Source: Narcine bancroftii (Eukaryota). Taken from it: DNA of 64,000 nucleotides. The stretch is taken from assembly GCF_036971445.1 (NCBI RefSeq), contig NC_091475.1, positions 27,590,001 to 27,654,000 of the forward strand, written 5' to 3'. Shown piece after piece: positions 1 through 64,000 of the stretch. Within the stretch, counting starts at the first letter, position 1; every line of letters begins with the position of its first letter. The translations under genes were made by a program, and so were the position numbers. Under the pieces are notes generated by a model. It did no database searches, had not been told where the DNA came from, and saw only the letters and a program-made list of their open reading frames with translations.

Positions 1-200
1 TGCTATCTTCGATAAAGTCTATTTTTTACCATTCAACTAACTCACCTTGGATCCCATGCAATCTAATTTTCCAGAGCTGCCTACCATGCAGAACCTCATC
101 AAATGCCTTGCTGAAATTCATATCTACAGTTCTGCCCTCATCAACCTTTTTGGTCACATCTTCAGAAAACTCAGATTACTTATCATGTCTCAATGTACTC
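1..200 (-). mobile_element. CR1-type LINE reverse-transcriptase fragment (degenerate)
   Basis: Sequence such as 'tcaaatgccttgctgaaattcatatctac' is the reverse complement of a D(I/V)xxDFSKAFD-type RT motif. Boundaries are approximate. Confidence 0.5.
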
Positions 201-229
201 TGTTATTCCCTAGGAAGGATGCTTTATAG

Positions 230-360
230 CAGTGGTTCTCAATCTTTATCTTTCCACTCACATACCACTTTAAGTAATCCCTATGCCATCAGTTCTCTGT
301 GATTAGTAATGGATTGCTTAAGGCAGAATGTGAGTGGGAAGGGAAGTTGGAAAACCACTG
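230..360. mobile_element. hAT-type MITE, about 131 bp
   Basis: Terminal inverted repeats CAGTGGTTCTC...GAAAACCACTG. The 8-bp flanks ctttatag/ctttagac resemble a decayed hAT TSD. Confidence 0.65.
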
Positions 361-433
361 CTTTAGACCCAATTGCTACAGAAATATTTTGTTTGAGAAA
401 AATTGTCATTGGCCTATTTCCTTTGGAGTTATG

Positions 434-639
434 AAACTGTACACATAATGAGTCAATTAGGTACAATTAAATCAGTGGTTTTCAAACTTTTTATTTCTAA
501 CCACATACTACCTTAAACAATCCCTTTCTAATCACAAAACTGTACACATAATGAGTCAATTAGGTACAATTAAATCAGTGGTTTTCAAACTTTTTCTTTC
601 TACCCACATACTACCTTAAACAATCCCTTTCTAATCACA
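434..639. repeat. 103-bp tandem duplication covering the 5' half of a second hAT MITE
   Basis: 434-536 and 537-639 are near-identical (aaactgtacacataatgagtc...ctaatcaca). Confidence 0.9.
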
Positions 640-707
640 AAGCACCTAGGGCATTGGGAATACTTAAAGTGGATTGTGAGTGGAAAGAAAAAGCTTGAGA
701 ACCACTG
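576..707. mobile_element. hAT-type MITE, same family as 230-360
   Basis: CAGTGGTTTTC...GAGAACCACTG inverted termini and similar internal sequence. Confidence 0.65.
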
Positions 708-1179
708 CTTTAAAGTGTGAAATTTGGCAAATTGGTTCAGATCCAGCCTATGAGGATGAATCCCGTTCGCCAACCAGGAGTCACAAGGACAAGTAGAAAT
801 AATTTTTAGAACATCCAGCCTGCCCAATCTAATCAAGCTACAGCCTACACGACCATTTCTTCCCCAGTCACATAAAACTTATGGGAGAAGGATTAAAAAA
901 ACAAGAAAAAACAACTTTACAAAAATATATTCAGAATTTCTCTTTAACCCCTGAAAACATTGAAGGAATGATAAAAGAAAATTAATTAACATGTACTTTT
1001 ATTTTAAATCATCTCCCATTTACCCTCTATTTCTCAAGCTCCCCATTAAATGGCAAACGACATAGTCAGGTCAATACTACATTTCCCTACTTCTATTATT
1101 GATCATTCTTTTCAAATGTGAAATTAAGCCTCATAAACACTGAAATGAACACTTGTCCCATTCTTCATTTCCTTTCATT

Positions 1180-1410
1180 TAAACACAAGAATGCTGGAGG
1201 AATTCAGCCAGTCTCGCAGTATCCATACAAAGTAAAGATATATTACCAACGTTTTAGGCCTGAGCCTTTCCTCAAGGGCCTCAGGCCCAAAACATCGGTA
1301 ACACAGTATATCTATACCTTCTATGGTCGCTGCGAGACTGACTGAGTTCCTTCAGCATTTCTGTGTTTTTACTACAATCACAGTGACTGCACACTTTAAT
1401 GTTTCACTTA
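1180..1410. mobile_element. Palindromic Penelope-like terminal-repeat remnant
   Basis: Arms 'aatgctggaggaattcagcc...' and '...ctgagttccttcagcattt' are inverted. The same family recurs at about 2460, 3980, 4270, 4990, 16210, 16745, 49380 and 61480. Confidence 0.6.
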
Positions 1411-3254
1411 AAGTATGATAATGCGAATATTTATTTGCCTCATCAGACTTTCTCCATGCAAAGCTCCAAGTGGAGAAACAGTTAATTCAGAAATGAATTG
1501 CTGAAATAGAAATGGATGCATGGAAAGTCAATACAGCTTTTTTAAAATGTAAAACTCCTGTTTGCAAAATGTACTAACTTTACTCCAAATGGAATTTGTA
1601 CAGTTTAGGAAATAGTTACGTTGATTTACAAAACAATTATTCAATTGTATAACAGGAATACCAGATGTTCCTTCTTTCAAATAAGATAAGAATGTACTCC
1701 TGCCACTTAAATTCTATTGTGGGAAATTTTCCACATCACATAAACACCATTGTTAATGTTATCACATTTTTACACCTCTTGTCAGCTTGTGCTACTTGGC
1801 AGCACGTTCTGACACCAATCTGATCACACTTCCTGACTGCCTTTAATGGTCACTAGATACTATTCATTCTCAACACTTTACAAAGCTCTTTAGTGCAGCA
1901 CAGAAAATTAAAAGAGGAAACACTGCACTATGATTTGAAATATCCTTTTCCTTGAATAGCTTTTACGGCAAAGTGTCAGGAAATGTGATTCTATGAGTCT
2001 TATTTAGTGTGCTAAAAACTATTATGTAGCCATTGATATAAATACACTCTGTATTACAACCTAATTATATATGTCAATATATAGGTTCACATTTCAAATG
2101 CAACTCTTCAATAACATTACCACAAAGAGGAAATTCATCTAAACACAGTTTATTTCATTGATATCTATCTTTATTTCTGAATTTATTGCCCTGAGACAGA
2201 CTTTCACTCAAGTGTAATTGTACCACAGTACCGCAGGATAATAAATATCTCTTTACAGCCATTCAGAGTTTTTCAAATTCCTTCCATTGGTTATCAGCAG
2301 ACAGTGCAATATCTGCTTATACAATGTTCATTAGTGACTGTCAGGAAAAAGAACATCACAAATAAAAATGACAGTGTTTGACAGAATTTTTTTGGTTCTA
2401 TCAAATATTTGATTTAATCTGCCTGTAGAAGAGGCAAATTCCAGGGGAGTCTAATAGACAAATGTGCTGGAGAAACTCAGCTGGTCATGCAACATCTATT
2501 GGAGGTATAGGGTAACCTAACGTTTCAGGCCTGGGCCCTTTGTCAGGTATACCAAGAGTTCACAAAGTGAAAGAGGCAGAAAGACTGGATTAAAAGCAAG
2601 AAAAAAGTCATCAAAGGTTAAAAATATACAGTTTCTATATATCCAACAGCAATTAATACCTGAATAGAGATCATACTGATAAAGATTATCTTCCATTGCT
2701 AAAAATGTGATGGGTATGTACAAACATTAAGTTATTGTGGTGGAATCATGTGTAGCTATACATAATGCTTGAAGGTTACCTTTTCATTGAGACAATACAT
2801 TCGTTTATAGCCAATACCAATATAGTCATCTCAGTTATTTTGTTGTTGCAGTGATCTTTGATGTCTTTGGACGTCAAGTTTAAAGTTTATTTTTATGGTA
2901 CAATCTTTAGTTATGGTTATCTTGTTAACTATTGGCTAATCCATTGAATGGACGACGCCCCAATTTTAGGCAATAGAAATACCTGTTCATTTTGAGTGAA
3001 TACATCCAAATTACATAATAATACTTGTAGTATCCAATTCTGCAGATCCAATTTTCCATAATTTCCACTTCATTTATTTTAATTCTTTTTGTGCTATTTA
3101 TACGCACATGTTGACTGACATTTCAAATTTGAGCCTTTGTCTATTTCCTATCTTCTTGGCTTTTCTCTTTTCTTTCACCCAGCATTAACATATCTTCACT
3201 TGCTCTTTATTCATACCTGACACGTCAGTTATGACACGTCAGTTATGTATCTTT

Positions 3255-3967
3255 CTTTTTTTCTTTGGCTTGGCTTCGCGGACGAAGATTTATGGAGGGG
3301 GTAAAAAGTCCACGTCAGCTGCAGGCTCGTTTGTGGCTGACAAGTCCGATGCGGGACAGGCAGACACGATTGCAGCGGTTGCAAGGGAAAATTGGTTGGT
3401 TGGGGTTGGGTGTTGGGTTTTTCCTCCTTTGCCTTTTGTCAGTGAGGTGGGCTCTGCGGTCTTCTTCAAAGGAGGTTGCTGCCCGCCAAACTGTGAGGCG
3501 CCAAGATGCACGGTTTGAGGCGTATCAGCCCACTGGCGGTGGTCAATGTGGCAGGCACCAAGAGATTTCTTTAGGCAGTCCTTGTACCTTTTCTTTGGTG
3601 CACCTCTGTCACGGTGGCCAGTGGAGAGCTCGCCATATAACACGATCTTGGGAAGGCGATGGTCCTCCATTCTGGAGACGTGACCCATCCAGCGCAGCTG
3701 GATCTTCAGCAGCGTGGACTCGATGCTGTCGACCTCTGCCATCTCGAGTACTTCGACGTTAGGGATGAAAGCGCTCCAATGGATGTTGAGGATGGAGCGG
3801 AGACAACGCTGGTGGAAGCGTTCTAGGAGCCGTAGGTGGTGCCGGTAGAGGACCCATGATTCGGAGCCGAACAGGAGTGTGGGTATGACAACGGCTCTGT
3901 ATACGCTTATCTTTGTGAGGTTTTTCAGTTGGTTGTTTTTCCAGACTCTTTTGTGTAGTCTTCCAAA
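3255..3967 (-). mobile_element. RTE-clade LINE, 5'-truncated 3' end
   Basis: Encodes an RT C-terminus (LRWMGHVSRMEDHRLPK) and ends in the family 3' end CCGCGAAGCCAAGCCAAAG. Candidate TSD GTATCTTT at 3247-3254 and 3972-3979. Confidence 0.9.
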
Positions 3968-6469
3968 TAAAGTATCTTTACCTCTTATGGATAATGCGAG
4001 ACCTGCTGAGTTTCTCCAGCATTTCTGTTTTTATTACAATCACAGTGTCTGCAGACTTTTGTGATTCATACCTTTACTTCTTAGATATTAAACACAATTA
4101 AGTGTAATTGTACCACAGCGCAATTGCTGATGAGCATTTATCTTTTGTAATAGCCTCCTATCGTTCATACACTAACCATCACTATTACTACTGAGATGAC
4201 AATGTAGCACTTATCACTACTCAATTGACTTCTCTGGCGTTATTGAGCAACTTATCCTGTACCATGGAAGTAAAACACAAAAAACTGTAGACTCCATGGT
4301 TGAAGTAAAAATGCAAAGCTGAAGAAACTCAGAAGGTCAAACAGTGTCCATTATCTAGCAATGGTAAAAGTATATATCTTGATCCGATGATAAAGGGAAT
4401 TAAGCCTGAAACATCCATTATGTATTTTTACATTTGCTAGATAAAGGACACTGTTAGACCTACTAAGTTTCTCCAGCCTTGTGTTTTACTTATCCCATAC
4501 CACCATTATGACATGAATATCATATTCTCCAATTTAAATTAACCCACACTCCTCCTCAGTTCCATTCCTAACATTCTAGTTCACCCAGGTCAAACAGAAC
4601 CTTTCCAAATCTCCTCACCCACCATCCCCCCCAGCCCCCTGCTACAGAGTTCCTTCCCCACCTTCCTTCTCCATCTATCCACCACCCACACACCCTTCCC
4701 GCTATATCCCTTACTTCATAATCCTCATCAGGCCACCATCCCTCATTGTTCTTACCTCCTTCCTTCAACAGCAGTCTCCACCTTCACCCTCCCCACCTTT
4801 TCCTGGCTCCACTTGCCCTCCCCCCCCCCACTTTTTTCTCTCTGCCTGCTTCCACTTATAACTGTCTCCCACATCTACAAAATCTGGCTCCATCTGACCC
4901 TCACCCCTCCTTTATCCATCTATTACCCATGATTACCCATTGACTTCCCCTCTTTTTAATACTGTCATTCTCCTCTCTACTTCCTCAGTCCTGATGCAGG
5001 GGTTTGAACCAAAGAACCAACTCTCCATATTCCTGCATGGATGTTACCCGAGTTCCTCCAACAGTTTGTTTTCTGTTCTAGATTCCATCATTTGCAACTC
5101 CTTGTGTCTCTACCCCCATCATCTTACTTTTACAATGGGCACAATCTACAAGTTAGATCCACCTATATTTGTCCCCAGAAGAATTCTTAAACCTCACTTC
5201 TTCATTCCTCAGAATTTAAAACTTTACCTCCTACTTCTTTTTTTGTATTCATATTCTGTCTTTTTTTGTATTCATATTCTGTCTGTTGCCTGCCATAGCC
5301 TCTCCCTCTGAGCTTTGCTCAAGCCCACCATTTGTTTGCTCAGTGGTGATTATTGTGGTAGCATGGCTTATATGGTAGGCCTGCACTGCAGCTGTGCTGG
5401 TTTATGGACAGGAGTGAGGAGTCATAGTTGGTGGGACTAATTCTTGTCACCTGATAGCCTGCTTGTATGGCCTTAGGCTCTCAGAATGCTGGCACATGAT
5501 GATTACTGATGTACTCATCAGATTTTTTGGAGCAATTTTACAGGCCAAAATTGTGGGGTTGATTTTTACGTGTCAAATTTCTGACCATGTTAAGTATCTG
5601 CGTCATTAAAGGAATCGAGAGCTCGGATGGCCAGGAGCTGGTAGACTGGTGACCGAGGCGTTGAAAGATCCAATGGGTGGGTGACCAGAACAAGGGTCTG
5701 CGATCGGGCTGTTGGAAGTTCTGGCGGGCAGGCAATAGTGGCCTCAAGAGCTCAGATGGGTGGGCAGTCAGAGCATCGGGAGCTCTGGTAGGTGGGCGGC
5801 CAAGGTGAGGATCTGTGGTCGGGGCGTCCTGAGCTCCGGTGGGCGGGTGGCAGAAGCTAAAAAAAATTTGGGGTCGATTTTTACGTGGGTCATATGAAAA
5901 CATACAAGTTTTGGGCCAAAAAAGGGGAGAGGAACATCAACTATTACTCAGTTTCAACAATTACACGAGTATGTACAATGCATAAAACCTATTGCTAGAG
6001 GAATGCTGAGTTCCTGCAGCAGCTTGCTTTGTGCTCCTGATTCCTGCATCTCCAAGTCAGAACAATGGATGCAAACTATTGTTGAGAGAATTGAATTCCT
6101 TTCAAGAATGGGAAGATACAACCTGGATGTAATGTGTGGCATCTTCCATCCTAAGACATCCCCAGTTCTCTTCTGATATCGTCATTCTTTAAAAATAACT
6201 GTTTCTCCAGGTGTAGACTCAATAGAATATTATACTTCAAACTATGATATATCACTGCTGCAGTATCAAAGTTATATCACGAAAGCTAAGTTTCACAGTC
6301 ATCTTGGTAGCCACAGGTATAACCCTTACACAGTGCAAAATCCTCAGTGAATGTTGACTCTTAAGCAGGTGAGAATAAAGTCATGTTAGATATTGCCCCA
6401 ACCCAAGTTCACCTGGAGGATGACAAGGCTTCCATCCCTCTTTTCAAATTTTTTTTTGTGTACAACAAG

Positions 6470-6681
6470 GTAGAAGCTGATCCCAGCCATACTGCCCAAT
6501 TACTCCCAATTAACCTACAACCCGTACGTTTTGGAGGGTGGGAGAAAACTGGAGCACATGGGCAAAACCTATGCACCTCACGGGGAGAATGGACAAACTC
6601 CTTACAGACAGCACTGTATTCGAACCCCGTTGTTGGCACTGCAATAGCTTCAAGCTAATTGCCACACTAACCGTGCCACCC
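6470..6681 (-). mobile_element. tRNA-derived V-SINE (HE1-like)
   Basis: The minus strand starts GGGTGGCACGGTTAG (A box), has a GGTTCGAAT B box, then the V-domain TGTAAGGAGTTTGT..TTCTCCCCGTG. Confidence 0.75.
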
Positions 6682-7850
6682 CTCACACCTGTTTCTACTC
6701 CTGCTTTCTTTGCTGTTCATCCTCAAGGACAAATTTACCAGGCCATCATTACTGCAGTCAAAGTAAATTTAATTTAGGCACAATCGATATAGCAAAGTTA
6801 AAAGCAGTTGTGTTTCACTTTACAGAACAAGAAACACATTGGACGTAAACAGAAAAAGTTGAAGTGACAATCCAGTAAAATTAAAGGATGATACAACAAA
6901 CTTAAATAGTACTGGCAAAGTGTCCTTTCCAATAGTATCACAAGTTACTGGTAGGTCAGATAGTGGAATTGAAAAGGTCCAACAACAAGACTAAGATCCT
7001 TATTTATATCCTTTTATGAATAATTATGAAAGGTACATTGGAAAACCATGGTGATCAGCAGCAGGGATGAGGGAACTTCCTGCCATTTTCGGGCTCCATG
7101 TACTTAGTTTAAAAACAGGTATGGTGCAATCAAATTTCTCAGTAAAATGCTGAGATGACATAAAAAATCTCCAAAGCCACTAGATGACCAATAATAATAT
7201 TTTCTCATGCAACAATACGTAATATCTCCTGAAGATAGTTACTGTATTTGCTGACCAAAGCTAGAATTACACCCTTGTTGTATCCTCCAAGTGAGTTACA
7301 TTATTTGAATTCTAACATGAAGAGTAATTGAGTAAACCTGAGGAGATTTCACTCATAGTGTGCAAAATATAGATTGGACCAGTGCAGGAAAAAGGATGGA
7401 ATTGTGTTTTAAATTGATTGCCTGTGTAATGCACTTAAGATGCCAACATCTGTTCCCATGGGGGGGGGGGGGGGGGGGGAAACACTAAAAAGAGAGGTAT
7501 AAATGATTCAAATAAAATTATGATGTTGATTGATGGTGCAGATGGAAAAGTTCCTTGTCTAGTTGGTGGAGTGTGATAATGTTGTAAAGTACGAAAAATG
7601 TGCGCAATTCAAGTAGCAAAAATGTTTGTTCTTAAAACTTCTAATTTTCAGAGTCTGTCAGCTCACACAGGAAGCATTGCAATGAACAAAACAATTTTGT
7701 GAAGAAACTGATTTTTAGCTCTCTTTGTTTCTCATTGGAAAGCCTCTGGTCACTGTTACACTCAGTAGGGTCAGTGGTCAGTAGACCAGGGCAACCTCAG
7801 CAGGGTTTTTTTTAACAAAATGCCAATTCACTCAATATTATCTTTCTCAC

Positions 7851-7935
7851 CCAGTTTCTTGGCCACCTTGGCATCTTTCTTCTCATCTACGAGTCCAAAT
7901 CCCACATTTTTGTCTTGCAAGACCTGAGCTGCCAA
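7851..7935 (-). CDS. casq2: Calsequestrin coding exon 2 ([29 protein letters not shown])
   Basis: 85-nt exon with cag acceptor and gtgag donor. The peptide matches calsequestrin. No downstream exons were found in 1-7850. Confidence 0.9.
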
Positions 7936-8209
7936 CTGCCTCCAAAAGACAAACAACAAAAAGAAGAAACAATGACATTTAGGTAGCCAGAAATCATCCG
8001 AGAATGTGAAAATCGGGCAACGTGCATCTTTACTCCACTGAGAAAGCACGCACCATGGTTTATAATGCTCCACATGGACAACCTCTTAATCATCGTCTGT
8101 CAATCATTCTGCAGAGAATGTTTTAATCCATTTGCTTAGCTTATCACCATATTACAGTGAATGTTCTGTTAAACCACCGCTCACCTGTCCTGAATCATGT
8201 TTGCCTCAC

Positions 8210-8449
8210 CTCTAGCACCAGCTCCTCTCGATCGAACCGTTTCTGAGCAACTTTGTCTCCTGCAGGAACTGCATCGTGATACAACAAACACAGGATATCG
8301 TACTTTTCCAATAGCTTCTGGTAATTTTTCATGTCGACGGTGCCAACCCTATCTCTTCCATCATACCTGGGAAACTCAAGTCCATCCTGCGCTCGACTCT
8401 TCAGGCAGGCCAGAGAGAAAGTTGCCAAACACAGCCAAACACCCTTCAT
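8210..8449 (-). CDS. casq2: Calsequestrin coding exon 1: signal peptide plus GLEFPRYDGRDRV...EELVLE
   Basis: ATG at 8449, hydrophobic signal peptide, calsequestrin N-terminus, phase-0 GAG|gtgagg donor. GLEFPRYDG, YDILCLLYH and DKVAQK favour CASQ2 over CASQ1, but the paralogue call is less certain (about 0.65). Confidence 0.9.
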
Positions 8450-8635
8450 TGCAAAAGTTAAGGTCATATGTTATACAAAAAGCAAAAAAAGCGGCTTGGG
8501 GGGGTCACCGTAAAATCTTTTGCCTTTCTCCCCCTGTTCTGGTTACAATCCCTGATCAGAATGGAGAGAGAAAGAGAGCAAAGTTAGAATAGCGCCGGAG
8601 TGAGAACAGACAGGCAGGATCTGGATGTACACACA

Positions 8636-8694
8636 CCGCCCCCTACTATTTAAATCTCCATTTTAAGAAGCCAGTTGTTTCAAGCTAAAAATAC
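8636..8694 (-). promoter_or_regulatory. Putative muscle promoter cassette of the calsequestrin gene
   Basis: GC box 8636-8642, AT-rich TATA-like 8646-8655, CArG-like CCATTTTAAG 8658-8667, E-box CAGTTG 8672-8677 and MEF2-like CTAAAAATAC 8685-8694, about 200 nt upstream of the ATG. Confidence 0.5.
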
Positions 8695-10202
8695 ATTACA
8701 TTGAAAGAGCAAAGAGATACTCCATCCTCATTCTCTTTCTGTGGATGGGGAGAGGTGGGGGGGGGGGACCTGACCTTTCCGACAGAGAGACCTCGCATCA
8801 GGCTGACATGACCGTCACCCCCTCTCGTCTCCCAAACAACTGTCACCGAGCGAGGATTCATTTTCCATTTTGTCACATTGACGCTGTGTGGAAAGGTTGA
8901 GGAACGAGGAGAGAATTCTTTGCCGGCAGGCGGAGGGGCTGATTGTAGAGCTCTGCTTTATATAGACCGTGAGATGAGAGGGATACTCGGGAGGCCATCT
9001 GAAGAGTTCATTGTTGACGAACTAAGCTGCAACACTAGAATCTTGAGAGGGATACATTCAGCCCTTTTAAAATAAATGGATCTGCAACATCCGCATGAAG
9101 TTAAAAATCTCGTGGTCATTTTTTTCTTCAAGACATGCAATTCACTACAATGTTTTGCAAAGGATGCGTTTTTAAATAATATCCTTAAAATTGCGAGGCC
9201 AAACAATTGCAAGACTTGTCATGAAGCAACCACGTGTGTTTTTCTCTTGCTATTGCACCGTATTTAACCCATGGAGAGCAAAAGGTTCGGCTGGTTTGCC
9301 TTAATCACAGTACCCAGGGGAAACAGTAGTTGACGGCACAGCGCATTCTCGGGAGCAGCCACTTATAAATCACGTGGTGGGACAAATCCAAACCATCTTC
9401 TGTCTTCTTCTGGTGGACAGCAGCAGCTGCTTTGACCCCACAACAGGACAGGATCATCCAATATGAGCAACAGCGCCCTCCATCGACATTCTGGGCGATT
9501 GCCATGTGTTTTCATTCGGCGTCGGAGCAGATCCTTGCAAACACTTGTGGGAAATCAATGGAAATTTGAAATGACTTTTCCCTTCCTAGGTGAGACTGTT
9601 TATCTGCTGAGCATATATGACCGTATCATTGCGTCCCCCTTTTAAATTCATTCAGTATTTCTTGGCCTTTATGATATTTATTTCATCAACACGATGGAAA
9701 CCACATATGGCACATGTTTTGCAGTAACTGAACATACGAAGAGGCATTTCTGCTATTTCTCTCTGGAACGATGGGTATTGTTACTCTGTGGCTTTGTTTA
9801 TGCATATAACTTCTATTGTAAATGCAGACAATGTCTATTTTGAATTGAATGACATTGGAATAATAAAAAATGCTAATAATATGAACTGTCAATGGGACCA
9901 CTACTGGCATTTTTCCAAGCTATCAACAGGATTCTCACTATTTTTTCCCATGATAATTAATGCCCTGGGAAAGAAAAGCAAAGCACCATTCTGTGCTTGA
10001 ATTTGAATAGCATTCTTTCACACTTACAAATACAATAAGAACTGAATAAACAAACCACATTAAGAACCGAGGGCTTAAAACATTTCTAGATAAATGTCAC
10101 TTCTAGTTTCACCATGCCATCGATTTCTGACTGAATACATAAATGTCTTTTTCTCTGGTTTTATCGTTAACTAGTATGTCTTTGGAAGTATACTTTTTTA
10201 GA

Positions 10203-10603
10203 CCCCACCTCACTGACAAAAGACAAAGGAGGAAAAACCCAACACCCAACCCCAACCCACCAATTTTCCCCTGCAACCGCTGCAACCGTGTCTGCCTGTC
10301 CCGCATCGGACTTATCAGCCACAAACAAGCTTGCAGCTGAGGTGGACATTACCCCTCCAAAATCTTCGTCCGTTTGTGCCTGCAAGTCCGATGCGGGACA
10401 GGCAGGCACGGTTGCAGCGGTTGCAGGGGAAAATGGGTGGGTTGGAGTTGCGTGTTGGGTTTTTCCTCCTTTGTCTTTTATCAGTGAGGTGGGCTCTGCG
10501 GTCTTCTTCAAAGGAGGTTGCTGCCCGCCGAACTGTGAGGCGCCAAGATGCACGGTTTGAGGCGATATCAGCCCACTGGCGGTGGTCAATGTGGCAGGCA
10601 CCA
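10203..10603. mobile_element. Two overlapping RTE 3' fragments in tail-to-tail orientation
   Basis: A plus fragment at about 10203-10371 and a minus fragment at about 10384-10603 cover the same RTE region. Confidence 0.85.
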
Positions 10604-11024
10604 AAATAATGAACATATAAAATGTCTCTAGGAGGTTATCCTTTGCCATTTATGCTCCTGGCTACCTTTGTCTAATTCTAGTTCACTGCAAAGCCAAGGT
10701 TAAATTGTCCCTCTGCAAGCCAGCAGACATTTCATTTAAAAAAAAATGCTTGTTATGAAAATAAAATAAATTTCCACCTATGTTACCTCTTTAATATTAA
10801 ATATTATTATTAGAGAACTGTGCAGTACCAGAAAGAAACCATTTGGTCGAATGTGTCTGTGCTGACTTGTTTTTGAGATTGTTCCAATCTTCTAGAAGTG
10901 ATTACAACATTTCTCTCCAGTTTCATATCCAATCTTATTTGAATGTTCCCACTGATTCTGCTTCCATCATCCTTTTAGGCTGTACATTCCAGATATGTAC
11001 AGTTTAATACACAAAATAACTTCT

Positions 11025-14000
11025 TGTGGCGGCATGCCATTAGGCAGGCGAACCGGCCCCGCATTTCACGCATGCAGCGGGGCAGCCAGCCAAAAAGGCG
11101 CCGTCAGGGGTTTCTCTCCGACCTCGGCACCAGGCTCAGAAGCCCGCGCTCTGCGGCCTACGTGATGCCCCGGCAACGTCAGGGCCTCCGGCGCGGTTCT
11201 CAGCCAGGTCCAGGCTGGGAGCATAAGACCAGCCAGGTAGACCTCAATAAATGAGTTTTGCTCACTGAACTCAACCCGTCTGGTTGTGAGATCATTCAGT
11301 AAGCAGAGTAGCCGTCGCTACATTGGTGACCCTGACAGGTTCAAATGCCTTTGAACCTGATTTGAACAACTCTTCGATCAATGCTATAGCCATCAAGCTT
11401 CCTGACTTCTGGGTTCAGGAGCCTGAGACCTGGTTCAGCCACACAGAGGCTCAGTTTCACCTCTGCCAGATTTCATCAGATACGACCAAGTTTTATCATG
11501 TGGTCGCCGCCCTGGACCAGGTCACCGCCAAACAAGTGCTGCACCTCATTCAGCACCCACCAACAGAAGATAAGTATGGGACCATCAAGCGGGTGCTCAC
11601 CGGCAACCTTGGCCTCTCCAGGCACCAGCGTGCCACTCGGATGCTGCACCTCGACACCTTGGGAGACAGAACTCTAATCGCGTTGATGGATTAGATGCTC
11701 ACGCTCATGGGCAATCACACCAACTGCCCACTCTTCGAGCACATCTTCCTCGACCATATGCCCGAAGACATATGGCCGTTACTGTCCCAGGAGAGCTTCG
11801 ACGACCCTAGGAAGGTCGCTCAAAAGGCTCAGGAGCTATGGCTTGAACGATTCACAGAGGGCTCAGCAGTCCAGCAAGTTTCAAGTCCCAGCCATGACCA
11901 CGCCAAGCCTTCCTGCGGAGGAATACTCGGCCCCTGCAGGGGCCTCAAAGAGAATAGCCAGAAGCAAGCTGTACACTTCAGACCTCTGCTTCTTCCACCA
12001 GCGATGGGGAGCCAAGGCTCGGAAGTGTCGTCAGCCCTGCTCATTCCAGGGAAACGAGCAGGCCGGCCGCTGTTCATGGCTGCAGTGGCTGGCCAAGAAC
12101 ATAGCCTTCTCTACCTGCGGGATGCAATCAGCGGCCAACGCTTCCTCGTCAACACTGGGGCCCAGATCATCATCATCCCAGCCACAGCCATCGAGTCCCG
12201 GAACCAGCCTCCGTGCAGCCAATTCAACAGAGATTCGAACGTATGGTGACAAGACCATCTACTTCCAGATCGGCCAGCAGAAGTTCTCGTGGAGGTTCAC
12301 TGTTTCGTCCCTCCCAACCTCCATTTTGGGTGCCGACTTCCTCCTCGCCCACGGACTCCTGGTCAACCCCCGAGGTAGGCGACTTGTCGATGCCCGTACC
12401 TTCCAATCCGTTTGCCTCAACACCTCCCACATGGAGCAGCCGCAGATGGCCATGGTCAGTGCACCCAAGGACGAGTTTCAGCGCATCCTGGATGAGTTCT
12501 CATCCCTCCTCAAGCCGCAGTTCTCTGCTGCCTCACCACACCACAGGGTGTTTCATTATATCCCCACCCAAGGCACACTGGCTCCTGCTGGATAAGCTCC
12601 AGATAGCAAAAGAGGAGTTCTCGCATCTGCAGAATCTGGGGATCATTCGACACTCCGACAGTCCTTGGGCCTTGCTGCACCAACTGGTTCTGAAAGCCTC
12701 CGGTGGCTAGCACGCCTGCGGAGATTATCGACGGCTTAACGACGCCACAGTACCTGACTGTTAACCCATCCCTCACATTAAGGACTTTATAGCCATGGTG
12801 CGAGGGTGTTCTCCAAGGTCGACCTGGTGTGCCGGTATCATCAAATCCCGGTGCACCCCAAGGACATCCCAAAAACGGCCATCATCACCCACTTCGGCTT
12901 TTTCGAATTTTTACACATGCCTTTCGGGCTCAAGAACGCTGCCCAGACCTTCCAGCGCCTCATGGATATGGTGGGCAGGGATTTGAATTTTGTGTTCATT
13001 TATCTGGACGACATTTTTATCGCCAGCAGAGACCAGGCACAACACATCTCACTTGCGCACCCTCTTCTCCCGACTGGCCGACTTCGGCCTAACGATCAAC
13101 CCAGCCAAATACGAGTTCAGGAAAGAGTCCATGCAGTTCCTGGGCCATACCATCATGGCTGAAGGAGCTACACCTGCCGCTACAAAGGTCGCTGCAATCA
13201 GAGAGTTTCCACGCCCGGACAACCTCAAGGGGCTATGGGAGTTCGCAGGTATGGTGAACTTCTATAACCGATTCATTCCAGGCACTGCACACATCATGCA
13301 GCCGCTCTTCGCCCTCATCATGGTCAAGGACAAGACACTCGCCTGGACTCCAGAGGCCAACAGGGCATACAAAGCCATGAGAGTTGCCCTCGTGAAGGCT
13401 ACCCTGCTTGTCCATCCATGCACCGACCTTCATATGGCGCTCTCCGTCGATGCCTCTGCCACTGCCGTCGGTGCCATCCTGGAACAGCAGGTTAACAGAC
13501 AGCGGAAACCACTGGCATTCTTTAGCCAGCTTCTCCATCCGCCAGAGCGCAAGTATAGTGCTTTCGACCGTGAGTTGCTAGGCAAGTACCTCGCTGTGCG
13601 TCTTTTTCACTATTTCTTGGAGGGGAGGCCTTTCACCATTTCTACCCACCACAAACCCTTCACTCAGGCGCCAGCCAGCCAACAGCGTCATCTGTCCTTT
13701 GTGTCGGAGTTCACCACCGACATTCGGCACAAGGTGGGGAAAGACAATGTGGTCGCCGATGCGCACTCCTGACCGGCCATTTCCTCGCTGACATCCGGCC
13801 TAGACTACGACCAGCTTGCCCAGGATCAGAAGTCCGATGAGGAGACACAGGTCTTCAGGACTGCCATCACGGGCCTGCGGCTCCAGGACCTCCCGACTCC
13901 TCTCGGTAATGATACCGTTCTGTGCGATGTCTCCATGAGCACCCCGTGACCAGTGGTTCCCCAGCAGTGGCGCAGGCAAGTCTTCCACCATATCCATGAC

Positions 14001-15258
14001 CTTTCCCACCCTTCCATCAGGTCCACAGTTCGGATAGTGGCAGAATGCTTCGTCTGGCACGGGCTTCGAAAGCAGATTGTGGACTGGGTCAGAACCTGCA
14101 CCCATTGCCAGCTTTCCAAGGTACACAGGCACACCAGAGTGCCCATGCAGGATTTTGAACACATCCGAGAATGGTTCAGCTACATACATGTGGACATTGT
14201 CGGCCCCTTACCCGTTTCCTGAGGTAATCGTTATCTTTTCAAAGTAGTAGACCGCACCACTCATTGGGCCGAGGCGATCCCGATGTCAGATGCCTCCACG
14301 GACTCCTGCTCCCAAGCATTTTTGACCAGTTGGGTTGCCTGGTTCGGCGTCCCGACCCACCTCACCAGCGACCGTGGCACGCAGTTCACCTCTGCACTCT
14401 CGCCAACCCACTGGGAATCGAGCTGCATCACACATTGGGCTGGTCGAGCAATTGCACCACCAGCTTGTCGGCATTGGGTGGATGAGCTGCCTTGGGTACT
14501 CCTGGGCATCCACTCAACACCCAAAGAAGACCTGGAGGCGTCATCAGCCGAACTGGTCTACAGTGCACCGCTAACCCTGCCTGGTGAGTTTATCAATACA
14601 CCTCACAACCCGCAAGTCACCGCACAGTTTACATCCCCGCCTCCGGGCCCAGTTGAACTCCTTCACACCCCCACCACCACCCAGACATGGTACATGGGCC
14701 TCTTACATCCCCAGCAAGCTGTATTCCGCAGAGTATGTTTTTAATCGGGTGAGGCCCTTCCACAGCACCCCTTCAAAGACTGTACGAAGGGCCTACAGAG
14801 TCATCCAGTGTTCAGGATCCACCTTCACATTGGATATCGGTGGTAAGAGGGACCTGTTTACTGTGGACAGATTAAAGCCAGCACACCTCAACCCCAACGA
14901 GCCAGTGGTCGCGGCTCAACCCAAGAAGTGAGGCCGCCCAGCAAAAGAGGACATTGGCGCCAGTTCTGGGGGGCGCTGTGTGGTGGCACGCCATTAGGCA
15001 GGTGAACCGGCCCCGCGGGTCACGCACTCGGCGGGGCAGCCGGTCAAAATGGCGCCGTTGGGGGTTTCTCCTCGACCTCGGCACCAGGCTCAGAAGCCCG
15101 CTCTCTGTGGCCTACATGATGCCTCGGCGACATCAGGGCCCCCGGCGCGGTTCTCAGCCATAAGACTAGCCAGGCAGACCTCAATAAATGAGTTTTGCTC
15201 ACTGAACTCAACCCGTCTGGTTGTGAGATCATTCAGTAGCAGAGTAGCCGCTGCTACA
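11025..15258 (+). mobile_element. Full-length but decayed Gypsy/Ty3 LTR retrotransposon (gag-PR-RT-RH-IN)
   Basis: LTRs at 11025-11322 and 14979-15258 with TG...CA ends, 4-bp TSD TTCT, PBS TGGTGACCCTGAC (tRNA-Trp type), G-rich PPT. Motifs KLPDFW (gag), ILGADFL (PR), YLDD (RT), DAS...YSAFDRELL (RH) and SDRGTQF (IN). Multiple stops and frameshifts. LTRs are roughly 10% divergent by eye. Confidence 0.95.
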
Positions 15259-15524
15259 TTCTCAGAATTTTTCTGGGTCATGATGTTGAAGCCTTTCTGA
15301 CCAACTTCCATTATTTCTTCCATTACACTCTGTAGTTTGTGTTAGAGGTTCTGGACAAGTGACTTTGGTTTTATTACATTTCCTCTCCATTCAAACTGCT
15401 TCTCATCTTGGTTTTCTTCTATTTGATTATCTCTCTATTCCCCCAAGGCCAATCCATTAACTAACAAAGCCATAGCCTTCTGAAATGACATGTATACTTC
15501 AATATGCCGTCACCCTGCACCGAC

Positions 15525-15959
15525 TGTTATAGATAGAGAATTTGGGTTAAAAAGGGTTTAAGTTAAAATGTGATGATTAGTCATAAAAGGGGGCTAACCC
15601 CTGGAGTTTAGCTGGAAAATGTTACAACAGACTTGCAACAGATTTAACTACAGAGAGACATGCAGGAGCCAAAGATTGATAAAGAGTGAAAAACAGAATT
15701 TGGTGTGAGCAGAGGTCATGAATGATCGTGGTGTGCGTGACTAACAGTAATCAGGATGATTCTGCAAAAACTAACCAATTAAAGCAGTGTAGTGGAGATG
15801 CCGAAGGACAAGCAAATTGTATAAAAAACAATGCACTGTATGTATCGGGGCTCGACTTGGCAAGAAGCCGGTTGAGTCCAACTCTGCAGACTTGAGAATA
15901 AAGCTTGTCGTGTCACCGATCTTAAAGAGACTCATTTGTGAGAATTTGTGTTTCTGACA
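15525..15959 (+). mobile_element. Solo ERV LTR related to the provirus at 46048-47480
   Basis: TGTTATA...TTCTGACA ends, TATAAAA at 15820, AATAAA near 15897, flanks CCGAC/CCTAC (5-bp TSD, one mismatch). Clear homology to 46048-46523. Confidence 0.9.
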
Positions 15960-16899
15960 CCTACTATCTAATCGTACTTACTTATTTCATTTGTGCTCCT
16001 TATTTGGTTTTGTGCCTTCCAAAACAGAGATTTGTCCTTTGTTGTTTTTGTACTTCTTGTCTTTATTTGCTGATTTATTCTTAGATTTGTGCTTTGTATC
16101 CCTCAGCTCAAGTTTTTCATCTCCCAAATTAATGCAATTCTTCGCAGCCCATCTCTATTCTTTGCTACACCTCTGTGGAAAGAGAACCAATTAATGCTTC
16201 AGCTCCATAAAATGTTCTGATGGAAGGTCTTGCGTCCAAAATATTAACTCTAAATCTCTTTCCACTGGTGCTACCTGACCTGCTGAGTGTTGCAAAAACT
16301 TGTTTTTATTTTTAAAAAATCATAAGAATGACTGGAGAACAGAGAGGCAGAATCGAGGAGTTGAAAAGAGCATGAGATTGAACTTGTATCATGAAGGTCA
16401 TAATCTAGGTGAATGACAGAGCAGGTTTCCCTGTTGCAGTTGGTGATTCTTCCTTCCCTTTCCCATTTGCCACCATCATTTAAAATCTATTGTCCTATCT
16501 GTTAACCCTCTCTGACCTGCCCATTGGACACCAGAGCAAGCAGCACTATTTGCATCCAAAGCTGCTATGTCTATGCTGAGGCAACCTTATTTTCTCATGT
16601 ATTATATCAATAACGATGTGGTTACCCTGGCGCTGAATTAATTGAGTGTTCATTATTATTTATTATCCTAGTTTATAATCAAATTCTGCCAACACCCAAA
16701 ATGGCCCAATGCTGCCATCCAGCATTAAGAGAGAACAGAACGGAAGTAAAGCACGAAAGTCTGGAGATCCCGTGGTTGAAGTTAAAAACTCAAAGCTGGA
16801 GAAACTCAGCTGGTCAAACAGTGTTCTTTGTGTAGCGAAGGTTAAAAAAAATACCTAACTGACATTCACAACTTGAGCCCTTCATCAAGGTAACACCAA

Positions 16900-17100
16900 C
16901 ACAACTTCCGGCCGCAGCTCCGACCTGGCAACTAATGCGTCAGGTGACCTGCCAATTGTTTCTGTTGCCTAGGGACTGTCGCCATGGCAGCCCGGGCTCG
17001 CGGGAGGCGGCCAGTGCGAGAAGAGAACGCGTTTTGAACCCGGCATTCAAGGGACGGATGGAGGACCGCACGTCGCGCAGGCAGGTCGCCATGGTCAGGT
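16900..17100 (+). promoter_or_regulatory. CpG-rich promoter and probable non-coding first exon of ccdc181
   Basis: Unique CpG-rich sequence with ETS motif ACTTCCGG (16904), X-box-like motifs (16964-16991) and a donor CAG|gtagga at 17098/17099. Linkage to ccdc181 is inferred. Confidence 0.6.
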
Positions 17101-17213
17101 AGGAGGAGGAGCTGGGCCACGGCGCAGAAGGTCCCGGCGCAGAAGCGGGGGCGCCGGGGAGTTGGAAATCAAACCGAAGAGGCTGGAAAATACTCGGCAA
17201 GTGGGGCAAGGTT

Positions 17214-17345
17214 TCAGGTGGATGACCTTCCATCAGGTGGATGACCTTCCATCAGGTGGATTAATTTCCATCAGGTGATTTAATTTCCATCAGGTGGATG
17301 ACCTTCCATCAGGTGGATGACCTTCCATCAGGTGGATGACCTTCC
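17214..17345. repeat. Minisatellite, 7 x 19 bp (TCAGGTGGATGACCTTCCA)
   Basis: Directly visible. Units 3 and 4 are variant. Confidence 0.95.
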
Positions 17346-17792
17346 TGCCTCGTTGGTGCAGAATACAAAAATGCTGGAGAAATTCAACAACGCCACATCC
17401 ACGGTCAGGGTTTCGGGCTGAGTTCCCCTCCCGGCTTGGTTAGCAACCTAGAGCACCAGACACTCAGCCACATTAGTTACGATTCACCTTTGCAGGTGAT
17501 GCAACCAGAAACACTCAGTTTCTAATACAAAATCGCAAATGATTTGATAGAGATTGCTTTTCAATTTTTTAAGTGGCTATTTAATTATTAATAAACTTCC
17601 CGGCTTCATTTTGATATTTGAATTGCTGCTTTAAAATAGGCAATAGAGTTGGGTGAATGATCATCGCAACATCTGATAGACCATTAAAGTTAACAAACAT
17701 AGAACCACTGAGCTAATTATTTTAGATGAATATGGGATTAATACAAACAAGAGTTGATTAATGTAAAAAGCCATGTCTGAGACACTGAATAA

Positions 17793-18825
17793 TATTACGA
17801 GCCCAAAGAACTCCAAAACCCAACAGCCATAGACATACACCAAGAGACGTGGTTTTTAAAACAAAAGTTATTTTTAATCAACTTTAAACATGAAAACAGA
17901 ATCAAACTTTAACTTATCTCTATATTTAACTAACCCAAATTAACCCCCTTCTAATTCTAAGTGCATGTGTAAGTAATGTGTGTGTAAATTTAAGAAAAGT
18001 TCTTTGGTTCACAATTCAATTTCACTTCTCCTTCTTCCAAGTTCTCTGGATGCAGGCAATTCTTATACTGTGCACAGAATTGAACGTGTAAGAGTTCACC
18101 CATCTTTGGTGCTCGAAAGGTAAATGTTTACTGCTCAGGAAGGTTCTTGTAGGGTTTGCAGAGAGAGATTTGTTGTTCCAGGATTTCCACAACTGAGGTG
18201 CCACCCTCAATGTCTTGCTGATGAAACTTGCATCATCAGGGTTTTCTAGATGGTAACCTCTTTCTTTCAGGCCACCACAGAGTTCCTTTTTGTTCTACTT
18301 ATTCCAAGAGAAACAACGGACAGATAGCACTTCCAGCCATCCACTGCTTTGGAACTTTCTGTTTCCAACCAGCTCTTCCTGGCTTGTTCTTTTCAGTCCT
18401 TTAGTGTCACCCACACACGAGCTGGGAGAGCTTGTTAATTCTCTCTCTCTCTCTCCAACTGCCAGAAAGCCCATGTGACTCTCTCACTTGCAAAACCCCC
18501 ACCTTCTTCAGCAAATCACAGGATTTCTCCTCCTTGGTCAAGATGTTATCTTAGATAAACAAAATCCAGGAGTGACCTTTCTGTGAGCACTTTGCAGAAA
18601 AGTACTTGTAGCCAGTTTGTCACTTCCAAAACAATGGTCTTTCATTTTATGACATCAGTTCAATTAGCACCTACTTGTGAAATGTGCATCACATTCTCCA
18701 TAGATCCTGCAATGTTATTAAATATGAATTCTTCAGTCTTTCAAATAAGATCTCTTTAAAATGTGTGTATGTATGTAACCCACTAATCTTACCAAAATCC
18801 TCCCAAATATTTATAATCCATTACA
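17793..18825. mobile_element. Probable solo LTR, about 1 kb
   Basis: Termini TATTACGAGCCC...CCATTACA resemble decayed TG...CA ends. Flanks ATAA/ATAG are a possible 4-bp TSD. No coding capacity. Confidence 0.5.
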
Positions 18826-19224
18826 ATAGAGTACTGCTATTTTCTGATATTGAAGTTACCGATTTAAAGAATAAGATAATTTGCATTATAACAGACCTTA
18901 TTGAATGAAACCTTAATTTTTTACAGTTAAGAAATGGATGTTGGCTACTGCTTTTGCCCCATCTAACTCTCTTACAGTAATGGGTGCCAGTCAATATTTG
19001 GATAGTTCAACTCTTCCATAACAACAGTCCTGTTATTTCTGCTTATTTAGCTTGCTACTCTCTTGTGAACAGGATTCTGATTTTCACATTAATCACAATG
19101 ACAATTTAAAACATATCTTTCATCATTCATATGTCTGCAAAACAGAAAATATGTCCATTTGTCACACGTTGCTTAAATTTAATTAAACTGTTGTAAATGT
19201 TGAAGTTAGAAATTGCCATTGTGA

Positions 19225-19590
19225 CTTGAGCACATAATTGAGAGAGTACTGCACTTTGGGTGCACCATCTTTCAGATGGGAAGTTAAACTGAGGACCTTT
19301 GTTCTCTCTCAGTTGGATATAAAAGATCCCATGCCACCAATCTGATCAGGTGCAGTGAATTATCCCTTGTGTCCCTCGTCAGTATTTATTTCTCAAACAA
19401 CATCATGAAAGAACATGAAAGCTCAACTCATACCCTTGCCAATAGTTGTCACTTGGGAACAAAATTGATTGCACTTTCTATGCAAATATTCTAATTTTAA
19501 AATGCTGGCACTTTAAAAGTTCTTCATTATCAATGAAACATTTTTCATGTACCTGAGATTATGAAAGTTGCTACATAAATATTATCTTGG
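19225..19590 (+). mobile_element. Deu-domain SINE relic (SacSINE1/AmnSINE1-like)
   Basis: Contains 'gtactgcact...tctttcagatg...ttaaactgagg...aaaagatcccatg...tatttat' and an L2-like tail '...gaaagttgctacataaat'. Recognised from memory of the family. Confidence 0.6.
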
Positions 19591-19790
19591 TTCTTTGTTT
19601 CTTTGTGCTATTTTGGAGGATGAATAAGATAGGTGTGTGAATAGATTGATACAAGAATGTTCAAACTGGGAACAGTAGCATGTCACCAACTCCCTTCACC
19701 ACCATTTGCATTCCTGCCTATTCCTGATAACCATGCAATTTATTTCAACCTCCTTTCATTTAAAAATAATTAAAAAATCTGCTTCCACTG

Positions 19791-19886
19791 TTCTTTGAGG
19801 AATATTCCAAAGACTTGCATTCTTCTTTGAGGAATATTCCAAAGACTTGCATTCTTCTTTGAGGAATATTCCAAAGACTTGCACTC
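19791..19886. repeat. Tandem repeat, 3 x 32 bp
   Basis: TTCTTTGAGGAATATTCCAAAGACTTGCATTC repeated three times. Confidence 0.95.
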
Positions 19887-20380
19887 TTCTGAGAGAGGAA
19901 AAAAAATCTTAATCTTCTTTTCTCAGAAGAAACGTTGATCCTGTCAAAATCCTGCATGTTTCAGTCAAGTCCCCTTGCACTCTTTAAATCACAGTCGATA
20001 CAACCTTAGTTTGTCCAACCCTTTCTTACAAGGTACAGGTAGTTCACTCAATTCAGTGTCATCGTAGTAAGCTTTCTCTGAACTTCCATGTTTTAACATC
20101 CATCCCCAACTAAGGAGACTGTACGTATACTGTTCTGTAGATGTAGTCTTACCAGTGCCTTCTGTAAGTGAAACATTATCTCCCTAATGCATTTAGATTA
20201 CCTAGCAAAAAAACAATAATATTCCTTTAACCTGATAGTTTTCTGCATACTTACCTTTGTGGATCGTGCACTCGAGCTGTGTTTTTCCATCCTCCACAGT
20301 CTCCCAACAAAGTTCCTTGCTTTTATTTTTCCTACCAAAGCTTAACGATTTTCTACATTATTACCTATTACACTAGTTTT

Positions 20381-20653
20381 TGTGGGCTGATAACGCCTCA
20401 AACCGTGCATCTTGGCGCCTCACAGTTTGGCGGGCAGCAACCTCCTTTGAAGAAGACCGCAGAGCCCACCTCACTGACAAAAGGCAAAGGAGGAAAAACC
20501 CAACACCCAACCCCAACCAACCAATTTTCCCCTGCAACCGCTGCAATCGTGTCTGCCTGTCCCGCATCGGACTTGTCAGCCACAAACGAGCCTGCAGCTG
20601 ACGTGGACTTTTTACCCCCTCCATAAATCTTCGTCCGCGAAGCCAAGCCAAAG
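20381..20653 (+). mobile_element. RTE LINE 3' fragment
   Basis: Near-identical to the other RTE 3' ends (WADNASNRASW...SHKRACS). Confidence 0.9.
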
Positions 20654-21097
20654 ATATATATATATACTATTTCTTTGTAGTCCCTCATGTTCTTATTACA
20701 GTCTACTTTCTTGTCTATCATTGTACTGGCAGCAAATATGGAAATGATACTTTTCATGCTTTCATCCAGATCAAGGTTTCTATAGCACCCCACACTGTCA
20801 TATCGGCTTCAAGGTAACAGTTTTTTTTCTGCTACATACCCTTTAAATATTGTGAGCAGAAAGTTTATGATAACATTAGCATCACATTAGCTAACCATGC
20901 TAACAATTGCATGTCTTTTTAGACCATGTGGATATTTACTTCTGTTCAGTTAGTTATTTGAGTCTAAATACAATTCATGTTATTTTTACCAAAACAACAG
21001 ATAAAGAAAGCATAATGAAAACTTCACATCAAGCAATATTTACCTTTTTTTTTTAGATATTTTGAGAATGCTACTTAACTGAATTCCTGTAAACTTC

Positions 21098-21560
21098 AGG
21101 ATGGCCTGGGGCGATCACGCTCTGCTGACCATTGACGGGTCATCCGTTGAGGTCAAGTTCCTTGGAGCGCACTTGGCAGAGGTTCTCATCTGGTCCATTA
21201 ACACCAGCTCCATAGCCAAGAAAGCCCACCAGCATCTCTGCTTCCTGCGAAAGCTGAGGAAAGTTCATCTCCCACCCTTCATCCTCACTACATTATACAG
21301 AAGATGTACTGAGAGCATCTTGTGCAACTGCATCACCACCTGGTTTAGAAGCTGTACCATCTCAGACTGCAAGACCCTGCAGCAGATAGTGAAGTCAGTA
21401 GAAAAGATCATTAGGGGCTCCCCTCCTACCATAAAGGACATCTTCAGCTCTCGATGCAGGTGAAAGGGAATAAAAATTGGGAAGGACCCCACACACCCCT
21501 CACGTAAACTGTTCTCCCTTCTGCCATCTGGTAGGAGGTACTCCAGCACTAGGGCCCTTA
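21098..21560 (+). mobile_element. Rex1/Babar-like LINE RT C-terminal fragment
   Basis: VKFLGAHL...KKAHQHLCFLRKLRK...ESILCNCITTWF motif string. Confidence 0.75.
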
Positions 21561-22046
21561 TTCCCTGCCATCATTTCAACAAGAAACTCATAAGCACAGC
21601 TGTATGCTCATGCAGACAATAAACATTCTTCATTCTATGAACATCAGACTCAGAATGCACTCTCTCCTCTTGCCCAGATTGGGCAAGTTTTTTTTCCCCC
21701 CCAAGCCATCAGGCTCCAGAATTCCCAGAAAAAATGTGGATAATGTACTGTGGTCTGTTAATGTATACATCTTATTATTTTAATATTTCAATGTATTTTT
21801 ATTCTAGCATATTTATGCAACTATGCTTTGTGGTCCTGGAGAAGTACTATCTCGTCCTTACTGTGTGATAAATGATAAATAAAGGTGACTTGACAATCCT
21901 CTGTTACTGCTTGAGTCAGCAAGTTTTATTAATTCTATATTTTGTGAGTTTATTGATATTTGTTTTCAAATCTAGATGACAGAATTACTGACATGATAGT
22001 TTATTTTGTGCCAACACAGTAAGCCTCGTGCCTCTGTAATAAAAAG

Positions 22047-22400
22047 CATTGTGGTCTCCCCTCCATTGGAGAAAATAGACGCAGGCTGGGAGATCTCTTT
22101 GTTGAGCACCTCGGCTCTGTCCACCACAATAGTGGGAATCTCCAAGCCCTCCCAGTGGCAATCCATTTCAATTCCTTCCCCTATTCCCATGCACTGCTAG
22201 ACCACCTGCAAATTAGAAGAACAACACCTCATCTTCCAGCTGGGCACTCTCCCCTCCCCATCCCTATTTCTCCTTTCCTCTAGCTCTGTCTCTCTTTCCT
22301 TTTCTCTCTGTCTCCTTTCCTCCAGATCTGAATTCACAGAGCCATCCCCTTCCCCTATCAATTCTTACCTTTCCTCTCCTGTCTTATCTATATCCAATGT
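22047..22400 (+). mobile_element. Penelope-like element GIY-YIG endonuclease fragment with pyrimidine-rich tail
   Basis: Translates approximately as IGENRRRLGDLFVEHL...PVAIHFNS...KLEEQHLIFQLGTL. Confidence 0.7.
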
Positions 22401-23080
22401 TCTCATTGTCTTTATTTAATTTTTAAAAAACTTGTGAATTTCTAACCGTCCTGCTGTTAGGTTTAAATATTGTTAGGATTTTTGACCCAAATCATCAGGC
22501 TGTGTATCAGCATAACTGAAGAGAATGTAAATGCTGCAAAGAAGAGTCTGCCAACTCATAGGAAGAACTATTTTAAATGAATGATGTGCACTTTTTGATC
22601 CACGTGTTTTTCCAATGGGTAGCAATTAAGAGGAGAGAGTACATTCTGAGTCTGATGTTCATGGAATGAAGAATGTTTATTGTCTGCATGTGCATACAGC
22701 TGTGCTGATGAGTTGCTCGTTGAAATGATGGCAGGGAATATTAAAATAAGGTTCTTGTGAAGTAGAGGATCTGACACTGCTTGGGCAGCTTCTCAATTTC
22801 CAAAACAAGTTTCCAGAGTCTCACGATGAGAGTTGGTTAGTCTTGGTAACCCCTCCCATTACAATCAAACAGGTCTTTGTGCTCTAGCTTTACTTTTAGA
22901 GATTGAGAATATGTTGTCATTGTACCTCTGTGATGACGTCTGCTATTAGCTATGACGAGTTGGCCCAGGTTAATGTATCATGAAATCCTGCACATCTCTT
23001 CACAAGAATAAATGATGTTTAACTGGAATTCTATTCTCATTGTCTTCCACCCACAATCTTAAAGGAATTGCTAAATAAAA

Positions 23081-23194
23081 ATGAGTGAAGAGAACAGCAT
23101 TTCATCACAAGTTGAAGAATATGAAGATGACTTTGAGAAGGACCTTGATTGGCTAATTAATGAGGAAACAAAAAATGGTGAAGAAGATCCAGAG
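23081..23194 (+). CDS. ccdc181: CCDC181 first coding exon (MSEENSISSQVEEYEDDFEKDLDWLINEE...)
   Basis: EEYEDDFEKDLxWLINE is the conserved CCDC181 N-terminus. Candidate acceptor ttaaag at 23064, phase-0 donor gtaata. Confidence 0.9.
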
Positions 23195-23689
23195 GTAATA
23201 AATTAAAATAATGATGTATTTTAGCTGTACAATTTGATACAAATGAGATATAATTACCTTCATAGAAGCCATATATGTTAACCTTAGTATGATGATTCCC
23301 AATAGGATTATTTCTTTAATCCAGTTAAGTAAAATTAATATGTGTATATATATATATATATATATATGTATATGTAGTGAAATAAAATGAAAAATTACAT
23401 TGCCAGTGTTTTTAAATTAATTTAGTATGTCAGAAATAAAATGCAAAGCAGGGTAACGGCCCTATTCCTTTTTATTATGATAAAATTAAATTGCTGCTTG
23501 AAGGTAAATTCTATGATCTATTTTCTGTATTATCCATCATTTCATGAAGTTCAATCCTGCATTTTTGTATAGATCTTAATATTTTTGTCTTTAATCAACA
23601 TTACTATAATGAATGCTCCTCTTGAAATTTTTTCAGTTTTCCCAAATTTTTAATACACTAGCCTCTACTATTAGTCTGTTTTTTGTCAG

Positions 23690-24030
23690 AACCTCAAAAT
23701 TGTCAGAGCAGACAGTTGCACAGTGCCTGCATCAACTCTCAAGCAACCACCTATGTTGATCCCATTCTTCCTTTTGCATTCCTATCGACGACTCCCCATG
23801 CCATTACCCTCATTCTTTTGCCATCTACCTACACTAGGGGCAGTTTAAGGAGACAATCAACTTACCAAGTAGCACATGTTTGATATGTTGGAAGAAACTG
23901 AAGCACCTGGGCAAAACTTGCATTGTTACAGTGAGAATATGTTAATCTACACAGATACCATCTAATGTCAGGATCAATCTTTGGAGCTGTAAGGCAGCAA
24001 AGCTAACCATAGCACACTCTACCATCCTAG
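23690..24030 (-). mobile_element. V-SINE (HE1-like), degenerate
   Basis: Reverse-complemented tRNA-like head near 24030 and V-domain similarity to 6470-6681. Confidence 0.55.
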
Positions 24031-24540
24031 AGTGAGGGTGACTGGATAATTATAGCATTGTCTGATTTTTATTTCTAGTTTTCTAGTAATTTTCTTATGA
24101 GAATCTTTATTTTTTGTAATTATGGCTTTTATTCCTCTCTTTTCTTCTCCTCTTGTCCTTCCTTCCTCCTTTCCTTCCACTCATTTCCCTCCAATCCTTG
24201 TATTCACTCTCTTGGTTACAAGCTATTTACAATGATATTGAACTAAAACATTTAAAAGTTATCCTTTATTCCATTCATTTTTTTCTTGCATTTTATTTTC
24301 TCCTGATAATTCCCAGAATTTCACTTGTTTTGGTTTATATAGTACTTTGTGCGTGTTCATAATTTAATTTGTAGAGAGGTAATTCTTGAGATGGACATAA
24401 TTTGACCAGATATAATTTGTTTCAGCCGTAAAAGAGTTCTAAGTACTCTCTAATTGTTAATAGATCTTCCTTCCAACATTGTCAAGAATATTGTATGAAT
24501 AAAAAAAAATCACTTGGGTGAATGGTCTGGGTCTTTGCAG

Positions 24541-25587
24541 GATTATGAAGATGAAAACATTGAAGCCAAAATTGATAAAGAGCTGTGTGATGAAGAAGAA
24601 CAACTCAGGGAAAGCCTAGATGATGAGAAGAATTTTGGGGGTCAATTAGAAATAGAACGTGAAATGAATGAAGAATTATATAAAGATACAGAAAATGCTA
24701 ATGAAGGGGAAAATGTTACCATGGTTACTTCTGCTCCTGCATCAGACACAGTCGATGAGAGCTCGTTCAAAGAATTGAAGCAGGAGGATCAGCAAGATGA
24801 AGAGCAGAGTGAGGAAATAAAAGACTATATAATGAAAAAGATTGAGCAGGCCAACAAGGATCTTAAGGATGAAGATCCTGTGGATCAAAATCGAGAACGC
24901 AGATTGAAATTCAAAGACGATTTAATTGACTTGGTGGTCCCACCTGCAGAGTTTGCTGAAAGAGAAAGAATCAATGGAGAGATCACAGGTCCAATGTCAA
25001 TAAAGCATATTTCAAATGATGTTCAAAATAACAATGACAAACAACCCATGGATCACTTGTCTGTAAAGTATATTTCAAATGATGTCCAAAGGGATAATTA
25101 CGGAGAGGTAACAGATCAGATGTCTCAAATCCATATTTCAAATGCTGCTCAAAAAACTGATGGTACAGAAAAACAGCAGGATGAGAATAAAAATAAGGAC
25201 AAAGACGTACTGATGGAAAAGGATGGAAAATTTGAACTTCTGAGTTTGCAAGATTTTGAAAGTCAAGATGTACTACCTCAGATTAGTGTTGCATTCAATG
25301 AAATTGAATGGGAGCAATCAAACAATTCTAAAGGAAGAAGCCTCTCCAGCAGTCAGAGCAGTTTATCTCCCTATCCAACAGAAGAACTGAATGCACTAAA
25401 ACCGCCAGAAAAACAAAAGTATCTTGTAACTTCTCCATTGAACACACAGAATGGAATTCAAAATGGACTACCTCGAAGAACACGATCTGCAGTAGTTTCC
25501 TCAAAACAATCTTCCCATCTTATTGTACCAGAAAACAAAGAATTTAACTGGAGAACTCCACAAAAGAAGGAGCATCCAAAGATAGAG
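24541..25587 (+). CDS. ccdc181: CCDC181 large coding exon 2 (349 codons)
   Basis: YIMKKIEQANK, RERRLKFKDDLIDLVVPP and EKDGKFELL match CCDC181. tttgcag acceptor, gtaaac donor, phase 0-0. Confidence 0.93.
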
Positions 25588-26031
25588 GTAAACTTGGATT
25601 ATAAGTTATTTAAATCAAGTTCATTTGTTTCAAAATAGTTTGTGCTCTCTTATAAGATTTGTACTATTTTCGTAGAGCCTTAGGTGGAGAATATAGGATT
25701 TTCTTTACTTTTAAGTGGTGTTTGCTTGTTATAAATGGAACTATAATGTTAAAATGCAGGAGGAATATTTAGGATTGTCTTGGGACATAAACATTTACTG
25801 TTTCAGCAATCAAAAATGACTTTCACCATCATTTTTATATTTTGTTGTGTATCCTTTTATGCTACATATATCCAGATTTTCCTTTCGGAGGGAAGGGCAA
25901 ATCTACCTCATCTCTGTGATAATGTCCAACAAAGTAGCAAAATATATTAATGGAATATGGAGATATTTGGGGAGTTAAACTCATAGTGTGGCCTGATATA
26001 CTTTTCTTTTGTAAAATCACAAAGCTAAGAC

Positions 26032-26196
26032 NNNNNNNNNNNNNNNNNNNNNNNNNNNNNNNNNNNNNNNNNNNNNNNNNNNNNNNNNNNNNNNNNNNNN
26101 NNNNNNNNNNNNNNNNNNNNNNNNNNNNNNNNNNNNNNNNNNNNNNNNNNNNNNNNNNNNNNNNNNNNNNNNNNNNNNNNNNNNNNNNNNNNNNNN
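26032..26196. other. Assembly gap or masked span (165 N)
   Basis: Run of N. Confidence 1.
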
Positions 26197-26560
26197 ATGA
26201 ATTCTTGTGCCATCCCTCCCAGGACATGAATCATCCTTTTGTCCAGTCTATCTATGCTGAATATGCTATCGGCCCATTAGTCACTTAGTAGCCATCAGAT
26301 TGACTGTCGCGGTATTGCAGTACTTGTGTTGAAGTGACTTTTTTAAATATNNNNNNNNNNNNNNNNNNNNNNNNNNNNNNNNNNNNNNNNNNNNNNNNNN
26401 NNNNNNNNNNNNNNNNNNNNNNNNNNNNNNNNNNNNNNNNNNNNNNNNNNNNNNNNNNNNNNNNNNNNNNNNNNNNNNNNNNNNNNGCAGTTTCAGTCAT
26501 CTGCTTGGTGGGGGGAGGGGGTCTTGGAACATATCCCTTACGGTTAATGGGGGACTACTG
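26197..26560 (+). mobile_element. Tigger-family non-autonomous element resembling MER44/Tigger7 (5' part hidden in N)
   Basis: 3' terminus GGGGGACTACTG followed by TA. The internal sequence matches the recalled MER44 consensus. Confidence 0.75.
26351..26486. other. Assembly gap or masked span (136 N)
   Basis: Run of N. Confidence 1.
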
Positions 26561-26596
26561 TATTGGCATATTTAATATGATCATTTATTGTCTAAG

Positions 26597-26743
26597 ATAC
26601 GGGCAAGAAAAACTGATGAAGAGGAACAGAAGAAAGAGGAAAATAAGTTAGCTTTTGGGATTTGGCTTCAAAAAAAGAAAGAGCAGCATCAAGAAGAAAA
26701 GAGAATTCAATGTGCAAAGGAAATAGAAAAAAAGAATAGTAAG
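26597..26743 (+). CDS. ccdc181: CCDC181 coding exon 3
   Basis: IRARKTDEEEQKKEENKLAFGIWLQKKKEQ...AKEIE. 147 nt, ag/gt, phase 0-0. Confidence 0.9.
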
Positions 26744-26862
26744 GTAATTAGAAATATTATTCTTTTCCTGAATTATGAAATACAAATTCTGCCTAATTTA
26801 ACAAAATTGAACATTTAAAAATTGGTCTGGTTACAATATTAACAATTATCAACTTTTTTTTT

Positions 26863-28260
26863 GAAATCTGACTCCCACCTGAGCACCTCATGATAGAACA
26901 CAGAAATGCCAAGCTGTATTCTGCCAGAGAAAATCACCTATAATCTGAGGGGGAAGTACATGTTCATTGAGGTGTGGCAACCATACTTGCGGTATATCGG
27001 AATGTGGGTATGATTAACCTTCCTAATGCCTTTCTTTAAAAGGAACAGTGCATAGTAGGCTCACACCAGTCCCAGAATGGCAAGATTGAGGAATTAACTT
27101 TGAGGCCCAGTTGGCACTACCTACCCCACCCAAAATCTTTTTTCTGAATCTTTTGTTTTGCTGTTTTAATGTATTTGTATTGTTATTTTCAGTAATTAAT
27201 GTATGTTTGTTTTTGTTAATTGGGGGTGTGAGGGAGAATGGGGGGTGGGGGTGGGGGGAGGGAAACAAGGGGAAAAAAAGACGATACAAAGTGTTCTGTA
27301 AGGGGAAAATTGATCTCCTATATTGTTCATGAGAAGGGCATTGGGATGGTTAATCATACCCACGTTCCGATGTATCGCAAGTATGGTTGCCACACCTCAA
27401 TGAACATGTTGTACTTCCCCCTCAGATTATAGGTGATTTTCTCTGGCGGAATACAGCTTGGCATTTCTGTGTTCTATCATGAGGTGCTCAGATTTCCAGG
27501 TAACCTCTATACATTTCCTGGCCACCGCCAAGGCAACTTACAAATTGAATTTAGTATTTGGACAGTCTCAGACTCATGACCATAATATCCCCCAAAAGGA
27601 ACAAGGCTAGATCCTGTAGATATTCCACTCCTGTATTTTTTTTCAGAATGTCCCCTAGTTCTACCCAAAAGGGTCTCACCTTGATGCATAGCCAGGTTGA
27701 ATGTACAAAGGTTCCTGTTTCCACACCACATGTAAAGCACAATTCTGAAATCTCTAACTTTACCTTATGCAATTTTTATGGTGTGGGGTATAGCTAGTGC
27801 ATAAAATTAAATTGCACCAGCCGATGTCTAGTATTATTGACTGCTGTCATGCTGTCCCGATGCAAGTGGACCAGCACCACTCCTGGATTATTGTTCCTAA
27901 ATCTGACTCTCATCTTTGCCTTGATTTTTGAGTTCCAGGATCTCGTTTTGGAACAGGAGACCCATAGCAGAAATGAATCTATGTGTGATCCCCTTTTGAA
28001 TTAGAGCCTCCATATCACTACACATCAACAGGGCCATAGATGGGCCTAAACTGCCCCTCAAAAAAGATCTTATTTGAAAATAGGAAAAGGTCCTATTTGA
28101 TAGATAAAAAATTTTTTTTAATTGCTTGAATGATATGCTACCCTCATAACAGTCTTCGATACACCTGATCCCTTTCTGGCACCAGATGTCCAGAATCTTT
28201 TTATTTATAAAAATATATATATATAGAGAGAGAGAGTTTCCTGTTATCTTTTCCTCTACC
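26863..28260. mobile_element. L1-clade LINE 3' region, rearranged
   Basis: The minus part (about 27332-28260) encodes an ORF2 C-terminus with a CxxC..H..C knuckle (CFTCGVETGTFVHSTWLC). The plus part (about 26863-27330) carries the ORF2 end and a G-rich 3' UTR. Confidence 0.75.
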
Positions 28261-28951
28261 ATGCATAGATGAATTTGTGCCCCCTCTGCGAGACCCCTGC
28301 GACATTCTACCCCTCCCATGATGACGTTCTCCCCCTCTCCCTTGACATTGTCTCATTGTCTGTGAGAGCCTTCTCCTCTGTGTGAGACCCATCTCTTCTG
28401 TGAGGGACCTATGTCTGTAAGAATCCAGCTCTCTCTCTCTGCAACACCACCTCTTTCTGTAACACTTTCAACAAGTGGCGGATTAACTACCATCTGGGCC
28501 CCTAGGCTGAGCTTTATTAAGGCCCCCCCCCCCACCCCGACTTGGCCTCCCTGGTTGCCCTCCCATCACATATTCTAAATTTTTCCTCAGGTATGTACTT
28601 GGGGTGTGCATGTGTAAGCTGTGCTCGGTGATGGCAGGATAGAATTGATGTGTTGTGTGGCAATAGCCCAGTGGAGAGAGCTGCATGAAGAGGGAAGGGA
28701 TTGGGCTGGTAGTGTGGTGCCTTGGTGCTGGCTGCTGGTGAGAACCTCATCACCGGACTCTGACTCAGGCCTTCATGTATGGCTGCCACAGGTACTGTGT
28801 ACTTACCTTCCTTGATAATGTAACTGCTGATGGCAGTAGCCAAATGAAATCTGAGGTATATAGAAACACTGTGTCTGCTCAGGTTTGAGCAAATGCCTCC
28901 AAACTCATTGGACTGCAATTCATCCTACAGCAAGACAATGACCCCAAATAT

Positions 28952-30590
28952 TTTCTTTGGCTTGGCTTCGCGGACTAAGATTTATGGAGGGGGTAAAAAG
29001 TCCACGTCAGCTGCAGGCTCGTTTGTGGCTGACAAGTCCGATGCGGGACAGGCAGACACGATTGCAGCGGTTGCAGGGGAAAATTGGTTGGTTGGGGTTG
29101 GGTGTTGGGTTTTTCCTCCTTTGCCTTTTGTCAGTGAGGTGGGCTCTGCGGTCTTCTTCAAGGGAGGTTGCTGCCCGCCAAACTGTGAGGCACCAAGATG
29201 CACGGTTTGAGGCGTTATCAGCCCACTGGCGGTGGTCAATGTGGCAGGCACCAAGAGATTTCTTTAGGCAGTCCTTGTACCTTTTCTTTGGTGCACCTCT
29301 GTCACGGTGGCCAGTGGAGAGCTCGCCATATAACACGATCTTGGGAAGGCGATGGTCCTCCATTCTGGAGACGTGACCCATCCAGCGCAGCAGGATCTTC
29401 AGCAGCGTGGACTCGATGCTGTCGACCTCTGCCATCTCGAGTACTTCGACGTTAGGGATGTAAGCGCTCCAATGGATGTTGAGGATGGAGCGGAGACAAC
29501 GCTGGTGGAAGCGTTCTAGGAGCCGTAGGTGGTGCCGGTAAAGGACCCATGATTCGGAGCCGAACAGGAGTGTGGGTATGACAACGGCTCTGTATACGCT
29601 TATCTTTGTGAGGTTTTTCAGTTGGTTGTTTTTCCAGACTCTGTTGTGTAGTCTTCCAAAGGCGCTATTTGCCTTGGCGTGTCTGTTGTCTATCTCATTG
29701 TCGATCCTTGCATCTGATGAAATGGTGCAGCCGAGATAGGTAAACTGGTTGACCGTTTTGAGTTTTGTGTGCCCGATGGAGATGTGGGGGGGCTGGTAGT
29801 CATGGTGGGGAGCTGGCTGATGGAGGACCTCAGTTTTCTTCAGGCTGACTTCCAGGCCAAACATTTTGGCAGTTTCCGCAAAGCAGGACGTCAAGCGCTG
29901 AAGAGCTGGCTCTGAATGGGCAACTAAAGCGGCATCGTCTGCAAAGAGTAGTTCACGGACAAGTTTCTCTTGTGTCTTGGTGTGAGCTTGCAGGCGCCTC
30001 AGATTGAAGAGACTGCCATCCGTGCGGTACCAGATGTAAACAGCGTCTTCATTGTTGGGGTCTTTCATGGCTTGGTTCAGCATCATGCTGAAGAAGATTG
30101 AAAAGAGGGTTGGTGCGAGAACACAGCCTTGCTTCACGCCATTGTTAATGGAGAAAGGTTCAGAGAGCTCATTGCTGTATCTGACCTGACCTTGTTGGTT
30201 TTCGTGCAGTTGGATAATCATGTTGAGGAACTTTGGGGGACATCCGATGCGTTCTAGTATTTGCCAAAGCCCTTTCCTGCTCACGGTGTCGAAGGCTTTG
30301 GTGAGGTCAACAAAGGTGATGTAGAGTCCTTTGTTTTGTTCTCTGCACTTTTCTTGGAGCTGTCTGAGGGCAAAGACCATGTCAGTAGTTCCTCTGTTTG
30401 CGCGAAAGCCGCACTGTGATTCTGGGAGAATATTCTCGGCGACACTAGGTATTATTCTATTTAGTAGAATCCTAGCGAAGATTTTGCCTGCAATGGAGAG
30501 CAACGTGATTCCCCTGTAGTTTGAGCAGTTTGATTTCTCGCCTTTGTTTTTGTACAGGGTGATGATGGTGGCATCACGAAGATCCTGAGG
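28952..30590 (-). mobile_element. RTE LINE, 5'-truncated, with an uninterrupted 528-codon RT reading frame
   Basis: ORF 29007-30593 with QCGFR, FVDLTKAFD, GVKQG and LFADD motifs. TSD CAAATAT at 28945-28951 and 30591-30597. Confidence 0.95.
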
Positions 30591-30790
30591 CAAATATACT
30601 GTTAAAGTAAAAGCTGTTTTTCAATCTAAAAATGAAAATTCTTGAATGGCCAAATCAATCATCCAATCTAAATCTAATTGAGCATGCCTTCCATATGCTG
30701 AAGAGAAAGCAAGAGGACAAGGCCCCAAAACAAGCAGGAGCTGAAGATGGCTGTAGTAGAGGTCTGGCAGAGCATCACCAGAGAAGACAC

Positions 30791-31102
30791 TGTGATGATG
30801 TAATGGGGAGGGGCATATTATACTGACTGCTTACTGTTAGCTATGGCTGTAGAGATATTCCTCTCTACTGGTATAACAGATGGAGAACCTTTTCCACTGG
30901 CCAGTTTAGAGGTGGCTTTTCGTCTGTTAATAAAATTGATAAGCCATAGACGAGGACCAACCAAGTATCATTCGAATAATGGGCTTTTATTAACAGATGA
31001 AAAGCCACCTTTAAATTGACCAATGGGAAAGGTTCTCCATCTGTTATACCAGTAGGGTGGAGTATCTCGACAGCCATAGCCTCTCCGCATTACATCATCA
31101 CA
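30791..31102. mobile_element. 312-bp palindromic insertion with TG...CA ends and 5-bp TSD
   Basis: TGTGATGATGTAATG...CATTACATCATCACA. TSD GACAC at 30786-30790 and 31103-31107. Confidence 0.9.
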
Positions 31103-31710
31103 GACACTCAGCACCTTTTGATGTCTATGAACCAGACTTCAAACATGCATGCTAGGGATACATCACAAAGTTCTAAACACAACTACATTAATATGCATAC
31201 CATTGCTATGTCCCAAATATTATGGTGCCCTGAAACGAGGGGACTATGTATAAAAAGTTCTGTAATTTCTACATGGTCAACCAAAAAGTAACACAAATAC
31301 CCTTTAATAAAATCTGTAATGTGCACTTTATATAAATTTAAAACTGGAGCACAGAGGCAAATAAAGGAAAAAGATGTTTTATCTCAAACATTAAAGAGGG
31401 CACTGTAAATCCTGTTTGGAGCAAAATTTTGTTTAACAGATTGGCTTCCAGTAAAACATCTAATTTATAAGTCAAGATATTACTGTTATGCTTCAAGCAA
31501 AGTTGAATGTAAATTATATTTGAAACAAAAACATTTCAATCTTGGATGTTCACATTACTCTGTATTGGATGCATAACCTTTGTGCAAGGCACACCTTTGG
31601 TAATTCTGTTCAACAAGGATAATTTTTCATGAAAATTAACATAAGTTATAGAACAGTTAGATAAATTCAACCTTGGATGACGGTATATTTTTGTGGAAAT
31701 ATTTTTAAAG

Positions 31711-31865
31711 GAATTCCGAGACCCAAATGAAGCCTTTAATCTCTGGCTAAAGAAGAAGCGGGAACAACAAATCAAAGAACAGCAAATAGAAGCTATGAGA
31801 AAAAGGGAACAAGATTACAACTCCAGACTCCACACAAGAGAAGATTCTGAAAAGGCTTTTAAACA
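31711..31865 (+). CDS. ccdc181: CCDC181 coding exon 4
   Basis: EFRDPNEAFNLWLKKKREQQIKE...EKAFK. 155 nt, phase 0-2, gtaag donor. Confidence 0.92.
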
Positions 31866-33129
31866 GTAAGACACTTTTAATCATTTCCATTTGTTTAATT
31901 TTGCTTTGCACTAAAATAATACCAACTATATATAATCAATGAAATGTGATGAACAAACATATTTACAGTTGTGGGCTATGAACTGCATTTTAATTATTAA
32001 TAGCAACAAATGGCTTTTGAAAACTCTTAAAGTACATATTTTTTCATTCATATTTCAATCATGAAGCCAAAGGGACACCAGGATCAAAAAAAATGATTTT
32101 CCTTATGGTTGCAATTGTTAACTAGTCATCATTTAGATGTGAAATTATAGTCGCAGATAATCGTATATTTTATAGGCAATTCTATTTATGTAGGACTAGG
32201 CAATCTAAAATAATTTATAGCATAACATCCTGTGTTAATGTAAGATTTGAAACTTTGGTAGAGCATCAGTAGTTTCTTCTATGTAGTATTCTATCAGGTT
32301 ATTCGCATCTATTGGTATGTATGCTTTAATAAACCAGGTTTTAAGAATAATCTTAAGAGAAAACCGCATATTTACCTACTTGATCAGTGGATTCTGCAGA
32401 CCAAAGAACTGGGACTTCTCCATTTGCTTAGGCTAAAATCATGTTTTTAAACCAGCCAGTCTCAACCTTTTTTAGCTATGGCTCCCTTAGGACTCTGCTC
32501 AAAGTTTATGGCTCCCCTTCCCTGTGAGGCAGTCAAGTTTTGGTTTCTTCTGTACTTCTGCAGACTACATAAAAACAAAAAATACTTTTGTGAGGTGTAA
32601 AGAAAACAAGCCTTTTACTTAAATGTGCTGAGACACAACAATAAATCATGCTTTTATTTTCTCTCATAGATGCTTGAAAATGGTGCAACTGACTCTCTAG
32701 TGAACTTCAAAACTTAAAAAGTTTTAAGCTTAAGTTGTCACAAAATGCCGAGTACAATGAGAAGGGTTCTTCTGCGAGCAGGTTATCTCTTACATTCATA
32801 GAGCCCTATAAAGGGCACAATTTACAGACAATAGGATTACAATGAACAGGAAGATCAATTAGCACCATGCAAGGACAGCTTGATAACACAGGAAGGAATG
32901 AACCTGCAGGTAGCTGAAGGAAACTCTTTGAGCATGTTGCTGTGTGCTTTTGCATTCCTGAGCCTTCTCCCCAATGGAAAAGGGGAGAAGTGTGTGATGG
33001 TTCCTTCAATGTGTTGGTTGTCTTTACTAGGCAGTGGGAGATGTAAATAGAATCCATGTTCTGAGCTGCATTCACTATCTTTTTTTTCTAAGCTTGAACT
33101 AAGCAGCTCGCACAATCTGATATATTTAG

Positions 33130-34855
33130 TATGCTTTTGATTATGTATCTGTAGAAGTTGTTCAGGGACAATCTGAATTTCCCTCGTCTTCCAAGAAAAT
33201 AAGAAATTGGTGCACTTCCTTGACCATCATGGTTAACGTACTTATCACATGTCAAGTTATTGAAAATATTTTTTCATAAGAACCTGAAGTTATCTCTTTT
33301 GATTTCAGCACCATTAATGTGAACAAACATGGACTCTGCCTTCTCTCCAGAAGTCATTGATCATCTCCTTTACTTATTGATGTTGAGATAGAGGTTGTTA
33401 ACTTGCCACTATTCAATACCTTTCCTATATTCTGTCTCATCGTTATTTGATAACCATCCCACAATCAGAATTTATTGCCTTAAATATGTCATGAAATTTG
33501 TTGTTTTGAGGTTAGTATTACAGGTGCAAATATTGCTGTAAATTACATTTAAAAATAAATAGTGCAAAAGGGAAAGTGAGTGGTTGTGGTTCATTGTCCA
33601 TTCAGGGATCTCATGGTGGAGGAGAAGCTGTCCTTGTGCCATTGGGGGTTCATCTTCAGGCTCCTGCACCTCCTTCCATTTGGTAACAGTGTGAAGAGGG
33701 CATGACCTTGGTGGTGAGCGTTCTTGAGGATGGAGGATGCTTTCTTAAGACACCACCTTGTGTAGATGTCCTTGATGAAATGAGAACCACTGCCCGTAAT
33801 GTCACTAGCTGAGTTCATCACTTGTAACTCTATACAAGACAGTGATGCAACCAGTCAGAATGCTCTCCATGGTACACCTGAAGAGCTATGCAAGTCTTTG
33901 GTGACATACCAAATCTCAAACTCCTCACAAAATATAGATGCTGGCAAGCCTTCATGATTTCATCAATATGGAGGCCCCAGGACAGATCTTCAAAGATGTT
34001 GAAATTGACGTTCTTAATCCTTTCCACTGCTGACCCAATGAGTACTGGTATTCTCCTGGTTTCCCCTTCCTGAAGTCCATAATCAGCTTCTTAATTTTGC
34101 TGTTGAGTGCAAGGTTGTTGTGATACTACTTAACTATCTGATCCGTCTCCCTCCTGTACACTTCCTCATTGCTGCCTGTGATTCTGCCGATAACTGTGGT
34201 GTCATTGGCAAATTTGTAGATGGCATTTGAATTATGCCTGGCTACCCAGTCATGGGCGTAGAGTGAGTAGAGCAGTGGGCTAAGCACACATCCTTGGCGT
34301 GTGCCTGTGTTGATTGATGCGAGGAGACATTGTTTCCAGTTTGTGCTGATGGGGAAGTCAAGGATCCTTTTTACAGAGGTTTTGGACCAGTACTGAGAGG
34401 ATGAGAGTGTTGAAAGCTGCTATTGTGGTGGCATCAGCAAATTTGAAGATGGCATTGGAATGGTATTTAGTTGTATGGTCGGGAGTAGAGGGAGTGTGGT
34501 AGGGGACTGAGTATTCATCCTTGTGAAGTGCCAGTGTTCCGAGTCTGATTGTAGTCTGTAAGTCAGGAAGTTATGCATCCAGATGCAGAGTAGGACATGG
34601 AGACCCAGATCCTGAAATTTGGGAGTTTGCTGGTACTATAGTATTTAGAGCAGACTTTACCTTAAAGTGATGAATTCGGGAGCTAGTGTCTGCCATGGAT
34701 TGGTTTGACCAGTAGGAAAATTGAAGTGGGTCAAGGCTGGCTGGTTATGACTAGTCTCTCAAAACACTTCATGATGGTGGAGGTCATGGCAACTGGTTGG
34801 AAATCATTTTGGTTTGTCATTATGCTTTTTTTTTGGTACTGGGATGATAGTGACC
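33130..34855 (-). mobile_element. Cluster of decayed Rex1/Babar-like LINE fragments
   Basis: PVAMTSTIMKCFERLV and KACQHLYFVRSLRFG motifs. Several overlapping pieces, boundaries approximate. Confidence 0.7.
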
Positions 34856-35667
34856 TTATTTTTTTTATTAATATTTTATTTTTGATTTTACAGACTCGTA
34901 TTTCAAACACAGAACACGTGTCCACTTTTACAGAGTATATTATACTGAGTCTTCTTTCCCCCCCCTCTTCCAAAATGATAAACAAACATACTAGTTACAA
35001 AAGAAAACACAACAGAATAATAATGATTACAAACAGGTCACAAAAATAATCCACAGATAACATAAGCCAAGAAGGTACCCAAGCAGCTTCAAAGTGCACA
35101 GAAAAAACAGAAGAGACAAAAAAAAACCTTGGGGGTGGGTCAACTGGGTCTCAGTTATTTCTTCAATCCTGACATTCCAGGACTGATGTGAACTTGCCAT
35201 CCACTGCTCCTTTTAAAGATAGGAAGGGGGGGGGGGGGAAAGAGTGGAATCATACCTGTGTTCCAATGGTTGCCACACTTCAATGTACATAGATGGTGAC
35301 TTTTTGAAACAAATGGGGATGTTGGTCTATGTAGGAAGAAATTAAAGAGGTCTATAAATACATCCACCAATTGTTCTGTGCGGGATCTTTTAGCACAGCC
35401 TGAGTTTACCTGCTGTAAGGCTGCCCTGAGTTCAATAGAAATGACCGTGGATGTGTCATTGCTTGTGGTGGATGATGTGGCTATCCCCTCCCTGATCAAA
35501 GTGAGCATAGAACATGATTAACATGCTGTATGGAGTTCTTGGAGTAGCTTGGATGTTATAAAAACACAATAAATCCAAATCAGTGTTCAAATATTAAAAA
35601 AGTTAGGCACAGTCTAATTCTGCATAATTCAGTAAGAATTTGATACCTTTTGTCCACATTTGCACAG

Positions 35668-35836
35668 GTGGCTGAGAAGAAAAAAAGCAGAGAAACGGGC
35701 CGAGCAGTTAGCTGCCAAGGAGCGATACAAGAAATTTCTAATGGAAGCTAGAAGAGTAAAAAGAATGCAAACTCTTCTGTGCACCCTGAATGAATCCAAA
35801 TCTCTTCAGTTTGACAATTATGGGTATAGGTTCTAG
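35668..35836 (+). CDS. ccdc181: CCDC181 last coding exon
   Basis: WLRRKKAEKRAEQLAAKER...FDNYGYRF*. The phase-2 acceptor fits the previous exon. Total CDS is 1632 nt. Confidence 0.92.
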
Positions 35837-38361
35837 AAAATCCTGATTGTTATCTTCACATTTTGAATATTTTAGTGCAAAACTAAAGTCCTTTCTTGGG
35901 GTTGCATCTTGCACTTTCATTAGCAAACCAAATCTCAGCAATACTATGTGTGAATCTCAGCACGGTGTACAGCGAGGTCAGCTTCTAATTAATTATCTGG
36001 ATCCTGTTAATGATTTTTTTGTAATTCAGTGGAGAAAAAAATTAAGTACTTGATCTTTATTAAAAAAAAACAGTAGTTTTTCATAGCTATGAAATACAAG
36101 TCGGTGGAATTGCAGCAGATTTTAGACGTTGTTCATATGCAACCAATAATTTAAATTTAATCTCTTCAAACTGAACCAATTATTTGCACTTATTTGAATA
36201 TCAGTAAACTTTATGTACCTGGATTTTTTTTTTAATGTTGGTGTTTCTCCACCCACATACATTCAGCATCCCTGTCAGCTGATAAATAACACATTACTTA
36301 CTTTTCCCTTTGGCAATGTCAGTAGGAGGGACGGTTGTGACCAAGAATGCTTGTAGTTCTCTATGTACCTTTGGATTAAACTCAGTTTTTGCCAAGGTCA
36401 TATCAGTGGAATTGAGGTCCTGCAGAATTTCCGAGCAACAGTTTTATAACTATCTTTCACTTACAAGGTCATATTACGGTCAGAACAATGTGGTCTTAAA
36501 GGTGGTAATATTTTTTCAGACTATAAATATAGTTTAAATATAAAATTCCAACTTAACAAGGCTAATTATTCTGAGAAACTACCCATTATAATTTCTGTAA
36601 TACAGTTTACAGTCACTAAAGTTAGAAAAGTTCTTTGTGATTGAATATTTGAAAAACTATAGATGCAGAAATTCAAAATTAAAAAAAAACTATTAGATTA
36701 ACATTCCTCAAATCAGGCAGCTTCCTTTGGAAGAGAAACAAAGTCAACATTATGGGTCAAGGATCGTTTATCAGACTAGAGAAAAAAACCCCAGAATGTT
36801 TTGAAGCTGTACAGGAGAGAAATAGAGGGAATGTGCAATATAGTACAGACTCAATTTAAAATCTGGTAGAAAGAAACAAATTGAAACAAAAAGCTACAGC
36901 TGTATCCATGCTTCAATATTTTACATGTTGAAACTAGTAAGTGTAATGACATTTCATTGGTGTTATACCTTATCTATAAAAGATATATTAATGTTTCACA
37001 ACAATGAAAGAACTGTGTACCAACTACTTTGTCATGCACATTTCAAAGATTAAAATGCTTGTTCAAATTCAGTAATAGTGTGCAGAATTTCTTCAAAAAT
37101 GCTATTTATAGACTTGTCAGTCCAACTTGTCAATTTAAAACTTACCTCTTTCAAATTCACAGCTAAATGTTTTAGTAACTATGTAAAATGCCCAATGTTT
37201 ATTTCGACATAATTTGCATTGGAGAAATATAACTTATTCCAAGACATGCCGATTCTCACTCCAAGTGTTACTGACCAATGAAGAACTAATGACCATAATC
37301 AATAAGGATCAAAGATTTGACATATAAAATCGATCATTAAAAAATTGATCAATATTGGCTCTGATGATTGACAACAAAGTGCTTTTCCACAAGATATTCA
37401 CCTTACATGTGGCTTACCTGTACAGCCCACTCAACCATTTAAAAATGAGAATAGTTAAGACTGGCAAAAAGAAAATAGTTGATACGTACAGATCTCATCT
37501 ACTGGGCATACTTCATGATTCATATCCCTAGGAGCATCTATCTATGATTATTGAACAATAAAATATAATCTATTGGTTTAAGCAACTCCTTAAACCTCTC
37601 TGTGGACTTGTGTACCTTATTTCCTTGCTCTTTCTATATGTATTCTCCTTTGGAATTACTTTCTATATCATGAGATTCTCTTTACAATCATTTGTGAAGT
37701 ACGGCATGTCTCAAGGGCCCACTGCACCAAACAAGTCTTCAAAATTCCTCTCTTTGAATCATTGCTAATTATGAATGTACAGAGTCTCCAGTTATTAACC
37801 TTTACTACAACAGTAAAAATTGGAGCATTTAATACCTCAGCATGGTCATCATTTGTTAGATTTAAAACATGTAATACCATGTTTCATTTAAAAATACAGA
37901 ACAGGCACAAATTGTGCTGAGATTCAATGAATTTATCAGAAATGTACATATTTTTCACCACAAAATTGAAGAATTACTTGATTTCTAAGCAACTAATAGG
38001 AAATACAATGACCTAATTGGACTGAAATATCAGTTTATCAGGTTTGAATTAAGACCATCATCATCCCTGCTCTAACTGTCAGGAACATGTGCAGAGAAAA
38101 ATTGCTTGCACCCTCATCCTTTTGACTCTCTAAAAATGGACATTAAAAATAAATACATCATAATAATTTTACATTATAATTAATTGAACTTCAAGGCAAA
38201 GGTTCGGGATATCTCAAAGAAGATCTTCAATATACAACTAATATATGTGAATAGCTTATTTAAACAAAAGTAAACAAGTTTGAGAGCTTCAAAATACTTT
38301 AGTTAATATGAAGTAGTAATTGTAGATATCCTTTCTAATATATTTTCTATAAAAAGCTATT

Positions 38362-38544
38362 TCACAGGACTGTTAATTCTCCTGTGCAATGATTGCAACA
38401 ATTAAATGTGATATTTTCATATCTGGTATACGGATGAAATCGTCCAATACTCTTTTTATTAGAGAGAAATGTGGCTGGGGATGCATCGCAGAATGGAACG
38501 ACTGTTGCTTTACTACAGATTGCAGGATCCAACATCTTTAAAAC
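38362..38544 (-). CDS. blzf1: Golgin-45 (BLZF1) last coding exon
   Basis: IGRFHPYTRYENITFNCCNHCTGELTVL*, the conserved C-terminus that binds GRASP55. Confidence 0.95.
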   Translation of the reverse strand, partial: VLKMLDPAICSKATVVPFCDASPATFLSNKKSIGRFHPYTRYENITFNCCNHCTGELTVL

Positions 38545-39367
38545 CTGCAAGTAGAAAAATGATCTGAGCATTTTGAAATGTTAAGTTGACTAATGAGTTT
38601 GCTTAATTCAGTCATTATTGCTTTACTATTGGGACATTTTCTTTACCCTATCCTGTAGCAGCCTGTGGAGGAAAAATATGCACCTATCTATTTGATTTAT
38701 TGATAAATTTCTTTGGTTGACCTTTTTAAGTTGTTTCATTATTTCAAATGACTAGTTTATAGCAAGCAAAACAAATGGCAGAGCTAAAACAAAAGCTCCT
38801 TGAAATATCTGAATAAATTTGTATCTCAACAGGCAAGATTATGTAATCTACCATTAAACAAAGAATATTTGATATCTATCCATTGTAGTTAATATTTGTT
38901 ACAATTCTATTGTTACAAAATTTGCAAACTGCCTTGTTTAATGTGCATTTATTAAAATTGTTTATTTCTCTTGTCAATCTTGATCTTTCAAGAAGAGTTA
39001 AATATGTCTTCTTTTTAATTTATTGTTAATTGGGTTGAAAAAACTTAAGGATGCAATGTAGAACTAGTAATAAGGCAGGCATTACTTCAATCACAAATTG
39101 AATCAAATGGAACTAGTGTAGATGGGCAAAAAGGTTATCATGAACATTGTGGGACAAAGGACCCATTTCTGTACTGTACAAATCTATAACTCAATAATGA
39201 AAGGATGAAATAGTTTAAATATTTGCTCGTTAAAAGCTCCTGTGGACCAGAGGCACAACTTGCATAAATAGTCTGACAGTATCAGTTTACTTGAAGTTCA
39301 AGACAGTGAAAAGTCCTTAATATCATCTTCAAGGACTTTCCCATGCAATATCATCTTGATACTATAC

Positions 39368-39587
39368 CTTTTCAGCCATTTTTTCAGCAGGTGTGTTGCA
39401 GAATTCCATTTGTTGGTTAGTCTTTTGTGCATTACTTATATTTAGTTTTCCAAGAAGATGACAATTTACAGCCTCAGCTAATTTAAAATTGGCAGAAGCA
39501 AGTTCTGCTGTGGTGAGTGGTTGGGCACAAGGATAGTAGGTTTGTTGCCGACCCCACTGCAGTGATACCAAGAGCTCTTCAAGAAAT
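39368..39587 (-). CDS. blzf1: BLZF1 exon 6
   Basis: FLEELLVSLQWGRQQTY...FCNTPAEKMAEK. 220 nt, phase 2-0. Confidence 0.95.
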
Positions 39588-39700
39588 CTATGAAATATAA
39601 AAATAAATTACTTGATAGTTTGTTCTCTGCAAAACTAATTTACACAATTTCAACTCAGGGCGTGCGCGCATATGTATATAAATATATATTTTTATATATA

Positions 39701-40060
39701 TAGATCTCTAAAGACAGTTGAAAATAGCTATAGCAAAGTTGATCTTTACAGATTTTTGTGTAAATATATATGTATATACACACATACACATACTTAAAGT
39801 ATTACTACTGCATCTTAAAGCTGTCCTCTCTGGCTCACAAAAATCTGTAAAGATCTTCAGTATCATTTTGAGCGCATGGCTCGTGAAAAAAATCAGTTAA
39901 TCCTGGAAAATGATACTTTGAATCAAAATCCGTCTCAACTTTCTGAGCAACTGGAGAGGATGACCATACAGTGTGACGTATGGCGCAGCAAGTTCCTTGC
40001 GAGCAGGTTACTAGCCTATGGCATTTTGCTATAGCTATTTTCAACTGTGTTTAGAATCTA
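39701..40060. repeat. Fold-back structure containing an inverted copy of blzf1 exon 4
   Basis: 39701-39737 pairs with 40025-40060, and 39741-39760 pairs with 39836-39855. 39852-40026 is the reverse complement of 40814-40988. Confidence 0.95.
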
Positions 40061-40399
40061 GAATGCTGAAAAACTATCTGAAAATGAAAATTAAGCTTTT
40101 ATTTTAACAAGTTGGAACCACTCCTTTAATAATAAATATTGAGAAAAATGCAGCATCAGTTTTGAGTTGTTTAAATATGAGAAAAAGTGACAGGGCAACC
40201 TAAATGTTCATCACTGTAAATATGTTTTCCTGAGATACAAGTACTTATCAATGATAGGCACCATTCAGTGGTAATCTGCTTAATTTATGGACATTGCTTT
40301 CCTAAGAATGTTGAAATTTCTTTGTAACTGTTGGAGAGTTGAGGTTTATTGATTAATTGATAAAGCATGATCTGACATTTGAGGAAAAAAAAAGCATAC

Positions 40400-40528
40400 C
40401 TATGGGCATCAACCAGATCCTGACGAAATTGTTCCCGTTCCATGAGAAGATCCTGAATAGCACTCTGAGTTTCTCTAATATGATGCTGCAATGATGTCCT
40501 GGAATGGGACAGCTCATCAGCCATTACT
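40400..40528 (-). CDS. blzf1: BLZF1 exon 5
   Basis: VMADELSHSR...AIQDLLMEREQFRQ. 129 nt, phase 2-2. Confidence 0.95.
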
Positions 40529-40833
40529 CTGGGTGAGACGATGATCAAAACAAATTGTTATTTATAAAATTACAACAGACCAATTCAAATTATAAAAATT
40601 AATGCATTTAAGAAATAACTCAGGAATGTAGTTTACATCAAAAATAAGCTCTGAAGCCATTGTACAGTTTTTGACACAAATGAATGCAATTTTTTGAAAA
40701 CACTGAAATGTTAGCCAAAGTATTAAAACAAAATACATTTTAAGCAGCATATTAAAACAAAAAAAAGTTGTATCTAATTTTATTCAATTCTACTTTTTTG
40801 TTGAATTTACTTCAAATGCCATAGGCTAGTAAC

Positions 40834-41033
40834 CTGCTCGCAAGGAACTTGCTGCGCCATACATCACACTGTATGGTCATCCTTTCCAGTTGTTCAGAAA
40901 GTTGAGACAGATTTTGATTCAAAGTATCATTTTCCAGGATTAATTGATTTTTTTCACGAGCCATGCGCTCAAAATGATACTGAAGATCATCGCCAACAGA
41001 GGCCACAAGCAATTTTTTCAATTCACGATTCAC
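40834..41033 (-). CDS. blzf1: BLZF1 exon 4
   Basis: VNRELKKLLVASVGDDLQYHFER...QCDVWRSKFLAS. 200 nt, phase 0-2. Confidence 0.97.
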
Positions 41034-41334
41034 CTGCAACAGAAAAATATCTTTCATTGCTTTATTTTTTTAAGTACCTCAAAGATCCTATTAGTATTTA
41101 CTCTCAGTTGTTAATTCCATACATTTTAACTAATCCTGTGTTTTTTTTTGTTTTCTATCCACAATATTCAGTTTTGACAAGGACCTACATTGTTCTCCCA
41201 AAGCCCCTCACCTAACTGATGCCCTTTTCTGTATCTTTCTAGCAATTTGTTGCAGTGTTAGGAGAAATTTGACAGGTTTGGGAGAGAGATGCAAATCTAA
41301 GACCAGAACACATATTAAAATTGTGTCACCTCAC

Positions 41335-41780
41335 CTCAGACTGTACCCGGATTTGATTAGCAAGCCCTTCTTTATCCTGAAGGAGTCTTCTTTCAGAACA
41401 ATGAGATTTTTCAATGGCAGCTTTAAGTTCAGTCAGCTCTCTTTTGAGTTCAATTGTATTTTCTAACTGACTTGACAATTCACCTTTATGGGAACCTGCA
41501 AAGTCAGTCAGTTTTATACTCTTTGCAGGAAGTTCATGAATTATAGCAGCTTTGGGAACCAAAATCCTAACAGCTTCTACTTCAATTGCTTGTTTTGGCT
41601 GAATTTTCCCAAGCTGAAGAATGCCAGGCTTAGCAATAACTTGAGAAGAACTGGATGTTACATTAGTTCGCAGAGCAAAATAACTTTTTTTATTTATTCC
41701 TGACGTATTTTCCATTGGTTTGGCTGGTTCTTCTGTTTCCATTCCATCTCCAGGTCCACGGATGGATCGTACTTTCGGAA
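41335..41780 (-). CDS. blzf1: BLZF1 exon 3
   Basis: IRGPGDGMETEEP (tankyrase-binding-type RxxxDG motif), AVRILVPKAAI and SERRLLQDKEGL. 446 nt, phase 1-0. Confidence 0.95.
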
Positions 41781-42896
41781 CTAAAATATTAAACAAATTC
41801 TTTATTTGGTTAAATATAAAGCTAGATATATTAAACAGAGGTAACAATATTAATCTACTTTAAGCAACATTAACCATCAGTAAACTGTGGCAACATTCAA
41901 TCCTAGCACAATACTGTATTTTATTAACTGCTTTAAAATCATGTCCCATTAACTTACTACTTTGATATAAAATTAAATATACATATTCCACAATTACATC
42001 CCTAGTTTTGCTTCTTTTCTGGGTAATTATAAATATTGTTTAAATGGACCAATTTCTACATTTTGTTAATTTTGCTGCACAATAACAAGATGGCTTCCCT
42101 AACACATTTTCATGATACTGAATAAGTGATTCCCCTGACAAAATAATAATAGTTTAAGACTCAGCCAAGCAAATTTCCTATGTCCGGCAAAACACAATAC
42201 TACATCTGAACAGGACTTCTGAATTTCATGTACAGTTGCTCACTTGTTTATTTATACATTATGCTACATATGATACATTTTCTACCCTTTTACATCCTGA
42301 AATTGCAGAGATGTTATGAAGCATTAGTTTTAACCTATTTGTCTTAAACTAATGTAATGGCAAATTGGAATCACAATCCAAACAGCAACACGTGCCTCAA
42401 GTGTCCATGGAGTACTTTCTTTTATTAAACAGCACTACCTTGTCACTTCTAAAGTTGACAACTGAGGTGAAATAACTTAAGTAATATTGGTTGATCTTTG
42501 CATTTGGTTTGATGCAATTTTTTAACCCATTACCTTCTGACTCCAAAGACAAAAACCACTGGCATTGTGTCAAAGTTGATGCATGGTAAGAGACTGTATG
42601 GAAGACAAATCATGGCCGTCTAAATATTCCAAGATAATCCTACTAATAATCTCAATTTGAAATTACATTTAAAGAAGAATTCATCAAGAAGTTTACATAT
42701 TTTGGTACAATATTATCTATATTAAAACATAAATTATTCCATTAATGCAAAAGATCAGGAGATGAGAGGCAAATATGGATAGCATGACCACAGATATATT
42801 TGATAAATTCAGAGGCATAATTCATTGCTACAATTTTTACATAAATCAATATAACTGATTTTGACATAATTTCAAAATCATGTATTATTAAAATAC

Positions 42897-42927
42897 CTTT
42901 ATTCTCCATTTTGAAATCTGTTGACAT
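42897..42927 (-). CDS. blzf1: BLZF1 first coding segment (MSTDFKMENK-), in exon 2 spanning 42897-42952
   Basis: tttctcag acceptor, ATG at 42927, and a phase-1 donor G|gtattt that fits the next exon. Total CDS is 1209 nt. Confidence 0.75.
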
Positions 42928-43628
42928 TCGAAACGCTGTCACTAACGTTAATCTGAGAAAAAAAGAATTTATTATCAGACACTGCCAGATCAACACAAAC
43001 CCAATGTTTTTGTAAATTATTGTAAATGATGCTAATGTACTCCAACTACAGTAAAATCTACATTATCTGGCAATCAATGGAGAAAAAAAAAAAATAATTT
43101 TCATAAAAGATAAATAAGAATAAAGTTTTAAATAAAAATTTAAAATTGTAAAAGTAAATGTTCTCAGAAGCAACACATAACCCCTTGGAAGCAAACATTA
43201 AGCCAGTGGAACACCCTGGTCATGTCCCACCCACAGCAGCTGTATGAATAAAATTTCAATAAAGTTGTGTTTGAATTAAATGGCAGCATCCAGGATGAAG
43301 CGCCAGTTGATACTGCTCCCTACTGGGGCAACTCTCCCAAAGTGTCTCCCTTTCCCCACCTTGTAAGAGTCTTTATTACTATTAGGTATATTGATAAGTC
43401 TTTGCCTGTAAACTTGGGGTGGGGGGAATTAATTATGACAATGTCACGGTTAGTGTAGCAGCTAGCGTACTGCTGTTACAGCACCAGCGACTGGGTTTCA
43501 AATATGAATTTAAATTTTGTAAATTATAGGAATGACTTGATTAAGAGAACTTTGCATAATTAAAGAGTACAATACTAATTTTTTTTAATTACAATTTGCA
43601 CGATCTGACTTTTAAATGGAGTATTCTT

Positions 43629-44399
43629 TTTTTAAATATTTTTTTATTTTTCACACTGAACCATATTAACCAAAATATATACAAACATTTCCCTCTTAAA
43701 TATACACAGTGGCATTTTCTCCCCTTTCCCCCCCCACTACCTTCCCTCCCCCCTTCCCACCCCATTCCAAAACCTTCAACATATACAATACAATAATACC
43801 ATTAAACAATGTCATCACACAATTAAAAATAAACAAGAAAAATGTGTCATCTACTTTTACACAATGGATCAAGTAATTTTGTCTTCTTATCATTTTAGGG
43901 GGTGGAGTCTGACGCAAGCCCTCTCTGTTATGTTCCATGTACGGTTCCCAAATTTGTTCAAATAATGTGACTTTATTTTTTAAATTATATGTTATTTTTT
44001 CCAATGGAATACATTTATTCATTTCCATGTACCATTGCTGTACTCTCAGGCTCTCTTCCGATTTTCAAGTTTACATTATACATTTTTTTGCTACAGCTAA
44101 GGCTATCATAATAAATTTTTTTGCACTTCATCCAGTTTGAGGCCTAATTCCTTACTTCTTATATTACTTAGAAGAAAGGTCTCTGGATTTTTCGGTATGT
44201 TGTTTTTTTTGTGATTTTATTTAATATCTGATTTAGATCTTCCCAAAACTTTTTCACTTTCATACCCAAATTGCTTGTACTGTTGTTCCCATTTCCTTCT
44301 TACAGCGAAAACATCTATCTGATAATTTTGGATCCCATTTTCTTAACTTTTGGGGCGTGATATATAACCTGTGTAACCAATTATACTGTATCATGCATA
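43629..44399 (-). mobile_element. L1-clade LINE 3' end
   Basis: CIPLEKITYNLK...WEPY ORF2 end, G-rich UTR and A-rich tail. 15-bp TSD AAATGGA(G/A)TATTCTT at 43614-43628 and 44400-44414. Confidence 0.85.
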
Positions 44400-44554
44400 A
44401 AATGGAATATTCTTAATGGAGGTGTATTAGTTAGGCATTGTAAGAGTGAGTCTCAGTCAAATGGAAAATTTGCATTTCCGGCATCTACGATCCCCATAGA
44501 TATCGGATAATGGAGATTTTACTGTACTTGCAATTGATAAACAATTACATCCAA

Positions 44555-45185
44555 TTTGTCATACCCACACTCCTGTTCGGCTCCGAATCATGGGTCCTCT
44601 ACCGGCACCACCTACGGCTCCTAGAACGCTTCCACCAGCGTTGTCTCCGCTCCATCCTCAACATCCATTGGAGCGCTTACACCCCTAACGTCGAAGTACT
44701 CGAGATGGCAGAGGTCGACAGCATCGAGTCCACGCTGCTGAAGATCCAGCTGCGCTGGATGGGTCACGTCTCCAGAATGGAGGACCATCGCCTTCCCAAG
44801 ATCGTGTTATATGGCGAGCTCTCCACTGGCCACCGTGACAGAGGTGCACCAAAGAAAAGGTACAAGGACTGCCTAAAGAAATCTCTTGGTGCCTGCCACA
44901 TTGACCACCGCCAGTGGGCTGATAACGCCTCAAACCGTGCATCTTGGCGCCTCACAGTTTGGCGGGCAGCAACCTCCTTTGAAAAAGACCGCAGAGCCCA
45001 CCTCACTGACAAAAGGCAAAGGAGGAAAAACCCAACACCCAACCCCAACCAACCAATTTTCCCCTGCAACCGCTGCAATCGTGTCTGCCTGTCCCGCATC
45101 GGACTTGTCAGCCACAAACGAGCCTGCAGCTGACGTGGACTTTTTACCCTCTCCATAAATCTTCGTCCGCGAAGCCAAGCCAAAG
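44555..45185 (+). mobile_element. RTE LINE 3' fragment
   Basis: Open RT C-terminus. TSD ACATCCAA at 44547-44554 and 45186-45193. Confidence 0.93.
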
Positions 45186-46047
45186 ACATCCAACATGGAC
45201 AATACAAAAAAGAAACACATTTAACATGGAGAAATGCAAGGTACAAGGCTTTAGATGAAACCTGGAAGTTCTGATACAAGACAATAAGGCTCAGAAGCAG
45301 AATTTGGCCATTTGACCCATTGAATCTTCTCTGCCATTCGAATCATGATTGATGAATTTTTCTTCTCAACCCCATTCTCCTGCCTTCTCTCTGTAACCTT
45401 TAACACCCTTATCAAGAACTTATCACCCTCCATTTTAAATGACGGCCTCCATAGCCATCTGTGACAAACCTTTACACATATAAACACAACTTTATATTCA
45501 GTATTCTAAGTGCTTTCTCCTCAAATTCTTTGGAAATTTTTCTTGCGTGGGGAATATCCTATTTCCACTCAATTGTGTGAGAGATTTAAAAAACATGGGA
45601 TAGGCCATTACACACAAAACATCATCTGGACATGAAAGAGCAAAGTCTTGATCAACCACAGGTCAAATGTGACTGGAAACCAGGTTTTGACTTAGAAATT
45701 GTAAATTACCAAAGATTCGGGATCAAATCCTTACAGTTCCTGGGTATGCACATTACTCTAACTAAAGTTTGATACAGATTTAACATAACCTACATACTTT
45801 CAGTTTCATGCCTCTAGCTTATTTTTATTTATGCACTTGTTAATTTATGAGAAATATTAATTTGTGGAATAAGAGGGTCAAACATGATCATTTTCAATAG
45901 CAGAGCAAGCTCAAAGTAGCCTCTTCTAGTTTATCTATGTTTCTGTGTTTGCCAAATAATATCTTGTCTATCAAAATGCATTATGCAGTCCTCATTTGTC
46001 ACCAAGAGATATTAATAAGCAAAAAAAAAAGCAAATCTACTACCTAT

Positions 46048-47480
46048 TGTTATATAGAGAATTTAGGTTAAAAAGACTTAAGTTAAAATGTGATGATTAA
46101 TCATAAACAGGGAAGCCAGAATGGACAGAGAGTTTACTAGCAGTCAAGGACAGAAGGAGCTGCTGAATATGTTTTTTTAAACCTATCTTTTCATGGTCAT
46201 AGTGAGAGACATGCAGGAGACAAAGGATTGATAAGAAGTGTGAGAAACAGAATTCAGTGAATGTAGAGTTCACAGCGTACGTAACGAACGTGATAATTAA
46301 TAATGCAGTTATACTTAGAATGTTTTTGTAATACTAACCAATTAAAACAGTATTAATAAGAAGGGGAAGGGCAAATAATAAAGGTATAAAAATCAATGCA
46401 CTGTATGTATCGGGGCTTAACTGGTGAGAAACCAGTTGAGTCCAACTCTGCAGACTTGTAAATAAAGCTTGTCGTGTCATCAGTTTTAAAGAGACTCATG
46501 TGTGAGAAGTTTTATTTCTGACAAATGGGGGCTCGTCCGGGATCTACACTCCGGCCGTGAGGGGAGGCGAGAAGAGGGACATCGGAGGCGGTGCACCCCG
46601 CTGAGTTCAGCGGCTCCTAGTCCCTTGCTCGTCGCTTCGGGCGGCTTGAGCGAGTGGTATCCGGACAGGGTGACACGACAAGATGGAGAGGAGAAGGGTG
46701 ACGGTTCAATCCCCGGGAAGACACCGGTAAGTGACGACTTACGATTGTGGTGTGGGGATTGGGTAACAGGTGTAACGGGATGCACCTGTTTGGATAAAAA
46801 CCTAACGGAATAGATTAAGTATAGATCTTTTGTCGTTGTGTGAGAACCCTGTCGCGGGACTCTAGGATAGACCCCAGGGAAACCTCGGCGGTAACCGAAG
46901 GAGGGACAGCACCTCCGACGAAGTGCCGAGAAGAGAGGGGTCAACCCCAGGAAAACCTCAGCGGTAACCGAAGGAGGGACAGCACCTCCGACGAGGCGTC
47001 TGAGAGGAAGGGAGTAGGGTCCAGAGCGAGAGGGTCCTCAGCAACGATAAACAGATCTAGGTGGGAAAATGGGAAGATCAAAATCTAAGGGCTCGTCTGA
47101 AAATTCAGGACAATTCCTGGGAGTACCCCTTGACAGCCCTTTGGGGAGAATGTTTGAAAATTGGGATAGTAAAAGATATCGGGACAAAAACAAGAAAAAG
47201 ATGGTCCAATATTGTCTCCTTTGGTCAAAACAACCTACTAAAGGTTCCTCGGTCTGGTGGCCGAAATTTGGATCTGATGAGGATTGGGTTAGACAAGCAT
47301 TAAACAGTATTAATAAGAAGGGGAAGGGCAAATAATAAGGGTATAAAAATCAATGCACTGTATGTATCGGGGCTTAACTGGTGAGAAACCAGTTGAGTCC
47401 AACTCTGCAGACTTGTAAATAAAGCTTGTCGTGTCATCAGTTTTAAAGAGACTCATGTGTGAGAAGTTTTATTTCTGACA
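46048..47480 (+). mobile_element. Internally deleted class I (gamma/epsilon-like) endogenous retrovirus
   Basis: 5' LTR 46048-46523, PBS TGGGGGCTCGTCCGGGAT (tRNA-Pro) at 46526-46543, splice donor CCG|GTAAGT at 46727, gag start at 47069, partial 3' LTR about 47302-47480, TSD CCTAT. Confidence 0.93.
47069..47335 (+). pseudogene. gag: Truncated retroviral gag (matrix region only), reading into the 3' LTR
   Basis: MGRSKSK myristoylation signal. P.DSPLG.M...W, KKKMVQYC and WPKFGS are typical of class I ERV matrix. Confidence 0.8.
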
Positions 47481-48421
47481 CCTATTATGGTTGCTGGATG
47501 ACCTCCAGACTTTTGTGTATTGTTCTAGTTCTCCAGCATGTACAAACTCCTCGTTTACCTGTAAAGTCTATGGTGGATATACACTCTGCTTCTCTCATGA
47601 AATGGTAGATTCGAAATACACTGAAAGTGGAAACCTAGACATCTAGAGATCCATCGATATAATTCAACAAATGGCATAGATAACTACTGAAGACCTGTTA
47701 AAGTTTGGTGCCTTCTAAACCTTAGAACAAATTTCATCATTAAGAGTGGCACTTTATTCGTTTCGCAAAACTTGAGAACTCAACACACTATCAGGCAGCT
47801 GGTCCTGCAGTTAAGTGAGCCTGCCAACTGGTCAGTCTCTTCTGTTAAAACAATGCCTTATGACTTCTCGGTCCTCGATCTCAACCGTGGTCAAGCTGGT
47901 CCCTGTTCTTACCTCCTTTTTCTGACATACTTAGTTTTACACTTTTCCACCCGTACCCAAAAGATATCTTATGCGAGATTAGAACATCAAAAGGCAGAAC
48001 ATCCCGTCTCTACATCAAAGAGGAACATCGCCCCTCACTTCTAAAGTAGTGACAACCCCCTTAGCATTCTGTCACAAATTAGCAAAGCCCATTAAAATTG
48101 ATCATAGGCGAGGCAGCCCCACAGAGCAGCAAGAGGTGGCAGTTATACAACAGGTTGTAAAGTAATACTTCTTTATGGAACATTAAAACGTTTGTAATGT
48201 TTAAACGTCTGATTCTTCCATACGCTGCACGCCAGTCCTCATTTATTCTGATATGGATGGTTCTTTCAGGCCTTTGGTCGAATTTACAATAAAATCCCAG
48301 ACAGAAACATTTCAGTTAACTTACGTTTGATCACTTACAAAGATTTAATATTGATTTTGTTCACAAAAGATCGATCCAAATGTTTATAACAACGGCCGGA
48401 TGGGTATCGGCGCGAACCCAC

Positions 48422-48746
48422 CTGAAGCCACAGCTCAGTTCCAGCGTGGACGCAGCCACGGGAAGCACTTCCGGTGTCACAAGCTCGTCGCCGAAATCCA
48501 ACTCTTAAATAGCCTAAAACACTACTACTCCTTATTAAAATGGTAAAATTATACTCTTGTTTAAAAATTATAAAATTAAAATGAGCATGCAGGTCAAGCA
48601 TTCCCGCCCCGCCCCCTCCATTTGAATGCGGCGCCGCCGTTGCTATGGGGCGAGAAGCGACGCGCGCGGCCGAACGGATCCGGAGCGTGAGGAAGAAGCA
48701 AGGGCGGGAGGAGGAGAAGGAGGAGGGCGCCCCTCGCAAAACATGG
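48422..48746. promoter_or_regulatory. CpG-rich bidirectional promoter: blzf1 (minus) and probable nme7 (plus)
   Basis: Minus-strand donor CAG|gtgggt at 48422/48421, ETS motif ACTTCCGG 48467-48474, GC boxes 48603-48616, X-box-like GTTGCTATGG at 48639, plus-strand donor at 48746. Confidence 0.7.
48743..48745 (+). CDS. nme7: Probable ATG-only first coding exon of NME7
   Basis: AAAAC-ATG|gtgagc in the CpG island. Identity rests only on the known BLZF1/NME7 head-to-head synteny. No second exon was found in the window. Confidence 0.45.
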
Positions 48747-49381
48747 TGAGCGGCGGCGGGAGGGGCCCGCACGGCGAATCTCAGTGGCCGGGCCGTCCTG
48801 TGAGAATGAGAGGCTCCTCGGGGTTTGAGCAGTTCCTTGGTTGTGGTGCGGGATGATCTTCTTCGTGGTTTGTTTGTTTCACGTTGATCGCCTTGTTTGA
48901 AGAATACATCAACAGCGTTCATTCAGGTCCCTTGCCGTTTGGTGTGGGAGATCAGGTCCCTCCATGGCTCACGATCTCTGACTCTCCGGCCTGTAGTTGG
49001 TTGCTTCCCCTGTTCTCCTTCGGTGAAGCCTCCATCTTTGAGCCGAGGTGTTGAGTTCATGATTAGACGAGGGAAAAATACTGAAGTGCCTTCGGTTGCA
49101 GTGTCCTTACTGGATGGTAACCCCGGCCATCGATCAGCCCAGCGGTTTTACAACCATAAATTCCAATTTGTAGAATCTACTTGTAAAAACCATCTGCTTA
49201 GATCTGGAGAGAATTTTGCAGTCGTCCCATTCCATGACAACTATCTCCCGTGAATGGAAGCTTCCTTAAAGAGATTGTCTTTCACTGTATTTTTTTGTAG
49301 GTATAAAACAGCTGAGTGTGGCAGATATGGAACAGGCCAAGTTTAGAGAGACTAAATGTGCACTTATTTAGCTGTACACAC

Positions 49382-50054
49382 AAAATTGCTGGAGGAACCC
49401 AGCAGGTCTCTCAGCGTCCATAGGAAGTAAAGATATATAACCAATGCTTTACTGCTGAGCCCTTCCTTCTTCAAGGTCCTCCAGCAATTTTGGGTATTAT
49501 AGCTAAAATGCTGGAGGAACCCAGCAGGTCTCTCAGCGTCCATAGGAAGTAAAGATATATAACCAATGCTTTACTGCTGAGCCCTTCCCTCTTCAAGGTC
49601 CTCCAGCAATTTTGGGTATTATAGCTAAAATGCTGGAGGAACCCAGCAGGTCTCTCAGCGTCCATAGGAAGTAAAGATATATAACCAATGCTTTACTGCT
49701 GAGCCCTTCCCTCTTCAAGGTCCTCCAGCAATTTTGGGTATTATAGCTAAAATGCTGGAGGAACCCAGCAGGTCTCTCAGCGTCCATAGGAAGTAAAGAT
49801 ATATAACCAACGCTTTACTGCTGAGCCCTTGCTTCTTCAAGGTCCCCCAGCATTTTTGGGTATTATAGCTAAAATGCTTGAGGAATTCAGCAGACACAAA
49901 AATGTTGGAGGACCTTGAAGAAGGGCCCAGACGTGAAACGTTGGTTATATATCTTTACTTCCTATGGAAGGCGGAAGCGAAGAGACCTGCTGGGTACCTC
50001 CACTAATTTTGTATTTGCACTACTATCACAGCGTCTGCAGACTTTCATGTTTCA
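49382..50054. repeat. About 4 tandem 122-bp units of a Penelope-like terminal repeat plus an inverted copy
   Basis: Period 122 is visible (identical ORFs at 49471, 49593 and 49715). About 49893-50054 is the reverse-complement arm. Confidence 0.9.
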
Positions 50055-50059
50055 GATTT

Positions 50060-51305
50060 AATGTCAGATTGCAGACGTGATATCATTTACAACTGAGAAT
50101 CTGTTTCCTGCAGGCAAGGCAGAATATTAGTGGCAGTGCAAAAAAAAAGGACTCAACATACACATATAAAGAAATGTAAACAAACTGCAATAGAGAGAGC
50201 AAAAAAAGCAATAAAGTTCAAAGTAAGAGTTATTAAATGAATCCCTGATTGAGTTTGTTGTTGAGGAGTCTGATGGTGTTCCCGAACCTGGTGGTGTGAG
50301 GCTTGTGGCACCTATACCTCTCCTGATGGTGGTAGCGAGAACAGATTGTGTTCTGAGTGGTGTGAATCCTGGATGATTGCTGCTGCTCTCCATTGGAAGC
50401 ATTCCCTCTAGATGTTCTCAATGATGAGATGAGGGTTTTATCTGTGATGTCCTGGGCTGTGACCACTACCTTTTGCAGTGCTTTGTGCTCAGGGGCATTG
50501 ACTGTGATGCAGCCAATCAGCACACTTTCCACTACAATCTATAGACATTTACCAGAGTTTCTTATGTCATGCCAAACCCCTGCAACATTCTGAGGAAGTA
50601 GAGGCACTGATGTGCTTTCTTCATGATGCCATTAGTGTGTTGGGTCCAGCATAGATCCTCCAAGATGGTGACTTCCAAAAACTTAAATTTACTCACCCTC
50701 TCCACCTCTGATCCCCCAATAATGATCACTGAATTGTATACCTCTGGTTTTCCTTTCCTGAAGTCAACAATCAGTTCCTTGGTTTTGGTAATATTGAGTG
50801 CAAGATTGTTGTTTGTGCACCATTCAGCCAAGTTTTTAATCTCCCTCCTGCATGCTGACTCATTTTCCCTTTTTATACAACCCACTACTGTGATGCCTTC
50901 AGCAACTTTGTTAACGGTGCATGCCAAGCCACACAGTCATAAGTGTAAAGAAAGTAGAGTAGGGGGGCTAAGAACACAGCCCTGTTGTACTCTGGTACTG
51001 ATGGAGATTGTGGAGGAGAGGTTCTCCCCAATCTTCACTGTTATGGACTGTAGGTGAGCAAATCCATGATCCAATAACACAGTGGGGTGTTGAGTTCCGG
51101 GTCTTGGAGTTTGCTAATCAGTTTTGAGGAGATGATGGTGTTAAATGCTGAACTGTAGTCGATAAAGAGCATCCTGATGTATGCACCTTTGCTGTCAAAG
51201 TGTGCCAGGGCTTTGTGGAGAAAAGTGGGATGACATCTGCCATAGTCCTGTTGCTACAGTAGGTTTGGAATGGATCCCTGTTGCTGCTTAGACAGGAGCT
51301 GATTT
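50060..51305 (-). mobile_element. Rex1/Babar-like LINE fragment
   Basis: WCTNNNLALNITKTKELIVDFRK...FKFL...KKAHQCLYFLR. Confidence 0.8.
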
Positions 51306-51395
51306 CCAATGTTGTGTTCTATTCTTTGCCATTTTCTAACTTCATATCTGAGGTTTAGTGATTTAAATTCATTACTCTGGCATGATGGCAAAATC

Positions 51396-51634
51396 TTACA
51401 ACATAATCCTGTTCATGCTACGACCCATGACTGCATCACCAGATACAACTTCTACAATGTCATCATGTTTGCAGATGACACAACAGGAGTTGGCCTCATC
51501 AGCAACAACGACGAGTTGCCCTACAGAGAAGAGATGGAAAATCTCGTGAAATGGTGCAAGAGTAACAACCTGAGTCTTAACATAGACAAGACGAAGGAAA
51601 TGATTCAAGAGGCATACTGTGATCATTTTTTCCT
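51396..51634 (+). mobile_element. Rex1/Babar-like RT fragment
   Basis: FADDTTGVGLISNNDE...WCKSNNLSLNIDKTKEMI. Confidence 0.75.
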
Positions 51635-51645
51635 AAAGGATCTCT

Positions 51646-52227
51646 CTAGGCTCCTAGAACGCTTCCACCAGCGTTGTCTCCGCTCCATCCTCAACATCCA
51701 TTGGAGCGCTTTCATCCCTAACGTCGAAGTACTCGAGATGGCAGAGGTCGACAGCATCGAGTCCACGCTGCTGAAGATCCAGCTGCGCTGGATGGGTCAC
51801 GTCTCCAGAATGGAGGACCATCGCCTTCCCAAGATCGTGTTATATGGCGAGCTCTCCACTGGCCACCGTGACAGAGGTGCACCAAAGAAAAGGTACAAGG
51901 ACTGCCTAAAGAAATCTCTTGGTGCCTGCCACATTGACCACCGCCAGTGGGCTGATAACGCCTCAAACCGTGCATCTTGGCGCCTCACAGTTTGGCGGGC
52001 AGCAACCTCCTTTGAAAAAGACCACAGAGCCCACCTCACTGACAAAAGGCAAAGGAGGAAAAACCCAACACCCAACCCCAACCAACCAATTTTCCCCTGC
52101 AACCGCTGCAACCGTGACTGCCTGTCCCGCATCGGACTTGTCAGCCACAAACGAGCCTGCAGCTGACGTGGACTTTTTACCCCCTCCATAAATCTTAGTC
52201 CGCGAAGCCAAGCCAAAGAGAAAAAAG
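51646..52227 (+). mobile_element. RTE LINE 3' fragment
   Basis: TSD AAAGGATCTCT at 51635-51645 and 52228-52238. Confidence 0.93.
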
Positions 52228-53419
52228 AAAGGATCTCTAATTACAAGATTGCTAATTTTCCTGTCTCATTGCGCAGGTCCAAATCCAAGGTGGCATGTTT
52301 CCTTGTAGGTTCAGTATCATGCTTTTCAAGAAACCCAGCATATTCTATGAAATTTTCCTCAAGGTTGTGAACCTATCAGAACTTTTCCTTAATGACTTAA
52401 TTGTTTTATTGTCATCAATAGAGGATGAGCAAATGTAGGTTCTTGGGAGTCACTATCTCGGAAGATCTTTCCTGGAACCAACACACCAATGGCATCATGA
52501 AGAAAGCCTCTACTTCCTCAGGAGTTTGCGGAGGAGTTAGTGGAGTTGTTCAAGTGAACCGGTACGGACTTGAAGGGCCGACATGGCCTGTTTCCGTGCT
52601 GTAAATGGTTATATGGTTATATGGTTAATTGGACCATTATTTCTGTGTTGGGGCATTGTTAAAGTTATCTATTTGATTCACTTCTTTGATCTTTCCCATT
52701 TGATTTTGTTTTCTCCAGGTTTTGTTTACAGTTTTCTTGTAACTTGTTAAAGATTCTTTTAAACCAGAAGAGTTTAGTGCAGCATTTATTGCAATCTATC
52801 TTTTCACTCAAAATCTCAGTCCCTCTCTACTCAGAAGAGGGAAACAATTGTACAGTTTTCATGGGGTGTGCAATTTTGGAATTCTTCCTCTTGTACTTTG
52901 AACATTTACTTGTACTAGACTGAGAGTGAAGCCAACAATCAATCTGATCAATATAGATATTTCTATATAGACTGGCTTTAAGTTTAATTTAGCAGTTGCC
53001 TTGTATTATTAAAATCCCATTGAGATTGTGTATTATTGGGCAGTTGGCATGTGGCTTGGTACGTTGTACATGAGCATAGATACTGTGAGCAATAGTGAGG
53101 TGTTAAGTCAGCTCTTGTATTTAATGTTCATGGTTTATCAGATTTCATACTACCTTACACGATCTCATTTATCAAAAATCCATCTAACTCTGCCTTAAAA
53201 ATATTGAAAGGCTCTATTTCTGTAACCCTTTGAGGAACAGAATGCTGAAGATTCATGACCCTCTGAAAGAAAAACAAAATGCCTCTTTTGTCTAAATTGG
53301 GTTTTTAAAAGGTGACATTTACATTTTCGTATGAGGAAATGTCCTCTGCACACTAGCCCATCGGGGATTCTGAGAGATTGGCTCCATCTATATTTGGAAA
53401 GGCAAAGACTAGAAATAGT

Positions 53420-54335
53420 CAGCATGCTTTGTGTGTGAGTAATTGTGCCTCACAAATTTGATTGAGGTTTTGAAGAGGTTAACAAGAGGATTAATGGGAG
53501 TAGAGCAGTAGACATGTGTACAAGGACATTAGCATGACCTTTGACAAGGCCCTGCATGATAGGCTGGTCTGAAAGGTTAAATCACATGACAAAGGGTGAG
53601 CTGGTCAACTGGATATGAAAATGATTTTGTGGAAGTGGAAGGTTGTTTTACAGGTTGGAAGTCCATAAACTAGTGGTGGGCTGCAGATATTGGTTCTGTG
53701 CCCAGTGTTTATATTCACATATATTAAAGATGCAGTAGGCATGACCAATAACTTTGCAGATAACATTAAAATTGAAGGATGTTGTCTAAGAGGATCAAAG
53801 TCAACTAGGAAAGTGGGCAAAGAACAGCAGATGAAATTTAATTTGGACATGTGTGAATCAAACCGTTTTGGGAAATTACATTAGGGCAGGACATATGCAG
53901 AACAAGATGGGGCTTGGGGAGTATTGCCGAACAGAAAAGGAAGGGCATAAGTACATTCAGTATGTCCCTGAAAGTGGTGACACAGCTAGACAAGGTGCAG
54001 AACAAAGAATATGGTACACTAGCCTTCACTAGAGTGGATACTGAGGACAAGAATTAGGATGGAGGACTGAAGAGCAGCCATTGTTGTAGAGATTCAAGAA
54101 GAGATCTGGGGATAATCTTGGAAATTATAGGCTGGTTAAAGGCAAGGAAACTATTGGAATGGAAACAGGAATAAAATTTACTCACATTTGGAAGGATAGT
54201 GTGAGATAAGGCATAGCTTTATACAGCGTGGGTCATGTCTTACAAATTTAGTTGAGTTTTTGAGAAGGTGACAAAGGTGGTTAATGAGGGCAAAATTGTG
54301 GATGTTCTCTACGGGGGCTTTAATAAGGCATTTCA
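53420..54335 (+). mobile_element. CR1-type LINE fragments (degenerate)
   Basis: Decayed CLTNLIEF-, D...FDK- and FADN-like motifs. Boundaries approximate. Confidence 0.6.
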
Positions 54336-54435
54336 AGATTCAAAGTTCCTTTTATTGTCAGAGATTGGTGCTGTGTCCAGCGTTTTTTGTCAGATATATT
54401 AAATATTTAAAAGACTTAAATACGTTAAACTAACC

Positions 54436-57400
54436 AGTAGTGTTTGCGCTGTGGAGCAAAGAACGAGACTGACAGATTTATTTCAAAACTTGCTGCTTTA
54501 TTGTTTGCTCATTGAGCATTTTAAATGTGCTCCCTGTTCCTGCCACTGGGAACCAGAAGCTGTGTCTCTGACAGGCAGCTATTGATGCTTCATGTATGCA
54601 GGCCCTTTCCTTGAAGGGAAGGGGAAGATGCCTAGCGTCATCGAGGTGTAGGCTGCTTCGACCGCATGCGCTTTACAATTGGAGCCAGTTCGCCTGAACA
54701 CCAAGTTGCCACACAACCACCCCCCAGAACTGTGACCTCCCCCCCCCACCCCCCCCACAACCCAAAGTCTGCACTTTCTTCTGTTTGGGCAGCCTGCCTC
54801 TACGCCTGGGTGCTTGCACTTCAACTGGCTTTTCCAAGTTCACGTGCACTGGCTTTAATCTGTCAATTGTGAACACCTCCTCTTTACCACCCACGTCCAA
54901 CACAAAATTAGACCCTTTGTTTATTACTACTCTAAATAGCCCTTTGTATGGCTGCTGCAGCAGTGGCCAGTGTGCGCCCCTTCTAACAAAGACATTCTCA
55001 CGGTCCTTTAATTGTCTGGGAATGGAGGTCGGTGTTCGTCTGTGTCAGGAGGTCGGGATGGTGCCCTTTGCAGAGCTTGTTCAGGGCCACCATGGTGTCT
55101 GTTTCTTGCCCCCTCGGAGCAGGTAGGAACTCGGTGGGGAGTGCCAAGGGGGTTCCATAGACCAGTTTGGCTGAATAAGCTTGCAGTTCTTCTTTGGGCA
55201 CTGTGTAGATCCTGAGTAGGACCCAGGGAAGTTCATCCACCCAATTTGGGCCTTTCACCTTGGGCACAAGTGCTGATTTCAAGTGTCTGTGGAAGTGCTC
55301 CACCAAGCCATTTGATTGCGGCTGATAGGCTTGATGTGAGCTGACTACGGTGCCCCTCAGGCTTGATGTGAACTGTGCCACTCTGTCCTATGTGATGTGG
55401 GCTGGGATGCCGAATCATGCTACCCAAGTTGCGACTAGAGCCCTGGCGCAGGATTCGGTGGTAGTGTCTGTGAAAGAAACTGCCTTGGCCATCTGGTGAA
55501 ATGGTCCACCATGGTGAGGAGGTACCATGATACTAGCAGTGGCCCTACAATGTTGATGTGGATATGGTCGAATCTGCAGGTTGTAGGTTCAAACTGCTGC
55601 AGGTGGGCTTTAGTATGCCTCTGGACTTTGGCTGTCTGACACTGAGTGCATGTCACTGACTTGTTTTTTGAGGCCTTGCCACATAACCCGTTGGATATCA
55701 TGCATACTGGGGTTTGGATGGTGGGGTGCACTAGGCCATGTACGGAGTCAAATACACGCCATCTCCAGGCTACCAGGACGATGGGGTGGGGATGACCTGT
55801 GGCTGAATCACAAAGCAGCATTTACTCACCTGGACCCAAGGGTATGTCCTGCAGCTGCAAGCCTGAGACTGTGGTCTTGTAGCTGTGTGTCTCCTCATCT
55901 CCTCATTGCGCCTCTGCTAGCTCTGAGTAGTAAATCCCCTGTGCCAATGCATGAATGGTTGGCCCGGATAGAGCGTCCACCACAACTTTGTCTTTAATGG
56001 ATCACTGTTGTGAATTCCGATATATACAAAAGGTGTTGCTACTGCCGAGCTGACCAGGGTTTTGATATTGGTGAATGCAAAGGTTAGGGGCTTGTGGTCA
56101 GTGAAAGATGTAAACGGTCTGCCTTCCAGAAAGTAGAGTGCTAACAACTCTCTGTCGGAAGCACTGTATTTCAACTCGAGTAGTCTTAACATCTACTAAA
56201 GAAGGCCAAGGGCTTCCAGTGTCCACCTACGAGTTGTTCCAGTACTCTGCCAATTGCTGTGTTTGATGCATCCACTGTGAGGTCTGTCAGAACGTTAATC
56301 CTCGGGTGTACTAGCATGACAGCATTTGCCAAGGCCTCCTTTGTTTAGACGAAAGCTGCTTCAGCCTCTGGGTTCCAAATGATGTCTTTCTTTTCACCCG
56401 ACATCAGGATGAAAAGTGGTCGCATGATGCTGGCTGCTGATGAAAGGAAGTGGTGGTAGAAGTTTACCATGCCCACAAATTCCTGCAGCCCTTTGACTGT
56501 GGTAGACTGTGGTTGAAATGTCAGATGGCTTCTACCTTGTTCGGTAGAGGAGTTACACTGTCCTTTGAGATCCTGTGACGCAGGAAATCAAATGTCTCCC
56601 GTCCAAATTGGCATTTGGCTGGGGTAATGGCCAGTTCAAACTTTCTCAGTCGGGTATACAGCTGGCCGAGGTGGGAAAAGTTCTCCTTAGAGTTCCTGCT
56701 GGGGATCAGGATGTCGTCTAGGTATAGGAATAGGAAATCCAAATTCCACTCCACTGTATCCATTAGGAGCTGAAAAGTCTGTGCCACACTTTTTAGTCCG
56801 AAAGGCATCCGCAGAAACTCGAACAGGCCAAAGCAGTTTTCTGGTTGTTCTCTGGCTGCACTGGGATTTGATGGTAGCCACGTACCAGGTCGACTTTTGA
56901 GAAGATGCGGGCTCCATGTAGGTTGGCTGCAAAGTCTTGAATGTGTGGTAGGGGGTAGCGGTCCGCCGTGGTGGCTTCATTCAGATGTCTATGGTCCCCA
57001 CACGGCTGCCAACCCCTGGCTATCTTCGGCATCATGTGTAGCAGTGAGGCCCAGGAACTGTCAGACCTGCAGACAATCCTGAGCTCTTCCATGCGCCTGA
57101 TCTCCTCTGACCAAGCGGAGTTTGTCCGGGGATACTTTTCTAACCCCTGTGTGTAGGGGTGGCCCTTGAGTGATGATATGGAGCTACATTCTATGCTTTG
57201 GCATGGTCGAGGTGAACTGTGGTTTGAGGATTAATGGAAATTCAGTAAGGAACCTACTGGTCGCTGGACAATGCGACAGAGTCCAGGTGCAGTGCAGGTA
57301 GTCTGGCTTCCCCAAAAGGGAATGTTTAAAAGGTTTCGGCATGGACCAGCCTCCAACCCTTCAGGTAAACCAGCAAACTATGGGCCCCAAGAAAATCTGA

Positions 57401-58481
57401 CTCCAGGAGCGGTTTGTCCACGATGGCCAACGTGATTTAAATATGTTGGTGCCAAGTTGTAGTTGGACCTTGCATTTGCCATAGGTCCATATGGAACTGT
57501 TGTTTGTGGTTCTCAAGGTGAGTCCACGCTGTCTGGTTGTTGTCCTTAGTGTGGTGGGTGGGATGACGCTGATTTCTGCTCCCGTGTTCACAGGGACATT
57601 TTGTCCCACATGTGCAGCAGTCTGTCTGGGTGGCCAGCAGCTGAAGTCATCAGCAGTGGCTGGCCCTGGCATTTCCCTGAAACTTGCAGGGTGATTGGCA
57701 TGTCAGGCTTCTGTACCCTATCTGCAGTAGAAGCACCGTGGGTCCTCTGTGTCCTCCATCTTCCATTGGGGTTGCTGGTGCTCCGTGTCCCTCTGGGCTT
57801 GGCAGGCTGTAGGGTCCTTGTTCTGGATAGCTGGTTGATGGCAGCTTCATTCTCCCTCCTGGTTTTCCAGAGGATGTCTGTTCTGGCTGCTACCTTCCAG
57901 GGGACACTGAAGTCTGCGTCTGCCACCATCAATTGGATGTCATCAAGCATTTGCTCGAGGAATGAAGTCATCTACCCGGGCAGCAGTTTCTTGGTCCAAG
58001 GAGCTCACCACGTGGAAGTACTCTGTGGAATCTCATGTTATTTGTCTGATCTGGAACTGTGCCTCTGCTTGACTGAACCAAGTATGAGGTTGGAGTGTCC
58101 AGAAGGTAGGAAGTTTTAATGCAACAGCTTTTACTGCTGCTGTATCCATGATATTGGGTCCAAAATGCCCTTTGGACCATTGGGGTCACCAATGTAAAGT
58201 TCACGATATAGAGTGAATAATGAGACTGGCAGTCAACAGGTTTGTTCCAAAACTCGCTGCTCTATTGTTTTCTCAGTGAGCGTTTTAAAGGCGCTCCCTA
58301 TTCCCACTGCTGCGAACCAGAAGATGTGTGACTGACTGGCAGTTTTTCATACTTTGCATTTGCATGCCCTTTCCTTGAGGGGAAGCAGAAGATGCCTAGC
58401 ACCAGCTTGGTATAGGCTGCTCCGACTGCACGCGCGTTACAATTAGAGCCAGTTTGAACACCAAACGCATTGGTCACCACA
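54436..58481 (-). mobile_element. Old, decayed Gypsy LTR retrotransposon of the same lineage as 11025-15258
   Basis: 5' LTR about 58193-58481, PBS TTGGTGACCCCA, KLPTFW gag start, VNTGA protease, YLDD RT, integrase remnants, PPT, 3' LTR about 54436-54713. No TSD recognised. Confidence 0.9.
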
Positions 58482-58689
58482 CGTGCATGATGTAATTTAA
58501 CCTTTGTTACAGCAAACAAATAGTCACCATGAGCATCGGCTGGCATCCCTAACAACAGGAGAAAGAGAAGCAAAATAAAGTCTCTTTGGAGTCACTGAGT
58601 GTCTGTCGATTCACCTCCAGCACTCGTGCAATCTCGGCGGCCACACAGACACCTGTTTGATTCATCGGCAACCCGAGCTCCAGATCAAA

Positions 58690-59504
58690 ACCTTCAGCAT
58701 TCAAGAATCAAAGTTAAATTTCTCTGAAACATTAAATAAGTAATCCCATTCTACCCTGTCAAAGGCTTTCTCAGCATCCAATTAAATAATAAATTCAGAA
58801 GGTGAAACAGTGGGAGAATAAAGGATATTTAATAGATGACAGATATTAAATTGTGAATAATGACCCTTAATAAAGCCAGTTTGATCTTCAGATATAATAA
58901 GAGATAATATTTTTTAACCTACATGCCACATCTTAGTATCTTAGCATCAGCATTCAAAAGAAAAATTGGCCTGTAGGAAGAACAGTCAGAAGGATCTTTT
59001 TTTTTAGGAATAAGAGAGATTGAAGCTTCATAAAAGTTATCCAGTAATTTCCAGCAGCCAAGAATTCAGAAAGAACTGAATCCAAATGGGGAAAAAATCT
59101 TATAAAACTCTGCTGGGAAACTATCGGGACTGGGAACTTTGCCTGACTGCAAAGAGATAATTATTGTAGCAATCTCCTCAAAAGAAATGGGCTTCTCCAG
59201 CAGTAACTGCTTCTCTGAAGATAGTGAAGGAATATTTAAATTATACAAAAAATTTCACTACAGAGGCTGAATCTTTAATTGATTGAGTACTATGGAGCTT
59301 AGAATAATATTTACAAAAAACTTCATTTATCTCAACATGATCAGCAGTAGTCATTCCATCATCTATACATAGTTTTTATTTTGGCTGGCTAAAGGCTTCC
59401 CAGCCTTATCTCCATATATGTAGAATTTAGATTTACTTTTTAAAAGTTGAGTCTGTATAGGGTAAGTAAGAAGCAATGAAATCTAGTTTTACGTTTGACG
59501 TTTT

Positions 59505-59535
<31 letters not shown>

Positions 59536-60510
59536 AGTAAAACAAGGTTTTAGAATTAAGACATATTGTTGATCAATGCATTTCAACTGGTTGGCTAGTT
59601 CATCTCCCTCTGAATTGGCACTCTTTTTTACTTTAGCCATAAAAGAGATTATTTTACCTCAATGTAGGGTTTAAAGGAATCCCAGATTACCAAACCAGAG
59701 ACCTCAGAGGAGTAATTTTTATTAAAAAAAAGCAATTTGATCTTTCATAAATTGCAAAAAATCAGGATCAGACAATAAAATTGGATTCAAATGCCATTAC
59801 TTCGTGTTCTAGGTAAGTCTGGGATATTAATAGATAAAACCACCAGAGTATGATCTGATATTATTATACTCTCATATTTACAAGAGTCAACAGTGCAATT
59901 AATTGTTGGTCTGTGAGGAAATAATCAATCTGCAAGTAAGTATGACATACATTAGAAAAAAAAAAGAGAATTCCTTATGATTAGGATGGAGAAATCTCCA
60001 AACATCTATAATACTAGACTGCAACATAAATGAATTAATAAGTATAATGGACTTATTTAAAATAACAGTTTTGGGAGATCAATGGTCAAGCACAGCGTTT
60101 AGTCATTAGTTTAAATTGCCTCCTACAATCAAATAATATAAATTTAAATCTGGAAAAAGAAAGATGTTCAAAAAAATTTGGATCTTCAATATTGGGGCCA
60201 TAAACATTAACAAAAAATAGTTTATTATAAAGTTTGCCAGACAAAATCAAAAAGCATCCATTAGTGTCAGTGATAACATTATGTTTGAATCAAAATTGAA
60301 ACGCCTCTAGACTTAGCCATAAATGATGAGTGGAAGTGTTGTCCCAAATGTTTAAGAAATGAGAGGTATCAGATAAACACAGATGAGTTTCTTGTAAAAA
60401 GGTTATCCCAGGTTGAAACTTTTTAATATGTGAAAAGACTTTACATTTAATCAGATGGTTCAAACTCGAGATATTCCAATAAATTATATTAATACCTTTA
60501 GCCATCTGAA
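58690..60510 (-). mobile_element. L1-clade LINE ORF2 5' part (endonuclease to start of RT), decayed
   Basis: INIIYWNI...FLQETHL (APE start) and LQSGKVPSPDSFPAEFYK. Confidence 0.8.
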
Positions 60511-61619
60511 AAAATCAAAATCAATAATATAATGAAAAAAAATTTAGATCAGTAAAATGTAAATTAATAAACTAATAAATTCTTTCAAAGTATCGAGGCA
60601 TTCCCAGTCAAAAACAGCCAACATAACTTCCCATACAAATCCCAGACTAACCTTGTTAATCTTTCTCCCCCGCACACAATTATCCCAAACTGTCCTTGAC
60701 ACTATGCTCATAAACAAAACAACTGCCCCACCAAATCTCACTGTTGGCAGCACTCCCAGAAAAAAAGTTTAAAAAAAAAGCCAGGTTCCCACAACCATTA
60801 GACATATTATGGCTAAAAGAAACAAGCAAGACCAAAGTGAAAGACATTAATAGATTGAAAGTTATATTGCAAAAAAAAAAGAAAATCCAGAAACCCAACT
60901 AAAAACGATTAATTAATTCGAAAGAGAGAGAATTAGTAATCCTGTAGCGGAAAAGAAAGAATAAGGAAAATGACTCTTCTCCAATTATAAAAATAAGTAC
61001 AAAGAAAGAAAGAGCTAAGCAGAATCCACTTTAAACCATAAAAAGCTATTAATACCATGGCACAATGAAATGACCAAGCAAGTGTTAAGGAGCATTCAAC
61101 TGGAACTCATGCTGCGGTGCATAAAGTTCCCAAATCGAGATTAACCCGCAACCTCAATAGCAAAACAAGAAAGAAAATAGAGCCAAAGTGTCAGTACTTG
61201 ACTAAACAGTTGACGTTGTCAAAGATTATTCCAAAAATTTAGAGAGTTGAACCACTTTGGAGATTTGTCCAACAGAGTGATTCGCAGTCAGGCTGGGAAG
61301 AGCAGTGAAGGCTTGTGTCCAACTTTATACAGCTGAGACGTAACATCTTTATATTGACACTGTTTTTTCCTCTCTCCTGGCTTCTTCTCCATATCCAATT
61401 ATCACCTTTTGTGTGTTGGTCTGTATTCACCCCCCCTGCCATTTCTTTTATTTAGGCGCCTGCATGCTTTTTCTCATACCTTGAAGAAGGGCTCAGGACC
61501 AAAACGGCTGTAATACATTTTTACCACCTATGGACACTGCGATATCTGTTGAGTTCCTGCAGCATTTGAGTGCTTTTACTGCAGTCACAGCTAGTGCAGA
61601 CTTTTGTGTTTCACTCAGG

Positions 61620-62690
61620 AGATATTTTGTGTCCAGATTGTGTCACTCCTTTACTGGACTCAGGAACTTGGTGCTCTCTATTCTCTTCACTATTGAGCTG
61701 TAAAGGAAGTTCACAATCATCTCCTTTGCCTTATCCATGTTGAGATTTGGGCTGTTATTTTCATATCATATCTTGAAATTTTCCTCCTCTTCTCTGTAGC
61801 GCAACTTGTTGCTGATGAGGCCAACTACAGGTAGTTCTTGACTTCCAACCTACATGAGTTATGTCCACCCGCTCATATGACCAAAATTTTTAAAAAATCT
61901 TTATTGAAACTACTGTACAACTACATATTTTGTATTAAAAGTACTGTATACAGTGGTCGCTGCTCACCTTAGCAGCCTAAGGTCCCCATTATAGGTTCAT
62001 TTGTTGAATGTTGCATGACCTGAGGCATGAACAACGGAGCGAATTTGACATGACCAACCTGAGTTCAGTCAATCCTTTGGTCCCCATTACAGTCATAAGA
62101 CGGGACTACCTGTACTGTCATATCATCTGCAAACTTGAAGAATCTGTTGGAAATGGATATGGTGATGCATTTGTGGGTCAGTAACGTGAACAAGAGTGGG
62201 TTAAGAGCACAGCCCTGAGGTGTGTAGTGCTCAATGTGATGGTGCTTAACATACTGCTGCCAATCTGGACAGACTGGTCTTTCTGTTAGGAAGTCCAAAA
62301 TCCAGTCACAGAGAGGGCTGTTGGGATCCAGAGAGGAGAGCTTTCCCACAAACCTCTGGGGTATGATTGTATTAAACACTGAGCTGAAGTCAATGAAGAG
62401 CAGCCTAGCATATGAGGCATAGTTCTCCAGGTGGGACAGGATGGAGTGGACGGACAAATGGTCCAGTGTCTCTGGAGGCTCAAAGCATTTCATAATGGTG
62501 GAGGTCACTGTCACTGGTTGCTAGTCATTGAGACCTGTTACAGTTCTCTTGGGTACTGAGATAATGGTAGTGGGGATGATAGACTACTTTAGTGATGTAT
62601 TGAAGATGTCCATATGGACCTCCATTGCTTGGTCTGAGCAGTCCTCAGTATGTGACCAGGTACGTTGTCTGTCCTTGTCTTATAATGTAA
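61620..62690 (-). mobile_element. Rex1/Babar-like LINE fragment
   Basis: TSTIMKCFE, YARLLFIDFSS.FNTIIP, PQGCAL.PLLF and KFADD. Confidence 0.8.
61828..62112. mobile_element. Tigger/pogo-type MITE inserted in the Rex1 RT
   Basis: Inverted termini CAGGTAGT...ACTACCTG with TA on both sides. Confidence 0.8.
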
Positions 62691-62739
62691 GAGGGGAAAG
62701 CTTTATGGAGACAGTGGTGGAAATATGTTGGAAACCTGC

Positions 62740-64000
62740 AGTCAGACGAAGTGAGAGGAAACTTCCAGGCAAACCTCAAAGCAAAGCTCGACGTTGCAAC
62801 CCGCCTCACGGACCCGTCCCCTGAAACCCTCTGGGATCAGTTGAAGACTACCATACTGCAATCCACTGAAGAGGTACTGAGCTTCTCCTCCAGGAAAAAC
62901 AAGGTCTGGTTTGACGAAAACAGCCAGGAAATCCAGAAGCTGCTGGCAAAGAAGCGAGCTGCCCACCAGGCTCACCTTACAAAGCCGTCCTGTCCAGAGA
63001 AGAAACAAGCCTTCCGTCGCGCATGCAGCCATCTTCAGCGCAAACTCCGGGAGATCCAAAATGAGTGGTGGACTAGCCTCGCCAAACGAACCCAGCTCAG
63101 CGCGGACATTGGCGACTTCAGGGGTTTCTACGAGGCTCTAAAGGCTGTGTACGGCCCCTCACCCCAAGTCCAAAGCCCGCTGCGCAGCTCAGACGGCAAA
63201 GTCCTCCTCAGCGACAAGATCTCCATCCTCAACCGATGGTCAGAACACTTCCAATCTCTTTTCAGTGCCAAACGCTCAGTCCAAGATTCCGCCCTGCTCC
63301 AGCTCCCTCAACAGCCCCTAAGGCTAGAGCTGGATGAGGTTCCCACCCTGGATGAGACATATAAGGCAATCGAACAACTGAAAAGTGGCAAAGCAGCAGG
63401 TATGGATGAAATCCCCCCCAGAGGTCTGGAAAGTTGGTGGCAAAATTCTGCATACCAAACTGCATGAGTTTTTCATGCTCTGCTGGGTCCAAGGAAAGCT
63501 GCCTCAGGACCTTCATGATGCCATCATCATCACCCTGTACAAAAACAAAAGGAGAGAAATCAGACTGCTCAAACTAAAGGGGAATCACGCTGCTCTCCAT
63601 TGCAGGCAAAATCTTCGCTAGGGTTCTCCTTAATAGACTAATACCTAGTGTCGCCGAAAATGTCCTCCCAGAATCAGTGTGGCTTTCGCGCAAACAGAGG
63701 AACCACTGACATGGTCTTTGCCCTCAGACAGCTCCAAGAAAAGTGCAGAGAACAAAACAAAGGACTCTACATCACCTTTGTTGACCTCACCAAAGCCTTC
63801 GACACCGTGAGCAGGAAAGGGCTTTGGCAAATACTAGAGCGCATCGGATGTCCCCCAAAGTTCCTCAACATGATTATCCAACTGCACGAAAACCAACAAG
63901 GTCGGGTCAGATACAGCAATGAGCTCTCTGAACCCTTCTCCATTAACAATGGCGTGAAGCAAGGCTGTGTTCTCGCACCAACCCTCTTTTCAATCTTCTT
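62740..64000 (+). mobile_element. RTE LINE with frameshifts, running off the window
   Basis: The 3' part matches the reverse complement of the 28952-30590 copy. Frameshifts near 63415, 63545 and 63675. Confidence 0.93.

Follow-up and report, generated by a model that had tools for sequence, protein, structure and literature searches.

Results

The blzf1 gene

The window, a 64,000-nt stretch of Narcine bancroftii DNA, carries blzf1 on its minus strand. The joined exons reproduce residues 12-402 of P0001, a protein labelled golgin-45 from the same species (tblastn combined with splice signals). Exon numbers follow the preliminary description of the locus; the coding exons alone were verified, and 'exon 4' is the third of these. 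In transcript order the region comprises an exon at 41335-41780, exon 4 (200 nt, 40834-41033), exon 5 (129 nt, 40400-40528), exon 6 (220 nt, 39368-39587, spliced to exon 5 in sequencing run X5) and an exon at 38362-38544, all on the minus strand. Exon 5 is, as had been proposed, 129 nt long and skippable in frame, with a loss of 43 amino acids. Skipping of exon 4 or of exons 4 and 5 together, or retention of either intron, places a stop 211-917 nt upstream of the last junction, and such early-stop transcripts are likely targets of decay. Among the 127 fetched homologues that have both anchors, none lacks a block the size of exon 5.

The 3' part of exon 4, copied and inverted in intron 5

Intron 5 (812 nt) holds, in antisense orientation, a copy of the 3' part of exon 4. 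Self-BLAST of the window (E=2e-79) aligned 39852-40026 with the reverse complement of 40814-40988 at 170 of 175 positions, ungapped and with 787 nt between the arms, which reproduces the match given in the preliminary description. The source arm (40814-40988, minus strand) consists of the final 155 nt of exon 4 (40834-41033) plus the first 20 nt of intron 4 and includes the splice donor CAG/GTTACT; this content, too, is as previously described. The copy (39852-40026, plus strand) is antisense in the blzf1 pre-mRNA, and its limits follow from the self-comparison and from the outgroup comparison below. The new bases proper are 39856-40024 (169 nt), which stand in place of the three letters AAC.

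The copy splits a target segment into a left half (39836-39855) and a right half (40025-40060). An inverted copy, 60 nt long, of this segment in its uninterrupted form lies at 39701-39760, within an (AT)n/(AC)n tract. Here 39741-39760 pairs with 39836-39855 at 20 of 20 positions, and 39701-39737 pairs with 40025-40060 with one substitution and one deletion, so the inverted repeat of about 60 bp with an interrupted right arm is as it had been described. The segment 39701-39760 is likely a second templated insertion.

Both junctions carry microhomology. At the left junction GATC, which ends the left half, is common to source and target. At the right junction, where TTT had been suggested, the shared motif is TTTG, with which the right half starts; the product has one additional T, and the strict overlap is TT. 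On the source side TTTG occupies intron 4 positions +18 to +21, and GATC lies within exon 4. No target-site duplication flanks 39701-40060. The copy has neither a poly(A) tail nor an exon-exon joint, and its exon sequence runs on into the intron.

Seven of 16 sequencing runs were compared (X1-X3, X6, X11 and X13-X16 were outside the comparison). DNA run X4 (N. bancroftii), possibly the sample behind the assembly itself, yielded a 175-nt contig with 0 differences from the copy and two further contigs that enter the copy by 30 nt from each side, one letter under the threshold for bridging. The X4 contigs thus carry the copy's own five letters and reach across each junction. An X4 joint of 39855 to 40025 with AAC was considered as an empty allele and rejected, as it falls by position on 39707-39737 in the left arm. 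When 39690-40080 was searched against the genome, the matches were its own locus, the source exon and one 77% match in a microsatellite, counts that are lower bounds. Existing X4 contigs and a single locus together argue against both an artefact and a transposon family.

The empty site in a related species

Organism C, a related species represented by DNA run X10, gave a single 1237-nt contig that extends from exon 4 across intron 4 and exon 5 and reaches intron 5. At the insertion site it reads 39828-39855 (0 differences from the window), AAC and, directly after AAC, the counterpart of 40025-40055, at depth 10 and with no exon copy. The two species differ at about 24-25 of 344 nt in the blzf1 intron (∼ 7%). 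Organisms C and E hardly differ, so that the outgroup amounts to one lineage; organism B contributed three short pieces, all identical to the window and all outside the insertion site. The orthologous intron 5 of organism C, the kind of comparison that the preliminary description had called for, has AAC and lacks the copy. Since organism C has both the right arm and AAC, the right arm is ancestral and the exon copy alone was inserted. The suggestion that all of 39836-40060 was newly templated is thereby contradicted, as 39828-39855, AAC and the counterpart of 40025-40060 are all present in organism C. To the left of about 39809 the letters of organism C are unlike those of the window (39761-39808), which indicates that the AT/AC tract region was rewritten in one of the two lineages.

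Origin of the copy

The locus matches a local templated inverted insertion in the features tested: the ancestral allele is empty, the template lies within 5 kb, the insert is shorter than 1 kb, the junctions show microhomology and 3 nt were lost. The two microhomologies and the ancestral allele of organism C support the template-switching origin put forward earlier, and a single out-and-back template switch of a polymerase, in replication or in break repair, likely produced the copy. From the ancestral site GATC-AAC-TTTG seen in organism C, a minus-strand 3' end would have doubled back over about 790 nt to TTTG, been extended in reverse for 175 nt and, at GATC, returned to its original template. 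The 60-bp inverted repeat beside the AT tract may have arisen in the same episode or may have provoked the break. As the left arm (39701-39760) retains AAC, it was copied from the uninterrupted target, either earlier or within the same episode, and, given that the intron measures 812 nt, the landing of the exon copy within one 60-nt arm suggests a link between the two events. The scars of different repair pathways overlap, and break-induced replication, fork switching and polymerase theta are not told apart by them.

Divergence and age

All five differences between exon and copy are A>G or T>C in the direction of the copy, and four are at silent positions. At 39896, 39947 and 39956 organisms C and E carry G, as in the copy; at 39931 and 39977 they carry T, as in the exon. 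By parsimony, the exon would have gained three silent G>A changes (40944, 40893 and 40884) and the copy two T>C changes (39931 and 39977). An A-to-I editing or reverse-transcription signature in the copy, which the direction of the five differences might suggest, was therefore rejected: three of the five arose in the exon. One of the T>C changes in the copy would give Leu>Pro, and Pro occurs in none of the 114 homologues with the anchor (120 fetched); these changes speak for a copy in decay.

The copy has changed at two of 175 positions, as against ∼ 3.5% per lineage in the intron (P 0.11-0.8, depending on the assumed age), a low count that fits chance and also mild constraint. Both numbers of changes are consistent with an insertion about halfway between the split from organism C and the present. 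An insertion so old is probably fixed, although a single DNA sample covers the site. The data do not support selection for exon changes that weaken the duplex described below: the 3:2 split between exon and copy falls short of significance (P 0.07-0.15), and the mismatches take away only 13 of 331 kcal/mol. The silent exon changes at 40944, 40893 and 40884 each place an A opposite C in the predicted duplex, where the RNA contigs read A. A opposite C is the geometry favoured by editing enzymes; editing at these three positions would silently restore the ancestral G.

Frequency of similar copies

We surveyed 1.264 Mb of the same contig, this window included, in tiles for inverted pairs of at least 40 nt and at least 85% identity under a complexity filter, which misses pairs with very short loops. 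The survey gave 28 local inverted pairs, nine rows of which had no dispersed match within the sample. Four other inverted copies of at least 100 nt each matched their own locus alone in a genome search. One lies in the window (21559-21671/22628-22740; 113 nt, 95% alike, 956 nt apart, two genome places only) and three elsewhere in the sample (L011, 6683-6786/8536-8639; L098, 849-979/3140-3270; and L074, with three local copies at 5999-6059, 6835-6974 and 7911-8050). The loops of all single-locus pairs measure 0.8-2.5 kb, partly an effect of the filter. A further inverted pair in the window (26879-27035/27332-27491; 160 nt, 94%, 296 nt apart) has one arm that partly matches a dispersed repeat.

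Single-locus inverted copies of at least 100 nt thus occur at 3.2 per Mb (0.9-8.1). This extrapolates to ∼ 3,000-27,000 copies genome-wide, provided that the sample is typical, one of the four having come from this non-randomly drawn window. With four others in 1.264 Mb such scars are common here, and at this rate some would be expected to take in coding exons by chance.

Predicted duplex and observed RNA

In folds of the pre-mRNA segment that comprises exon 4, intron 4, exon 5 and all of intron 5, the copy and its source form a 175-bp helix in both the minimum-energy and the centroid prediction, at -318 kcal/mol as against -44 and -27 kcal/mol for the small arms. In predicted folds of the growing transcript the donor, a non-consensus GTTACT, is 38-39% unpaired until the antisense arm emerges and is fully paired after 27 nt of the arm. 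That arm begins 808 nt past the donor and 374 nt past the end of exon 5. The proposal of a ∼ 175-bp duplex that masks the donor and loops out exon 5 therefore stands as far as in silico folding is concerned.

The RNA evidence comes from runs X5, X7 and X8, three of four RNA-like runs of N. bancroftii; they belong to one study and were guessed to be RNA, and their contigs drop rare forms. Each of the three gave one normal exon 4-5-6 contig with genomic letters, which differs from the copy at the five genomic positions. Alternative joints or a majority A-to-G change were not seen in these contigs. The three runs contributed no intron contig, which bears neither way on retention. Normally spliced mRNA dominates at the level of contigs, and these do not show the cis-antisense action that had been proposed, although minor or degraded forms drop from contigs: skipping of exon 4 or retention of intron 4 leads to early stops and likely to degradation, and contigs would miss such transcripts. 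As a plus-strand exon the copy has no strong acceptor among the 13 AG sites in 39690-39900, and no RNA contig carries its letters.

Discussion

Relation to known inverted duplications

In the 1000 Genomes map of human germline structural variants, short 'Inverted Dup' insertions (less than 1 kb, inserted inverted within 5 kb) form the commonest class of inversion call, at 54% (PMC4617611). The blzf1 copy is likewise short, inverted, near its source and not retrotransposed, but the ray event is old and its source is the end of a coding exon with a splice donor. It also resembles microhomology-mediated templated insertions (MMB-TI), in that the template is local and inverted, both junctions show microhomology, a few bases are lost and the original template is regained (PMC8421209), and, as in MMB-TI and the four-point switch, the site lies beside a quasi-palindrome (PMC8421209; PMC7954356). 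In the four-point scheme the order here is 3-2-1-4, which is compatible with an intra-strand fold-back (PMC7954356). A copy of 175 nt taken from ∼ 0.8-1 kb away exceeds the great-ape gold-standard set, which has a median of 12 and a maximum of 128 nt (PMC8421209; PMC7954356).

Two human alleles, an inverted duplication of CHM exon 12 (1.75 kb; PMC8756506) and one of MANBA exons 8-11 (13.1 kb; PMC6549551), cause pathogenic exon skipping. Like blzf1 they have a gene's own exon inverted in a downstream intron, microhomology at the junctions and a predicted pre-mRNA hairpin. As described there, the CHM and MANBA copies hold whole exons and both flanks, whereas the ray copy takes in 155 of the 200 bases of the exon plus 20 of the intron; unlike them, it has survived for long enough to accumulate differences, and normal mRNA is dominant. 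The predicted fold is also reminiscent of loop-out skipping and circRNA formation between inverted Alu elements, where an exon sits in the loop of a long RNA stem (PMC13019027; PMC4201285). Unlike inverted Alu pairs, one arm here is the upstream exon itself and no transposon is involved, and neither skipping nor a circle was seen in the contigs. Our literature search, with subscription journals and supplements lying outside it, found no paper on this locus, and nothing usable on blzf1 splicing or on the evolution of inverted exon duplications.

A tolerated repair scar or a dampener

We consider it probable that the inverted copy of the exon 4 end and donor is a template-switch repair scar carried as a tolerated passenger. 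It is likely tolerated because commitment of the donor to splicing would precede transcription of the antisense arm, the delay of 808 nt (374 nt past exon 5) leaving a window for spliceosome commitment. Against this, the duplex is predicted to be very strong and to bury the donor fully, and, by analogy, the CHM and MANBA alleles of the same layout do skip exons.

A less probable reading grants the same origin but lets the duplex divert a measurable share of transcripts, either by in-frame skipping of exon 5 or by skipping of exon 4 or retention of intron 4 followed by decay. The copy would then act as a cis-antisense dampener of golgin-45, whether selected or tolerated. The 175-bp helix in both predicted folds, a donor whose unpaired probability falls to 0 and whose letters are non-consensus, and the precedents of CHM and MANBA (PMC8756506; PMC6549551) and of inverted Alu loop-out skipping (PMC13019027) all speak for such an effect. 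The normal contigs from all three RNA-like runs, the exon 5 block kept in every homologue with both anchors, and an exon 4 acceptor and first 45 nt that the copy, unlike that of CHM, leaves uncovered speak against it. In addition, exons of up to 400 nt circularized poorly in a ZKSCAN1 reporter (PMC4201285). No result of the analysis shows a regulatory role. We regard as unlikely the stronger form, a standing dampener in which a race between donor commitment and the 175-bp fold-back would set golgin-45 output, or yield an isoform minus 43 residues, and would be tuned by transcription speed or water temperature.

It is improbable that the copy was written from blzf1 pre-mRNA, by RNA-templated repair or reverse transcription, and not from DNA. 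Intron letters in the copy are what nascent RNA would supply, and the uniform A>G or T>C direction of the differences looked editing-like at first. Yet three of the five changes arose in the exon; poly(A) and a target-site duplication are absent, while a 3-nt deletion and two microhomologies are present; and four other sites in the 1.264 Mb carry similar local copies. More improbable still is capture of the exon by a hairpin-type non-autonomous transposon spanning 39701-40060, which the preliminary description had offered as an option: inverted ends do flank part of the region, but the exon copy splits one arm and does not sit between the arms, organism C has the right 'end' as old intron sequence, and the genome search (lower bounds) revealed no second locus beyond the 77% microsatellite match. 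An assembly artefact in the form of a fold-back chimera is scarcely credible: sequencing can create local inverted copies and X4 may be the same sample, but the five differences sort 3:2 against the outgroup, the stronger of the two arguments, and separate X4 contigs carry the letters of the copy and extend 30 nt past each junction.

As a repair scar the copy is ordinary, yet it is unusually well resolved, with the empty ancestral site and both microhomologies known. As an allele it is a natural experiment: the layout is of the CHM/MANBA type, which in patients abolishes exon inclusion, and a weak donor is covered, yet normal mRNA dominates. An account of why it is tolerated here would improve predictions of the harm done by intragenic inverted duplications. 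Should the duplex after all dampen golgin-45, the exon-overlapping members of an estimated ∼ 10,000 copies in this genome would offer a ready-made series in which the window of opportunity for splicing could be measured.

Other features of the window

An acidic open frame of 379 codons (24499-25638, plus strand) faces blzf1. Pfam and the atlas were blank for it, and it may resemble ccdc181. A young dispersed repeat is present in five copies that are 98-99% alike (3251-3967, 20382-20657, 28951-29660, 44556-45186 and 51649-52231). A reverse-transcriptase frame, presumably of the RTE-like class, occupies 29007-30620 on the minus strand, and a tandem array with a period of 122 nt, its units 94-97% alike, extends over 49383-49893.
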